Positions 1 to 64,000 of a stretch of 64,000 nt of DNA are shown here, one piece after another. Numbering within the stretch: position 1 is the stretch's first letter; the number at the start of each line of letters is the position of its first letter. A model generated the notes under the pieces. The model worked only from the letters and a program-made list of their open reading frames with translations, had not been told where the DNA came from and did no database searches. The position numbers and the translations under genes are program-made. This stretch comes from Cyanophora paradoxa CCMP329 (lineage: Eukaryota > Plantae > Glaucophyta), in assembly GCA_004431415.1 (NCBI GenBank), contig QPMI01000502.1, positions 124,001 through 188,000 of the forward strand. Reading direction: 5' to 3'.

Positions 1-116
1 TTGGAGTTTTACTTTCTTAGTTGAGAGCTTCTTCTTTGCATCGTAAGTTAGTTTCGAATTCTTGCAATTGAGCGAGAACTTATTCTTTGCATTGTAACTT
101 TGATTTGAAGTTTGAA

Positions 117-188
117 GTTATTGCATTGTAGTAAAGATCTATTGAAGTGGAAGTTATTGCATTGTAATAAAGATCTATTGAAGTGGAA
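117..188. repeat. 36-bp tandem repeat x2 in AT-rich DNA
   Basis: GTTATTGCATTGTA(G/A)TAAAGATCTATTGAAGTGGAA occurs twice; related TTCTTTGCAT(C/T)GTAA units lie upstream. Confidence 0.8.
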
Positions 189-276
189 TTTGTGTGGAAT
201 CTGTCTACTGCAATTCCAGATCATCGGATCTCCGAGGCTCCTCCAACGTTAAGATATATATATCTAATGGAGAGGC

Positions 277-792
277 CTAGCTATAGGTCGTGCGCATGCT
301 GCGCCACGGCGACGGCGGCGCACGCGTGGGCGAATATGCATGCGCATGCGCACCCTGTTGCGCGCTGCAGGTGCACGTGATCACGCTGTCAGGCGCGATG
401 TGGCATGACGCAACGTCGCCACGAAGGCAGCAGCGCTCGAAAAGCTCGCCGAAATCCAAGAGCAGGTCGGCCTTGAGGTTGCCTAGCTCGACCGCTATCT
501 TCTTCCGCTCATTCTCCACCTTCGTCCGTTGGCTCTCCGATTTCTTCAGCTCGTCTTCGGTGCTCCGCAGTTTGCTTCCGGCGGAACTGCTTCTCTGCTG
601 ATGCTCTTGCAGCTGCGCTGCGAACTGCATTCTGAGCCTTCCGGCTTCTTTACGCAGCTCCTCGCACTTGCTGGATCTAGCGAACTCGTCCTCGTGCTCG
701 TCGAAAAGATGCTGCACTAGAGCAGACCCGTGTGCGAAGGCGTGGAGGCGCCGACACTCATCGAGTGGGCATCGGTAGAGTAGCTTGGGCAT
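277..792 (-). CDS. Hypothetical protein with N-terminal C2H2-like zinc finger and coiled coil (3' end may be spliced)
   Basis: CPLDECRRLHAFAHGSALVQHLFDEH followed by a heptad-rich, E/K/R-rich helix. Confidence 0.55.
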   Translation of the reverse strand: MPKLLYRCPLDECRRLHAFAHGSALVQHLFDEHEDEFARSSKCEELRKEAGRLRMQFAAQLQEHQQRSSSAGSKLRSTEDELKKSESQRTKVENERKKIAVELGNLKADLLLDFGELFERCCLRGDVASCHIAPDSVITCTCSAQQGAHAHAYSPTRAPPSPWRSMRTTYS

Positions 793-1239
793 GCCGTCGC
801 GTGTCGCGCGCTACTGCTGACGGTACCAGTCTGCTGCAGACTCACTGCGGAGGCCTGCTAGGCTAGCCATGCAGGCCAGCGAGTCAGTGGCAGCGAGTGC
901 CAGCGACGCGGCCGGGATTCGGTTCGTTTTTCTACAGGCTACAGCTGATCATGAGCATGTGCACGTGCGCATATACGTACCCGGGCTATTTTTTCCGTAG
1001 GCCTAAGTTCCTAGGAGCCTCTAACTGGCGAGTGGCCGGCGGCACTGGCCGCGTACGCCTCTAATAATATTATTGCAGAGCCCAAGTGGTGTTTCTGAAC
1101 GAGAGTAGCCTTGTGCATGTGATCCCTGCTCCATCTCCCCGGGCCGCCCCACGTTGCCTCAGGTAAAGGCATCGATATTGACGCCGACACTCCTCCTGGG
1201 ACGCTATCTTCGAATTCGAAGGGCGAAGGGGCCTCACTT

Positions 1240-3495
1240 CTTGCCGGAGCTGTAGTAGGGGTTGGTCGCCGGTTCTGCGGGATCGGCGGGCGTGAGACGA
1301 GCGCGGCGCGACACGTTGTGGGGAGGCGGGCGGGGCCGCACGCGTGGCCGGCTGCGAGTCTGCGGGCCCCGGCGTCACGAACGGGGAGGCGGGGCGAGGG
1401 GTTGCGGGGCGGCGGCTCACAGGCGACGGCAGTGAATGTCGGCTCCGCCGTTGCAGAGGTGTACCCCGGCGGCGAGTACGCGATGGCGCCCGGGGGCGCG
1501 TACGCTGCTGCTCCGGCCTGGGGGTACGCTGCCGCGCCGCCCTGGGCGTACGCGGCGGTCGCCGGGGGTTGCAGCGGGGCGCCACCGGCCTGGGGGTACG
1601 GGGTGGCGACGGCGGGGGCGTAGCCGCCGGCGGCGGTCGGGGGGTAGCCGTAGCCGGCCGGGGGCGCGTAGGAGACGGCGGAGGTTGCGGGGGCGTAGCC
1701 CTGCGGGGGAGGGGCGGGGTAGCCGATGGCGGTGCCCGGGGCGGGGCCCGGGCCCGGGGGCGGGGCGGCGGGGAAGGGGAGGGAGCCCGGGGCGCCCATC
1801 TGGGCGTAGGCGCCGGGCTTCTGAAGCTTCTTCTGGCGCAGGACGTAGGCCAGGATGCCGCACGGGCACGCCAGCAGCACGCAGCCCACGACGAGCAGGC
1901 CCGCCCCGATCCCTGCCCCCGCCTCAGAGCCCGCGCGCGGGCTGGGCGTCGCGCGGTCGAGCGCACCGAGCTTCTGGGCCGTCGTGAGGCCGAACCACAG
2001 GCTCTGCGCGGGCGGGCGGGCGGCGGGCGGGGCCTCGGCGGGGGGCGGGGCGGGGCGGGGCGGGGCGAGGGGGCGGGGGCGGGGCGGGGGCGCACGCCGC
2101 CGGTGAGGCGCCAGGCGACGACGAAGGGGTCGCGCTCGGAGCGGACCTCGAGGGGCATGCCGGGGTCCAGCGTCGCGTACGCCGCCGGGAAGGACGGCAT
2201 CGGCGCCGTCCACCGCTCCGGGTTCGACCCGAAGCACGCCGGGCCCGACGCGGCCGCCGTGAAGGCGGCCCCGGGGACGCCCCCGTCCGAGACCTTCAGG
2301 CAGTACGCCGTCGCCAGCATCGCCCGCTGGCACCGCCCGTTCACCCACTTGTACCCCGCCCCCTTGTTCTCGCAGACTGCCCCCCCGCGTCAGGCCGGCG
2401 GGGCGGGGCGGCGGGGCGGGGCGGGGCGGGGCGGGGCGCGCTGTAGGAGCAGGAGGTGGAGGAGGAGGACCAGCCGATGTTGTCGCACGAGTGCGTCTTC
2501 CCCGAGCGCCTGCACCGCCCCGGGGCTCGCGCGGCGGCGGCGGGGGGCAGGGGGAGGGCACGGGCGCGCGCACGTGTAGGTGAGGCTGGCGCGGGAGACC
2601 TCCTCGACGTTCACGGGGCGGATCGTCATCGAGGGGTACGGCGTCGACGGCTGCCGCCGCCACGTCGGGCATGGGGCGGGGGGCGGGGCGCGGGGGCGGC
2701 GGACCGGGGGCAGGGTGCTGCCGGGGGCGGGCCCGGCGGCGACGGAGATGGTGCAGGACATGGGGTTCGCGCAGGAGCCGCTCGACCTGCCGGAGGGCGC
2801 GGGGGGCGCTCGGGGCGGGCGGGGGCGCCGTGCGCGTGCGGGGAGGCGGGGGCGCACTCCAGGAGGAGTTGCTGGCTCCCGAGGACGCTGCCGGCCGCCA
2901 CGCGGTAGCGCAGGTGCGCGTAGTCCACCTTGATCTCCCCGTCCCCGTCCGCCGCCCGCATCGCCGCCGCGTCCGAGTTCTGCCCCCGGCCGCCCCTTCG
3001 CCCCGGCGAGCGCGGCGCGGGGCGGGTGGCGGGCCGGCGGCGCGGCGGGGCCCGCACGTCGGTGAGCGGGCTGGCGGCGACGCCGGAGTGCTGCGGGCCG
3101 GAGAAGGAGAAGGCGGCCGCGGCGAAGGCGGCGCGGTGGGTCGACTCCCACTCCGCCACAGCGACGTTCTGCGGGGCGCCGGCGGGTCAGGAAGCGGCGG
3201 AGAGCGAGGCGAGGATCGGACGCACATATGCCGCGATGTCGGCGCTCCGGCCATCTTGCGTCGCAGAGACCAGGAAGTAGATGCCGCCGCAAATCGCCGC
3301 TGCGCGCCGTGAGCTGCGCCGGCCGCCAGCGGACGCTTCCGTGCGGAGTCCGCACCTGGACCACCAACGAGGAAGAGGCAGATTACCGTGCAGACGCACC
3401 GCCCCAGCCGCTGCGAAGCGCGACCGTTGACAAGATTGGCGGCCAAGGTTCGAAAGGCGCGCCCAGACGGATCTAACGGATGGCATCCTAGGCAT
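1240..3495 (-). CDS. Multi-exon membrane protein: N-terminal TM, Cys-rich ectodomain, second TM, Pro/Ala/Tyr-rich tail (boundaries approximate)
   Basis: Exons read VICLFLVGGP/ICGGIYFLVSA, RCQRAMLATAYCLKV, VRSERDPFVVAWRLTG, GIGAGLLVVGCVLLACPCGILAYVLRQKK and YAPPAGYGYPP repeats; short GT..CTGAC..CAG introns. Confidence 0.55.
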
Positions 3496-3789
3496 CTAGA
3501 GATGATGGGCCGGCCGGGCTCGGAGCGCTCCGCGTAACCGTGGAAGCCCGTCGACGCCAAACTCCGGTGGATCGCGCCTAAAGCTTGCAGCTCACAGCCA
3601 AAAGCAACCAGCGCACCTCGCACGGCTCGCAGAGGCCGCCGCGGCCCTTCCCGGCGCCTTTGGCCATTTCGTGTCGAGCTGGAGTCCGGGTTCGATACCG
3701 GCCGGGCACACAAGTCGACCGTCGCAGCTCAAACGCCACAGAGGAGGCGCGCACGGAACCGTCGGACCGGCAAGGCGGATCCGGGGACG

Positions 3790-6700
3790 ATGGCGGGCTT
3801 CTCGGCGAACCCGCGCAAGCGCCGGCCCGCCCTCGGCCTGGCGGCGCTCCTGGCCCTCTCGCTGTGCTGCGCCGCGTTCGCGGAGAGCGGCAACGATGAA
3901 GACGAGCAGGAGGTCGTGATCCACGTCATGTCGCACAGGCGCGTTTCGTACGAATGCAGATTGCACGACGTCGTGGACCCGTCTAGATCCGCCGCGGCTG
4001 ACGCGCCCCCTCCCCCTCTGCAGCCACGATGACGTCGGCTGGCTGCGTACGCCTGACGAGTATTACGGTACGTACGCGTAGCGGGCTGCGCCGGCGGCTC
4101 GTCTCGCGCGGTCGATTGGCTTGCCGACGGCCCCCCGCCCTCCGAGCGCAGAGCAGGAGGTTCAGTACATCCTCGACTCGGTCACCGAGTGCGACCCCGA
4201 CCGCTTCCGCGGCGCCGGCGCGAACCGGCGGCCCAGACCGCCGACCGCGCTTGCCCCGCGCGCGCCCGCCGCGCAGGCAGCTCCTGGCGAACAAGGAGCG
4301 CAAGTACATCCAGGTCGAAGTGTGAGCGCCGCGCCGCGCAGCGCCGCGGACGCGCGCCGAGCGGGGCCCGAGCCGCGGGGGGGCGGCAGGGCGTTCTTCC
4401 GGCGCTGGTGGGAGGAGCAGGGGCCGGAGCGGCGGGAGCAGTTCGCGGGGCTCGTCCGCGAGGGCCGCGTCGAGTTCGTCCTCGGGGGTACGCGAGCACC
4501 CCGCCCCTCCCGGCCCCTCTCCGACCGACCTCCTCCCCCCGCCAGGCTGGGTCATGCCCGACGAGGCGACCACGTACGGTGCGGGCGCCCCGGGGCGGGG
4601 CGAGGGGCAGGGCCCCGCCTCACGCCGGGGCGGGGCGGGGCAGGGCCGCACCTGATCGACACGCTGACGTACGGGCACGCGTTCCTGCGGGAGACCTTCG
4701 GCGTCGTGCCGCGGCACGCCTGGCACATCGACCCCTTCGGCGCCTCCCTCGGCGTCGCCGCCCTCTACGCCGCCGCCGGCTTCGGCCGCGGCTTCGTCAT
4801 CAACCGCATCGACTTCCGCCAGAAGGAGCAGTGGGCCGCCCGCCGCCAGCTCCAGTTCCTCTGGCGCACCGACCCCGCCCACGCCGCCTCGCCCTCCGGC
4901 CCCGCCGACGCCGGCGCCTCCGACGGAACCGTCTTCGCGCACCTCCTCGACTCGCACTGCGCGTCCCCCGCGCTCACCCCCGAAGCCTCCCCCTTCTTCC
5001 TTGACCGGCCGCCGCAGACTGCACCCCGGAGGGATTCGAGTGGGAGCACGGGGTCAACCAGAACGTGCGCGCGCCCCCACCCCGCCCCCATCGCTGAAGC
5101 GGGACCGAGGGCGGGGCGGGCAGGTGATGGGGGGCGGGGCGGGCAACGGGGACGGGGACACGCCGATCGTCGTGAAGGCGCCGTCGGCCTTCAGCGCGGC
5201 GAACGCGGCGGAGCGGGCGGAGGCGTTCGTGGCCCTCGCGCGGGCCCGGGCCGCCTCGTACCGCACCCCGCACATCCTCATCCCCTTCGGCTGCGACTTC
5301 AGCTTCCAGAACGCCCTCATGAAGTACAAGGCGCGCCCCGGCCCCCGCGCCCCGCCCCCCCTTCCCGCCCCTTCAGCACTGACGCGCCGGCCCGCGCAGA
5401 ACATGGACCGGGTGAGTCCTCCATCCCTCCCCCGCCCCCTCCCCTCCACGCATTCGGGCTTAGATCTGACGCGGTGGCAGCTGATCAAGCACATCAACGA
5501 GAACAGCGCCAGCCTGCGGGCCCGCGCCCAGTACTCCGTCCGCCCCCACTCCGATCCGCCTCGCCGCTCTCGCGTACCCCCCGCCTGATGCGGGCCCGGG
5601 CAGACGCTGAGCGACTTCTTCGACGCTGTGCACGCCTGGCGGCCCCCCGCGCCCACCCCGGCCCCCGCCCCGGCCCCGCCCCCGGAGCCGGAGCCGGAGC
5701 CGGCGCCGGCGCCCCCCGCGGGGGTTTCGGACGCCCGCGGCGGGCGCCCGGCCTTCCCCTCGCCGGCCGAGCCGAGGACCCCCTCCGACATTTTCCCCAC
5801 CCTCACCGGTGGCCCCGCGCCCCGGGCGTGATCCACGCGCGCCACCACTCACGCACCCCCCCCCGCAGACCAAGACTTCTACCCCTACGCCGACGGCCCC
5901 GCCGCCTACTGGACGGGTGCGCGCGGGGCCCAATCAGGATGATATTATTTATTTTATTCCGTACCCCTCAAAGGGCGGCAGGCTACTTCGCTAGCCACGG
6001 GGCGCTCAAGGCGCTCGTCCGCAAGGCCGGAGCCGTCCAGCGCGCCGCCGAGGTACCCCCCTCCCTTTCCCCCCCCCTCTTTTTGGATGAATCTAGCGGG
6101 GTGCGTGCAGGGCCTCTTCGTGCTGGCGACGTGGGCAAAGGGATACACGGGGGAGGCCCCCGAGCGCATCGCCGCGGACCGCGAGGCGGGGTACCGCCTC
6201 CTCGACTTCGGCCGCGACGCGATCGCCACCGCCCAGGCACGCCCGTACCCCCTCCCATCCGACCCCCCCCTCGCTCAAGGGCCCCCAGCACCACGACGGC
6301 GTCACGGGCACCTCGATGGCCCGCGTCGTCGACGTGCGCCCTGTATCCCCGGCCCACCATCCTTCTCCCCCCGAGCGCCCCCGCAGGACTACAAGACGCG
6401 CCTGTGGAAGGGCATCGCATCCGCCAAGGAGGTACCCCCCCCCCCCCCCCGCCTTCACCCCTCCCTCGCACTGGGCCTCTCTGAGGGCGGGCAGGTGGCG
6501 AACGAGGGGCTGGCGCACCTGTGGGCGCTCCTCGCGCGGGACGAGGCCCCGCCCGCCGCCCCCGCCCGTGCGCCCCGCCCCCGCCGCCCGCGCCGGCCTC
6601 CCCGAGCGCTCCCCGCAGGGGCCCTCGCCTTCTTCGACACGCTCGACGCCGCCGCCGCCGAGCTGCCCTCCCCGCCCCGGCCTCCGTCCCCGCCGCCCCC

Positions 6701-8964
6701 GCCCCGCCCCCCTCCTCGCCGCCGCCGCGGCACCCGCGAAGGCCCTCCGCGGGAAGGGGCCCGCCAAGGGCGGGGCCCCGGCGCACGCGGCCAATGCGGG
6801 CCCCGTGCCGGGCGTGCCCATCGTCGTGTACAACTCTCTCGCCCACGCCCGTACCGCCGTCGTCGAGGCTCGTACCCCGCTCCCTTCCCCCCGATCCCCC
6901 TCTGATCCCCCCCTCAGGTAAAGCTGGCGCGGGCGGACGTGGCTGGGGTGCTGGACGCGGCGGGCAAGGCCGTCCCCTGGCAGCTCTCCCGCGACCCCTT
7001 CGCCGCCCCCGTGCGCCCTACCCCCGAACTCTCTCGCGCCGTGCACCCTTCTGACGCCGCGCAGGGGGCGCCGGCGTTCCGGCTGCACTTCCTGGCGCGG
7101 GATGTGGCGCCGCTGGGGTACGAGACGCACTTCGCGACCTTCGGGGGCAGCGCGGGCCCGACGCCCCACGAGCCCGTACCCCGCGGGGCGGCCCCCTTCG
7201 AGATCAAGGGCGACCGCGTCCGGTCCGCCCCTTCCCCTCTCTCCGGGGAGCCTCTGCCCCGCCCACGCCGCCCCGCCCCGCGCAGGGTGACGTTCGACCC
7301 GCGCACGGGCCTCTCCTCCGAGCTGCGCCGCGACGGGCTCCAGTTCTGCCTCGGGTTCCGCCAGGTGCGCGCCACCCGCCTCCCCCCGCCCCGCCCCCGC
7401 CCACGCCCCTCGCCGCAGGAGTTCGTGGCGTTCGTCGCCACGGAGGACCGCCAGCAGCCGTCCGGTGCTCCCCTCTCTGCCCCTCCCCGCCCCCGCTCCG
7501 CGCCCCTGACGCGCCGCAGGGGCCTACATCTTCCGCCCCGGCTCGCCGCGCCCGGAGCGGCTGCCCGGCCCGCCCCGCCTCCTCCGCATGCGGGGCCCCC
7601 TCCTCGACGAGGTCGTCCAGGCGAGCCGTACCCCCGCTCTCCGCGCTGATTCCCCCCCTTTCCTCCCCCCCCTCCAACTTCTTCCCCCCTCGTCCGCAGA
7701 TCTGGCCGGCCCCGTACGGGATTGTGCAGGCGACGCGCGTGTACCGGGGGGTACCCGAGACCGCTGTTGAGCTCGAGGCGCTCATTCCTCCCCCGCCCCC
7801 GGATGCCGAGGTGCCTTTCCCCCCCCACCTTCTCCCGACCCGCGTACCCCCCCGACGCCGGCGGCAGGTGGTGACGCGCATTGCGACGGACGACGGCGCG
7901 GGCGGCCACTGCGGCCCCGTCGACTCCCGAGACGTGCACCCGTACCTCCCCCCCCCCGAGACCCGCGCGCCCTCATCCTTTTTTCGGCGCAGTCGTTCGA
8001 GACGGACGCGAACGGGCTGCGGATGGTGCGGCGGCGGCGGAACGTGTCGCCGGTGTACCCCACTGCCCCGGGGGAGGCGGCGAAGGCCGCGGGGGCGGGC
8101 ATCGGCGGCCGCCCCGGCGACGCTGACGCCGGCGTCTCCGTCGCCGGTCCGCCCCCGTACCCCCGCCCCTCCCCCGTCCGCCTGACTCCCCCCCGCAGGG
8201 AACTTCTACCCGGCGACGGTGCGGGCGGGGATCCGGGACGAGCACGTGGAGCTCTCGCTGCTGACGCGCCGCGCGGTGGCGGCCGCCTCGCTCGCCCCGG
8301 GGGCCCTCGAGGCCCTCGTCGCCCGCCGCCTCGCCCGCGACGACTTCCGCGGCGTCCAGGAGCCCCTCAACGACACCGCGTCCGCCCCCGCCGCACTCAC
8401 TGTCCTCGCTTGTCCGCCTCCTCTTACGGCTCTCTTCTGCCGCAGGCCCGTGCACACGCGGCAGTGGGTGCTGGCCGAGCCGACGGGCGCCTCGCCCCTC
8501 GCGGTGGAGCGGGCGGCGCTGGCGCTGGAGTACCCCCTGCTGGCGCGCTTCGGGCCCGGGGTGCCGGACGTGAAGAGCTACGCCGAGCGGCACCTCGCCT
8601 CGCTCTCCTTCCGGGGCGCCCTCGCCCGGGCCCTGCCCCCGGCCCTCCACCTCCTCTCCTTCCACGCCGCCGCCCCGCAGCGCCCCCGGGCCCCCGGCGA
8701 GGCGCCCCGCGGCTGGCAGGCGGCCGTGCGCGTGCAGCACCTGGCGCCGCGGGGCGCGCCGGGGGGCCCGTCGCGGTGGACGTGGCGGCGCTGCTGCGCT
8801 CGCCGCTGCTGCCGCCCGTCGCCGAGGTGCGCGAGGCGGGGCTCACCCTCGCCGCCCCCGCGGGGCCGGCGGGGGCCGTCGGAGGTCCCGTCGACGTGCA
8901 CCCGGGCGAGATCCGCTCCTTCCTCGTCACCTTCGCCCCCGCCGAGCTCGAGGGGGCCTACTAG
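3790..8964 (+). CDS. Glycoside hydrolase family 38 (lysosomal/vacuolar-type) alpha-mannosidase, many short introns
   Basis: Signal peptide; spliced motifs VIHVMSH|SHDDVGWLRTPDEYY, GWVMPDEAT, AWHIDPFGAS (nucleophile Asp), FVINRIDF, PFGCDF, DFYPYAD..YWTGYF, QHHDGVTGTS, FETDANGL, GEIRSFLV. Confidence 0.92.
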
Positions 8965-10545
8965 GCTGTAGCTAGCCCGCCAAGTTTTGCAATTCAATTG
9001 CAACTGTCTCCGGCGAGCGATCCAATTTTTCAAAACGCGAAATTGTTACTTGATCATGACTCTGGAAAATGCGCATGCGAAATTCATTGAATAATGCATG
9101 CGCAGGCGTAAATAAGGCATGCGCAGCCTCTGCTCGTAGCAGGGGCCCGGTCATGACTTAAGCTTCATGGACCCGCGGCCGACTTACGCTTGATTATAAG
9201 CGCTAGCGCCAGCGCTAGCGCTAGCACTGCGCGGACTCATGATCATGCAAGGGCTAGCGCTGGGGGTGGCGCGGCGCGCGCCGAGCGCTAGCTCGAATTG
9301 CCGGGCGAGATCTTCCTTGCGGGCCCCGGGCCCTGCGCATGCAGCTGTGCACGTGGAGCGCTAGCTATATAGCTCGCGATCGGAGCTCGAGGCATGCATA
9401 TGGGGCGAACGTTAACGCGTACGTTAATTTATAACGTTAACGGCCGGGCCGCGCGCCCGGCGCCGGGCCGCGCGCGGGCGCTAGCGCTCTAGATCTGGGC
9501 CCAGGCCTGCAGCCGAGCGCGCGAGTTGGAGAGATCGCTGCGCCGGCGCTAGCGCTGTTGAGCGACGCTCAGCGGGCACCTCCCGGGGGGGGGGGCGGGG
9601 CGGGGGGGGTACAGCCGCGGTGCGGGGTCACACGATTCAGGTCGCGGGACCTTCGAGCATCTCAGTCGCCGTCCGAGCAAGCGCAAGCACACCGCAGGCA
9701 AGTCAGCAGACCAGCGAGCCGCCGACGGAGCCCAAGACCGCATTCGCCTAGGCTCCGCCGCACCCGAGGGATCACCCTGTGGCTCCAGGAGAATCCGCAT
9801 CGTTCGCCGACGTCATAAGCGGTTGTTAGGCACCCGCAAATGCAGCCTCGGCTTGCTCAACTCGGTGAGCGTGCGCGCGCCCCGAGTGAGCATTCGCGAG
9901 GCTCAGTCTTGCCTCAGAGTCAAGTTCACATGTCTAGGTGGACCCAAGGCGGCGCTGATAAGCATTCCGGCGACGGCGCAACCGGCGAATTCGAACGGGC
10001 CAGCCGCGCACCTGCCGCGTCGCTGCAGCTGCTAACGTTGAAGAAGATCTGCGTTGAAGTGCATACTCATCTTCCCGATTGCTCCATTCCGCATCCTGTA
10101 AACGCATCCGAGCCGTGTCCAGCCACAGCTAGCGCTCCAGCCCCTGTCTGTGTCATCGCTGCGCTTACAGGTGCGCCGGTTGCTTCGGTAATGGCCTTAA
10201 GCTTGCCTTTCGCCCGACTCTATTTTCTGAGCTCCTCTATCACAGGAAAGCCCCGCATCGAGCAGCGAGCAGCTAGTGCCGAGCTCGAGCTCGAGATGTC
10301 CGCCCTCACGCGAACGCTCAGCTCGTCCTCTGGGCGCGCAACTGGCGGCGCTGGGAGAGGATTCGGATCGAGCTCGGAGTCCCCAAATAAAGCATATGCG
10401 AGCCACGCAGACAGTGGCCCTCGTTATATAAAATTGCTACCGTTCCGCTCGAGCTCCGGCTCGGCTGCGCATGCAGCCGACGTTGCCCCATTCTCGAAAT
10501 CGTCAAGCGCTTTAACAGATCATTCCGGCGACTCAGGACACGCGG

Positions 10546-13500
10546 GTGCGTTTTACATCAATATTTTATGTTGCAATATTTTACATCGCATATGTGCGGT
10601 TGCTATTTGCGCCGGAAGCTAATGCGCCCCTGGTGCACCGGGCAGGAGCACCCCGTGCTGGGGCCCTTGAATCAGCTGGCAGCGCACGAAACTCTGCTGA
10701 CATCTCCACCAGCATTACCAAAGCTTCGTCGCTGCCGGCGAAGTTGTCTTTAGGCGGAAATTCTGAACTCGCGCGGATCTCTTGCGACCCCAAATCCGCG
10801 TCCTCGGACTCGAGCTCTCTCTGCTCATTCCGGGGAGCGGCGCGCTGGGCCGCGGATGCGGCGGGCGCCAGGGGACAGCACAATCTCGTACTCCTCATGT
10901 GGCAGCACTTCGTCACGCTCGGCCGCGAGGACGTCGCGCACGAGTGCGTGCCCCGCGCACCCGTCCCACGAATGTCAATTCTGTCCCGCGAATGTCAATT
11001 CTGATGGGCCCGAACATTCTGGAACGTTCCGCAGACTTTTGAAGGGCAATCCCCTCGGCCCGGGCGATTTGCTGGACCTCTTCTTGTGCGCCTTCTGGGC
11101 GCGCGGCGGGAAGTACGAGGAGCTGGAGGCGGCGCTGAGGCGCCTGGAGGCGGGGGCGGGGGCGGGCGAGGGGCAGCCGCGCCGGCGCACATGTACGGAG
11201 CCCCTCGTGCAGGCCCGCCTCGACGTCCTCGCCGCGCTCCTCGTCGAAGCAGCCGCGCACGACGTCGGGTTCCGCGCCGCGCGGCCCCTCAGCGCCTCCA
11301 GGCGCGCCTCTAGCTCCTCCTCCTCCACGTGCGCCGCCACTCGCCCGCTCGGTCGGCCCGCGCCGCGTGATTCCCTTTGCAGGCGGCGCCACTCGAAGGC
11401 GGACGTACTGAAGGACATCCGACGGGAGGCGCTTGGGGGGGCGGCCCCAACCCCCGACCTCCCCAGTCTCGAGAAGCTCGCGGCGCTGGAGGGGCCGAGG
11501 GACCGCGAAGCCTTTCTGTCCGCCTTCGCCGTCCCGCCCCCGTCCCGGGCCCCGCTTTCGCTCACTCGCCGCCGCCCCCGCTGTCCTCGCCAGGCGAATC
11601 TGCCCGGACTTCAGCGCGGAGGCGTTCCGCGCGGAGTTCATCCGCAGGAACCTCGACATAGAGGACGGCCGCCTCGCCAAGGTGCGGTCTTTGGGGCGTT
11701 TTGAATACCTTCGACTTGCATTTGGGAAGTCGTAAATCTTGGAATGTTTGTTTTGACCTTTGAACTTGCTCTAACTGGCATATGACTTGGTCTCGCAACT
11801 TTTTTGCGGCTCATCATTCATTTTGAATTCCAATCTCTAGCTCTAGCTCCTCCACGACATCCATAGATTAATTTTTTTTAGTTGACGAATCAATTATTTC
11901 TAGCACGCCCCACCCGTTTCGCCCTAAGCTTCCTCCGAACTTGCATGGAATTGTGTGGCCACTTGTCTGTCTGTGGCGCACCATTCTCAGTCTCGTGATG
12001 CTTACAATTCGTTTTTTTCTCTGTTCAACCCCCTGATGTTTGTCTAGCTCCGCCCCGCTCCTCGCCTCCGCTGAGCCTGCGGCAGGCTGCGCCGGGGAGC
12101 GTGTGGCGCCCGCTGCGCATCGACGCGGGCCGCCTGGTCCGGCTCGTCCAGTACGGGTGCGCCCCGCCTCGCCCCTCGCCCCTCGCGATCGCAGCCGGCG
12201 CGCGCGCGCCGGCCTCACGGCCACGGGTCCCCCGCCAGGATCGCGTACGAGATGTACCACCCGGTGCTGAAGCCGCACGTGGCGCGGGCCGAGGCGCTCC
12301 ACATCGACGCCGCCGCCTACGACGTCCTCCGCGGCGAGACCGCCGCCGCCGTCTGGGGCCCCGAGACGCCCGGCTCCCTCGAGGCGGAGGAGGCGCGCCA
12401 GGCGGCCGGGCTGCAGGAGCGCGCGGAGCGGGCGGAGCGGGCGCTGGCGGAGGCGCGCGAGGCCGCGCGCCGGGCCGAGGAGCGGGCGGAGCGGGCGGAG
12501 GCGCGGGCGGCGGAGGCGGAGGCGGAGTGCCGGCGGGAGGTGGAGGCGGCGAGGGCCGAGGTCGTCGACCTGCGGCGGCAGCTGGTGCGCCCCGCGCCCT
12601 CCCCTGCGATGCCGCCCCCGGAGCCCGCGCTCACGGGCGCGCCGTCGCAGCCGTCGCGGCGCCCCCGTTCCCCTCCACACGGCGGCCCCAGGCTCCGGCG
12701 GCGCCCGCGGCGTCAGAGCCGGCCCGCGTGTCCCCGTCCCCGGAGCCGGCTATCCCTGCCCCTGCGCCGGAGCCGCCGCAGCCCGTCACCGAGCGGGGAG
12801 AGCCCGTCGCGATCAAGAAGGAACCGGAGGAGGAGCGGAAGCGGAAGCGCGAGGCAGAGGCGGCGCCGGCGCGGCCAGACGCGGCGGTCAAGCGCGATCC
12901 CGGAGCGCTGGCGATCAAGCGCGAGCGCGAAGCAGCACCGCCGGCCGCGCCGCCGGCCGCCGTGGTCAAGCGGGAGCGCGGAGCGGAGGCGCCGCCGGCC
13001 CTGGCGAGTGCGGCGGAGCGGCTGGAGGGCTCGCTCGCGAAGCGGGCGCGGGCCTCTCCGCCCCCGCCCCGGGGGCTCCCCGCCTCCCCTGCGCGGTCCG
13101 GGCCGCCGCAGCCGCAGCCGCGGCCGTCGAGCTCGAGCGAGCGCGCCCTCGAGGCCATCGACGTCATCGACATCACCGACTCGGACGACGAGGAGCCCGG
13201 CTCCCTCCCGCCGCCCCCGCCCCGGCCGCCGCCTTGTCTCCGTCAAGCGCGAGCCGGAGGCGCCGCCCGCGCGCCCGCGCCCCGCCCGGGGACAAGCGTC
13301 CTCGTCCTCCCCTCCCGCCCCCGCCCCGCCGCGGCGGCTGCCGCGCCGGCGGCGGCAGCGACAGCGGTCATCGCGCCCGACGCACTCGTGCGCGCCTCTT
13401 CCTCCTCCGCCCTCCCGGCGGCGGCTGACCGCCCGGGCGCCCCCGCAGGAGGTGCGCGTGCTGGAGCAGGTGCTCGAGCCGCGGCCCTCGCCCGTCGCCG

Positions 13501-15897
13501 CCCTCGCCTTCTCCTGGGGCGTCTGCCGTGCGCCCCGCCCCGCCCGTCTCCCCCCGCCGGCCCCCGCGCGCCTCACGCCGCGCAGCGCTCTCGGGCCCCG
13601 CCGTGAGCGACGCCGTCGTGAGCCTGCATCGCTGCGGCAAGGCGCAGAAGTACCACTGGCGGCGGCCGGCCCCGAGGAGGCCCCCGCGCAGGAGCCGCCG
13701 CCGCCGGGCCCCTCGACATCGTCGGCATGGTCCCCATCGTGCGCCCCTTACCCCCCTGCGCCGCGCCGCCTCACGGGCCCCGCAGGAGATCGACCTCGAC
13801 ATGGACCCCATCCTCGCCTGCCCCGCGGGCCCATGGTCCCGTGCCCCAGCCCGCCGCTCCCGCCCCGGCCGCCGCCCGGGCGGAGCGGCCGCGGCGGCTG
13901 CACCAGCGGCACCAGCGGCGGCGGCGGCGGCGGCCCCCGCAGCGGCGCCGGCATCGCCGCCGCCGGCGTCGCAGCCTCTCGGCGGGTCCCTCTCGCAGCC
14001 CGCGGAAGGCGAGGGCTCGCAAGGGGCGCCCGAAGCGGCCGGAGCGCCGGCGCAGCACCGGCAGCACCGCCAGCGGCGCCGGCGCTGATGTTCACGCACG
14101 CACTGGAGCTGCCGGCGGAGGCGCTGCAGCGCGTCGGGCCGCAGCGCCCCGCGCACGCCCTCCCCGCCCTCGCCCTCTCCCGCGTGCGCCCCGCCAGCCC
14201 GCTCGCCGCCAGACTCCGCACCGACGCCGGCGCAGAACGACGCGTACATGCTCGCCTCCCTCGGCACCGCGGGGTACCTCTTCAGGTGCCCGCCTCCGCG
14301 CCGCCGCGCCGCCGCGCCGCCCCGCCGCCGCGCGCCCGGGGCCCTGACGGGGGCGGGGGCAGCGTGTACGGGCGGCACGCGCGGTGGGAGCGGTTCGGGC
14401 TGATGCGGAGCGACGCGGAGGGGCCCGGGGCGAACCCCCAGTGGCCCACCGCCATCGCCTTCAGCCTCCACGACAACAACGTCGTCCTCGTCGGCACCCA
14501 GGCCCGCCCCGCCCCTGTTCCCGCGCCCCGCCCCGCCCGCCGCTGCAGCTGAGCGCGCCGCGCAGACGGGCCGCGTGCGGATCTCGAACCTGAAGAGCCG
14601 GCGGCCGGTGGTGGAGTGCCCGGCCGGCCTCGGCCCAACGGCGCCCCCGTCGCCGCGCCCGTCGCGGCCGTGCTGCCCACGGTCTGCCGCGCGCCCTCGT
14701 GGGCGTGGTGGGCGAACCCGGGCGCTCCGGCGCCCCGCCCCGCCCCGCTGGACGCCTCGACGCCCGACCCGACCGCCGAGGGCCGCTGGGTCTACTGCGA
14801 CTTCGCCGCCGCCGGGACGTGCGCCCTCGACCCGCGCCCCCTCCGCCCCGCCCCGCCCCCGCCGACGTGCCGGGGCGGCGCAGGAGCCTCCTCGCGCTCT
14901 TCACGCCCTCAGCCGAGCTCCTCAACGCGCAGCCGCCCGAGGGCCCCACCCCCGACTGCCGTCCGCCCCGCCCGCCCGCCTCCGTCCCGGCGCAGCGCCG
15001 GCTGACGTGGCACGGCAGTGCTGGCGCGGCTGGAGCTCGCGGGGACCGCCCCGCCCGGCTCCACCGCCCGCGTCGTCCCCGGCGGTGCGCCCCCGCCCCG
15101 GCCCCCGCCCCGCCGCCCCGCGCAGAACCCTCCTGACGCCCGCCCCTCCCCTCCTTCGCTGCAGGCGTGCACTTCTTTCTGCAGGGCTTCGACCCGGCGC
15201 GCCGCACGCCGCCGGCGCCGGCGCCGCCGCGGCGCCCCGGGGCCCGCCGCCGCCGCCGCCGCTGCCGTTCGGGCTGCCCCCGTGGACCTGCCCGAGGAGG
15301 AGGGGCGGCTGGCGCAGCTGGTGGCGGTGACGCTGGAGGACCGCCTCGTGCTGGCCCGCCTGCGGCCGCTCCCCGCCGGCGCCGGCCCCGCCCCGATGGC
15401 CCTCGAGGTCGCCCACGCCGCGCCCCTGCCCCCGGGCTACGCCCGCTTCCAGGCCTCGTCCCTCTCCGCCGACGCCGCCGCCCTCTACGTCCTCGCCGCC
15501 CGCCCCGGCCCCGGCCCCGGGGCGCCGGGGGCCCCCAGGCCCTCCTCGTCTACGACCTCTCCCGGGGCCTGCCGCCGCCGCCTGGACCCTGCCCCGGGCC
15601 GCCTCGCCCGCCCCGCCCTCGCCCTCGACCTCCCCGCCGCCCTCCGGCCCGCCTCCGTGCCGCCGCCGCCGCCGCGCCCCCCGGGACGCCCCCCGCCCCC
15701 GCCGACGCCCACGTTGCCACCTGCCTCGCCGCCTCGCCCAAGGACGCCGGCCTGGTACCCCTCCCTCCGCCCCCACTGCCCGCCCCGAGCCTTCAGGGCT
15801 GACGGTCCCCCAGGTCGCGGTGGGCACGCGGGGCGGGGCGACGGCCCTCCTGCGCATCCCCGAGCCGCTCCTGCGCCAGCTCGGCGCCCGCACCTAG
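10546..15897 (+). CDS. Large multi-exon hypothetical protein (possibly two genes): coiled coil, psi-KxE cluster, acidic SIM-like motif, C-terminal beta-propeller-like segments; boundaries uncertain
   Basis: Exon peptides LDLFLCAFWARGGKYEELEAAL, MYHPVLKPHVARAEALHIDA, AERAERALAEARE, IDVIDITDSDDEE, WPTAIAFSLHDNNVVLVGTQ|TGRVRISNLKS; typical short introns. Confidence 0.45.
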
Positions 15898-16552
15898 CCG
15901 CCGCGCCGCCTCGTCGGCCGTCTGTAGTCCCCGGTGCGGTATGCTTTTTGCAGTCCGTTCGCTGTCCGTCACGCTAGGTCTATATGTGACTTGTGACAGC
16001 CATCTATTTTAGCAACAGACCCCCCGGCCCGCGCGCTGCTTTTCAAAATCCGCAGCGTGTGCCTGTACACCATCTATCTTCCTCCGCGATGCAGTGACTC
16101 TAGTTTGTGATAGCGATCTCAGCCGATCTGAGCCCCCCATAGGCAAAGACCCCCCTCCTCCGAGCCACGCTTCGAAATTCTCGAAGCTAGGATTCGAATT
16201 CGAAGCAGAAAGCTCGTCATGGCAGCTCCAGTGCTAGTGTACAAGCTAGTAGCCTGGAAGAACTGAGCAGTACTGGTACTAGTGAGTGAATTCGTTGTCC
16301 CCCGGCCCCGGCCCCAAACCCCGGCCCCGTCCCCCCGGCCCGCGGCCGTTCCCCAAATCACTGCGCTCAGAGGGCCCTAGCCCGGGCATCCAAACTCGAA
16401 AAAGCTTGAACTTAATGCCAGCGGGTAAAGACTGAACTTGCTTATTTAGATCCCGAAGTTCGGAAAGAACTTCACGTAATACATAGGCCGGGGCTCTTTC
16501 GGTACGCGGTGCTGGGGCCGAGAAGCGGAACCACCGGGCGTCTCGACAGAGG

Positions 16553-16628
16553 CGCTGCTGCGAATTCTTCGGGCTGCACGCCGACCTACGGGGTAGGCCT
16601 TTTGGCATGCGCCGTCATGGGCGCAGGC
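16553..16628 (-). promoter_or_regulatory. Type II SECIS element in the 3' UTR of the selenoprotein gene
   Basis: Minus strand AUGAC-GGCGCAUGCC-AAAA-GGCCUAC(CCC)GUAGGUC-GGCGUGCAGCC-CGAA: AUGA/GA core, helix II, unpaired As, apical mini-stem, helix I CUGCG/CGCAG; ~85 nt after the stop codon. Confidence 0.85.
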
Positions 16629-16702
16629 GCCGCTGGGTCGCCCGGCGGGGCCGCCTCCACAGGCTCCCGTCCCGCGGAGCATTCCCGGCGTCCTCCGCTC
16701 AG

Positions 16703-17497
16703 TTACTTGATGAACGGGCGGACCTGCGCCGGCGCGCAACGCAGAGTCAGCGCTGGGCCTTGGAGAGGGCGCGGGAGGCGGCGCACTCGCTCCACGACGT
16801 CGTTGGGCTCAGGGAACCCACCGCCGTTCAGCTTGCTGTGGATGAGCTCGCCGCTCTCAAGCACAATCTGCGCGCGAAGAGGAATTCATGGTCAGGGGCG
16901 TTCGCGCAGCACTTGAACGGGAAAGCGGACCTCGAAGGCGCTAGCGCGGGGCTGCGCGGCGGCGGCAGTGTTAGCGGAAAGCGGCGCCGTAGACTCCAAA
17001 CTGCGCGCACCGCCTTCGCATTCCCAACTACTTCCACTTGCTCGCCGAAGGCCCTGTTCAACGCGGCCGCCACCCTGCCGCGATGCAGTCAGAGGCGTTC
17101 ATTCACGCAGCCGGAGCCTCGGAGGCGTGCGCACGCGTTGAACTTGGACCCGTACCCTCAGCGAGTGCAGTACTCAATGTCGATCTACGCGGTCAGCAAC
17201 CGTGTTATCAATGCGAGAGCGCGCGAGCGAGCGGCCGGCGGAGAGGACGGAGAGAGAGGCCGATTATTTAGCTGAGGCAAGAGGCAGAATGGTCGTCTCG
17301 GCATGGCCGCCAGCATGAGGCAATAATGCGCACGCGCCCCGGATTGGGGCGGCGGCCGGACCAGAGACGGCGCGGAAAAGCTAGAGGGACAAGAAATGAG
17401 CGCCTAAAACGAGTGTGCGTGGGCCGCGCGGTTCAACGGCGGCCAGAAAGATGCTCAATGCTTGGCACTGCATGACATAGCGTGCACGCACCCGCAT
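16703..17497 (-). CDS. SELW: Selenoprotein W-like (Rdx family, CxxU) protein, ~6 exons, Sec UGA at 17158-17160
   Basis: Spliced translation MR|IDIEYCTRUGYGSKFNA|VAAALNRAFGEQVEVVGNAKA|PRASAFE|IVLESGELIHSKLNGGGFPEPNDVVER|VRPFIK*; Rdx motifs YCxxUGY, FEI, IHSK..G.GFP; GT-AG introns in phase. Confidence 0.9.
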
Positions 17498-17654
17498 TTT
17501 CTAGAGAGGCTCGTGCGAGGATAGTGAAACGCTGTGCTGTGCTGTGAGCGCTGGCGCTGATTGCGACGTACCCCCGGTGTTGGGGTACATCGCGAGAGAG
17601 AGTGAAGAGGCGACCGCGCGGTCGCGGTTTGCAGGTGGCGCTAGGAGCGCGCAA

Positions 17655-19399
17655 ATGGCCTGCAATGGCTTCAGGAGGGCGGCGGCGCTGCGCCTGGCGT
17701 GCCTCGCGCTGTGCGCGCTGGCGGCGCTTGCTGAGCGGAACCCGATGGACGAAGGACCGAACATGCGGCCCGTGATAGGCGTCATGGCGCAGCCTTCCGA
17801 CGGTCCCATCCAATCGCTCGGGCCGCAGTACATCAGCGCCTCGTACGTGAAGTTCCTGGAGAGCGCTGGCGCGCGCGTGCTGCCCGTCCGGTGCGAGCCA
17901 GCGCGCGCGCACGCAGCTGCATAGCTGTATATGAGCGCTGCGTAGCCTCGGTTGGGCCTTGCTCGGCCGCAGACGTCCAGATTCGCCCTTGATTCGGCCG
18001 CGGCCCCGTCGCAGGTACGACCTCTCGTTTGCGGACCTTGAGACCGTGTTCAACAACATCAACGGACTCCTGATTCCGGGAGGCGCCGCGGATCTCAACA
18101 AGTCGCCCTTCTACTTCACGCTCGAGTACCTCTTCAAGCTCGCCATAAAGGTCCTCGCGCTCGCCCCTCTAGCCAAGCCTCGCTCACGCGCGGTTGGGCG
18201 AGCGTAGGAGAACAAGGCGGGCAGCTACTTTCCGGTGCGCTCGCCGGCCCTCGCGCGCGCGCCGCGGCCCGCCGACAGCGCGCGCGCCCAGGTCTGGGGG
18301 ACGTGCAATGGATTCGAGGCGCTGACGGTGATCGTGGGGCAAGACTACGGGGTGTTGACGCAGTACGATGCGGAGAACTACACGGTGCCGCTGCAGCTGG
18401 CGGGGGCGGCGAAGGGCAGCCGGCTCCTGCGCTACGCGCCCCCCGAGGTCGTCGAGGACCTTGCCACGCTCCCCATCACGATGAACAACCACCACTTCGG
18501 CGTCCATCCCGACGACTGGGCCGGTGCGCCCCCGGATCGGATCACCTCCGGCCCCGCGCCCCGCCTCGCCGCCTCGCCGGCCGTTCGTGAGGCCGGGGCG
18601 GCAGCGAACGGGCGGCTGGCGGAATTCTTCGACATCGTGTCGACCAACGTGGACCGGGCGGGCCGCACCTTCATCTCCACCATCGAAGCCAAGCAGTTCC
18701 CCGTCTACGGCGTCCAGTGGCACCCCGAGAAGCCCCAGTTGTGCGTACCCCCCGCCCCTCCTCGCACCGTGCCCCCGCCCACGCTCCCTCCCGCAGCGAG
18801 TGGGACCCGCTGGAGGTGATCGACCACTCGGGCCCGTCGGTGCGCGGCCGGCGGCGCCGCTCGGGGCCCCTCGGGCGGGTCTGAAAGGCGGCGGACGCGA
18901 GCGCAGGTGCGGGCGTCGCAGTACATCGCGAACTTTATCGTCTCCGAGGCCCGCAGGAGCCTCCACCGTGCGCGCCGCGCCCCGGCCGCGGCGAGGGCAG
19001 GGGGGAGGGGCCCGAGCCGCCGGGGCGCAGAGCTGGACCCGAAGCTGCAGGGGCAGCTGATCTACGCCCACTCGCCCGTCTACGTCCAGGACCGCCTCCG
19101 CTACTTCCAGCAGGTCCCGCCCCGCCCCGCCCGCCCCGCCCCGGCCCTGAGCCCCCGTCCCCGCCCCCGCCTCACCGGCTCTTCTCGCGGCAGGCGTACT
19201 TCTTCGACTCGGCGACGTACAACCCCGCGGGGCGCGTGCTCCCCGCGGGGCCCGACGCCCGCGCGCCCCCGTCCCGCCTCCGCGGCTCCAAGCACCCCGA
19301 CCCCGCCGCCGGCCCCCTCGTCGTCTAGCGCGCAGCTCGGCCCAGGCGCAGGCATCATCGGGAGCAGGCCCTCCAATTCGATCGTGGCAGAGGCGATAG
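17655..19399 (+). CDS. GGH: Gamma-glutamyl hydrolase (peptidase C26), secreted/vacuolar; end approximate
   Basis: Signal peptide; [46 protein letters not shown] (catalytic Cys), [30 protein letters not shown]. Confidence 0.93.
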
Positions 19400-19647
19400 G
19401 CCTAGGTTTCCTCAGTTTCAACACGGCAGTGCTAGTCCTTTCTTCAGCAGATAGCTTCAGCGAGCTAGAGAGTTCGAGTCACGTACAGCCACGCAGGATA
19501 GCGAGAATCGTAACCGTAGGCGATGTGCAGCAGGCAGACGCAGGGTCTGGTATTCAGTTCCGTATTTTTACTGGTATTTAATTTGTTAAAAAGGCATTGC
19601 CGCCGGCCGGGCGGGGTTATCAAAGGAGCGACGTCCAGGGCGGGGGC

Positions 19648-21188
19648 CTAGGGAGGGGGCAGGTGGGCGGCGGGGATGCGGGCGGGCCAGCCGTCCTCGG
19701 ACTCGGGCGCGATGGGCAGCGGCGCGGCGCCCTCCGCGAAGGCGCGCGTGCCCCCGCCGGGCTCCTCGCGATCGCCGCCGTCGCCGACCCCGTCGCCCGC
19801 GCCCCCCGTGTAGTCGATGAGCACCTGGGGCGGGCCGGGGCCGTCAGGGCGGGCGAAGATGAAGGAGAAGGAGGAAGAGGGGGCGCGGGGGCGGGCCTGC
19901 TCGCCGGGGGCGATGTGCCTGCAGGCGAGGAGGGCGACGCGGGGGAGTCCGCCCTCGAACCAGGAGAGGGCCTCCGCGTTGGGCGCCCCGCTGTGGTTCG
20001 CGAGGGCCCCGAGGCCCCGCGCGGCTGCTGCGTCCACCACGACCCCCGCCACGAGCGTGCGGAACGTGTACACGTCCGACGCCCGCCCCGCCGACCGCTC
20101 CTTCACCTCCCCGGGGTACGAGCACACGAACTCCCCGGCCCCGAAGGCCCGCAGCGCGAAGAGGCCGTACCCCACCGCCTCCGAGACGAGGGCGAGGGCG
20201 AGGGCGGCGGGGTCGTCGCGCCCCGCGCGGGCCCGCTCGAGGGCCTCCGGGGGGTGGGCGGCGTTGTGCCGGCGGGGCCGGAGCGCGTTGACGGCGACGT
20301 GGCGGACGTAGCTGCGCGTGGCGACGCTCCGGCTGGTGAGGCGCACCTCGAAGCCGGCGCGCGCCGAGAGGAGCGCCTCGAGGCGCCCCGGGGGGACCTC
20401 CTCCACCCGCCCCGCGCCCCGGTCGTACAGGCGCAGGGGCCCGAGCTCCCACGCCGGCGCCCGCGCCATCGCGGCCGCCTCGGCGGCGCTGCAGTCGAGG
20501 ATGTCGCCGCGGGCGGCGGCGAGGGCGGGGGCCTCCCCCGGGGCCACGCCGAGGTCGGCGGCGAGGTCGAGGCGCTTGAGGCCGGCGAGGAGCGCCGGCG
20601 TGAGGCCGTACGCGTCCTCGCAGGCCAGCGGCGCCCCGGCACGCACCAGCGCCCGCGCCGCCTCCCGGTTGTCCATCAGCAGCGCGAAGTGCAGGAGCGT
20701 CTGCCGGTACCGCCCGACCGTCCCCGCGAGCGCCCCGGGGGAGAGCCCGTCGAGCTCGGGGACGCGCCCGGTGACGATCTCCTCGAGGGGCCGGGGCAGC
20801 TCCTCGACGGAGCCGGCCAGGTCGAGCAGCTGCACCCGCCCCACCGCCCGCAGCTCCGCCCCGAAGTCCTCCGCCCCCGACCCGTCCCCCATCGCTGCCC
20901 GCGCGATGAGCCCGCCGGCGACGCGACGCGACGCGCGCGCACGCACCCATCTCCCACATCATGTCCGCGAAGAGGGCCTCGCTGCGGGCGGGGCGCGGCC
21001 GCGGTCGGCGCGCGGACGGGCCGTGCGGGCCGTGCGGGGGCGCCGGCGGGGCGTCGGCCGCACGAGATCTTCTTGGACGCGATGTGCGGGGCGCTGTAAA
21101 AAGTGTACGTCGGCTTCCCCGCCAGGTCCAGCCGCCCCACCGGGCCGAGGCCTGGCGGCGCCGCGTCCGACACGCTGGGGTCGAACAT
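19648..21188 (-). CDS. Ankyrin-repeat plus SET-domain putative lysine methyltransferase (start uncertain)
   Basis: QTLLHFALLMDNREAARALVRAGA..DAYGLTPALLA (ANK); GYGLFALRAFGAGEFVCSYPGE, ANHSGAPN, RHIAPGEQ|VLIDY (SET). Confidence 0.8.
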
Positions 21189-21629
21189 CGGAGCGCGAGC
21201 ACGGGTTGCAAGCCGACGCCACAACAACACCACAAAAGGTACAGCGCTGCCTGCAAGCCCAGCCGATCGTGCGTGGCGATCTCCTGGCGCTCGATGCAGC
21301 CGCGGCCGCACGGAGAGGCTGCCGCGGCGCCCGAAGCTCGGCCTATCGCTGAACTCAACCGCCTCTACCGCAAGCCGATCAAGCTGCAGCGCTCAGCTGC
21401 GCCGAAGCTACCGCTACCCGCGGCGGAGCGCGGTAAGCTACGTCCGGTACGGCGGTGCCTGCGTATACGCACGGTAGCGCACCCTATAAGCGACTTGCGG
21501 AGTGCGGGCGAGGCCAGAACCGGTGGTCCGGTGCCGGTTTGGGGGTACAGGGCTCTGATGCTGGCGGCGGCATCGAACAGGGACTAAAGAGCCAGCGATC
21601 GCCGCCGACGGGCCGCGAAGGGCGCTTCG

Positions 21630-24600
21630 ATGCCGCCTGGCAGGAGACCGTCCAGCAACTCCCTCGAGCTGCTGGGAGCACATTTGGTAGAGCTCAACAA
21701 CTCCATAGCCACAGCGCGTCGGGAACATGACGCTGACGCACGGCTCCTCCAGGCATTCTCCCGCTCCGCCCGGCTCGTCGCACCGCCGATTCTTGCTGAC
21801 GCCGGCTGCTCCTGCAGAGAGCCATCACCGAGGAGGAGCAGCAGATAGCGCTTCTGCAGCGAGCGCTTTCTAATCCAAACGCCGCTGCGCACAGCGCGCT
21901 GCTTCGAACCCCCGCACACCATGAACGGCCCGGCACGCCAGGAACGGCCCGTTCGCTTGTGGAAGCGTCTCCGTCGGCGACACAACTGGAAGTGCTGATT
22001 GCACGCCTCACAGGAGGGTCCGCCACCGACCCTTTAGCGCTCGCTCGCCGTTTGCAACGACCGTAGCGCTCGCCGCCGTCCGCTCACCCGCTGTCGTCCT
22101 CGCCGTTAGGACCATCTCGCTGTCGTCTCCCGCAAAGATCCGATACGCCGGCGAAGTGTTCACGCGAGCGCGTGCGGCGAGCGGCGCGCCCGGCGATGTG
22201 ATGCAGTCGGAACAAGCGGAGCGGCTTCGGGGACGGCTCGAAACGCTCAACTCTGACTTGGAGCAGCTCCGCGCGGCGCACGAGCGGGAGGTGACGGAAC
22301 TGCTGGCGGTCCTCGGGGAGAAAAAGCAGTGCGCGGCGGACATGCGCCAGCAGCTCGCCGACGTGCTCAACCTCGACGTCGTCAACGCGACGCCGACGCG
22401 CCCGCCGCCCGGCTCCGCGCCGGCGGCCTCGCCGCACCCGTCCCCGTCGCCCTCGCCCTCGCCGACGGGGCGCGGCGAGGCGGCGGACATCGTGCTGAGG
22501 GCGGCGCTGGCGGACGCGGAGGCGGCGCGGCGGGAGGCGGCGGAGGCGAAGCGGGAGGCCGGGGAGCTGCGGGAGCGGCTGGCGGCGGCGGCCGAGGTGG
22601 GGCTCGGGGAGGCGCCGAACCGCGAGAAGGCGGAGAAGACGGCGCGGCAGATCCGCGGCTTCACCGAGGCCCTCGCCGAGAAGCAGCGCACCGTCAAGGA
22701 CCTCCAGGGCAAGGCGAGCCGGCCCCCGCCCCCTCCGTGCGCCCCGCCGCTCACCCCGCCCGCAGCTGGCAGCGGCGGAGGCGGAGCTGCAGGCGGCGCG
22801 GGCGGAGGCGGCGTCGGCGCGGCGGGCGATGCCGGAGGGGCGGCGGGGGCGGCGGCGGAGGCGGTGGAGCTACGCGCGCAGCTCGAGTCGGCGAGGGAGG
22901 AGGCCGCCATCGCCCGCGACGAGGCCGAGCAGAGCCACGTGCGCCCCGGCCCGCCCTCCACGCTCAGCCGTTATGGTCCGAGGCGCCGGCGCGGCCGCAG
23001 AGGGAGCGCGCTGCGCTGCAGGACACGGTCCAGCGGCTCGAGGACGAGCTGGCGCGCCCCGCCCCGCCTCCGCGCCCGCCCGCCGCGCTCTGATCCCCTC
23101 CGCAGTTCCGCGCGCGCGCGAGCCGCGGCGCCGGTGACGGGGCTCCCGTCGACGCGGACGCGGTGCGCGCGTGTCGGGGCGGGGGGGGGGCGCCGGGCTT
23201 GTCCGCGCCGGGCTGAGGCGGGCGCAGTTCGAGCGGATGGAGGAGGACCTGGTGGGGGCGAAGGCGGAGGCGGAGGCGCTGCGGCAGGAGCTGGACCGGA
23301 TCTCGGAGGAGGCCGGGGAGCGGGCGGCGCAGCTGGAGGCGGAGGTCGAGGCGGCGCGGGCCGAGATGGCCGCCCTACAGCGCCGCCTCGCCGAGGCCCA
23401 GGCCCGCGGCGAGACCGAGATGACCGCCGCCCGCGAGGCCCGCCCCCCCGCCCTCCTCTGCCTTCTGGACGCCTGACGCCGGCCCCGCAGACGATCCGCA
23501 TGGCGAAGGAGGCGGCCCAGAAGGCGGTCGCCAACGCGCAGCAGGCGGCCGAGGCGGCGCGCGGCGCGCTCGAGGCGCAGCTCGCCGCCGCCCGCGCCGA
23601 GCTCGAGGCGCTGCGGGGGGCGCAGGGCGCCGCCAGCTCGGTGCGTGGCGCGCCGGGGCCACGCGGGGCGGGGCCGACGCGCGCCCCAGGCCGAGGCGGA
23701 GCGGTGGCGGGGCGAGGTGGAGGCGGCTCGGGAGGAGGCGGCGCGGGCGGCGGCGCTGCTCGCCGACGTCTCCGCGCGGGCGCGACAGGCGCAGGAGGAG
23801 GCGGCGGCGGCCAAGCAGGAGGCGGCGGGGCGCGCGAGGAGGCGGAGCAGGCGCAGGAGGAGGAGCTGCGGTGGCGCGCGCAGGCCGACGCGGCGCGGCG
23901 CGAGGCGGCGGCGGCGCGCAAGGAGGCGGAGGAGGCGCAGCGGGAGGCCGAGGCGGCGCGCAAGGGCGAGCAGGAGGCGCGGGTCGAGGCGGCGCTCCGC
24001 AGCGCCGAGCTCGCCGCCAAGGCCGAAGGCAGCGCCGCCGCCGCCGCCCGCGAGGCCGAGGAGGCGCGCGCAGAGGCGGCCGCGGCGCGCGAGGCGCAGG
24101 CGGCCGCCGAGCAGCGGGCGGCGGAGGCGGAGGAGCGCGCGCGGGCGGCGGAGGAGGCGGCCGACCGCATTGCGGCGGAGGCGGCGGCGGAGGACGGGAG
24201 CGTGCGGACGTAGCGGCGGCGCGGGAGGCGCAGCGGGCGGCCGAGCAGCGGGCGGCGGAGGCGGAAGAGCGCGCGCGCGCAGCGGAGGAGGCGGCTGATC
24301 GGCTGGCGGCGGAGGCGGCCGCCGAGGACGACGAGCGGGCGGAGACGGCGGCAGCAGCGCGGGAGGCGCAGGCGGCGGCGGAGCGGCGGGCGAGAGAGGC
24401 GGAGGAGCGGGGGCGGGCAGTGGAGGCGGCTGCCTCCGAGGCGATCGCGGCGGCCGAGCGACGGGCCGCGGAAGCCGAGGAGCGCGCCCGGGCGGCCGAG
24501 CGGGAGGTGGACGAGTCGAAGGCGGTGGAGGCGGCGCGGGCGGAGGCGGCGGCGGCGCGGGAGGCGCAGGCGGCGGCCGAGCGGCGAGCGTCGGACGCGG

Positions 24601-27583
24601 AGCAGCGGGCGAGGGCGGCGGAGGAGGCGGCGGCGCGGGTGGCGATCCGGGCGCGCTCGGGGCGGCCGAACTCGCCGTCGACGCAGAGCGAGGCGTGCTC
24701 GACGCCGCGCTCGACGCGGGCGCGCTCCGAGGCGGCCGAGCTCGAGGCCGAGGCCGAGCGGCTCCGCGAGGAGGCCGAGCTCGCCCGCGACGAGCTCGAG
24801 CTGGCCCGCGCCGAGCTCGCCGCCGCGCGGGCCGAGGCCGAGGCGGCGCGCGGCGCGCTCGAGGCGGCCGAGGGCGCCGCGAAGAAGTGGATGGGGAGGC
24901 GATGGGCAGGGGGACCGCCTCGAGCAGGTGTCGGCGCGGGAGCGGGCCGCCCAGAAGGAGCTCGGCGCCGCCCGGCAGGAGGCCGAGGCGGCGCGCACCG
25001 AGGCCGCCGTGGCGCGCTCGCAGGCCGCGCACGCGGAGTCCCAGGGCCGCGCCGAGGCGGCCTGCGCCAAGGCCGAGGCCGAGACGGCGCGCGCCGACGC
25101 GCAGGCGGCGCGCGCCGACGCAGAGCGCGAGCGGCGGGCGCGCGAGGCGGCGGAGGCGGAGCTGGCGGCGGTGCGGGCGCGGCGGGAGCGGGAGGCGGCG
25201 GAGGCGGAGGAGGAGGAGGGCGGGGCGCGGGAGGCGCTGGCCGGCGAGCTCGCGTCGGCGGGGGAGGAGGTGGCGGAGCTGCGGGCGGCGCTGGAGGAGG
25301 CGCAGGCCGAGCTGCGGGCCGTGCGCGGGGCCGTGGAGGGCGCCGAGGGCCGCGCCGCCGCCGCCGAGGGCCGGCTCGAGGGCGCCTCGCGGGAGCTCGA
25401 GGGGCGCGCCGCGGAGGCCGCCGCCGTCTCCCGCGACCTCGCCGCCGCCCGCGGGCAGCTCGCCGCCGCCCTCGAGGAGGCCGAGGCGGCCGCCGCCGAG
25501 GCGGGGCGGGCCCGCGTCGAGGCCGCCGCCGCGCGGCGCGAGGCGGAGGCGGCGGCCGACGAGGCGGAGGCGGCGCGCCGGGAGGCGGCGGCGGTGCGCG
25601 CGCAGGCGTCGGCGGCGGAGAGGGCCCTCGGGAAGGCGGAGGCCGACGCGGCGGCGGCCCGGCGGGAGGCGGCGGCGGCGCGGGACGAGGCCGAGGCGGC
25701 CGCGAAGGAGGCGGGGGCGGCCCGGCGCGACATCGCCGCGGCGCGGGCCGACCACGCCGCCGCGCGCTCCGCGGAGGCCGAGGCGGTGCGGGAGCGGGCG
25801 GAGGCCGACGCGGCGGCGGCCCGGCGGGACACGGCGGCGGCGCGGGCGGAGGCGGAGCAGGGCGCGCGAGAGGCGGTGCGGGCGGCGGAGGCGGCGCGGG
25901 CGCGGGCGGAGGCGGAGGCGGCGGCGGCGCGGGAGGAGGCGGCGGCGCAGGTGGCGGCGGCGCGGGACGACGCGCGGGCGGCGCGGGCGGCGGCGGAGGC
26001 GGCACGGCGGGAGGCGCAGGCGGCGCGGGAGGCCGAGGACGCGGCGCGGCGGGCGGCGGCCAGCGCGCAGGCGGCGCGGCGCGGCCCGGGCGAGCTGCAG
26101 GCGGAGCTGGCGGGCGCGCGCGCGGCCGCCGAGGCGGAGGAGCGGCGGGCGGAGGCGGCGGAGGCGGCGCTGGCGGGGGCGCGGGCGGAGGCGGCGCGCC
26201 TCGCGGAGCGGCTTGCGGCGGCCGAGGCGGAGCTGGCGCGCCTCCGGGCCGCCCTCGCCCCCGCCGGCGGCGAGCCCGGCCGCGAGCGGCGGCGCCGGCG
26301 GGGGCGGGGAGGGCGACCGGGCGGCCCTGGAGTCGCTGGGCTTCGAGCTGGCGGCCGCCCGCCGCGAGGCCGCCTCCTCCGCGCGCCAGATCGAGGGCCC
26401 GCCGCGCCCCCCGCCGCCGCCCCCCGCGCGCCTCCTCGTCTGACGCCGCGCAGCCCTGCGGGAGGAGCTCGAGGGGGTGCGCCGCGAGGCCGCCCCGCGG
26501 GCGGCGCCGGCAGCCGGCCCGAGCGCCGCCGACGAGCTCGAGCTGCTGCGGGCCGAGGCCGACATGCTCCGCGCCGAGGCCCGCCCCTCGCGCCCCCGCC
26601 TCTCCCCGCGAGCTGACGGCGCGCAGCTGCGGGCGCTGCGGGCGGCGGGCCAGCGGCCGGCCCCGGTGCAGGTGCAGGCCTGGGCCGAAGCGCGGGGCGT
26701 CCCGCAGGCGGGCCGGGGCCCCAGCCCGACGCCTCCTCCCCGCTGGGCGGCACGCCCGGCTCCCGCGACGCGGTGCGCGCTCCGCTCCGCTCCGCTCCCC
26801 GTGCCGCCTGACGCGGGGCAGGGCCGCGTGGCGCCGCCCTCGACCCCCGTGGGGGACGCCGGCGGGGAGTTCCCGCGGCAGGGCCCCGCCCTCGTGCGCC
26901 TCCTCGCAGCTCGCGTCGCCGAGCTCGAGACGCAGGTTCGAAGCCCGCCCGGCCCCGTTCCCTCCTTCGGCGCTGACGCCGCGCAGCTGAAGAGCATCGC
27001 GCCGATCGCGCACGCGCCGCCGTCGCGCGAGCCGGCGGCCCGCGCGCACTCCATGCCCTCCCACAGGCCCGAGCCGCCCGGCCGCCGGCACCCGGACCCC
27101 AGCCGCGCGCGTCGGTCTCGTCGTCGGCGGCGGGCGCGCCGCCCGGGGAGGGCTCCGGCACGCCCGGGGCGCAGCGGGCGCGCTCGGCGGGAAGGCGGGG
27201 CGGCGCCCGGCGTGGACCTCGCCTCGGTCATCCGCGCCGCGCACCGCGCCTTCCACCGTGCCGGCGGCGGCGCCGCCGCCGCCTCCGCCGTCCTCCACTC
27301 GGGCGGCGCGCCGGCCGCCGGGCGCCGCCCGCGCAGCTCGACGCCCTCGACGCGGTGCTCGCGGGCGGGCCGTCGCCCGGGGGAGCCCCGGGTTCAGCCC
27401 GGCGGCGTCGACGAGCACGGCGGCGGGTCGGCGGCGCGGGGCTCGCTGCTGCGGGCGGCGCTGGCGGCGGAGGGCGGGCCGCCCACCGACCTCCGCGGCG
27501 TCTACCGCGAGGTCCGCGCCCTCGGCCTCCACCCCTCCCGCCCTCCCCGCCCCCGCCGCCCCGCCGCCCCCCTCCGGAGGTGA
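21630..27583 (+). CDS. Very long Ala/Glu/Arg-rich coiled-coil protein (multi-exon, apparent frameshifts)
   Basis: Kilobases of AEAEAARREA-type heptads; exons from MPPGRRPSSNSLELL through ERLRGRLETLNSDLEQL to LAARVAELETQ. Confidence 0.65.
24060..24640 (+). repeat. Coding tandem repeat (~110-120 bp unit, ~4-5 degenerate copies)
   Basis: AAAAREAQ(A/R)AAE(Q/R)RA(A/R)EAEERARAAEEAA recurs at ~24075, 24215, 24350 and 24545. Confidence 0.7.
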
Positions 27584-29953
27584 CCCCCCGCCGCCCCCTG
27601 CTTTTTTCTTTCAAGTCCGCGCCTGTGCGGGCGGCGGGCCCTGAGCGACTGCGCCCAGCCCCTCAGCCAGCGCTGGTTGTGTTGAAGGATTTTTTTCATT
27701 CAAAAAGCGTGCGCGCTATTTCAGTGCAGCCGCTGAGCGGGCGTCGTACGGTAGGCCCTGGGACTCTGGGACCAGAGGAACGGGCGCCGTAGGCTCGTAT
27801 ACAGCTTGCATTATTCAAGTTAGAAAGGAACCTCGAGCTCCCGCGATTCTCTTGATAATAGAAGTTTGAAGGCTTCAGGCTTTACTGATCATGAGTCAGG
27901 CTTCACGTTTCCTCCTATAGCTGCCGCAGTCACGGACTCACGGCGCAGTGCCGCAGTGCAACAATAGCAATTGCACTGCAAGGCCCTTAAGCTTGCCAGT
28001 TGACTTGGGGAGTCGGCCCGGCGGGGGCCCGGCGCCCGGCCGGCCCGGGGCCCGGGGGTCCGGCAGGGGAAGGGCCGGGGCCCGGGATCCCGGAGCCTCC
28101 CCGGCGGGAGGGCCGGGGCCCGGGGCCCCTGCTGCTGCCCGCGCCGCAGTGCCGCCGGCGCTGCGCGGCAGAAACGTTCACACGCACAGGCTGGTTTAAA
28201 GTTGAAAATAAGGCACTGCGGCAGTGCAGCCTGGCAGTGCTGGGCCACTGCTGGCAGAGCCTGGTATGCGCACTATATATAGCTAGCTGTCAACAAATTA
28301 TTAAACGAAAGGACCGGTCCGGCGGCCCATGCGGGCCATGCCATGATCTGATGATTGCTGGTTCAACTTGGCAACCGTTTGAACCTCGCATGCCGCAGTA
28401 CTAGTCACTGAGTGCGGCAGGCTGCGGGCAGCTTCCGGTATCATGCAGCAAACGAAAGGACCGGCCCATGATTGATGGCTGCATACGATCATACGACTCA
28501 TTGATATTTCATCATCATTTCAGCACGAGGGGGTACTTCGCCGCGGCCGATTTGGGAGCGCGCCGCCCAAGCAGGCTGAAGCAGCCTGGGCAAAAGTCCG
28601 AGTCCGTCGGCCTCCGATCCCCGATCCGGGCCGGTCGGTCCGGGACCGGCGTGTGAACTTCGTGTGAACCGGCGCGTGCGCCGCCGGTTCAGTAGAGTGC
28701 ACCATGCAGCGTGCTAGGCACTGCTAGCCGCGTCGCGCGCCTCTATATTTCTTGCAGCTTTGACGACCTGCGCGCGCATCCTTGCTGCACTTGATCATGA
28801 GATAATCGGGCGCACGCGCTTCGAATTCAACGCGCGAGACCGCCAGCGCCCGTGCGCGGGGCATGCGCAGGCCGGTGCCTAGGGCCCGGGCGTCCAAGGC
28901 GCGCGTACGATGCAAGCGGAGGCGCCGGTCATCATCTTCAGTTCCGAGCCTCGATCAGGTGCACGGCCACGGGCGTCCATCGGTGCCGGGCTCCGTGTCT
29001 GCGAGCCCGTTCATGATCAGTTCACTGACCGCGTTCAGGACTCCGGGGCCCGCGAACGTGAATAAAAGCGCCACGTCCCCTGCGTGCATCGGAATCGGTG
29101 CGTACGCGCAACGCCCGCCTAGAGAACGCGCACCTACACGTTTTCCGTGATCATGAATGCACGCCTGACGATCAAATCGCGCAGCGCGACGACGTGCTCC
29201 TTTCACTGCAATGCGCCGAGCTCCGCCGCCGCCTTCGAGACAGACATTTCACCCTTATCCGCGCGCTGCTGGACGCACGCGTCGCCCGGAGCCCCGCGCC
29301 GGCTCCGGATCTCCCCAGGCCCGCCTCCAGTTGCTCCTGGTGCGTGGGCTCGGTGTGCCTTAGTTTTGCCTTGATTTCACTTTTTCCGGAGGCCCGTGTC
29401 TTTTGCAGCTTCTTGTTGCTGCGACGGCGGCGCGCGGTACCGGTCGACGTCGTCTTGTGGATGCTCGCATCTGCGAGCACGTGGTGGCGCAGATTCAGGA
29501 TGCAGACCGACCAGGAACGAATTCGAACCAGCTGCCGATCTGGAGCTGTTCGTGCGCCCGCGACCGAGCTCGACGTGCGGCAGCCGCCGGCCGTGGTTCA
29601 GGCGCCGGCCGCAGAAGCCGCGGTACTGGATCTGGACTATCGCACTTTGCATAGACTAGCTATAGCTGTAGGCAGCCCGGGCCCGCTGCGGGGATTCAGC
29701 TGGGAGAGGCGCCGGGGCGTTCGCGGGGCCCGAGATAGCAACCTGCAACTTGAACATCTCTGTGCGTGCAGGAGGCGCTCACGGAGTGCCCCAGCCGCGG
29801 TGCTGTTGACAGCATGTTCCGCTGTTCCGTACCCCGCGCCTCACCCCTACCACGCTGGGGTACCGGGCTAAATCACTTGTTCGTGAGGGAAATCTCGTCG
29901 GTGCGTCTTTCACGTTAGAGCGCAGCAGGGCCCAGCCGACACCGCTCGCAGCG

Positions 29954-31573
29954 ATGGCGTTCGTCAACACCGTTCCCGTCTTCGCCTCGTCCTCGAAGGT
30001 TGCGGTCGATGCCCAGACCTGCTTCCTGAACAACAAGAACAGCCGCAAGGTCGGCGCGTTCGACGGCCTCCGCCGCGTTGCGGGCGCCAAGTTCGAGGCG
30101 GCTGCGGCCCCGGCCTCGTTCTCCGTCTCGGCCTCGGCTGAGCGGTGAGCCATTTGCGCGCAACCGCTTGGTCGGCTCGCCGGTGAACCTTGCGTGCTCA
30201 CTTTACATTTCTTCCGCAGTGAGACCGTTGCCCAGAAGGCGTCGACCTTCGGCCGCGCCCTGGCGGCGTTCGTCGCGGCGGCTGGCATCTCGTTCGCCGG
30301 CGTGTCCCAGGTGATTACCGGCTGGATGGGATGTAGAATAGCGTTTCATCATCAGCCAAAGCTCTCTGAGAACCGGAGCCTGTTGGCCGACGGCGCTGGA
30401 CGAAAAGATCCGGGATGATTGTTGGCCGCCTCTGGCGGCGGATACTCCTAGCGCCGCGCGCCGCCGTCCTCGTTAGCATTCGATGGATTGCTTTGGATGA
30501 TTAGAGTGATTTAGAGGGCCGTTGCTGGTCTTTGTGCGCCGTTCTGACCCGACTTCGCAGGCCAACGCTGAGGGCCTCACCTACGACCAGCTCAACTCGG
30601 CCAACTACCTGAAGCTGAAGGGCACTGGCATCTCCAACACCTGCCCCACCCTCTCCACCTCGGCCCGCGGCAACATCTCCCTCGAGCGCGGCAAGCAGTA
30701 CTACGTCACCGACCTGTGCCTCCAGCCCACCGACATCTCCGTCCAGGCTGAGTCGCTCCAGCGCGTGCGTTCCTTCTTAACAGACCTCAGGCGCCCGGGC
30801 GGTCACTCACGCGCGAGCGCAGGGCAAGGGCGAGGAGTTCCAGCCCACCCGCCTTGTGACCCGCTCCACCTACACCATCGACAAGGTTGAGGGCCCGCTC
30901 TCCGTCGAGGGCGACTCGATCACCTTCGTCGAGAAGGACGGCTTCGACTACCAGGTTCGCCTCGCCGCTTGCGCGTTGGCGCCTTCTCGGCTTATCGTGC
31001 GGTCGCGCGCGCAGGCTCTGACCGTCAAGCTCCCCGGTGGCGAGCTCGTCCCGATGCTCTTCACCGTTAAGGCAAGCGCTCGCGCTCGCTGCAGCCGCGG
31101 CGTCCGTGGCTGACCGGTACCGCCGAGCAGGAGCTCGTGGCCAAGGCCCCGGTCAGCGACGGCGGCATCTCCCCGGCCACCAACCTGAAGGGCACCTTCG
31201 CCGTTCCCTCGTACCGCATGGGCAACTTCCTCGACCCGAAGGGCCGTGGTCTGGCCACCGGCTACGACTTCGCGCACGCGCTCCCGGCCGCGGACCAGGA
31301 GGAGCTCGCCAAGGAGAACGACAAGCAGAACATCACCCGCGAGGGCAACATCTCCCTCCAGGTCGTTCGCGTCGACGGCTCCACCGGTCCGCCCCCGCCC
31401 CGAGCGCTCCCCTTGTTCTTGTTCCTTTCTCACCCTCCTTTACAGGCGAGATCGCTGGCGTCTGGGAGTCGGAGCAGCCCTCGGATGACGACCTCGGCTC
31501 GAAGCAGCCCAAGCCCGTCAAGCTCTCCGGCGTGTGGTACGCCCGCGTCAACGACGGCAACCCCAACCTGTAA
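29954..31573 (+). CDS. psbO: Photosystem II oxygen-evolving enhancer protein 1 with bipartite transit peptide
   Basis: [10 protein letters not shown].. transit peptide, thylakoid signal ending [48 protein letters not shown]|[45 protein letters not shown]. Confidence 0.97.
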
Positions 31574-32233
31574 ATTTTGCAGCGATAGTCTTTTTCTGCC
31601 GGGGTGGACCGCCGTTTTTGTCTAGCTGGCAGTCGCCTTTGGCATAGATTGCGCCGCCCGTGGAGGGCTTCCTTTCTTCGCTGTACAATTTCTTTCGGGG
31701 ATCGATCTCGTTAGCGCCGTTGTTCGGGTGACTTGGTTGGGACACTAGGTCCTGCCTTGCCCAGCGATTGGCCCCTGAGCTGTACTCCTTGAGTTAGTTC
31801 GCTCTTGAAGTACCTTGACAACGGTCGCGGTCGGCATTTTGTGTCGACAACATAATTGCTTTGCCCTGATGTCATTTAATAATGCATGCACTCTGCGTGA
31901 GCCGTCGACGTGCAGTGCTCCTGGGCAGGGTTTTGCTCTTGCCCGAAATTATATAATGAACCGAACCGGTCAAGAATTACGTGCTCAAGCTGGGCCGGAG
32001 TTGAGGTGCCGAGGCCAAGCCTTCAGTTAAGCCCAACAGGCAGATTGGGCACACTGGCTCAACGGCCGCGGAGGAGGCGTGCAGACAACTGTGGGGCGCA
32101 TGCGCAGGCAGGCTTCACAGACCAGGCGATATGCGTTGACAGGACGCGCGACTCGGGTGGCGGATCGGGGCAGCGGGGTTGGCGCCTGGGGCCGGGTGGC
32201 CCCCGGGAGGGCCCGGGCCCCGCGGGCCCCGCC

Positions 32234-33971
32234 CTACTCGGCGAAGAGGGCCTCGACGAAGGCGTCGGGATCGAAGGCCTGCGGGCCCCCCGCGCCTCAG
32301 AGCGCGCCCCGGGGCCGGGGGGGCGGGCGGGGGCGGGCCTGGAGGTCCTCCATGCGCTCGCCGACGCCGATGAACTTGACGGGGATGCCCGTCTGCTGCA
32401 CCACCGAGACCACCACCCCGCCCTTGGCCGTCCCGTCCAGCTGCCCCAGCCCCGCCCCCGCTCAGCGCCCCGCGGCGCCCCCGGCGGGCGGGCCCCGGGG
32501 GGCGGGGCGCGCCTTGGTGACGATGATGCCCGTGGAGCCGGCGACCTCCTTGAACTCCTTCGCCTGGCTCAGCGCGTTCTGCCCCGCCGGCGTCAGCCGG
32601 CCCCGGCCCCGGCCGCGCGCTGGGCCGGGGGCGGGCGGCCTGCCTGGCCCGTCGTCCCGTCGATGACCATGAGGACCTCGTGGGGCGCCCCCTGCCGCAG
32701 CCGCCCGGTCCTCAGCGGTCCCGCCCGCCGCGGGGCGCGGGGCGCGGGGGCGCACGGGGATCTTCATGGCGAGGGTCTGCTTCATCTTGGAGAGCTCCTC
32801 CATGAGCTCGAAGTTGGTGTGCAGGCGCCCCGCCGTGTCCGCGATGAGGACGTCGTACGTGCCGTCCGCCAGCGCCTTCTCGACGGCCGCGAAGAGGACC
32901 TGGGCCGGCTTCTTCGCCGAGGGGATGGCGACGATGTCGGCGCCCACGCGCCCCGCCCACACTTCGAGCTGCTCGTCCGCTGCCGCGCGGAACGTGTCCC
33001 CCGCCGCGAGCAGCACCTGCGAGCAGGCTCAGCCCCCCGGCACGGCGCTGGAGCGTCCAGGGCCCGCTCGGCCACGGCCGCGCGCGCCTTCTTGCCCTCG
33101 CTGACGAACTTGTGCGCGAGCTTGCCGATCGTGGTCGTCTTGCCGGCGCCGTTCACGCCCACGACCATGATCACCGCCGGCTTCTTGTCCGTCGGCAGGT
33201 TCAGCTCCGTCTTGCCGCCTGCTTACGCGCGCGCGCCGCTCAGTCTGCCAGTCGGCAGGCCTCGCGCGCGTACGCAAGGCGGACCCTTCTCCTTCAGGAT
33301 CTTCGCGAGGCTCCCCTTGATGCTCAGCTTGATGTCCGCGCCCTTCAGGATCTTCTTCCCAGACTCCGCGCGCAGGTCGTCCATGATCGCCAGCGTCGTC
33401 CGCAGGCCGAGGTCGCTCGTGACGAGCACCTCCTGCGGGCGGACGGGTCAGCGCCCCCGCCGCATGCGCGCAGACCGGCTGCTGTTCATAGCTATGTGGC
33501 AGCGGGAGTGTATACGCCGGCGAGGCGGCGCCCGCCACGCGGCACGCGCGTGCGCACCTCGATTTCGTCCAGGGTGTTCGTGCCCTCGTCGTACTTGCCC
33601 ATGTTCCGGTCGATGACGTCCTCGATGCGCGTCATCATGTTTGAGCGCGTCTTGGAGAGCCCCTGCAGCCACACTCGTCGGCTCGCACGCGCGCAGCTAG
33701 AAAATCCACGGACCTCGACGAGCCGCCCGAAGAATCCGCCGCGCTGCTCCTCCTGCTGCATCTCCGCTAGGATCGAAGGGCAGAAGGATGCCGCGCGCGC
33801 CGTCCGCTCAGCGGGAGCGGGGCGGAAAGTGCGCCCGCTGAAGAACTGCCGCCGCTCGGCTTGCGGGAGGGCCCGCCGCTCCCCCGCGGCTGAGCTCTCT
33901 GCCTGGGGCTGGCCATTCGGCTGAACCGGAGCCCGGCCGGGCACGCACAGCGGGGCGAGGAAGGCCTGCAT
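32234..33971 (-). CDS. ftsY: Plastid SRP receptor GTPase FtsY
   Basis: Transit peptide MQAFLAP..; [77 protein letters not shown]. Confidence 0.95.
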
Positions 33972-34081
33972 TCTTTGCTTGTGTACCCCAGCGGGCGCGC
34001 ACCTTACTTCTGTTACGCCAGAGCTACGGAGGTACTACCAACGCCAGCGACGGAAGAAACTTAAAGCGTGGCTTGGCGCAA

Positions 34082-35337
34082 ATGGCTACGGGCTTCGGTA
34101 ATCTTCGGGCTTTCTTTGAGCGCTTGAGCAGCGGCGGCGGCGGCAGCGGAAGCGGCGGCTCGCGCCCGCCACCGAAGAAGAGCGACGAGAAGGTTGCGCC
34201 AGGGCGCTCCGTTGTGGTCTCGGGCGGCGGTCTCGAGGAGATGCTCGACGACGGCCTGCTCCGTATGATTCTGAAGCTGATTTTCAAGCGTTTAGAGGCA
34301 CGCGCTTGCCCTCCTCGAGCCCCGCAGTATTGCGCTCAGGCTTGCTTCAGCCCAAGGACGTCAAGGACGTCGGCCGCCTCGTGCGCGTCAACCGCCACTT
34401 CAACGAGCTCCTCAGCGAGCCGCGCTTTTGGGAGGAGGTGCGGGAGCAGGCCTGTTCACCCATGCAGCCCCCTCTAATTCTGTGTCAAACCTGTGAGCAG
34501 CTCATCAACGAGCGGTTCCCTGAAACCTCTCCCGAATTAATCAGCGCGTATGGAGACAATATGAGAAATTTGTACCTGTCGCTTGGTGCGTGTTGCTGTA
34601 TGCGCTGTACATGCAAGAGCTTCCTGACTCGCGGTTGCTCTGCAGCCCTTCCGCGAGTGCACTTCGCTGCCCGCGATGACATGCAGGTCACGTGGCTAGA
34701 TGGTAATTACTTAAGGCGCATCGAGGACGTCGACCTGGACCACGAGGTTGTAAAGCTCCAATCCGGTGCTCCCCCGTGCTTTCCGTCCAACCTTCTGTCT
34801 CTGACCTAGCCCCTCAGTTTGCTGGCTCGAGCTGAAGGGCGAGATGCGGAAAGTGCTGCGGTGACTTCCGATGGCCTTGAATTTTGCTCACTGCGGATTG
34901 CTCACTGCGCGGCGCAGCGGCTCGTACCGCGCGAGCTGGCGGCTCAAGGTCGAGAAGCGGGCCGTCCTCGACGTCGTCACGTTCGCCGTGGACCTGCCGA
35001 GCGGAGCCGGGACGGGGTGGGCCCCTCGACTCTCCTCGGCGATCGCCGCGTCTCCCCTCATCAGTGCCACTTGCAGGGCGATGCGGCGGTGGGGCGAGGG
35101 CGAGTACGGCCAAGTGGGGGGCACGGGCTGGTTCGATCTGGTGGTGGGGACCGTACGCGTGGACGCGCCGAGCACAACGCTGCAGTACTCGCTCAAGGCG
35201 GTCGAGCAGATGTGGTGCGTGCTGACCCCGCCCGGCGGCCGCCAACGCGCCGGCCACACTCGCTGATCGCTGCATTGCGTTGCAGGTGGAAGTCTGGCAT
35301 AAGCTTTGACTGCTTCCGCCTGGAGCCCTGCGCCTAG
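34082..35337 (+). CDS. F-box protein with C-terminal PP2 (phloem protein 2)-like lectin domain
   Basis: F-box-like LDDGLLRMILKLIFKRLE|PKDV..LVRVNRHFNELLSEPRFW; PP2-like ARDDMQVTW..Y, VVKLQS|VCWLELKG, YRASWRLK, GWFDLVVG, WKSGISFDCFRLEP. Confidence 0.7.
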
Positions 35338-35577
35338 CGATATCATTGCCAACCTGTGCAGCCCTGCCCACATGTACAGAGCGCAGAATTCAAGGGAACG
35401 CTGTAATGGTTCAATAACAGATGAAGCCTATTCGACCACGCAATTATGAGAGAGGACAGGAAGGTTGGGAGGGGGGGACCTAGCTGAAAATGAAAAAACC
35501 CGTGCCATGAAATAGGACTGTTACACGCTGGGGCGCCGGGGGGCGCCCAGTTCGAGGAAAGAGGGAAAGGAGCGGTG

Positions 35578-38240
35578 TCACCAGAAGCTCTGGCTGTGCC
35601 TGAGGTACCAGAAGGCGTCCTTCTTCTCCGCCGGCACCGCCTGGACCTCGACCAGCCGCCCGTTCTGCCGCGCCCCGACGCTCGGCGCCGCCCCCGGCGC
35701 CGGCGGGCGGGGGCGGGCCGGGGGGGCAGACCTTGTACACTTTCCTGTAGACGATCTCCTCGGCCTTGGAGCGCCGCTTCGAGGGCCGCGCCGCCGCCCG
35801 CTTCCGCTTCACCGGCGCCGGCGCCTCCTCCTCCTCCTCTTCGTCGTCCGCCCAGGCGTCTGCGGGGACCGCCGCCGTCAGCGGCGCCGCGGCCGCCAGC
35901 GCGGGGCGGGCCGCCGCACCACGGATGTCGTCGTCGTCGTCCGCTGCGGCGCGGCGGCGAGGCGGGGTGGCGGTGACCTGCGGGGGCCCAGGGGCGTGAG
36001 CTGGGCGGGGCGGCGGGGGCGGGCGGCGGGGGCGGCGGGGGCGCACGACCTCGTCGTCGAAGCCGTCGAGGTTGATGTCGCTCGCGTCGATCTCCAGGTC
36101 CTCGTCCAGCTGCCGCGCCGTCAGCGCAGCGCAGCGCGGGCGGCGGGCGGCCGCGGCGCACCGCCTTCGGGGCCTGCCGCGGCCGGCCGCGCGGCTTCGG
36201 CTCCTTGGGCTCCTTCCGCTTGGGGGAGGCGGCGGGGGACGGGGAGAGCCGCGCGGCGGAGGCGGCCTCGCGCGGGCGCGGCGAGGGCGCCGGCTTCTCC
36301 TCCTCCTCGTCCTTGTACAGGCTCCCGAAGAGGCCCTTGAGCTGCGGCTCCCGCGCCCTGCTCTGGCTGGCCCCGGCGCCGCCCAGGCTCCCGCTCCCGT
36401 TCCCGTTGTCGCCGGTGCGGACAGCGACGCCGCTGCCGCGGAGGGAGCCGCGCCCGTCCTCGCTGCCGCTGCCGCTCTCGTAGCGGCGGTTGGTGAGGTC
36501 GGCCGTGCCGCCGAGCGAGGTCACACCGGCCTCGCGCGCGAGGGAGCGCCGCGTGAGGAGGAAGCCGCCCGAGGCGGACGAGGAGGAGCGGCGGTCCCGC
36601 GTGCGGGCGCCGACGACTGCCGTCCCCCGCTCCACCGCCTCGTCCGGGTCCATCCCGTGTATCGCCGCCGACCTCCGCAGCAGCGTCTCCCGGATCTTCG
36701 CCTTGTGCGCCTCGCTCAGCTTCCTGCCCCCGCGTGCCTCAGCCGCCGCACCACGGGGCGGGGCCGGCGGGACGCCGCACCGGCCGATGCCCTTGCCCGC
36801 CATGCCCGCGGCGTGCTTGGCGCGGTACTCGGGGTCCTGCCACCGAGCCCGGATCGATTCCTGCCACGCGCCTTAGATTGGGGGCGGACCGCGGTGGGGC
36901 GGCGCGCTTGAACCCGAAGCTTAGCCCTTGTCTCCTCGGACATGTGCGTTGCCCCGCGGCGGGAGGCCGTCGGCGGGGCGTTGCTGGCGAGGCGCCGCTC
37001 GAGCGCGATGACGCGGTCGGCGTCCAGGGGGCGCGGGTAGCTGCCGTAGACCCCCGAGCAGCAGGACGGGGGCACCAGGAGCGGCATTGCGGACTGCAGC
37101 CCCGCCGCGAACGCGAGCTCTCCCGCCTCCTGTATCTCCCTCACGAGGTGCCGGCGCGCCTCCATCTCCCGCTGCCGCACCTCCTCCCGCTCCTCCCGCA
37201 GCCGCGCCCGCTCCTCGGGGAACCCGTACCTTCCGAGGCAAGGGTCAGAGGCCATGCCCGATCCGCGCCGAGCCGCGACAGACCTCTTTACTCGCGCGGC
37301 CACTATCTTCGCCTGCACATCGGGGTCATGCAAGCGCTCCTTTATCTTCTCTTTCGTCTCCGGCTTGTGCTTCTTCCCTAGCTGGTTCTGACGCATCTTC
37401 GCGATCATCTGCTCGATGTAAGAGGACTCCGCAGAAGCGGCAACACGCCACGCACGCCGGGCTTCTGCATGGCCGCACGAGTCGCCTCCGCGATCTTCCT
37501 CTTGGTCTCCTCGCTGTGCTTCCTTCCTTTATTCCACGGCGTCTTGCCCTATCGCGGTACACAGCGTTCAGGATTGCGCGGCAAGGGAAGAAGGAAGACG
37601 GAGGAACCTTGTTGGCAGCGGAGATCTTCGCCTTGCTTTCGTCCGTGTGAGGGAAGCCATTGTTTACAGTTCGAGGCCTTCCCGAAACTGGCCAGAGAGA
37701 ACGGTCGGCGGAAAGATCAGAGGCGCTGTCAGGCTCTGCAGACGCCGGGGCACCGCATAGGACGCATAGAATCACTGTTAGCCGATGCAAGTAGACAGCA
37801 ACGGCAGCTATGCGCAGGAAGCCGGAGGGAACGAACGATCAAGATCGGCAGCGCTCTCAAGGATGTTGAGATACTCGTCGCCGAAGTCCGTGCGGGCAAG
37901 GCGCGGGGCAAGAGAAGGTGTAATCGTGATTGGGCGCTGCGTATGAACTGAGTGCTGGGCAGGCGAAGGGCGCGCGACCCGCGCATCACACCTGCACTTC
38001 TGAGGCGACGATAGCGAAGACGTCGAACGGACGAGGGCTCTCATAGCTGAAAGAGAAAGTTTTCCTCCTTTGCACCCTGTCCTGATGTGCGTCTGACGAC
38101 GTCCTTGCCCACGGCGATCGGCGCAGGAGGGATGATCGCTGGCCGCAGAAGCCGCTGAACTGGACGCCGACAGGCCCCGGTCGCAAGAGTGGCGCAGCTG
38201 TGAATGCTTGGAGCGCATCGGATCCCTGGGCGGGAGACAT
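35578..38240 (-). CDS. Putative plastid-targeted NUMOD3-repeat nucleic-acid-binding protein with AT-hook-like motif
   Basis: GFPHTDESKAKISAAN, PWNKGRKHSEETKRKI, GKKHKPETKEKI, HMSEETRAKL, RKLSEAHKAKI; KPRGRPR; transit-like N-terminus MSPAQGSDALQAFTAAP. Confidence 0.75.
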
Positions 38241-38373
38241 CGGTCTGTGCGGAGCGCCGGCCAGATATTCCGAACTGCAGGTCGGCGAGAACCTCCGATG
38301 CGCCTCAGCAATTCCTCCACTACTCGGCGCTGCTCGCGGCGCCGCGCCCGTGCGCTCAGCTACGCAGCAGCGG
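38107..38373. repeat. ~267-bp direct repeat, copy 1 (5' region and first exon of the NUMOD3 gene)
   Basis: Aligns base by base with 43465-43731, roughly 90% identical by eye. Confidence 0.95.
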
Positions 38374-38568
38374 CCGCTCCGAGGGGTACAGTCGCGGGCT
38401 TTCGTAGGGGTACAAGCGTCCGGCTGAGCTCGCGTCCGGCTTCCCGCTGTAGACTTTAGCATCTCGTTAGATTAGTACGAATCGTAGGCGATCGGCCCGG
38501 GGGCTTCGAGTCACGCGACGCGCGGTTGCCTGGCCCTTTGGCCGAGTCATTCATCCTTTTGGCGTGCG

Positions 38569-41500
38569 ATGGACGGGTTGAATATGCTCGCTGCATCTCC
38601 CGATCCAAGCGCCACCGCAGCAGGCGCCCGAGTCGCTTGCGCTCAGCCCTCGACCAGCGCTAGCGCGGGCTTCCCTGCACCCGCATCCGCGACTGCGCCG
38701 ACGGGCTCCCCTCTTCCTGTCGCGGCTCCGGCAGCCACGCCCGAAGTCCCGAAAGAAAGCGAGTACGAGCGCCTGTGGAAACAAGTGACTGGAAATCCGG
38801 CGGAGTTTCAGACCTGGACAAACCTCATCCAGATCACAGAACGTGAGGTTTGCGGAACCCCCTGCAACCCCTTCGTCACGCGCTGAGCGCCGCCTCCACA
38901 CGCCCCCCGTACGCAGCAAGACAACACGGAGAAGTTGAGAAAGGTGTATGATGCGTTTCTGAACGAATACCCGCTCTGCTATGGCTACTGGAAGAAGTAT
39001 GCGGACTTAGAGCTCAAGAAGGGCTTTCCCGATCGCACGCGCGACGTGTACGAGCGCGGCGTCGCTGGCATTCCTCATTCCGTTGATCTCTGGACGCACT
39101 ATTGCACGTTCGTCCTTGAGCGCGGCGACCCAGAGGATGCCGTTCGCAAGTGCGTTCCGTTCGCGGCCATCGCCCCCTGCGCGACCTCCGCAGTTCCTTT
39201 TCCCCCTCCTTTGCTTGCAGTCTATAGATGGCGCTTTACATTAGATCGTCAGCTTCTTTCTTGCCACAACTGTGCACCTCTGCTGTTCTTTTCTTCCGTC
39301 CGTACCTTCGCGCATGGCGCCGTGCACATTATCGCCACCGCCTCTCTTCAGTTTGTCGCTTTTCCCGGCTTTGGAGTCCCTCCGTGCACTTCACGCGGCT
39401 GTCGCCCGTGTACTCCGCGTGCGCCTTCTCTCCCCGCACCGACGCCGTGCGCCCCGCAGCCTTTTCGAGCGCGGGGCGAAGCAAGTGGGGACGGACTACC
39501 TCGGCCACCTGTTCTGGGACAAGTACCTGGAGTTCGAGATCGGACGGGAACGCTACCCCCACGCAGGCCCGTCGCCCCTCCCGGCCCCGGCCCCCGCCCG
39601 GCCCCCTCCCCCCGCCGCTCCCCTCTGATCGCTGCCCCGCAGCCTCGATCTACTACCGCGTCCTGCAGATCCCCCTCGCGCAGCTGGATCGCTACTGGGA
39701 GCGGTGAGAGCTCGTTTGCGGGGCCGAGGGGGCGGGGGCGGGGCGGCGAGCGGGCGGGGGCGCAGGTTCCAGGTGTTCGCGCAGACGCGGGCGACGTGGG
39801 AGCTGCTGACGGCGGAGGAGGAGCTGGCGTTCCAGCCGCCGCAGGCGGGCGAGGAGGCCGGCCTCGAGGACGGGGAGGCCCTCCCCACGGGCGACGCCCT
39901 CGAGGCCGAGAAGCGCGAGCGGCTGATGCAGGCGCGCGAGATGATGTACCGCGCCGCCGCCGAGGAGCGCGCCCGCCGCCTCCCCTTCGAGCAGGCCGTG
40001 CGCGCCCCGTCCCGGCGCGCCCAGCCACCCGCGCCGACGCTGCGCGCCCCCGCGGCGCAGATCAAGCGACCGTACTTCCACTTTAAGGCGCTGGACGACG
40101 CGCAGCTGACGAACTGGCGGAAGTGAGCGTGCCCCGCGCGCCCCGGGGCCCGAGCGCCGAGGCGGGCCGCGCGGCAGGTACCTCGACTTCGAGGAGAAGG
40201 AGGAGGACTTTGCGCGCGCGCGGAAGCTCTACGAGCGCTGCATCATCCCCTGCGTGCGCCCCGCCTCGGCCCTGCCCTCGACACGGCGCCCCTTGAGCGA
40301 AGCCGGGCAGGCGAACTACCCGGAGTTCTGGCACCGGTACGGGGAGTGGCTGGACGCGGCGGGCGAGCGGAAGGAGGCGCTGGAGGTGTACAGGAGGGCG
40401 GCCACCGTCTTCCTCCGCCGCCGCCCCGAGATGCTCCTCACGTACGCGGCCGAGGCCGAGGCCCGGGGCGAGCCGCAGCGGGCGCGGGAGACGTACGAGC
40501 GGCTGGGCGGCGCGGTGGCGCCGGGGCTCGTGGAGGGCGCGCTGCGGTGGGCGAGCTTCGAGCGGCGGCAGGGGCGCACGGCGGAGGCGGCGGCCGTGTA
40601 CGAGGCGGCCCTCGAGCGGGTCATGGGCGAGCCCCGCGCGCACCTCTTCCTCGCCTCCCACGCCGCCCGCTTCTTCCTCCGCGTCCGCCCCGTCCCGCCC
40701 ATTCGCCGCGCCGCGCGGCCCTCGGCCCGAGCCCCGTGCCTCGCGTCGCAGCACCTCAAGGACGTGGAGCGGGCGCGGGGCGCGCTGGAGTGCGCGCTGG
40801 TGCGGGCGCCCGAGATGCGCGCCGGCTGGGATGCCCTCGTCGAGCTCGAGTCGGCCCTGCTCCCAGGCGCGCCCCGCCGCAGCCGCAGCCGCGCCGGCCT
40901 CGGCCTCGCCGCCTGACGCCCCCTCGCCGCAGCGCCGGAGGCGGAGCGGCAAGTGCGCTCCGTCTACGAACGCGCCGTGGCGCCCGAGTCGAGCCTCTCT
41001 CCCGTGCGCCGCCCGCCCCCGGCCGCTCGCCCCCGGCGCGGGAGCGAAGGGGCCCCCGGGCGGGCGCAGGAGGACAAGCTGGACATGTGGCACCGGTATC
41101 TCGAGTTCCTCCACGACTCCGCCGCCTCCATCGCCACGTGCCGCCCCGCGGCCCCCGGCCCCCGCCCCCCGTCCCGCCCCCCCACGCCCCGCCCCCGGCA
41201 GCGTCCACAAGGCGACGGCGGCCTTCAAGAAAGCGCGAGGGGGTGCGCGGGGGAGCGCGGGACGGGAAGCCGCTGGGCAGGCCTCACGTGCCGCCCCGCA
41301 GACCTCGTAGAGCGGCGGAACGCGGAGCTGAGCCGCAAGCGCGCCCTCGACGCCCCCGCCGACGCCGACGAGGTGCGCGCATGGGCGCCCGCGGTGCCCG
41401 CCCGCCCCGCCGCCCTCACACGCCGCCCCGCAGCGCGCGAAGCTCGCGAGGGCGGCGGTGCCGGCGGCAGGGGCCCCGACGGGGGCAGCCCTGCCGGTCC

Positions 41501-41863
41501 TCGTCGGACCACCGCCGCCCTGCCTACCGGTGCGGGCCCGCAGAGCCGCGCGCGCCGCGTGCGCCGCTGACGGCACCGGCGTCGCAGGGGCGGCAGCGCC
41601 GGTGGCCGCCGTGGCCCCGACTGTCGGGAAGCAGCCAGTCCTCACAGCGGCGGCGGTGCAGGCCGCCGCCGTCGCCGCCGCCGCCAACATACGGTCCGGG
41701 CGCCTTTCCCCGCTTTTTGCGCCAGCCTCGTGACGGGCAGCGCGCTGGCAGGCCCGGGGCGGCAGTGCCGCCGGCGAGCGCCCCCTACGGGGCGCCGGCG
41801 GGGACGCAGTACGCGCAGTACGCTCAGCCGGCGACCGCGTCGCCCCAGTACACGTACAGATAG
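38569..41863 (+). CDS. PRP39: Pre-mRNA processing factor 39 (U1 snRNP HAT-repeat protein)
   Basis: [106 protein letters not shown]. Confidence 0.92.
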
Positions 41864-42029
41864 TTAGAGATGCAGAGGGGAGCCCCCTAGGAATAGTAAT
41901 TAAAGAGAGGAGAGGGCAGAAGCTGGCAGGGCGGAGGCTGTGCGTGGACGCCGAGCGCTCTTCGAGACGGCGCGCCCGGCCACAAGGGCGCCAGGGAGCT
42001 CGAGCGGGGCGGGGCGGGGAGGGCGGGCC

Positions 42030-43598
42030 CTAGAGGATGGCGTCGGGGGCCTTGACGCCGGTGATCTTGCGGGCGCGGACCTGCGGCGGGGGCGGGTCAG
42101 CGGGGCCGAGGGGGGTCGAGGGCGGGGTGGGCGCGCGCACCTCGGCCTCCCGAAGGTACTCGGCCATCGCCTGCGCCCGCCGTGGGCGCGGCGCGGCGCG
42201 GCGGGGGCGGCGGGGGCGGGGCGGGGCACCTGCTGGGAGGCGGAGCCGGCCGGCAGGTTGAGGACCGTCGCCTCGAACTTCTTCTCCTGCGGGCGGCGGC
42301 ACGGGGGGCCGGCTTGGCGGGGCGGGGCGAAGCGGGGGGGCGGGGGCACGGGCGGGCGCGCACGACAGCCATGAAGAAGGCGTCCGGGGAGCAGCGGGGC
42401 GCCTTCCCCGTGAGGCCCTCCCGCAGCAGCTCGTCCCACTGCCGCTCGTCCGCTGCCGCCCCCGCCGCGTCGCACGGGGCCGGCGGGCGGGGGCGCGGGG
42501 CGGGGGGTCGGACCGCGGAGGACGTGGTCGAGGAAGGCGGCCTCGGGGGAGAGGAGGGCGGCGCGGGCGTCGGACTCGTCCCCCGCCAGCGAGACCGAGA
42601 TGACGGCCTGCAGGACGCGCTGCAGGATCTCGATCATGTCCTGCATCGCGTCCTTGCTCGCCTTCTGGATCCACGCCCTGCGCTGTCGCGTCGGCGCCGG
42701 CCGGGGCGGGGCGCGCGGGGCGGGCGCGTGTGGCGCGCATGAGGGTCAGGACGAGGGCCTCGTCGAGGTCCGCCCGCCGCGACGCGACCCGCTGCCCCCG
42801 GCTGCCTCAGGGCCCCGCCCGCGGAGAGCGGCGCGGGGCGGGGCGGGGCGCGCCTGGCGGAGGCGAGCGACGCTTTCGTCCGAGAGGGGGAGGACGAACG
42901 AGCCGTCGCCCTCGGCCGCCGAAGCGAGGAAGTCCTGCAAGGTCGAGCGGCTCCGCTTCACTGCCGCCACGCGATTGAGCGGCACCGAAACAGAGAGATT
43001 GACGGCCCACGGGTCGCACTCTCTTCTTGTGCCACTTTGCTGAGGGTCTCCACAATGTTCAACACGCTGCTCGACATTGCCGCTAGCTAACAACCGGTGA
43101 GGAGCGACGGCGGCGCGATAGCATGCGCGACGCGGACCTCTGCGCGCCCCTCCTCGTCAGCCTGCGAAGCAATCTCTGCCACCCGAAGAAAGAAGGCCCG
43201 GTCGTACTTCGCTACTCGGGTGCGGGCGAAGGGGATGAGAACCATCGCAACTATAGCCGGCACATACTCGCACCAAGATCCTGGCTGACTGCGTTCTCCA
43301 GCTCGACCTTGCTCTTTCCACGCAAGTCTTCAATGAGCTTGTCAAGCGCAGGGTTGCTCGCAGGCTGCTGTGCAGCCGAGGCGACCGCTGGGCAAACCCA
43401 GCTCGACGACCGATGGCGTACTGCAGTGAAGCGCCTCGATTGCTGCCGATCCAACGGCGTCTTCGCCCACGGCGACCGGCGCAGGAGGGATGATCGCTGG
43501 GCACAGAAGCCGCTGAACTGGACGCCGACAGGCCCCGGACGCAAGAGTGGCGCAGCTGTGAACGCTTGGAGCGCATCGGATCCCTGGGCGGGAGCCAT
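42030..43598 (-). CDS. Uncharacterised helical protein, probably plastid-targeted
   Basis: Transit-like N-terminus MAPAQGSDALQAFTAAP; exons LDKLIEDLRGK, YDRAFFLRVAEI, AWIQKASKDAMQDMIEILQRVLQ, EKKFEATVLNLPAGS, AMAEYLREAE. Confidence 0.65.
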
Positions 43599-43731
43599 CG
43601 GTCTGTGCGGAGCGCCGGCCAGATATTCCGAACTGCAGATCGGCGAGAGCCTCCGATACGCCTCAGCACTGCCTCCGCTACTCGAAGCTGCTCGCGGCGT
43701 CGCGCTCGTGCGCTTAGCTACGCAGCAGCGG
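43465..43731. repeat. ~267-bp direct repeat, copy 2
   Basis: Same sequence as 38107-38373. Confidence 0.95.
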
Positions 43732-44634
43732 CGCTCCAGCTCGAGGGGTCCCCCCCGTACGGTTGGGGTACAGGTACAGCTTGCGGAAGCGGAGCTAGTA
43801 CGAGCTACGTACCCCAAGTGCCAAGTACCCCAACAAAGCGCCGGCGCCGTCCGCGTAGGCGTAGCCACTGTGGGGCCTCGAACGATCGATCGCGAATCGA
43901 TTTCGATCGCGATGGCGAGCGACACGATCGCGACTCGCGAGTCTCGAAATTTTTGAAATCGATGTTGTTTTTTCTTTTGTTTTTTCTTTATTTTTTGGGT
44001 CTTTTTTAAAACCCTCTTCGAGCGCTCCAAATTGAAGTGACCAGTGACCACACTCCCGAAAAAATGTTTACGTCGTCGACGAAGCCTCACGAAGGGCCGC
44101 GCGATCGACTTCGCGGGCCACAGCGGCCAGTCATCATGAGTGATGTGGGTTTTTTTGCCCGCCGGCGGTCGATCCGGCGGGGCCGCCGATCCAAATTTAA
44201 GCCTGTACCCCACTCATCTTCTTGCGGACATCGACATGCACGCGTACGCGTTCGGAATCTTCGGATAGCTGCGCATGCGGTTCCGGTGCAGCGTCGTCGG
44301 AAGCGCGTCCGAGGTTCTGCATCTATCTCAAACGACTAGACTAGTCTTAGGCGGTGCTAGCGCAGCGGGCGCATGCGCATGCAGGGCGTCGGCACGACTA
44401 CAGATCTAGATCACGCATCATTCGGCCTTTTCGCGATTCGCGCGGCGGTCACCGGCTGCCGGCTGCAGCGGGCGCCGTGCAATATTTAGCGGCGCTGAGC
44501 AGCAGCCGCATTTTATGCGGCAGTTCGCGGCCGCTGGTGGCGTCGCCGTGCGCGCGGAGCACGGCCCGTGAACGCCGACGTCGGCTCTGGCAGGCCGAGC
44601 AGTCGGGCTGCGCATCAGCAGGGGCACTCCAGCA

Positions 44635-46965
44635 TGATGCGCGCTCCCTGGACGCCGTACGGCGCGGCCCGCGGGCCCTTCTCAGCGTTGCCTGAACCAA
44701 CCGACGCGAGGGCGGAGAAGTTGCGCCTGCTCCACGAGCTGCAGCGCCGGCACGCGGAAGTCGCGGCCCGCGCTCGCGCGCTGCCCCTACCAAAGATTCA
44801 GCCGCCGTCAAGCGCGGTGGACGCGAGGGTCGGTCGCCGGCCGCGCTGCGAGCCGCGACCCGTGTGCGCTCACTGGCCGACGGCGCAGGCGGTGGTGGCC
44901 GACGAGGACGGGAGCCTCCTCATGCAGTTCGAGTTCGAGACGCTGTTCTCCGACCCGGCGCGCGCCGCCCGCGTCTGCGCAGACGAGATGCACGCCCCCG
45001 CGAGCCCCCCGCCTCCCCGTCCCCCCGCGACCCTCACCCCGCGCGCAGGCACCTTTGGAACCCCGCCTTCCGGCCGCCGGGCCCCCACCTGGACCTTGGA
45101 AGCAAGCCGGGGCTCGAGCTCACCAGCCGCGCGCGGGCGGCCCGGTGCGGCTCCCAGCCCTCGCGCCCCCCCTCCCGCCTCCCGTGGCGACCTGGGCGCA
45201 GGGTACTGGCTATTCTGGAGGCGGAGCTGGACACGGTCGAGAGCGTCGCGGTATCCCCCGACGGCTCCTCCGCCTCCATGTTCCTCGCCTCCACCCGGTA
45301 CCCCCGGCGCCGCCCCCCCCCCCCCCCCCCCCCCCCCCCCCGCCCCCCGCCCCCTCTTTGACAGCGCACGAAACCAGCCTCTGCATCCGCGTGCCATGGC
45401 TAGCGTGCGCCGTCCCCCCTCCTGTCCCGCCCAAGGACCGCCCTCCGGGGTCCGACGGGCGGGGGCGGGCAGGCGGGTGCCGGGCCTGAGGCGGCTGCAA
45501 GTGGCGTACGAGGACAGGAACCAGTGCCTCTGCCTGCACGTCTTCGAGCGCGCCCCCGCCGGCCGCCTCCGCGTCGTCATCACCGACGTCTGGCCCCACG
45601 CCGAGCGGGGCGCCCCCGTCGGGGCCGCCCCCTCGGGCTTCGCGCGCCACGTCGCCGGCGAGTACGCGCGCTACGCCGGGCTGCTCCACGCGTACCTCGA
45701 CGGGCTAGCCCGCGCCGGGGGCGCCGGGGCGGCGGGGGCGCCCCGAGGCGCTCGGGCTCGGGCTCGACGGCCTCGCCGCCGCCGCCCATGGTCCCTGCCT
45801 CGCCGCCCCTCGCCAGCCCCGCCCCCTCCGACGACTCCTCGCCCCGCTCCCCGGCCCGCCGCCCCTCCCTCTCCGACGAGGTCGCCGAGGTGCGCCCCCG
45901 CCGCGCCGGCCCCGCCCCGCCGGCGCCGCGGGGAGCTGAGGGGCGGGCGGGGGCAGCGGCTGGCGGGACTCGCGGTGGAGCCCGACGTGCCCGGCATCCT
46001 CGCCACCGCCCCTCCTACTTCCGCGACCGCCGCCCCGCCGCCGCCCTCCACGCCCCCTGCCCCGCCCCGCCACCGGCCCCGCCCGCGCGCCCTCCCCCGA
46101 CTCGGGCGTCGGCCTCTCGCTCGACGCCCTCTCCCCCTGGACGCCCTCGCCCTCTGGACCTTCGCCGAAGCCCCGCCCCGCCCCTCCCTTCCTCCGCCCC
46201 CGCCCGCCCCCGCCGCAGCCCGTCGCCCGGCCGAGGGCGGCCTCGAGCGCGGCCGGGATCGGCCGGCCGTCTGCCGCGCTCTTCCCTCGCGGCGAGCCGG
46301 CGGGCGGGGGCGCGGCGGGGGCGACGCCGGCGCACCTCCAGCGGGCGCCCGCCATCCGGCGGCCGAGCGCGGCGCTGCTGCCGCGGGGGACGGCCCCTCG
46401 GAGCCGGCCCCGCTGCCGGCCGCCTTCGGCCTCGTCGGGGTCGGCCACACGAGCCTCCCCGTGCACCCCGCCGGCCCCCCTCCCCTCGGCCCTCCACGAC
46501 CGCCGCAAGCGCCGCGCCATGTCCGCCGCCGCTGTCCCCGGCGAGCCCTCGGCCCCGCCCCGCTGCCGGCGGCGCGGCCGCTCCCCATGCCGACGGCGGG
46601 GCCCGGGGCGCCCCTCACGAGCGCCATCCTGCGCTCGCTCGCCGCCGGCCCGGGCCCGCCCCACGACTCGCTGCGGCCCGCCGGGGCCCCACCTACGCCG
46701 TCGACGAGGCCGCGCCCTCCCGCCTCCTCCCCCCTTTCGCGGCCCCGGCCTCGGCGCCCCTCCCGGCGGCCCCGCCGGCCTCGCGCCGCCCCCCTTCCCG
46801 CGGGCGGTGTCACCGGGCACGCTGCCGCCCCTCGCGTCGCTCCTCGGCGGCCTGCCCGGCCTCACCCGCGCCCCGGTCGCCCCCAGTCCCGGGAGCTACT
46901 CCTCCCCCGCGCCCCTCGTCCCCATGGGCGGTCCCCTGGGTCCCGCCCCTTGGCCCCAGGGCTGA
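44635..46965 (+). CDS. Hypothetical multi-exon protein with Pro/Ser-rich C-terminus
   Basis: MMRAPWTPY..EKLRLLHELQRRH, LLMQFEFETLFSD, RLQVAYEDRNQCLCLHVFE..VVITDVWP; short introns. Confidence 0.45.
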
Positions 46966-48115
46966 GCGCCCGCCTTCCTCCCCGTCGCCTCTCCGGCCGG
47001 CGGCCGCGGGGGTTAGTGGCGCCTCCCGGCCGACGCGCCGGCCCTCTCTTCTTTGGGTCTGCAGTGCTGCAGGCACGTCCAGTACATGTCCAATCTTCCT
47101 CGGCGCTTTACTTTTTTGTAATACGTATTCACCCTTTTCGCATGTGTGATCTTAGCCTCCTCTAGACCGATTTTGCTGCAGTGCACATCCATTAGATCAG
47201 TGGCAGTGCTCGCGTGCCGTTTGTTTTGTATGCTGTTTTTGTATCTATTTCAATAGACCGGTAGAGTGAACGTTTACAGTCATTTGAACATTAACTAGCA
47301 GTTATTTACAATTAATACATGTACATGTACATGGCATAGTATACGAGCAGCTTACTGAAAATACTTCCGAAGTTCCTATGCGAAGTAGCAGGAGTGTTAT
47401 CTCGTTACTAGTTATATATATTCGAACCCCCGTGTCCTGTACATGTGCCACGGTACCGGTGCCGCAATCGAAATTGATATCGTGACATCGATCATCGGAT
47501 ATCGATGCATGCATGCATTCCGAAGTTCTTCGGGCACCAAAGCCGCGCTCATCATGAGCCTCATGGTTCGAACTTCAGCTTGGAATCGAAATAGTATCGA
47601 AGTCGACGTCCAACGTTAACTTCGCCCGACCCCGTTCGAAGGGCTTCGCCCGGCCGCCCATGCGTTCGTTGAGTTGAGTGACTCAGTGATCATGGATTGA
47701 ACTATAAGCGCCCCCCCCGTGGCATACCCCCATGACTCAAGTGAATCATGAGTCGACGTCTCACTGAGTCTTGAGTGTGTCAGTGTGACAGTGGCCATGG
47801 GAGTCAATTCCAAGAACATGTGCAAGACCCGAGTGATATCTCGGGGCCCACTGGGCCAACCCTGCGAGTCTGCGACACGCCAGAACGTTGACAAGCGACA
47901 TGCGTGCGCAGCGGCCCGGCAGCCGCAGGCCCCTTGAGGCCGCCTGCACTGTACATTCCGCAGGCCCAGGGGAGCCGCTGAGCAGCCCGACGCGGATCGT
48001 GACCACGAATTTGAAGGGCCCGTGCAAATGGTCAGCGACGGCTGCAGCTACGTGCGTCGAACACTCCGCACCCTGGCCGAGACTCGAGCCCCGCCCGCGG
48101 CCGGCCCCATGCGAG

Positions 48116-51100
48116 CTACTGCAGCTGGAACCCCTCCTGGCCGACAGCCTGGCAGAGCTTCTTGTTGAAGAGCTTGGCGTTCTCCGCGCCCGCCGCCATC
48201 GCGTGCAGGCGCAGCTGGCCCCGTGCTGAGATTCAGCGCCGCACGGCGCACCCGAAGCCGGCCCGGGGGCGGGGCGGGGCGCGCACCGTTCTGGAGCAGG
48301 TGCTGGAGGTCGGAAGGCCTCCCTGCCGGGGCGCGGGGATCGTGGTCACGGGGGCAGGGCGGGGGAGGCCTAGGCCTAGGGGGCGCTGCGGGCGGGGCGC
48401 GTGCGCACGGGCTGGAAGGTGGCGTGCTTGTTGGGGAGGAGGAGCTGGACGGAGATGCGCACGGGGTCCGCCAGCTCGCCCCGGAGCCCCGCGGGGCCCC
48501 CCTCCCCCTCCCCCTCCTCGCCCTCCTCGCCCTCCTCGCCCGGACGGTACGGCCCGACCTCGTTCGCTACCGCCCCCGGGCCCCCGGCGTCGATCCGAGG
48601 GCGCGGGGAGGGCCGCTCCGCCGGGGCGCACCGGTGACGAAGACGGCGAGCTTGGCGGCGTCCACGCACTGCTCCCTGTCGAGCTCGCCCAGCACGGCCT
48701 GCCGCAGCCACTCCTGCATGTGCGCGTACTCCCCCGGCCACTCCCCCTTGAAGTCCATCTGCGGGGCGCGAGGCGGGTCCGCCACAGATGCGAGCGGGCG
48801 GCGGGGCGGGCGCACGCTGGCGAGGACGCTCTGGGGCGTCCAGGGGCTCCCCCCCACGAGCCCCGCGTCCAAGAGGTCCTTGTAGGACTTGAAGAGCGCG
48901 AGCGGCGCCTGCACGCTCGTCTGCGGCCGGCGGCGCGCCGGCGTCAGCGGGGCCGGGCCAAGGAGCAGGGAAGTGAGGGGCGAGCGCGCCACGCTCGGGG
49001 GCGAGCCCTCTGCGCATGCACAGGAATCGCGGTGAGCACTGAGCTCGGGGTGCGAGGGAAAGGGAGCCGCGCGGGCCGCGCGCGCACCTGCGCTGCCACC
49101 GCGGAAAGCGGCCTCAAAGCCTGCGGGGGGGAGGGGGTGGGCGGGGCGGAGGGGAGGGCCGGGGCCGGCGGCGCATGCGGGGGCGGGGCGGGGGCCCACC
49201 GCTGCGGATGTTCGCGAGGAGCGCCTCGCGGCAGCCGACGAGGCTCCACTGCGCGCAGCGCCGCGCCAGCGCCTCACCGCTCAGGCCCCGCCAGCAGTCG
49301 CAGCTGTCCTCCGCGCACGCGCAGTCGCCGCCGAACATGAACCAGAGGTTGCTCGCGTTGCACTCGAAGGTCTCCCGCGTCATCTTCACCTCCTTCCCGC
49401 TCGCCTCCCGCCCCGTCGTCCCGTTGAACGTCCCGACCATCGCGAAGTGGTTGAGGACCTCCGGAGTGACTGCGCCGGCGTGAGGGGCGCGCGGCGGCCG
49501 CGGGGCCGCAAGGAGGGGCCCGCGGGGCGGACCGTAGGGGGCGAGGAGGCCCAACACCTCGGCAAAGCCCTCCGGGTGCCTGTCGAGGGTCGGGCAGAAG
49601 CGCGGCTCCCGCCCCGCCAGGAAGCAGAGGAGCGGCTCCAGGCGCCGGTCGACCCTCATGCGCGCCGCCTCCTCCCGCTGCGGCGTCAGCTTCTGCACCA
49701 GCACTGCCCCGCCAGCCGCCGTCAGCCGGGGCCGCGCGGGGCGGGGGCGAGCGGCCGCGCACCGCGGGCCATCAGCGCGCCGACGGCCTGCAGGAGAACG
49801 CGGCGCTTCTCCTCGGGGCTCTCCACCCCGTCCGGCACCCGCGCCGCCGCCGGCTTGCCCCGCGGGCGGCCCTTCCCCTTGGCGCCCGCCCCCGCCTGCT
49901 GCCCGGTCGGGCCTTTCTTCTTCTTCTTCGGCCCGTCTTCGGCGGGCGCCGGCCGCTTGCCGTTGCCGCCCTGCGCCGGAGCACGCCATCGTCTCGCACC
50001 GTCAGCCACGGGATCCGGGCCCGCCGTCGCGGGCGCGCTGGCACCGGCGGGGCCGCGGCGCCGGCGCCGGGCGCGGGGCTCGCGGGGGGAGCGGTTCAAG
50101 TCGACGTCGAGAGAGGAGTGCGGAATCTCGCGCAGGGCAGCACGCCCTGCGGGGACGCCGGCTCGAGACGGCGCCACGGCAGGAGGCCCAGGGCCTGGCC
50201 GGGGGGGGAGGGGGGGGGGGGGGGGGGGGCGGGGGGCGGGGAGCACCAGGGCGTCCCCCGGGAGGGGCTCGAAGTAGGCGGCGACGGCGGCGGAGAAGAA
50301 CTTGCGGGCGAAGTCGGCGCGCACGCCCGACTCGTCCCGCGTCTCCTCCCCCTCCACGCAGACCCGGATGGGGTGCCACGCCGAGAAGAAGTCCTCCCGC
50401 CGCTTCCCCGGGTTCTTGATGAACTGCCACAGCGACTCCATCACGGACTCGGCGTCCTCCATGCGGCTCACCTGCCGCAGGGGCCGGCCGGCCGTAATCA
50501 GCGCCCCCGCGCTGCGCTCGAACGGAGGGGGGACGCGGTGCGCGCCGGAATGGAGAGGGGGGTGAGCTTGGCGCGCCCCTTGGCCGCCTTCTGCAGCAGC
50601 TCCACCGAGTTGGCGAGCACGCTCCGCCTGCGCGCCGGCGTCGGCGGGGCCGGCTGCGCGCGCACGGGGCGCCGGCGGGGCGGGCGCACCACGCCTGCAG
50701 GTCCAGGTTCCGCTGCACGGCGCGCGCCCGCTCCATCCTCTCCTTCTCCTCGACCAGCCGCGTGTTCTCCTGCGCGGGGCCCGCCTTGAGGGGCGGGGGC
50801 GGGGACGGGGGCGGGGGCGGGGGCGCGGGGGGACCTTGGCGACGTCGACGCGCTCGTGCGGGGGGTGCTCGCCATCGGCGCCCTCCTCGGCCGCCCCGGA
50901 GCGCGCGGCGAGCTCCCCGCGGACCCGCTCGGCCTCGCGGGCTACCCGCTCGAGCTCCGCCTCCCGCTCCCGCGCCACCCGCTCCGCCTCCCGCGTGCGC
51001 CGCAGGAGCCCCTCCATCTCCGCCTCCGCCCCCGGATGCGCGCCTGCACCTGCGCCCCCGCGCCGGCCTCAGCGCCGGGGCCCGCCGCGGAGGAGCGCCG

Positions 51101-52687
51101 CGCCGGGGCGCGCCTCCTCCTGCGCCCTCATCGCCTCCTGCACGTCCCGCGCCGCCCGCTGCGCCTCCAGGTACTGCCCCGCCCCGCGTCACGCCCCCGC
51201 CCCGCGCCCCGCGCCGGCCCCCGCCGCGCACGAAGTGCTCCCGGTCCCACAGCAGCTGCTGGTAGCTGCCCACGGGCGCAACCGCCCGCGTCAGGCGGGC
51301 GCGGCCGGGCGGCAGGGGCCGGGGGCGGCGAGGGTGGGCACCGCGTCTCCCGCTGGATGCGGTCGCGCTCGCTCTCGTCCAGCTTGCGGCGCGCCCGCTC
51401 GAGCTCGCGCCGCTCCGCCGCGGCCCCCCGCAGCTCCCGCTGCATCCCCTCCACGCGCCCCCGCTCCTGCTCGAGCAGCCGCTCCTGCTCCCGCAGCCGC
51501 GCCTCGAAGTCCGCTTCCAGGCGCACCCGCTGCAGCCCCGGGATCCAGATGCCGCGCGTCAGTCGGGGGTGTGGAGGGCGGTGACGGGGGGCGCGGGGGC
51601 GGGCCTGGGCCTTGAGCTGGTGCTCGAGGTCCTGCATCTTGCGCAGGTACTGCCGCTGCGCCTCCCGCATCTGCTCCTGCGTCGTCGCCAGCCTGCCCCC
51701 CGCCCGCCCCGCCCGCTCGTCGGCCGGCCGGCATGCGGGGCGCCGGCGCCGGCGGGCGGGCGGGCGGGCGGGCGGGGCGCACTGGTCCTCGAGGGTGGCG
51801 ATCTTCTCGTCCCGCTGCTCGATCTTGTGCGTCTTGTTCGCGCTCTGCGCCCCGCCCCGCGCTCCAGGCGGGCGTGGGGGAGGGCGGGGGGCAGCGCCCG
51901 CCCCGCACCTCGTGCACGAGCCGCAGCTCGCGGTGCTCCTTCTCCACGTACCCCTGCTTCTCGCGCTTGCGGTCCGACGCCGGCAGAAAGACCCAGCGGT
52001 CGTTCTTCGAGCGCCCGTCCGCCCTCCGCGCCTGCGCGCGCGCGCTCTGCGTCAGCGGGCGCAAGGCGGCGGGCGCGGGCGGCGCGCCGAGAAGGAGTAG
52101 CGGTAGGTCCTCCCGTCCGACACCCGCTCCAGCCTCTCGCGGAAGGCCCGCTCCGCCCGGCGGATGTACCTGCGCGAGTCGTCCCTCGGGCCCCACTGCA
52201 CGACCACTGCGCCCCGCGCCGCCGGCCGCGCGCCGTTAGCGATGGAGGGGCGCTGGGGAGGGACTAAGCATGCGCATGATCACGATAAAGTTGATTGATC
52301 TAGCTATAGAATTCGAGTTCGAGCTCGAGCGCTCGAGGACTGACCACGATGAAACTCCTGCCAATCGCCGCGGACGTACGTGCCCTCCTCGCTGATCTCT
52401 TCGAAGCCGCCGAGCTTCTTCAGCCCCTCCTCGCGCCACAACACGTCCTCGATGGCGCGTTTGCACTCTTCTCGGCGCCCGTCAGCGAGCCGCTCATGAC
52501 CCGGCCAGTCGGGCTCCCGCTTTACGCGGACGATGAATCCACGCTCGATGAGGTCATCCGTCCGTCGCCTCACCACCGGCTCGTCGTCGTGCGCCATGGC
52601 GGAGCTCGAGCCAGCTGCAGACGGCCCCGCGTCGCTGAAGTCGTCGCCGCCGATGATCTCGCATTCGAAGCGCGGTTTCGAGGGCAT
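48116..52687 (-). CDS. Divergent HECT-type E3 ubiquitin ligase with N-terminal coiled coil
   Basis: IRVCVEGEETRDESGVRADFARKFF (HECT start), LLQAVGALMAR, AKLAVFVTG, GLPTSSTCSRT (catalytic Cys), LFNKKLCQAVGQEGFQLQ* (C-terminal GF motif). Confidence 0.75.
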
Positions 52688-53215
52688 TGGCGGAGATTCT
52701 GCACTCGCGCGAGCCGGCTGCGTCAGCGGGCGGCCCGTGGGAGCTGTACATGTCGCTGCAGCAATCGTGCGCCGGGCGAACGTGCTTCTCGCACCTGATG
52801 CGGCGGGCGGAACGTGCTCCGTGACGCTCCAGTTCGTAAAGCTCGACGGTTGTGGCGCTACGGCGCGGGCGGACCCATTTCAACGACCGCGCGGAGACCT
52901 CTACCGAAACCTCACCCGGACAGCGCACCTGGGCCGCCTCGCAGGAAGTTCAGGGTACTCTTCAGCCTCTCCGGATCCATGGAGCGAGAGCCCCTAGGCC
53001 TGATCTCACGCGTACGAGCTGCGTATACGTATACGTACCCGGCACCGCGGCCTTCTGGGTACAGGGCTCGAGCGGAAGCGCGCGCGCAGCTGCCATATGC
53101 ATCTGAATCTGACATCCGATATCGATGATGGATATTGGGACATCTCAGAGTCTGAGCTAGCTATAGATATCGATCTAGACGCGTGCGCGCGTTCGAATTC
53201 TAAGGCTCATGAGTA

Positions 53216-55922
53216 CTAGTGGCAGAAATCCACGTGCACTGTACATGTGCACGTGCTGATAAAGCAGTGGCAATATGAACGGAACAGGGACACTGCTGTC
53301 GCAGTGGCCCTGTTGGAGGGGAAGGACCTCTAAGTTCTGAGCAGGAAAGGGATCGTGTAGTGTGTGCAGCTGATAGGAGATGGTGCCTAGCTATAGAAGT
53401 GGAAGCCCGAATGTACGTAGAAGCCCGAATGTACCTTGGTGGCGAAGCTGTAGCTGCTAGACGGAGAAGTGCGGCCGAAGAACGGCAGGGCCTTTCGGCT
53501 TAAGCTCCCGAATCGGGCCTTCTGCTGTGACCGAAGACAATCAGTCAGGTAGGTGGAATCCGATCTACAGACCAGACGAGCAGAGGACAGGAAGTGCACC
53601 TAGGCCTGCAGGACAGATGCGATGGACAGCCAGACTGCTCAGAGTGGAGCACCGGTCGCAATCTGTTCCCTTCGAAGAGTGAAGAGAGATCAAACGAGAA
53701 CCCCTGCGGTGCCGCGCAGCGTGGCGCGCGGAGTGAACCACACTAGAGGCCGCGAGACTGTGCGCTCGATACCTGCGGACGGTGAAGCCACGCGGGCGCT
53801 AAAAGACTGCACTGGAACACAGCGTGGCGCGCGCTGCCGTGCTCCGAGCTGGGTGCCTGACGGCCCGGACGGGGGCGAAATGGCAGACGGGTACACGTCA
53901 CTGGACCTGCAAGCCTTCGGAGCTCCCAGCGAGCTGCCGAGAGCGTGCACGTAGACTCGGACTCGCTGCGAGAGACGTTTGCCTGGCTTCTGAAGCGCAG
54001 GAGCTCTCCCACGAGATGTGTGTGGGCTGAAACCGCCCCTTCGCCAGGTGAGCTCGGCGCTTCGGCGAAGTGCTCTAGCTAAGCATTTGCAATGCTCTGA
54101 TGCAGGGATCGCTCGCCCTGCCCGGCGAACTTCCGGCTCCACTTCGGTCATGCCGCCGAGCCTTCCTTGCGCGCGCGACGATCCGCCGCGCTGCCGTCGG
54201 CACTCTAGCGCATCAGTACGTTATGCTCGCAGTGCGCCAGGGACCATCTGCCTCCGGTCGCACCAGGTTCGATGGATCGCATCATCGTCCTGGCTTCGGC
54301 GCCCGCCGCCTTCTCACTTCTCACGAGCCGCAGCTCCGCGCTTCGTGCCTGTGAAGCGTGATCTCATTTGTTCCACTGGTGCGCATGCTAAGCTCTGCCC
54401 GTTCCTGCCTCGGCCGCCGCGCTGGAAGAAACTCGAGCTCATGCTTGAAAGCTTCAGTTGGTGTTGCACGAGCAGCCATTCGAACCCGAATGCGCCCCGC
54501 GAGCTGGTCATCATCATCTCATCTACAGCGCATCTAGCCAAGTATGCGATCCTCTTACTCTGTTTTCCTGTCTGGATGACATTTCACCTACCTGACTCAT
54601 TGCCTTTGGGCACTGCTGCAGGCTTGCTTCAACAGGTGAAGCCAACGAGCCCTGGCGTTCGCTGGTCCCAATTCTCTTTAAATCAGCTAGAGCTTGGCCT
54701 TCTGTGTGCTGGAAAAAAGCACCAAGGTGCAGTCGGCCTCCCGAGCTTCTAGGCACTCTGGCAGATCTTACATGTTTTGCTTCTGCAGTCCCTCTCACGT
54801 CTTTTGTAGTAGGGTACGACTGTGAGTGATCTTGATTCGTTTTGATCTATCTAGCTAATCAACTACTATACAAGTCGCCAGGCGTGATGCTCAGAGTGGG
54901 ACTCCCGAGTTGCCGAGTCCATGAGAGCCAACCGCTCGTACTCCTTGTCAATCTTGTCTTGCGTCTCCTTGAATCTTTGCAGAATATCCACTGTTACTGG
55001 TCGCAGGAGATGGACACCTTCAAGAGATGTGCATCGGCTCAGGCCAACGTAAACTTGCCCATAGCAGAAGGGATTCCCCACGTCGACCACAATCTTCTTG
55101 CAGGTGGCCCTTGACTCTTGTGGATCGTGATCGAGAATGCTAATGCAAGGGGAAGCTGCAGTCGAAACGATGTTTCGCCATAGTAGGAGACCCGGGACGT
55201 GACTGGTGGTATTGGAACTATGGGATCCTCGCCATCAGGAACAGGTCTGTACGACTCTCCTCTGTAGTGATCTCGGGGGATCCGCACGAGAACAATAGGC
55301 GGCTTGTACTTTGCCCTGCCCTTGATCATCTCGTCGTGGTTCTTTGGAAGTGCAGGTGCTCCTTCTGGAAGGATAATGTCTTCCACTGTAACAACCGTTC
55401 CGTTGGTGAGACCAGCGATGAACACTTGCTAAGATTTCTTGTTATCATGACTTTAGCTCCACGTGCAAGTGTGATCTCGGCAGGCAGTCCATTCCGCTTC
55501 CACTTCTCATCCTTAGTCAGCAGTCCTCGAAGCATTTTCTCGTACTTCTCCTCAGTGTTGAACTTGCGCTTATATGTTCGCTTGCGTGTAGGTTGAGTGG
55601 GGTCGAGGTCGAGGTCACGGACATCATCATTGACCTCGTTGTCTCCGTGGTCATTGTCGGCAAGCATATCTTCTCTTGAGACTGGCTCGCTGAAGTCTGC
55701 AGGATTCTCTGTTGACGGCAGGTGATGAGCGAAGATTGTGACCCGGGCATGGTGAGAGCGAGGAGCCTGTTTCTCAAGCTTGCTGAGAAGCCTTGAGTTG
55801 AGCTCGTTCTTGACCTTGTGCGTTGCTGCCAGGCACAAGGCATCCAGGGGGATGTCTTCTCCGGGCCGAAGCACCCTTGTGTTCAACTTCCGAACGATGT
55901 GGGAGTACTGCTCTGTGGAGGC
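53216..55922 (-). mobile_element. 3' portion of a Helitron-like rolling-circle transposon, truncated by LTR insertion
   Basis: PIF1 helicase C-terminal half; 9-bp hairpin (53231-53255) 11 nt before terminal CTAG, followed by T on the minus strand. Confidence 0.65.
54866..55922 (-). pseudogene. PIF1-family helicase C-terminal fragment, frameshifted
   Basis: LNTRV, LARGAKVMITRNL, GLTNGT, RLQLPLALAFSITIHKSQG, YGQVYVGLSRCTSLEG spread over three frames. Confidence 0.88.
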
Positions 55923-56255
55923 TGTTAAGGCCGTGTGGCCGTACCCGGTTTGCTTTTTCGACCGAATATAATATTCAGTTAACTAGCCGCACTCGAGTAT
56001 ACGTAGTAATCCAGGCTCGAAGCCCGGAAAGGTCCGGCGTTGCAGCACTACTATTCTCTACGGTAGTCCAGCCTAAGGGCTCGAATCGAACCAGCCTAAG
56101 GGGCTCGGACCGATCAGGCCAGGAGCAACTTGGCAAGCTCCGAACAACGGACGTGCACGAACTACGGCGTGGCATGGGCACGCAAGAAAAGCCATATGGA
56201 TAACTATTTATCTAACTAGCTCAGGACGGCTAGGGGCAATTAACATTACGAGCCA
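55923..56255 (+). repeat. Putative 5' LTR (end at 56245 TAACA or 56255 CA)
   Basis: Starts TGTTA where helicase similarity stops; TAACA at 56241-56245; TATA-like ATATAAT near 55968; PBS follows. The second LTR is not in the window. Confidence 0.55.
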
Positions 56256-56258
56256 ACT

Positions 56259-56270
56259 TGGCGAGCCGGC
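56259..56270 (+). promoter_or_regulatory. Primer binding site, probably tRNA-Arg
   Basis: TGGCGAGCCGGC is complementary to a ..GCUGGCUCGCCA-type 3' end of eukaryotic tRNA-Arg(ACG) with one G-U pair. Confidence 0.55.
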
Positions 56271-57955
56271 TTCCGTCGGCACTAGTACTCGGCCGTCGAA
56301 GGACTGGCGACTATTGGACGAGGATCCTCCGATTTCCGGAATTTCCGGAAATCGGGCGATTCTCGGGAGGGATCGAAACGGAAGACGGTGGTACCCGTCC
56401 CTTATTATAAGCCGACTCGATAACTCGCAGTAATTTCGCAGAAAGGAGCAGTCCGCGAAGCCCGCCTGGTTGCTGCCGCATCGCAGCAAGCTAGGCGCCG
56501 ACGCCCCGCCCACCTGACTCTCTTCACCTTCGTACGGTGCTCTGAGTCTGATTCCTACGACATGCTTTCCCCTGATTCTTGTGAACCGGCCGCTGATCAA
56601 AACCCGCGTTTTAGGCTCACAATGTCGGACTCTCACGGTTGTAATAATACTACGCCGGTTCTGCCCGAGGGCGCCGCTGCTGTTGTTCAGCAGGGGCCGG
56701 TTACAACGGGTCCAGGCTACTCTGACCACCACGGAGCCCGTCCGTGTGCGTAGTCCCCCTACTGCCCGTCTAGAGATCCGTGGATAGTCAGAAGCCTTGA
56801 TCCGAAGGGTTCTAGTCACCTTTTCACGGGCCTGCTCGAACGGCTGCGTTAACGGCCGTCGAACCCACGCCCCTACGACACCAGCCAAATTAACGGATTC
56901 GTAATTTTATCAAGGCTTGTCTCTGAACTATTCCCATTGGATAGGCACTTCCGGTCGGCGCGACTGCGGCTGGACTCGGTACTCGCACCGAGGAGACGGT
57001 GAAGGAGCGCCGGACCTCGGTCAAGTACGTCCATTCCCCGGAGTCGAACAAGCTCCGTCCGCAAACCGAGGAGCTCGATCGGGAGACCAAGCGGGTCACG
57101 GAGTCCTACCCGGTTACTAGCGCCGCGCCTGTCGATCCGACCCCGGCTGTCGGTCCGGTTCCGGTGACTGTGCCACTGGCCCCGACCTTCGCGGGCAAGG
57201 TGAGCTCGCCGCCGACGTTAAAACAGATCGTGCGCGACTAGGCCGTCATCGGCTAAGAGCCAGTCAAGTGGCCGCAACCGACGTTTTTTCTTCGCGAACA
57301 GATCTTTGATCAGTTCCCGGACGTCGGTCAGTCGTACTTCTTCGGAGCCAACACCGGCGCCTCCGTCAACTACGCGGCCCCCGTTCAGCAGCCGCCGGTC
57401 TACGTCGCGCCCCGGCCGGAGTCGGCGCCGGGACCGCGCGTACGCCTGTCAAGGTGGGCGCCGGCAAGACGCTGGTGCCGCGCAACCGCAAGGCCGAGCC
57501 CGAGGATCTCGAGCGTACGCTCTTCCCCGACACGCCCAGCGAGAAGAATTCGACCGGCACGTGCACCCCGCACCCCGATAACGGTTTTCTCGTGCGCTGT
57601 GCCGACGGTCACTGGATTATAGACGGCGGCTACTCACCGTCCTCGCCGTCCGGCTCGGCCTCCGGCGTCAAGCGTGGGTAAACGGGCGTCAACTGCGAAT
57701 TCAAAAGTACGTATACGTCTTGCCGCTTGTAGACTGTACATCCGCTGACGGTCAACTTTTGGGCATCGGTTCTCAGTGCTTCGGATCGTCGTTTACGGCC
57801 CGGAGGCAGTGCGCCCGTACTTTGTATATCGATCTCTGTGACCGGTTCCTTATACGTTCCTTTTTGGAACGAGCGCAGTGACATCAAAGTTTCTTTTCCC
57901 TCCCTTCCAACCCGCCCTGCTCGGTAGCATATCCTATTTCAATCAAACAGGAGCA

Positions 57956-59395
57956 ATGGCTGTGCAGGCTGCCAACGCAGCAGTAGCGGCGACGGAAGCC
58001 GTAGCTAAGGCTATCAAGCAGTTTAAGGTGGACTCGGATAGAAAGGATCTTCCACTGCCTGAACTGCGAGGCAATAAGATACTTCGCTTCCTTGAAGAGT
58101 ATGATCTCTTTAGCGCTAGTATCGAGGGCGACACGCCCGCGGAGGTTTCGAAGGCGCGCGCGAACGCACTTATGAAGTGCCTTCGGCGGTCGAATCAGCT
58201 CACGGCCACGAGTCTAGTGCGCTGCATTGAGCGGAGGCCGCACTCGATCGAAATGACTACGAGGCTTTGCGCACATATATTATAAACAAGTACACGGAGG
58301 CTCAGAACCCGGAGGCTGTACTAAGGCAGCACATACAAGAGGCCGCCTCGTCTCTCTGTGAGATCGATCGGCCAGGCTCACTGGAGGCCGGCATGTACGT
58401 GAAGGACTGCATTTCCTATCGACGCCTACTGAATATGGAAAACGTCTGGACCGATTCGACATTAATAAACGCGATGGCAATGGCCTTGAGCGAAAATAAG
58501 CGACTGCATAAGCTGGCGCACAAAGCCTACAGGAAGCTCACGGCGGCAAATAGCAACGTGGCTACCTGGGAAAAGCTATTCGTCGAGTACGTCACCGACG
58601 ACGCCGCCTACGCTATCCAGGCCGCGGCGGCAAAAGTGGCCGCAGTCCAGGAGCCCATGGGTCTGGCTCCGCCACCACCTCCAGCCGCGACGCCCGCCGC
58701 CCTCAAAGAGGTGATCAGCGAGGCCTTGCGCGAGCGCGACGTGGGACTCACTCGCGAGCTGGCGACGCTGCGAGCCAACATCGTGGAAGTCCGCGATCAC
58801 GTTGGCCAGCGCCCTGAAACTGCGGAGGGTACAGTGAGCCCGCGCCGCAGGGATACCAGCGGCAGCAGCAGGGTACCCGCAGCAGGGCCAGGGTATCAAC
58901 GCCCGCGGTCCGATCAGCGGCAGCAGAGGCCGGAGCGCAAACGCCCTCCGAACGCCGGCTTTGATGCTGACGGCCGGATCATCTGCAATTACTGTGGGAA
59001 GAGCGGGCACATTATAGCTGAATGCCGCACCCGCAAGATGGAAGAGGGAACTGCAGCCGCTCGTGGGATGCGCCAGCAGCCGCCCAGCAGCAGCAGAGCT
59101 TCGGCTCTGGGTTCAAGCGTCAGCGCCAGGACGAGAATTTCTCGCAAGGCGGGGTAAGAAACCTTTCAAGGGAAAGGGAGGCTATCAGGGCCGCCCCTTC
59201 CAGTCGCAAGGCGCAGCCTCGAACGTCCAGTGTGACTTCTGTGGCCGGTTCAATCACACTGCGGACAAGTGCTTCTTTAAGAAGAAGCAGGACGAAGAGC
59301 AGCAGAAGGAGAGGCAGACCGCAGCGATCGCGGCTCTCCAGCAGCAGCTGCAAGAGTTGAACTTTCGTAGCCAGGGCGGGAGGCCCTCAGCGTAA
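57956..59395 (+). CDS. gag: Retrotransposon Gag with two CCHC zinc knuckles (frameshifted in this sequence)
   Basis: ILRFLEEYD; CNYCGKSGHIIAEC; CDFCGRFNHTADKC. Confidence 0.8.
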
Positions 59396-60153
59396 AACTG
59401 CAAATAAAGTCAGTCGCGAGCGAGCTCAGCCGAGTCGCTCGGTTGTACAGTCACCTGTAAATACGCGTGATTTCGCGGACAGGAACCCGTATGCAGTGCT
59501 CACAGTCGAGGACGTGAGCTCGACGCCTTCCAAGTGTGAAACGGAGCAGCAAAATAAACGTAAATACGAAACGGACGATGAATACCCGTTGCAAGCTGAA
59601 GAACACGCGCTCGACTTGGAAGATGCAGGCAGCGTCGGCATGACCGAAGGCATCCTGGGGCCCAGGACAGCGTCGGCGTGACCGAAGGCACCTATGCCCT
59701 GCGCAAGACTGGCCCCGGCTCAGCGCCAGTGCAGGATGCGGGAGCTCGACCCGGCCCAGACCAGCAAGGTCAAAGGCCAAGGCGGCGTACCTCAAAGAGC
59801 ATCGCTCGAAGGGCGCCCAGGGCAAAGCTCTCAAGAGAGGATGGCTGGATCGTCACATGCTCGGCTCGCCTCGCCTGGGACGCTCAGGTGGGAGTATTGA
59901 GTTAGCCGTGCGGTCTGGACGTACTTCTGATATGGGATGAAAGAGGGACGAGCAGCCTCGGCGCTGCACAGTCTCCTGACTCGGCGACGGTACCTGATCA
60001 TGGTGAGCCAACCCCTCGTGGAGCGGACCAACAAAAGGCCGCAAGCGAAGGCGGACTTAGTCCGGTCGCACCTAAACGAGTCGAAAGAAAGCTCTTTATC
60101 CCAACTAATCGCAAGTTGGTTGAGCGAGACTTACAGCGCGCCGGCAAGCGGCT

Positions 60154-63100
60154 GTGTGTAAAGGAAACCTCATCTCCAGCGCCCGCAGCAAACACGGCGG
60201 AGATGAGCATCAATTTTGCAGATCTGTATACAATCCCACAGATCAGAATGAGGTAGACGCACTAGTTGCGGAATTATTAACGGAGGCCGAGGTGCTAGCA
60301 CCCACCTCGACGCGACGGAGAGGCGTCCACGCCTATGTAAAAATCAAGGTCAATAGCAACAGCGCTATCGATGCATTAATAGATAGCGGTGCAGCTTATT
60401 CAATCGTTGCAGAGGCGGTGATTAAACACTTTGGCTTGGAGAAGCATATCGACCGCTCGTTCACATGCTCGTTTGCAACAGCGGACGGCTCTCCGGTTAA
60501 GTGCGTAGGGCTGATCTATCTTGACATCACCCTAGGGAGCATGGTACATGCTCGGCAGCCTTTCTTCGTGTGGAAGCGGTTGCCAACGAACGTCATTCTA
60601 GGCGCAGACTTCGTCAAAGCAAATCGCTGGTTAATAGACCTAGCGGACGGACTGCTGATCCATAAAGATAAAATGGACGACCAAGTAAAAATGATGAATG
60701 ACGAGAAGGCACCAGCGATGACGCTGCCCGAGGACGTGCGCATCCCTCCGGCATCTGAGAAAAATATTCAGCTGGTGCTGCGAGACGCCCTCACTCAGCC
60801 GAAGGACGGGACCTGTGGTTTGATGGAACGGTCCGGAGCATTTGCAGTGCAGCACGACCTCATGCCTGCAGACACCGTGACCAAGTGGGACGGCGGCACA
60901 TGTACAGTGCGAGTGCTGAACCCCAGCGTCAAGGGCGTCGTCCTGCGCAAAGGCACGGCGGTCGGCTACTGGACAGAGGCATCACAATTAAATATAAGCA
61001 CCATATTTGAAAACGGCGCAGTGAACAGTAAGGAACCAGCGATGCGCGCCGCAGTCGCAGCAGTAGCTGAGGCAGCACGCGGCCAGCTTGAGCCAACCAC
61101 CTGTTGGTGTGGGCAAGCACATTGCAAAGAGTGTCAGGCTAAAGCAGCTGACAAAGATTGGCAAGAGCTAAAAACCAGACTAGACGTCGGCTTCGACGAG
61201 CTACCCGCTGCTTACGCGACTCGGTGTATGATGTGCTTTATGCAAAACGACATATGTTTACCTTAAGCTATAAGGTAGAGCCAGGCAAAACGATGCCTGC
61301 AGAATTTGCGCATGTAATCGACACCGGTGATCACAGGCCAATTCGTGTCCCCTGCGTCAAATGGACCCTATTCGAAGGGCCGAAATTCGAAAAATCATTC
61401 AGGAACAGTTAGACGCTGGAGTGATCGTACCTTCAAAATCGCCGTGGGCATTTCCAGTAGTATTGGCGAAAAAGAAGGATGGTACTTGGCGTTCTGCGTA
61501 GATTACCGTCAGTTGAATACAATCACAAAACAGGATGCTTACCCGCTTCCTCGCATCGACGATATATTCAATAATCTGCAAGGCGCAGTAGTATTCTCCA
61601 CGCTCGATATGGTCTCAGGTATTGGCAGCTGCCCTTATCTGAGGAAAGCAAAGAGAAAACTGCCTTCAGGACGAGTGAAGGACAGTTTGAATTCACGCAA
61701 CTACCGTTTGGTCTCTCGGGAGCGCCGCGGAGCTTTCAAAACGCCATGAATATTATCCTTTCCGGCTTGGCATGGACGCACGCGCTGTGTTACCTCGATG
61801 ACCTGGTGGTTTACAGCCGGTCAATTGAAACGCACGCTAGAGACCTGAACAAGGTGTTATCTCGACTGGATGAGGCGAACGTACGTCTGAAACCCACAAA
61901 ATGCAAGTTCGCGAAGGCGGAAGTCGAACTACTGGGCCATGTGGTCGATGCATCAGGGTACGTGTGGACCCAAGAAAGTCCAGATTCTTCATGACTGGCC
62001 GCAGCCTAAGACAGTCCGTCAGCTGCGAGGTTTTCTGGGTTTCGCGTCTTATTACAGGAAATTTATTGAAGGATTTTCTGTTCTAGCAGCCCCTCTCACG
62101 TCCTTATTACGGGCACGGATACCGTGGATGTGGAAGGAGGCGCAGCAAGAAGCTTTCGAAAAGCTAAAGAAAGACTGACATCTGCACCGGTGCTGCAATA
62201 TCCGGACTTCGGTCGACCCTTCATTGTACAGACTGACGCTTGCGTGGACGGCTTCAGCGCAATTCTTAAACAAAAAGACGGTCAAGGTCGTGAATATATT
62301 GTGGGTTGTGCCAGCAGGACGACCACTGACTCGGAGCGCAACTACTGGCCGACGGACCTCGAGGGTGCAGCAGCAGTCTGGGCAATTACGGAACAGTTCC
62401 GACCGTACTTGGAACTCGGACCTTTCACCCTGCGTACGGACCATGAGGCGCTGCTGGCAATTTTCAAGCCAAATTATCCCTTAAGCGGGATGGCAGCAAA
62501 TCGCGCGACAAAATGGGCAGTAAAATTGCAGAGATTTATGCCATTCACGATCGAGCACGTGAAGGGTAAAATCAACGGTGATGCGGACGTGATCTCGCGT
62601 TTATATGACTATTATGGTAAAGTGAGACCCGGAGGGATGTGACTACCTCGGAGGTGTCAACGCAGACGGACAGTGACTCAAGCCCCAGCCTGGGCGTGAA
62701 TGCGGTCTCTGCGTCGAAAAATGAGGAAAACGAGCTTGAGGATAACGTGGGCACAGAGAGCCCGGCTACACTAGCCGCGTCGCTCACGAACCTGCTCGCA
62801 CCGGCTCAAGCGGGCAGCGGGCCCCCGTCCCTATTCGAGCTAGCAAAGCTGAACCTGACGGCAACACTTGCTAGTCAGGGTGATCGATTGGCGATCACGG
62901 AATTTCTAAAAAGAAGAGAGGTAGCGCACCGGCTTAAGAACAAGCCAGTGGTGCAGCCGCCGCGAATTGTGCATTTCACACTAGCACCAGCAGACAACCC
63001 CAGAGCAGAGCAGCTCATGGGTACTCGCAGCTGGAAGCAGCACATCGATAAACTTCCTTTGAGTCAGGCGGCAGTGCTCAGTCTGCATATTATGCCAGGG

Positions 63101-64000
63101 CAAGACAGGCGAGGCCGGCAGGGACCTTGCCTCGGATTCCGGAAAACGCTGCAGAAAGTGAAAGATGCCTCAAATATAGCAGGCGCAGCGATTCCGGGCT
63201 GGATGGTTCGCATCGTACGCGCAGCAGTCGATATCTGCCCGCTGTGCAGGAGTCGGCGCCAGCGCAAACGTCGAGTGCAGCAGCGGGGGAGTTACCTGCC
63301 GTAGCGACGACCAGCAGTCGTCGGCCACAGCGGATCTCGCGTACGTGACGCACAGCGCGACGATCCGACCTGGCGGGCATTAATTGATTTTATGGAAGGT
63401 GGTGAAGCAGCACAAAAGCTTACAGTCAAGGAACGCGAGGCGTTAGCTGTACAGTCACAGGATTATAAGTTAGGTCCTGGCGGTCTGCTGCTTCATCTAT
63501 CGTATCCTCACGGAGAGACACGTGAGCGCATCGTGATCCCAGTTTCCTGCGAAAGGAAATTATTAAAGAAGCGCATAGCGGCTTTGGATCGGGACACGGC
63601 GGTTATCATGCGACGAATAATCGACTTCAGCGGAATTTTATTGGCCCCGGATGCGGGACTCGGTTCGCAAATATGTATCTCTGTGCGAGCACTGCCGCAC
63701 CCAGAAATTCGATAGGCCGACTAGCAAAGAGCCTACGCCGCGATATTCGTCTCGGCCTATGCAGCGATGGCAGATGGACGAAGTCAATTTCGCTGGCAAG
63801 GGGGGAAAGGCGTTGATCACCTTCGAAGACACGTTCAGTAAATGGATGTGTGCGTCGGCGCATGAAAGCGTAAATGCGCAGACCATTATTCAAGCAATCC
63901 TGGCGGTGATCTACGAGCACGGCTTAATGATCGAACTTGAATGCGATCAAGGGTCAGCTTTCACGTCGAAAGAAGTGCGCAAGTTTCTCACCTCGATGGG
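60154..64000 (+). CDS. pol: Retrotransposon Pol: aspartic protease, RT, RNase H, integrase (multiple single-base frameshifts; truncated at window end)
   Basis: ALIDSGA; FCVDYRQLNTITKQDAYPLPRIDD; YLDDLVVYS; LRGFLGFASYYRKFI; FIVQTDAC; LRTDHEAL; HSGFGSGHGG..CEHC; RWQMD..DQGSAFTS. Confidence 0.92.

Follow-up and report, generated by a model that had tools for sequence, protein, structure and literature searches.

A duplicated block of leader and N-terminal codons heads two unrelated neighbouring genes in Cyanophora paradoxa and may encode a plastid transit peptide

The acquisition of organelle-targeting signals by nuclear genes is a central question of endosymbiosis, and the documented cases are mostly old and eroded. 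The locus described here, in a 64-kb stretch of Cyanophora paradoxa DNA (the window, in which all positions are counted), raises the question for two unrelated neighbours: do they share a gene head, and perhaps a plastid address, by copying? We propose that one nuclear gene supplied a block of ~280 bp, made up of its 5′ leader, perhaps with some core-promoter sequence, and its first 48–51 codons, and that a copy of this block came to head another, unrelated gene 5.36 kb away on the same strand. Both genes would now initiate at the ATG within this block, or cassette, yielding the same N-terminal 45–50 residues, and the shared peptide would most likely act as a stroma-targeting (muroplast) transit peptide. 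We give this reading as a whole a probability of roughly 0.6; its inferred elements are the targeting role, any promoter sequence in the block, and which gene was the donor.

The duplicated block is a direct repeat of 279 nt that joins positions 38096–38374 to 43454–43732 with 93% identity (20 differences) and a spacing of 5358 nt. An earlier note on this DNA was thus right about the existence of the repeat and its spacing of 5.4 kb, and its length of ~267 bp fell short. Each copy lies on the minus strand and consists of 134 nt of upstream leader (38241–38374 in copy A, 43599–43732 in copy B) and the opening 48 codons of gene A or gene B, with 134 nt before and 145 nt after each ATG, much as that note had outlined (~135 nt and 45 codons). 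The leader is the more diverged part, also as described before, at 11/134 nt (8.2%) versus 7 differences in the first 135 coding nucleotides (5.2%), and it contains no ATG. The edges are abrupt, and the 300 nt outside either edge align no better than shuffled sequence. A repeat search found no other non-low-complexity repeat of ≥100 nt in the window, and no third copy was detected there by sensitive blastn and tblastn. An assembly duplication is ruled out by the 20 differences between the copies and by their unique flanks. Rfam and tRNA scans of the repeat found nothing. Two candidate features of the leader were rejected: a structured RNA element, as folding is less stable than in shuffles (z of +1.4 to +1.6), and an apparently invariant stretch of 43 nt, which is not significant (longest-gap test, P = 0.55).

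Public gene models for Cyanophora paradoxa contig tig00020911 (EukProt EP00741) were built with BRAKER1 using RNA-seq, and their annotators describe the models as in need of manual curation (PMC6704402). Both models considered here map exactly onto the window, with introns of 47–149 nt bounded by GT/GC-AG, and both start at the cassette ATG; positions 38240 and 43598, named earlier from the DNA, are exactly the starts used by g15748 and g15751. Gene A (tig00020911_g15748; coding region 35581–38240, minus strand) has 12 exons and three isoforms, t1–t3, of 646–662 aa, all of which include exon 1. Its model g15748 is a 648-aa NUMOD3-repeat protein (Pfam PF07460, 74.1 bits against a gathering cut-off of 20.4) in which the repeats begin at about residue 118, after the cassette peptide. 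Exon 1 runs from 38240 to 37992, to codon 83, and is followed by an intron of 55 nt (37991–37937) with GT-AG ends, exon and intron both as predicted by the public gene model; exact-protein look-ups returned no transcript contig. Nothing useful on NUMOD3 proteins of plants or plastids came from searches of the literature. Gene B (tig00020911_g15751.t1; coding region 42030–43598, minus strand, 3′ end approximate) encodes 320 aa, of which residues 1–294, down to 42227, are mapped exactly. The product is an all-helical orphan with no Pfam family, and its single-sequence AlphaFold2 model (pLDDT 46) was too poor for a structure search. Exon 1 of gene B extends from 43598 to 43422, to codon 59, and the helical domain begins at about residue 65, after the cassette peptide; intron 1 is 54 nt long, so the frame holds whether it is spliced or not. 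Between the two copies lies a gene for a PRP39-type splicing factor with HAT repeats (38569–41863, plus strand), whose ATG is 328 nt from that of gene A, placing cassette copy A within a short divergent intergenic region.

The cassette peptide stands at the extreme N-terminus of both models, before the NUMOD3 repeats in one and the helical domain in the other. The two proteins align over residues 1–55 only (E = 1e-28; E ≥ 0.4 for the remainder), which bears out the earlier description of the genes as non-homologous, and 43 of the 45 shared residues are identical, the figure given before. When 1.84 billion protein representatives were searched exhaustively with the 48-residue peptide, just the gene A and gene B proteins matched. 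Word searches on the mature parts recovered no relatives beyond the Cyanophora proteins, which leaves no orthologues by which to tell donor from recipient. Among Atlas entries, the closest look-alikes of the two mature proteins belong to green algal and plant families, a lead only. All of these searches used public proteins and single exons or ORFs.

Is the shared peptide a plastid address? In glaucophytes, import into the plastid requires a Phe near the N-terminus. The peptide (S7, A6, P5, G5, L5 and R5 in 48 residues, with one Asp and no Glu) is Ser/Ala-rich, net positive and poor in acidic residues, resembling in its Ser/Ala/Arg-rich, acid-poor composition the stroma-targeting transit peptides of Cyanophora (PMC4510345; PMC2222254). 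The earlier note had singled out this Ser/Arg/Ala richness and a QAF motif like that of ftsY, and both are present, the motif within a QAFTAAPLL core. The two comparison genes in the window are also as described: the ftsY N-terminus (MQAF) begins at 33971 on the minus strand, with SRP-GTPase motifs downstream, and psbO starts at 29954 on the plus strand, with its mature EGLTYDQL at 30570. The AF-x3-P core (AFTAAP) is like the validated Cyanophora transit-peptide start MAFTLAPVAA (PMC4510345), and the ~50–65 residues that precede the mature domain of gene B match the length of canonical Cyanophora transit peptides (Koehler et al. 2015; Wunder et al. 2007, PMC2222254). In contrast to the canonical peptides, with Phe at positions 3–5, the cassette has its first Phe at residue 13, since an additional segment, MSPAQGSDAL, comes before it. 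This lies outside the first 10 residues, where Phe is found in 49/77 TAILS-defined Cyanophora transit peptides, usually at 3–5 (PMC4510345), and inside positions 1–18, where it is found in 145/187 cyanelle proteins (Koehler et al. 2015, PMC4510345). With a transit-like composition and an AFTAAP core but Phe at 13, a plastid-targeting role for the peptide is plausible, if unproven.

The same departure from the usual form could mean that the peptide is a true N-terminal signal with a different target (mitochondria, the envelope or two compartments) and not a canonical stroma-targeting one. A ten-residue segment with an Asp precedes Phe 13, unlike the usual MAF start, and a NUMOD3 DNA-binding protein could act on the genome of either organelle. 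The published muroplast N-terminome yielded no tryptic or N-terminal peptide of either protein: six peptide strings from genes A and B are absent from three supplement files of Koehler et al. 2015, a type of data in which low-abundance proteins are often missed. The one match to a five-letter string in those supplements is an Arabidopsis protein. Against a mitochondrial role, Pro and Gly make up 10 of the 48 residues and disfavour an amphipathic helix; the AF-x3-P core fits the plastid consensus, and most cyanelle proteins carry Phe within positions 1–18 (Koehler et al.). We consider another destination unlikely, though it is one of the two alternatives that deserve most weight.

The other is that the block is a 5′ leader or regulatory element only, its reading frame being incidental, and that at least one of the genes starts downstream, gene A for instance at ATG 38044 or 38216 in the +1 frame. 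This frame of gene A is open for 170 codons (37808–38320); from an ATG just 3′ of the cassette (38042–38044, minus strand), where it reads MRALVRSTSSLSS..., it passes through the annotated intron 1 and, if those 55 nt are retained, joins the frame of exon 2. The annotators' own call for manual curation could be cited in the same direction, as could the GC3 of the cassette ORF (0.71–0.75), which is far below the 0.93–1.0 of the 3′ exons; GC3 proved uninformative as a coding test, however, with the 5′ exons of gene A, gene B and PRP39 equally low. Gene B speaks against a downstream start, since the cassette ATG is the sole ATG upstream of and in frame with its helical domain, into which the cassette frame continues. 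Scanning would meet a well-placed upstream AUG first, and intron 1 of gene A is of typical length and bounded by GT-AG. The substitutions themselves also favour the annotated frame. Seven fall within the 45 codons, five synonymous, every one of these at a third position, and two replacements; the mostly synonymous pattern reported earlier thus stands, with the count of 4/6 revised to 5/7. The corresponding dN/dS is 0.14, the probability of two or fewer amino acid changes from seven random substitutions is 0.024, and the same substitutions read in the other two frames give 6 and 5 amino acid changes, against 2 in frame 0. The peptide frame has been under purifying selection since copying, a signal that consists of seven substitutions. 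A role as leader only is about as improbable as another destination.

Gene A may nevertheless once have started, or may sometimes start, at ATG 38042–38044. On a more elaborate account, which we regard as slightly less probable than either of the foregoing, the start of gene A was once ATG 38044, which opened a mitochondrion-like presequence (MRALVRSTSSLSS...); the neighbour's plastid leader and transit peptide were then added in front, in a different frame, and the 55-nt intron now restores the frame. Splicing together with use of ATG 38240 could yield a plastid form, and intron retention or an internal transcription start a second, otherwise targeted form. If true, this would be a datable case of retargeting or dual targeting with donor, recipient and frame-rescuing intron all visible.

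For the copying event that we favour, the breakpoints are informative. The 3′ edge of the repeat falls at codon 48–51, partway through the first exon of each gene, and the 5′ edge lies in upstream DNA, a placement that indicates segmental copying rather than intron-mediated exon shuffling; the mechanism would be a local segmental copy or ectopic recombination. The earlier proposal that a neighbouring gene had captured an exon holds in that a gene-head block was copied and is shared by non-homologous genes, and "exon" does not apply, as no intron lies at either edge. We lean slightly towards gene B as donor and gene A, which retains what may be an earlier start codon, as recipient. The age of the event would be misjudged if the duplication were old and its copies had been homogenised by recurrent gene conversion, so that the 7% divergence understates the age and "recent" is wrong. 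Such exchange would be favoured by a distance of 5.4 kb on one strand, and the central 135 nt hold 3 differences against 17 in the outer 144 nt (Fisher P = 0.002, with boundaries chosen post hoc). However, the differences are not significantly clustered by the unbiased longest-gap test (P = 0.55), and selection on the leader and the N-terminal part of the peptide explains such a pattern as well. We find recurrent conversion doubtful, and more so than the alternative starts and destinations above.

Least probable is that the block derives from a dispersed repeat or transposable element, pieces of which ended up by chance at the heads of both genes. In favour are its small size and sharp edges, and its DNA copy count covers 64 kb of a 100-Mb genome. 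Against this, the window holds only two copies, both in the same orientation and the same placement relative to the gene start, with the frame conserved and with no terminal inverted or direct repeats or poly-A tail seen at the edges, and the peptide occurs in just two library proteins although genes span 60% of the genome (PMC6704402), which makes a high-copy element often taken into gene models unlikely.

Nucleotide homology that is confined to the N-terminal part of genes whose mature products are unrelated is the pattern by which the sharing of a targeting signal is recognised, and it is the pattern found here. Known examples come from rice and Populus: Kadowaki et al. are said to have described in 1996 rice nuclear rps11 copies that carry atpB and coxVb presequences, and in Populus rpl32 is fused to the transit peptide of Cu/Zn-SOD. 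As in those systems, the Cyanophora pair has non-homologous mature proteins and a targeting sequence, here a candidate one, whose copies are homologous as DNA and arose by duplication within the nuclear genome. It differs in that the copy also brings at least 134 nt of upstream leader, that both genes are ordinary nuclear genes rather than recent organelle-to-nucleus transfers, that the partners are 5.4 kb apart, and that the host is a glaucophyte; in the literature searched we found no published glaucophyte case of presequence acquisition by duplication. The movement of an N-terminal targeting module between unrelated genes also recalls the exon shuffling of targeting peptides, for which PMC7456531 cites Long et al. 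1996 (cytochrome c1 presequence) and Vibranovski et al. 2006. Classical exon shuffling joins modules at introns, whereas the cassette edges coincide with none. The cassette is a young example of a known route by which proteins gain or swap an organelle address, and involves no new mechanism. Its value lies in a young block (~7% divergence) with exact breakpoints, in partners that are close neighbours, and in a leader copied along with the coding part, which together provide a concrete locus at which to ask whether targeting and expression signals travel together.

A repeat search of the window revealed a 279-nt direct repeat on the minus strand whose two copies head different genes. Copy A (38096-38374) opens tig00020911_g15748 (gene A, a NUMOD3-repeat protein) and copy B (43454-43732) opens tig00020911_g15751 (gene B, a helical protein); they are 93% identical and their starts lie 5358 nt apart. 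Outside a low-complexity coding array this pair is the sole repeat of at least 100 nt in the window, and sensitive blastn and tblastn searches found no third copy across its whole length. On the minus strand, each copy comprises a leader of 134 nt before an ATG (38240 in A, 43598 in B) and 145 nt beyond it. The 300 nt on each side align no better than shuffled sequence, showing that the block is sharply bounded. Elsewhere, degenerate repeats with a 21-nt period form a long array at 22400-26300 that is very rich in GC (as much as 85%) and is presumably coding sequence of low complexity, and 45297-45345 contains about 30 successive C residues within a plus-strand open reading frame, which would encode poly-proline or may be a homopolymer sequencing hazard.

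In word searches, the copy B open frame led to a single EukProt protein, tig00020911_g15751.t1 (320 aa), and a NUMOD3 frame lying 3′ of copy A led to tig00020911_g15748.t2 (648 aa); by cluster look-up both belong to Cyanophora paradoxa (EP00741), with three isoforms for g15748. Both map exactly to the minus strand (g15748 at full length, g15751 over residues 1-294), interrupted by introns of 47-149 nt with GT-AG or GC-AG borders, and both public models begin at the repeat-borne ATGs, a start common to all three gene A isoforms. Exon 1 of gene A (38240-37992, minus strand, 83 codons) is followed by a 55-nt intron, and that of gene B (43598-43422, minus strand, 59 codons) by a 54-nt intron. The models were produced by BRAKER1 trained on RNA-seq, and their authors caution that manual curation is needed (PMC6704402). 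Against Pfam, gene A scored 74 bits for the NUMOD3 motif; gene B matched no family, and a poor single-sequence model predicts an all-helical protein. The two proteins can be aligned over residues 1-55 (E 1e-28) and nowhere else. Thus the earlier note was correct in describing a direct repeat at the head of two otherwise non-homologous genes, and in its choice of start codons. The nearest ESM-Atlas clusters are green algal/plant NUMOD3 proteins for gene A (score 0.85) and green algal/plant hypothetical-protein families for gene B (0.92); these are no more than leads, though in keeping with plant-lineage organelle proteins. Between the two genes lies a plus-strand PRP39-type splicing-factor gene, its ATG 328 nt from that of gene A.

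Four points favour translation of the cassette frame. Upstream of the helical domain of gene B, the cassette supplies the sole in-frame ATG, and as intron 1 is a multiple of three the frame holds whether spliced or unspliced. The leader contains no upstream ATG. The seven differences in the first 45 codons comprise five synonymous third-position changes and two replacements (dS 0.148, dN 0.021, ratio 0.14), and when seven substitutions were placed at random, only 2.4% of simulations changed at most two amino acids; read in the two remaining frames, the differences alter 6 and 5 amino acids. The signal of selection is real, though drawn from a small number of sites. Third-position GC was uninformative as a coding test: the cassette frame has 0.71-0.75 versus 0.93-1.0 in 3′ exons, and in g15748, g15751 and PRP39 the remaining 5′ exons are equally low (about 0.6-0.75, against 0.93-1.0 in the 3′ exons of these genes). 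This strong 5′-to-3′ climb within genes is seen at 35000-44300 (minus) and 38569-38850 (plus); psbO exon 1 already stands at 0.91.

Gene A offers an alternative. Its +1 frame is open for 170 codons, has ATGs at 38216 and 38044, and runs through annotated intron 1 into the frame of exon 2; were that intron unspliced, translation would start from one of these ATGs instead. The reading frame from 38044, directly behind the cassette (38044-37936, minus strand; MRALVRSTSSLSSPQK...), looks like a presequence, and this ATG may be an older or alternative gene A start.

The putative function of the cassette peptide is most likely plastid targeting. Its composition (S7 A6 P5 G5 L5 R5, a single acidic residue) is in keeping with transit peptides generally. 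Koehler et al. 2015 (PMC4510345) determined Cyanophora cyanelle N-termini and found Phe among the first 10 residues of 49/77 transit peptides and at positions 1-18 in 145/187 nucleus-encoded cyanelle proteins, typical starts being the PsbO precursor N-terminus and MAFTLAPVAA. The window itself encodes two canonical Phe-type transit peptides: that of the psbO precursor (29954, plus strand; mature EGLTYDQL at 30570), matching a TAILS-verified entry of that study, and that of ftsY (33971, minus strand; GAGKTT at 33144, DTAGRL at 32836), starting MQAF. The cassette peptide aligns with the ftsY N-terminus, and its QAFTAAPLL is a good match to the Cyanophora core. In contrast to those peptides, its Phe is at residue 13, behind an extra MSPAQGSDAL, and since the stretch from the cassette ATG to the Phe has neither a further AUG nor a near-cognate codon in frame, this extension cannot be dismissed. 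The Koehler 2015 supplements contained none of six peptide strings drawn from genes A and B, which is weak negative evidence.

The copied upstream part may be 5′ UTR only. Its predicted RNA folding is no stronger than that of shuffled sequences, and a 43-nt difference-free stretch just upstream of the ATG did not reach significance in an unbiased test. In the divergent intergenic region of about 1 kb upstream of copy B, at a distance of some 250 nt from it, an A-rich tract (43950-44080, sense on the minus strand, GC 0.31-0.42) stands out against the 68% GC genome as a possible promoter or nucleosome-free element.

An exhaustive HMMER search of 1.84 billion representatives with the 48-residue cassette peptide found exactly two proteins, those of genes A and B. 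As about 60% of the Cyanophora paradoxa genome lies within genes (PMC6704402), a high-copy element with this sequence would be expected in more gene models. Assembly duplication is ruled out by 20 differing sites (11 upstream of the ATG, 9 downstream) and the unique flanks.

The earlier note's word 'exon' does not fit the copied piece: neither block edge falls at an intron, so the event was a local copy of a short segment or an ectopic recombination and not classical exon shuffling. Gene B relies entirely on the cassette ATG, with its block ending about 10-15 codons before the helical domain. Gene A has 65 more residues between block and first NUMOD3 repeat, retains the ATG at 38044 directly behind the block, and needs its 55-nt intron to join the cassette frame to that of exon 2. 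Such an arrangement would be expected if the block had landed in gene A ahead of an earlier start codon, a direction that the sequence favours only slightly over its reverse and that we hold weakly, as chance alone would keep the +1 frame open in about one case in three.

The observation of the earlier note is thus confirmed and its interpretation supported in part. Rice rps11 and Populus rpl32 are known cases in which a gene gained a targeting signal. Duplication and shuffling are well-documented routes to such a gain (Long et al. 1996; Vibranovski et al. 2006; both as cited in PMC7456531), and the Cyanophora locus would add a new example that is unusually young, comes from a glaucophyte and has carried its leader along.
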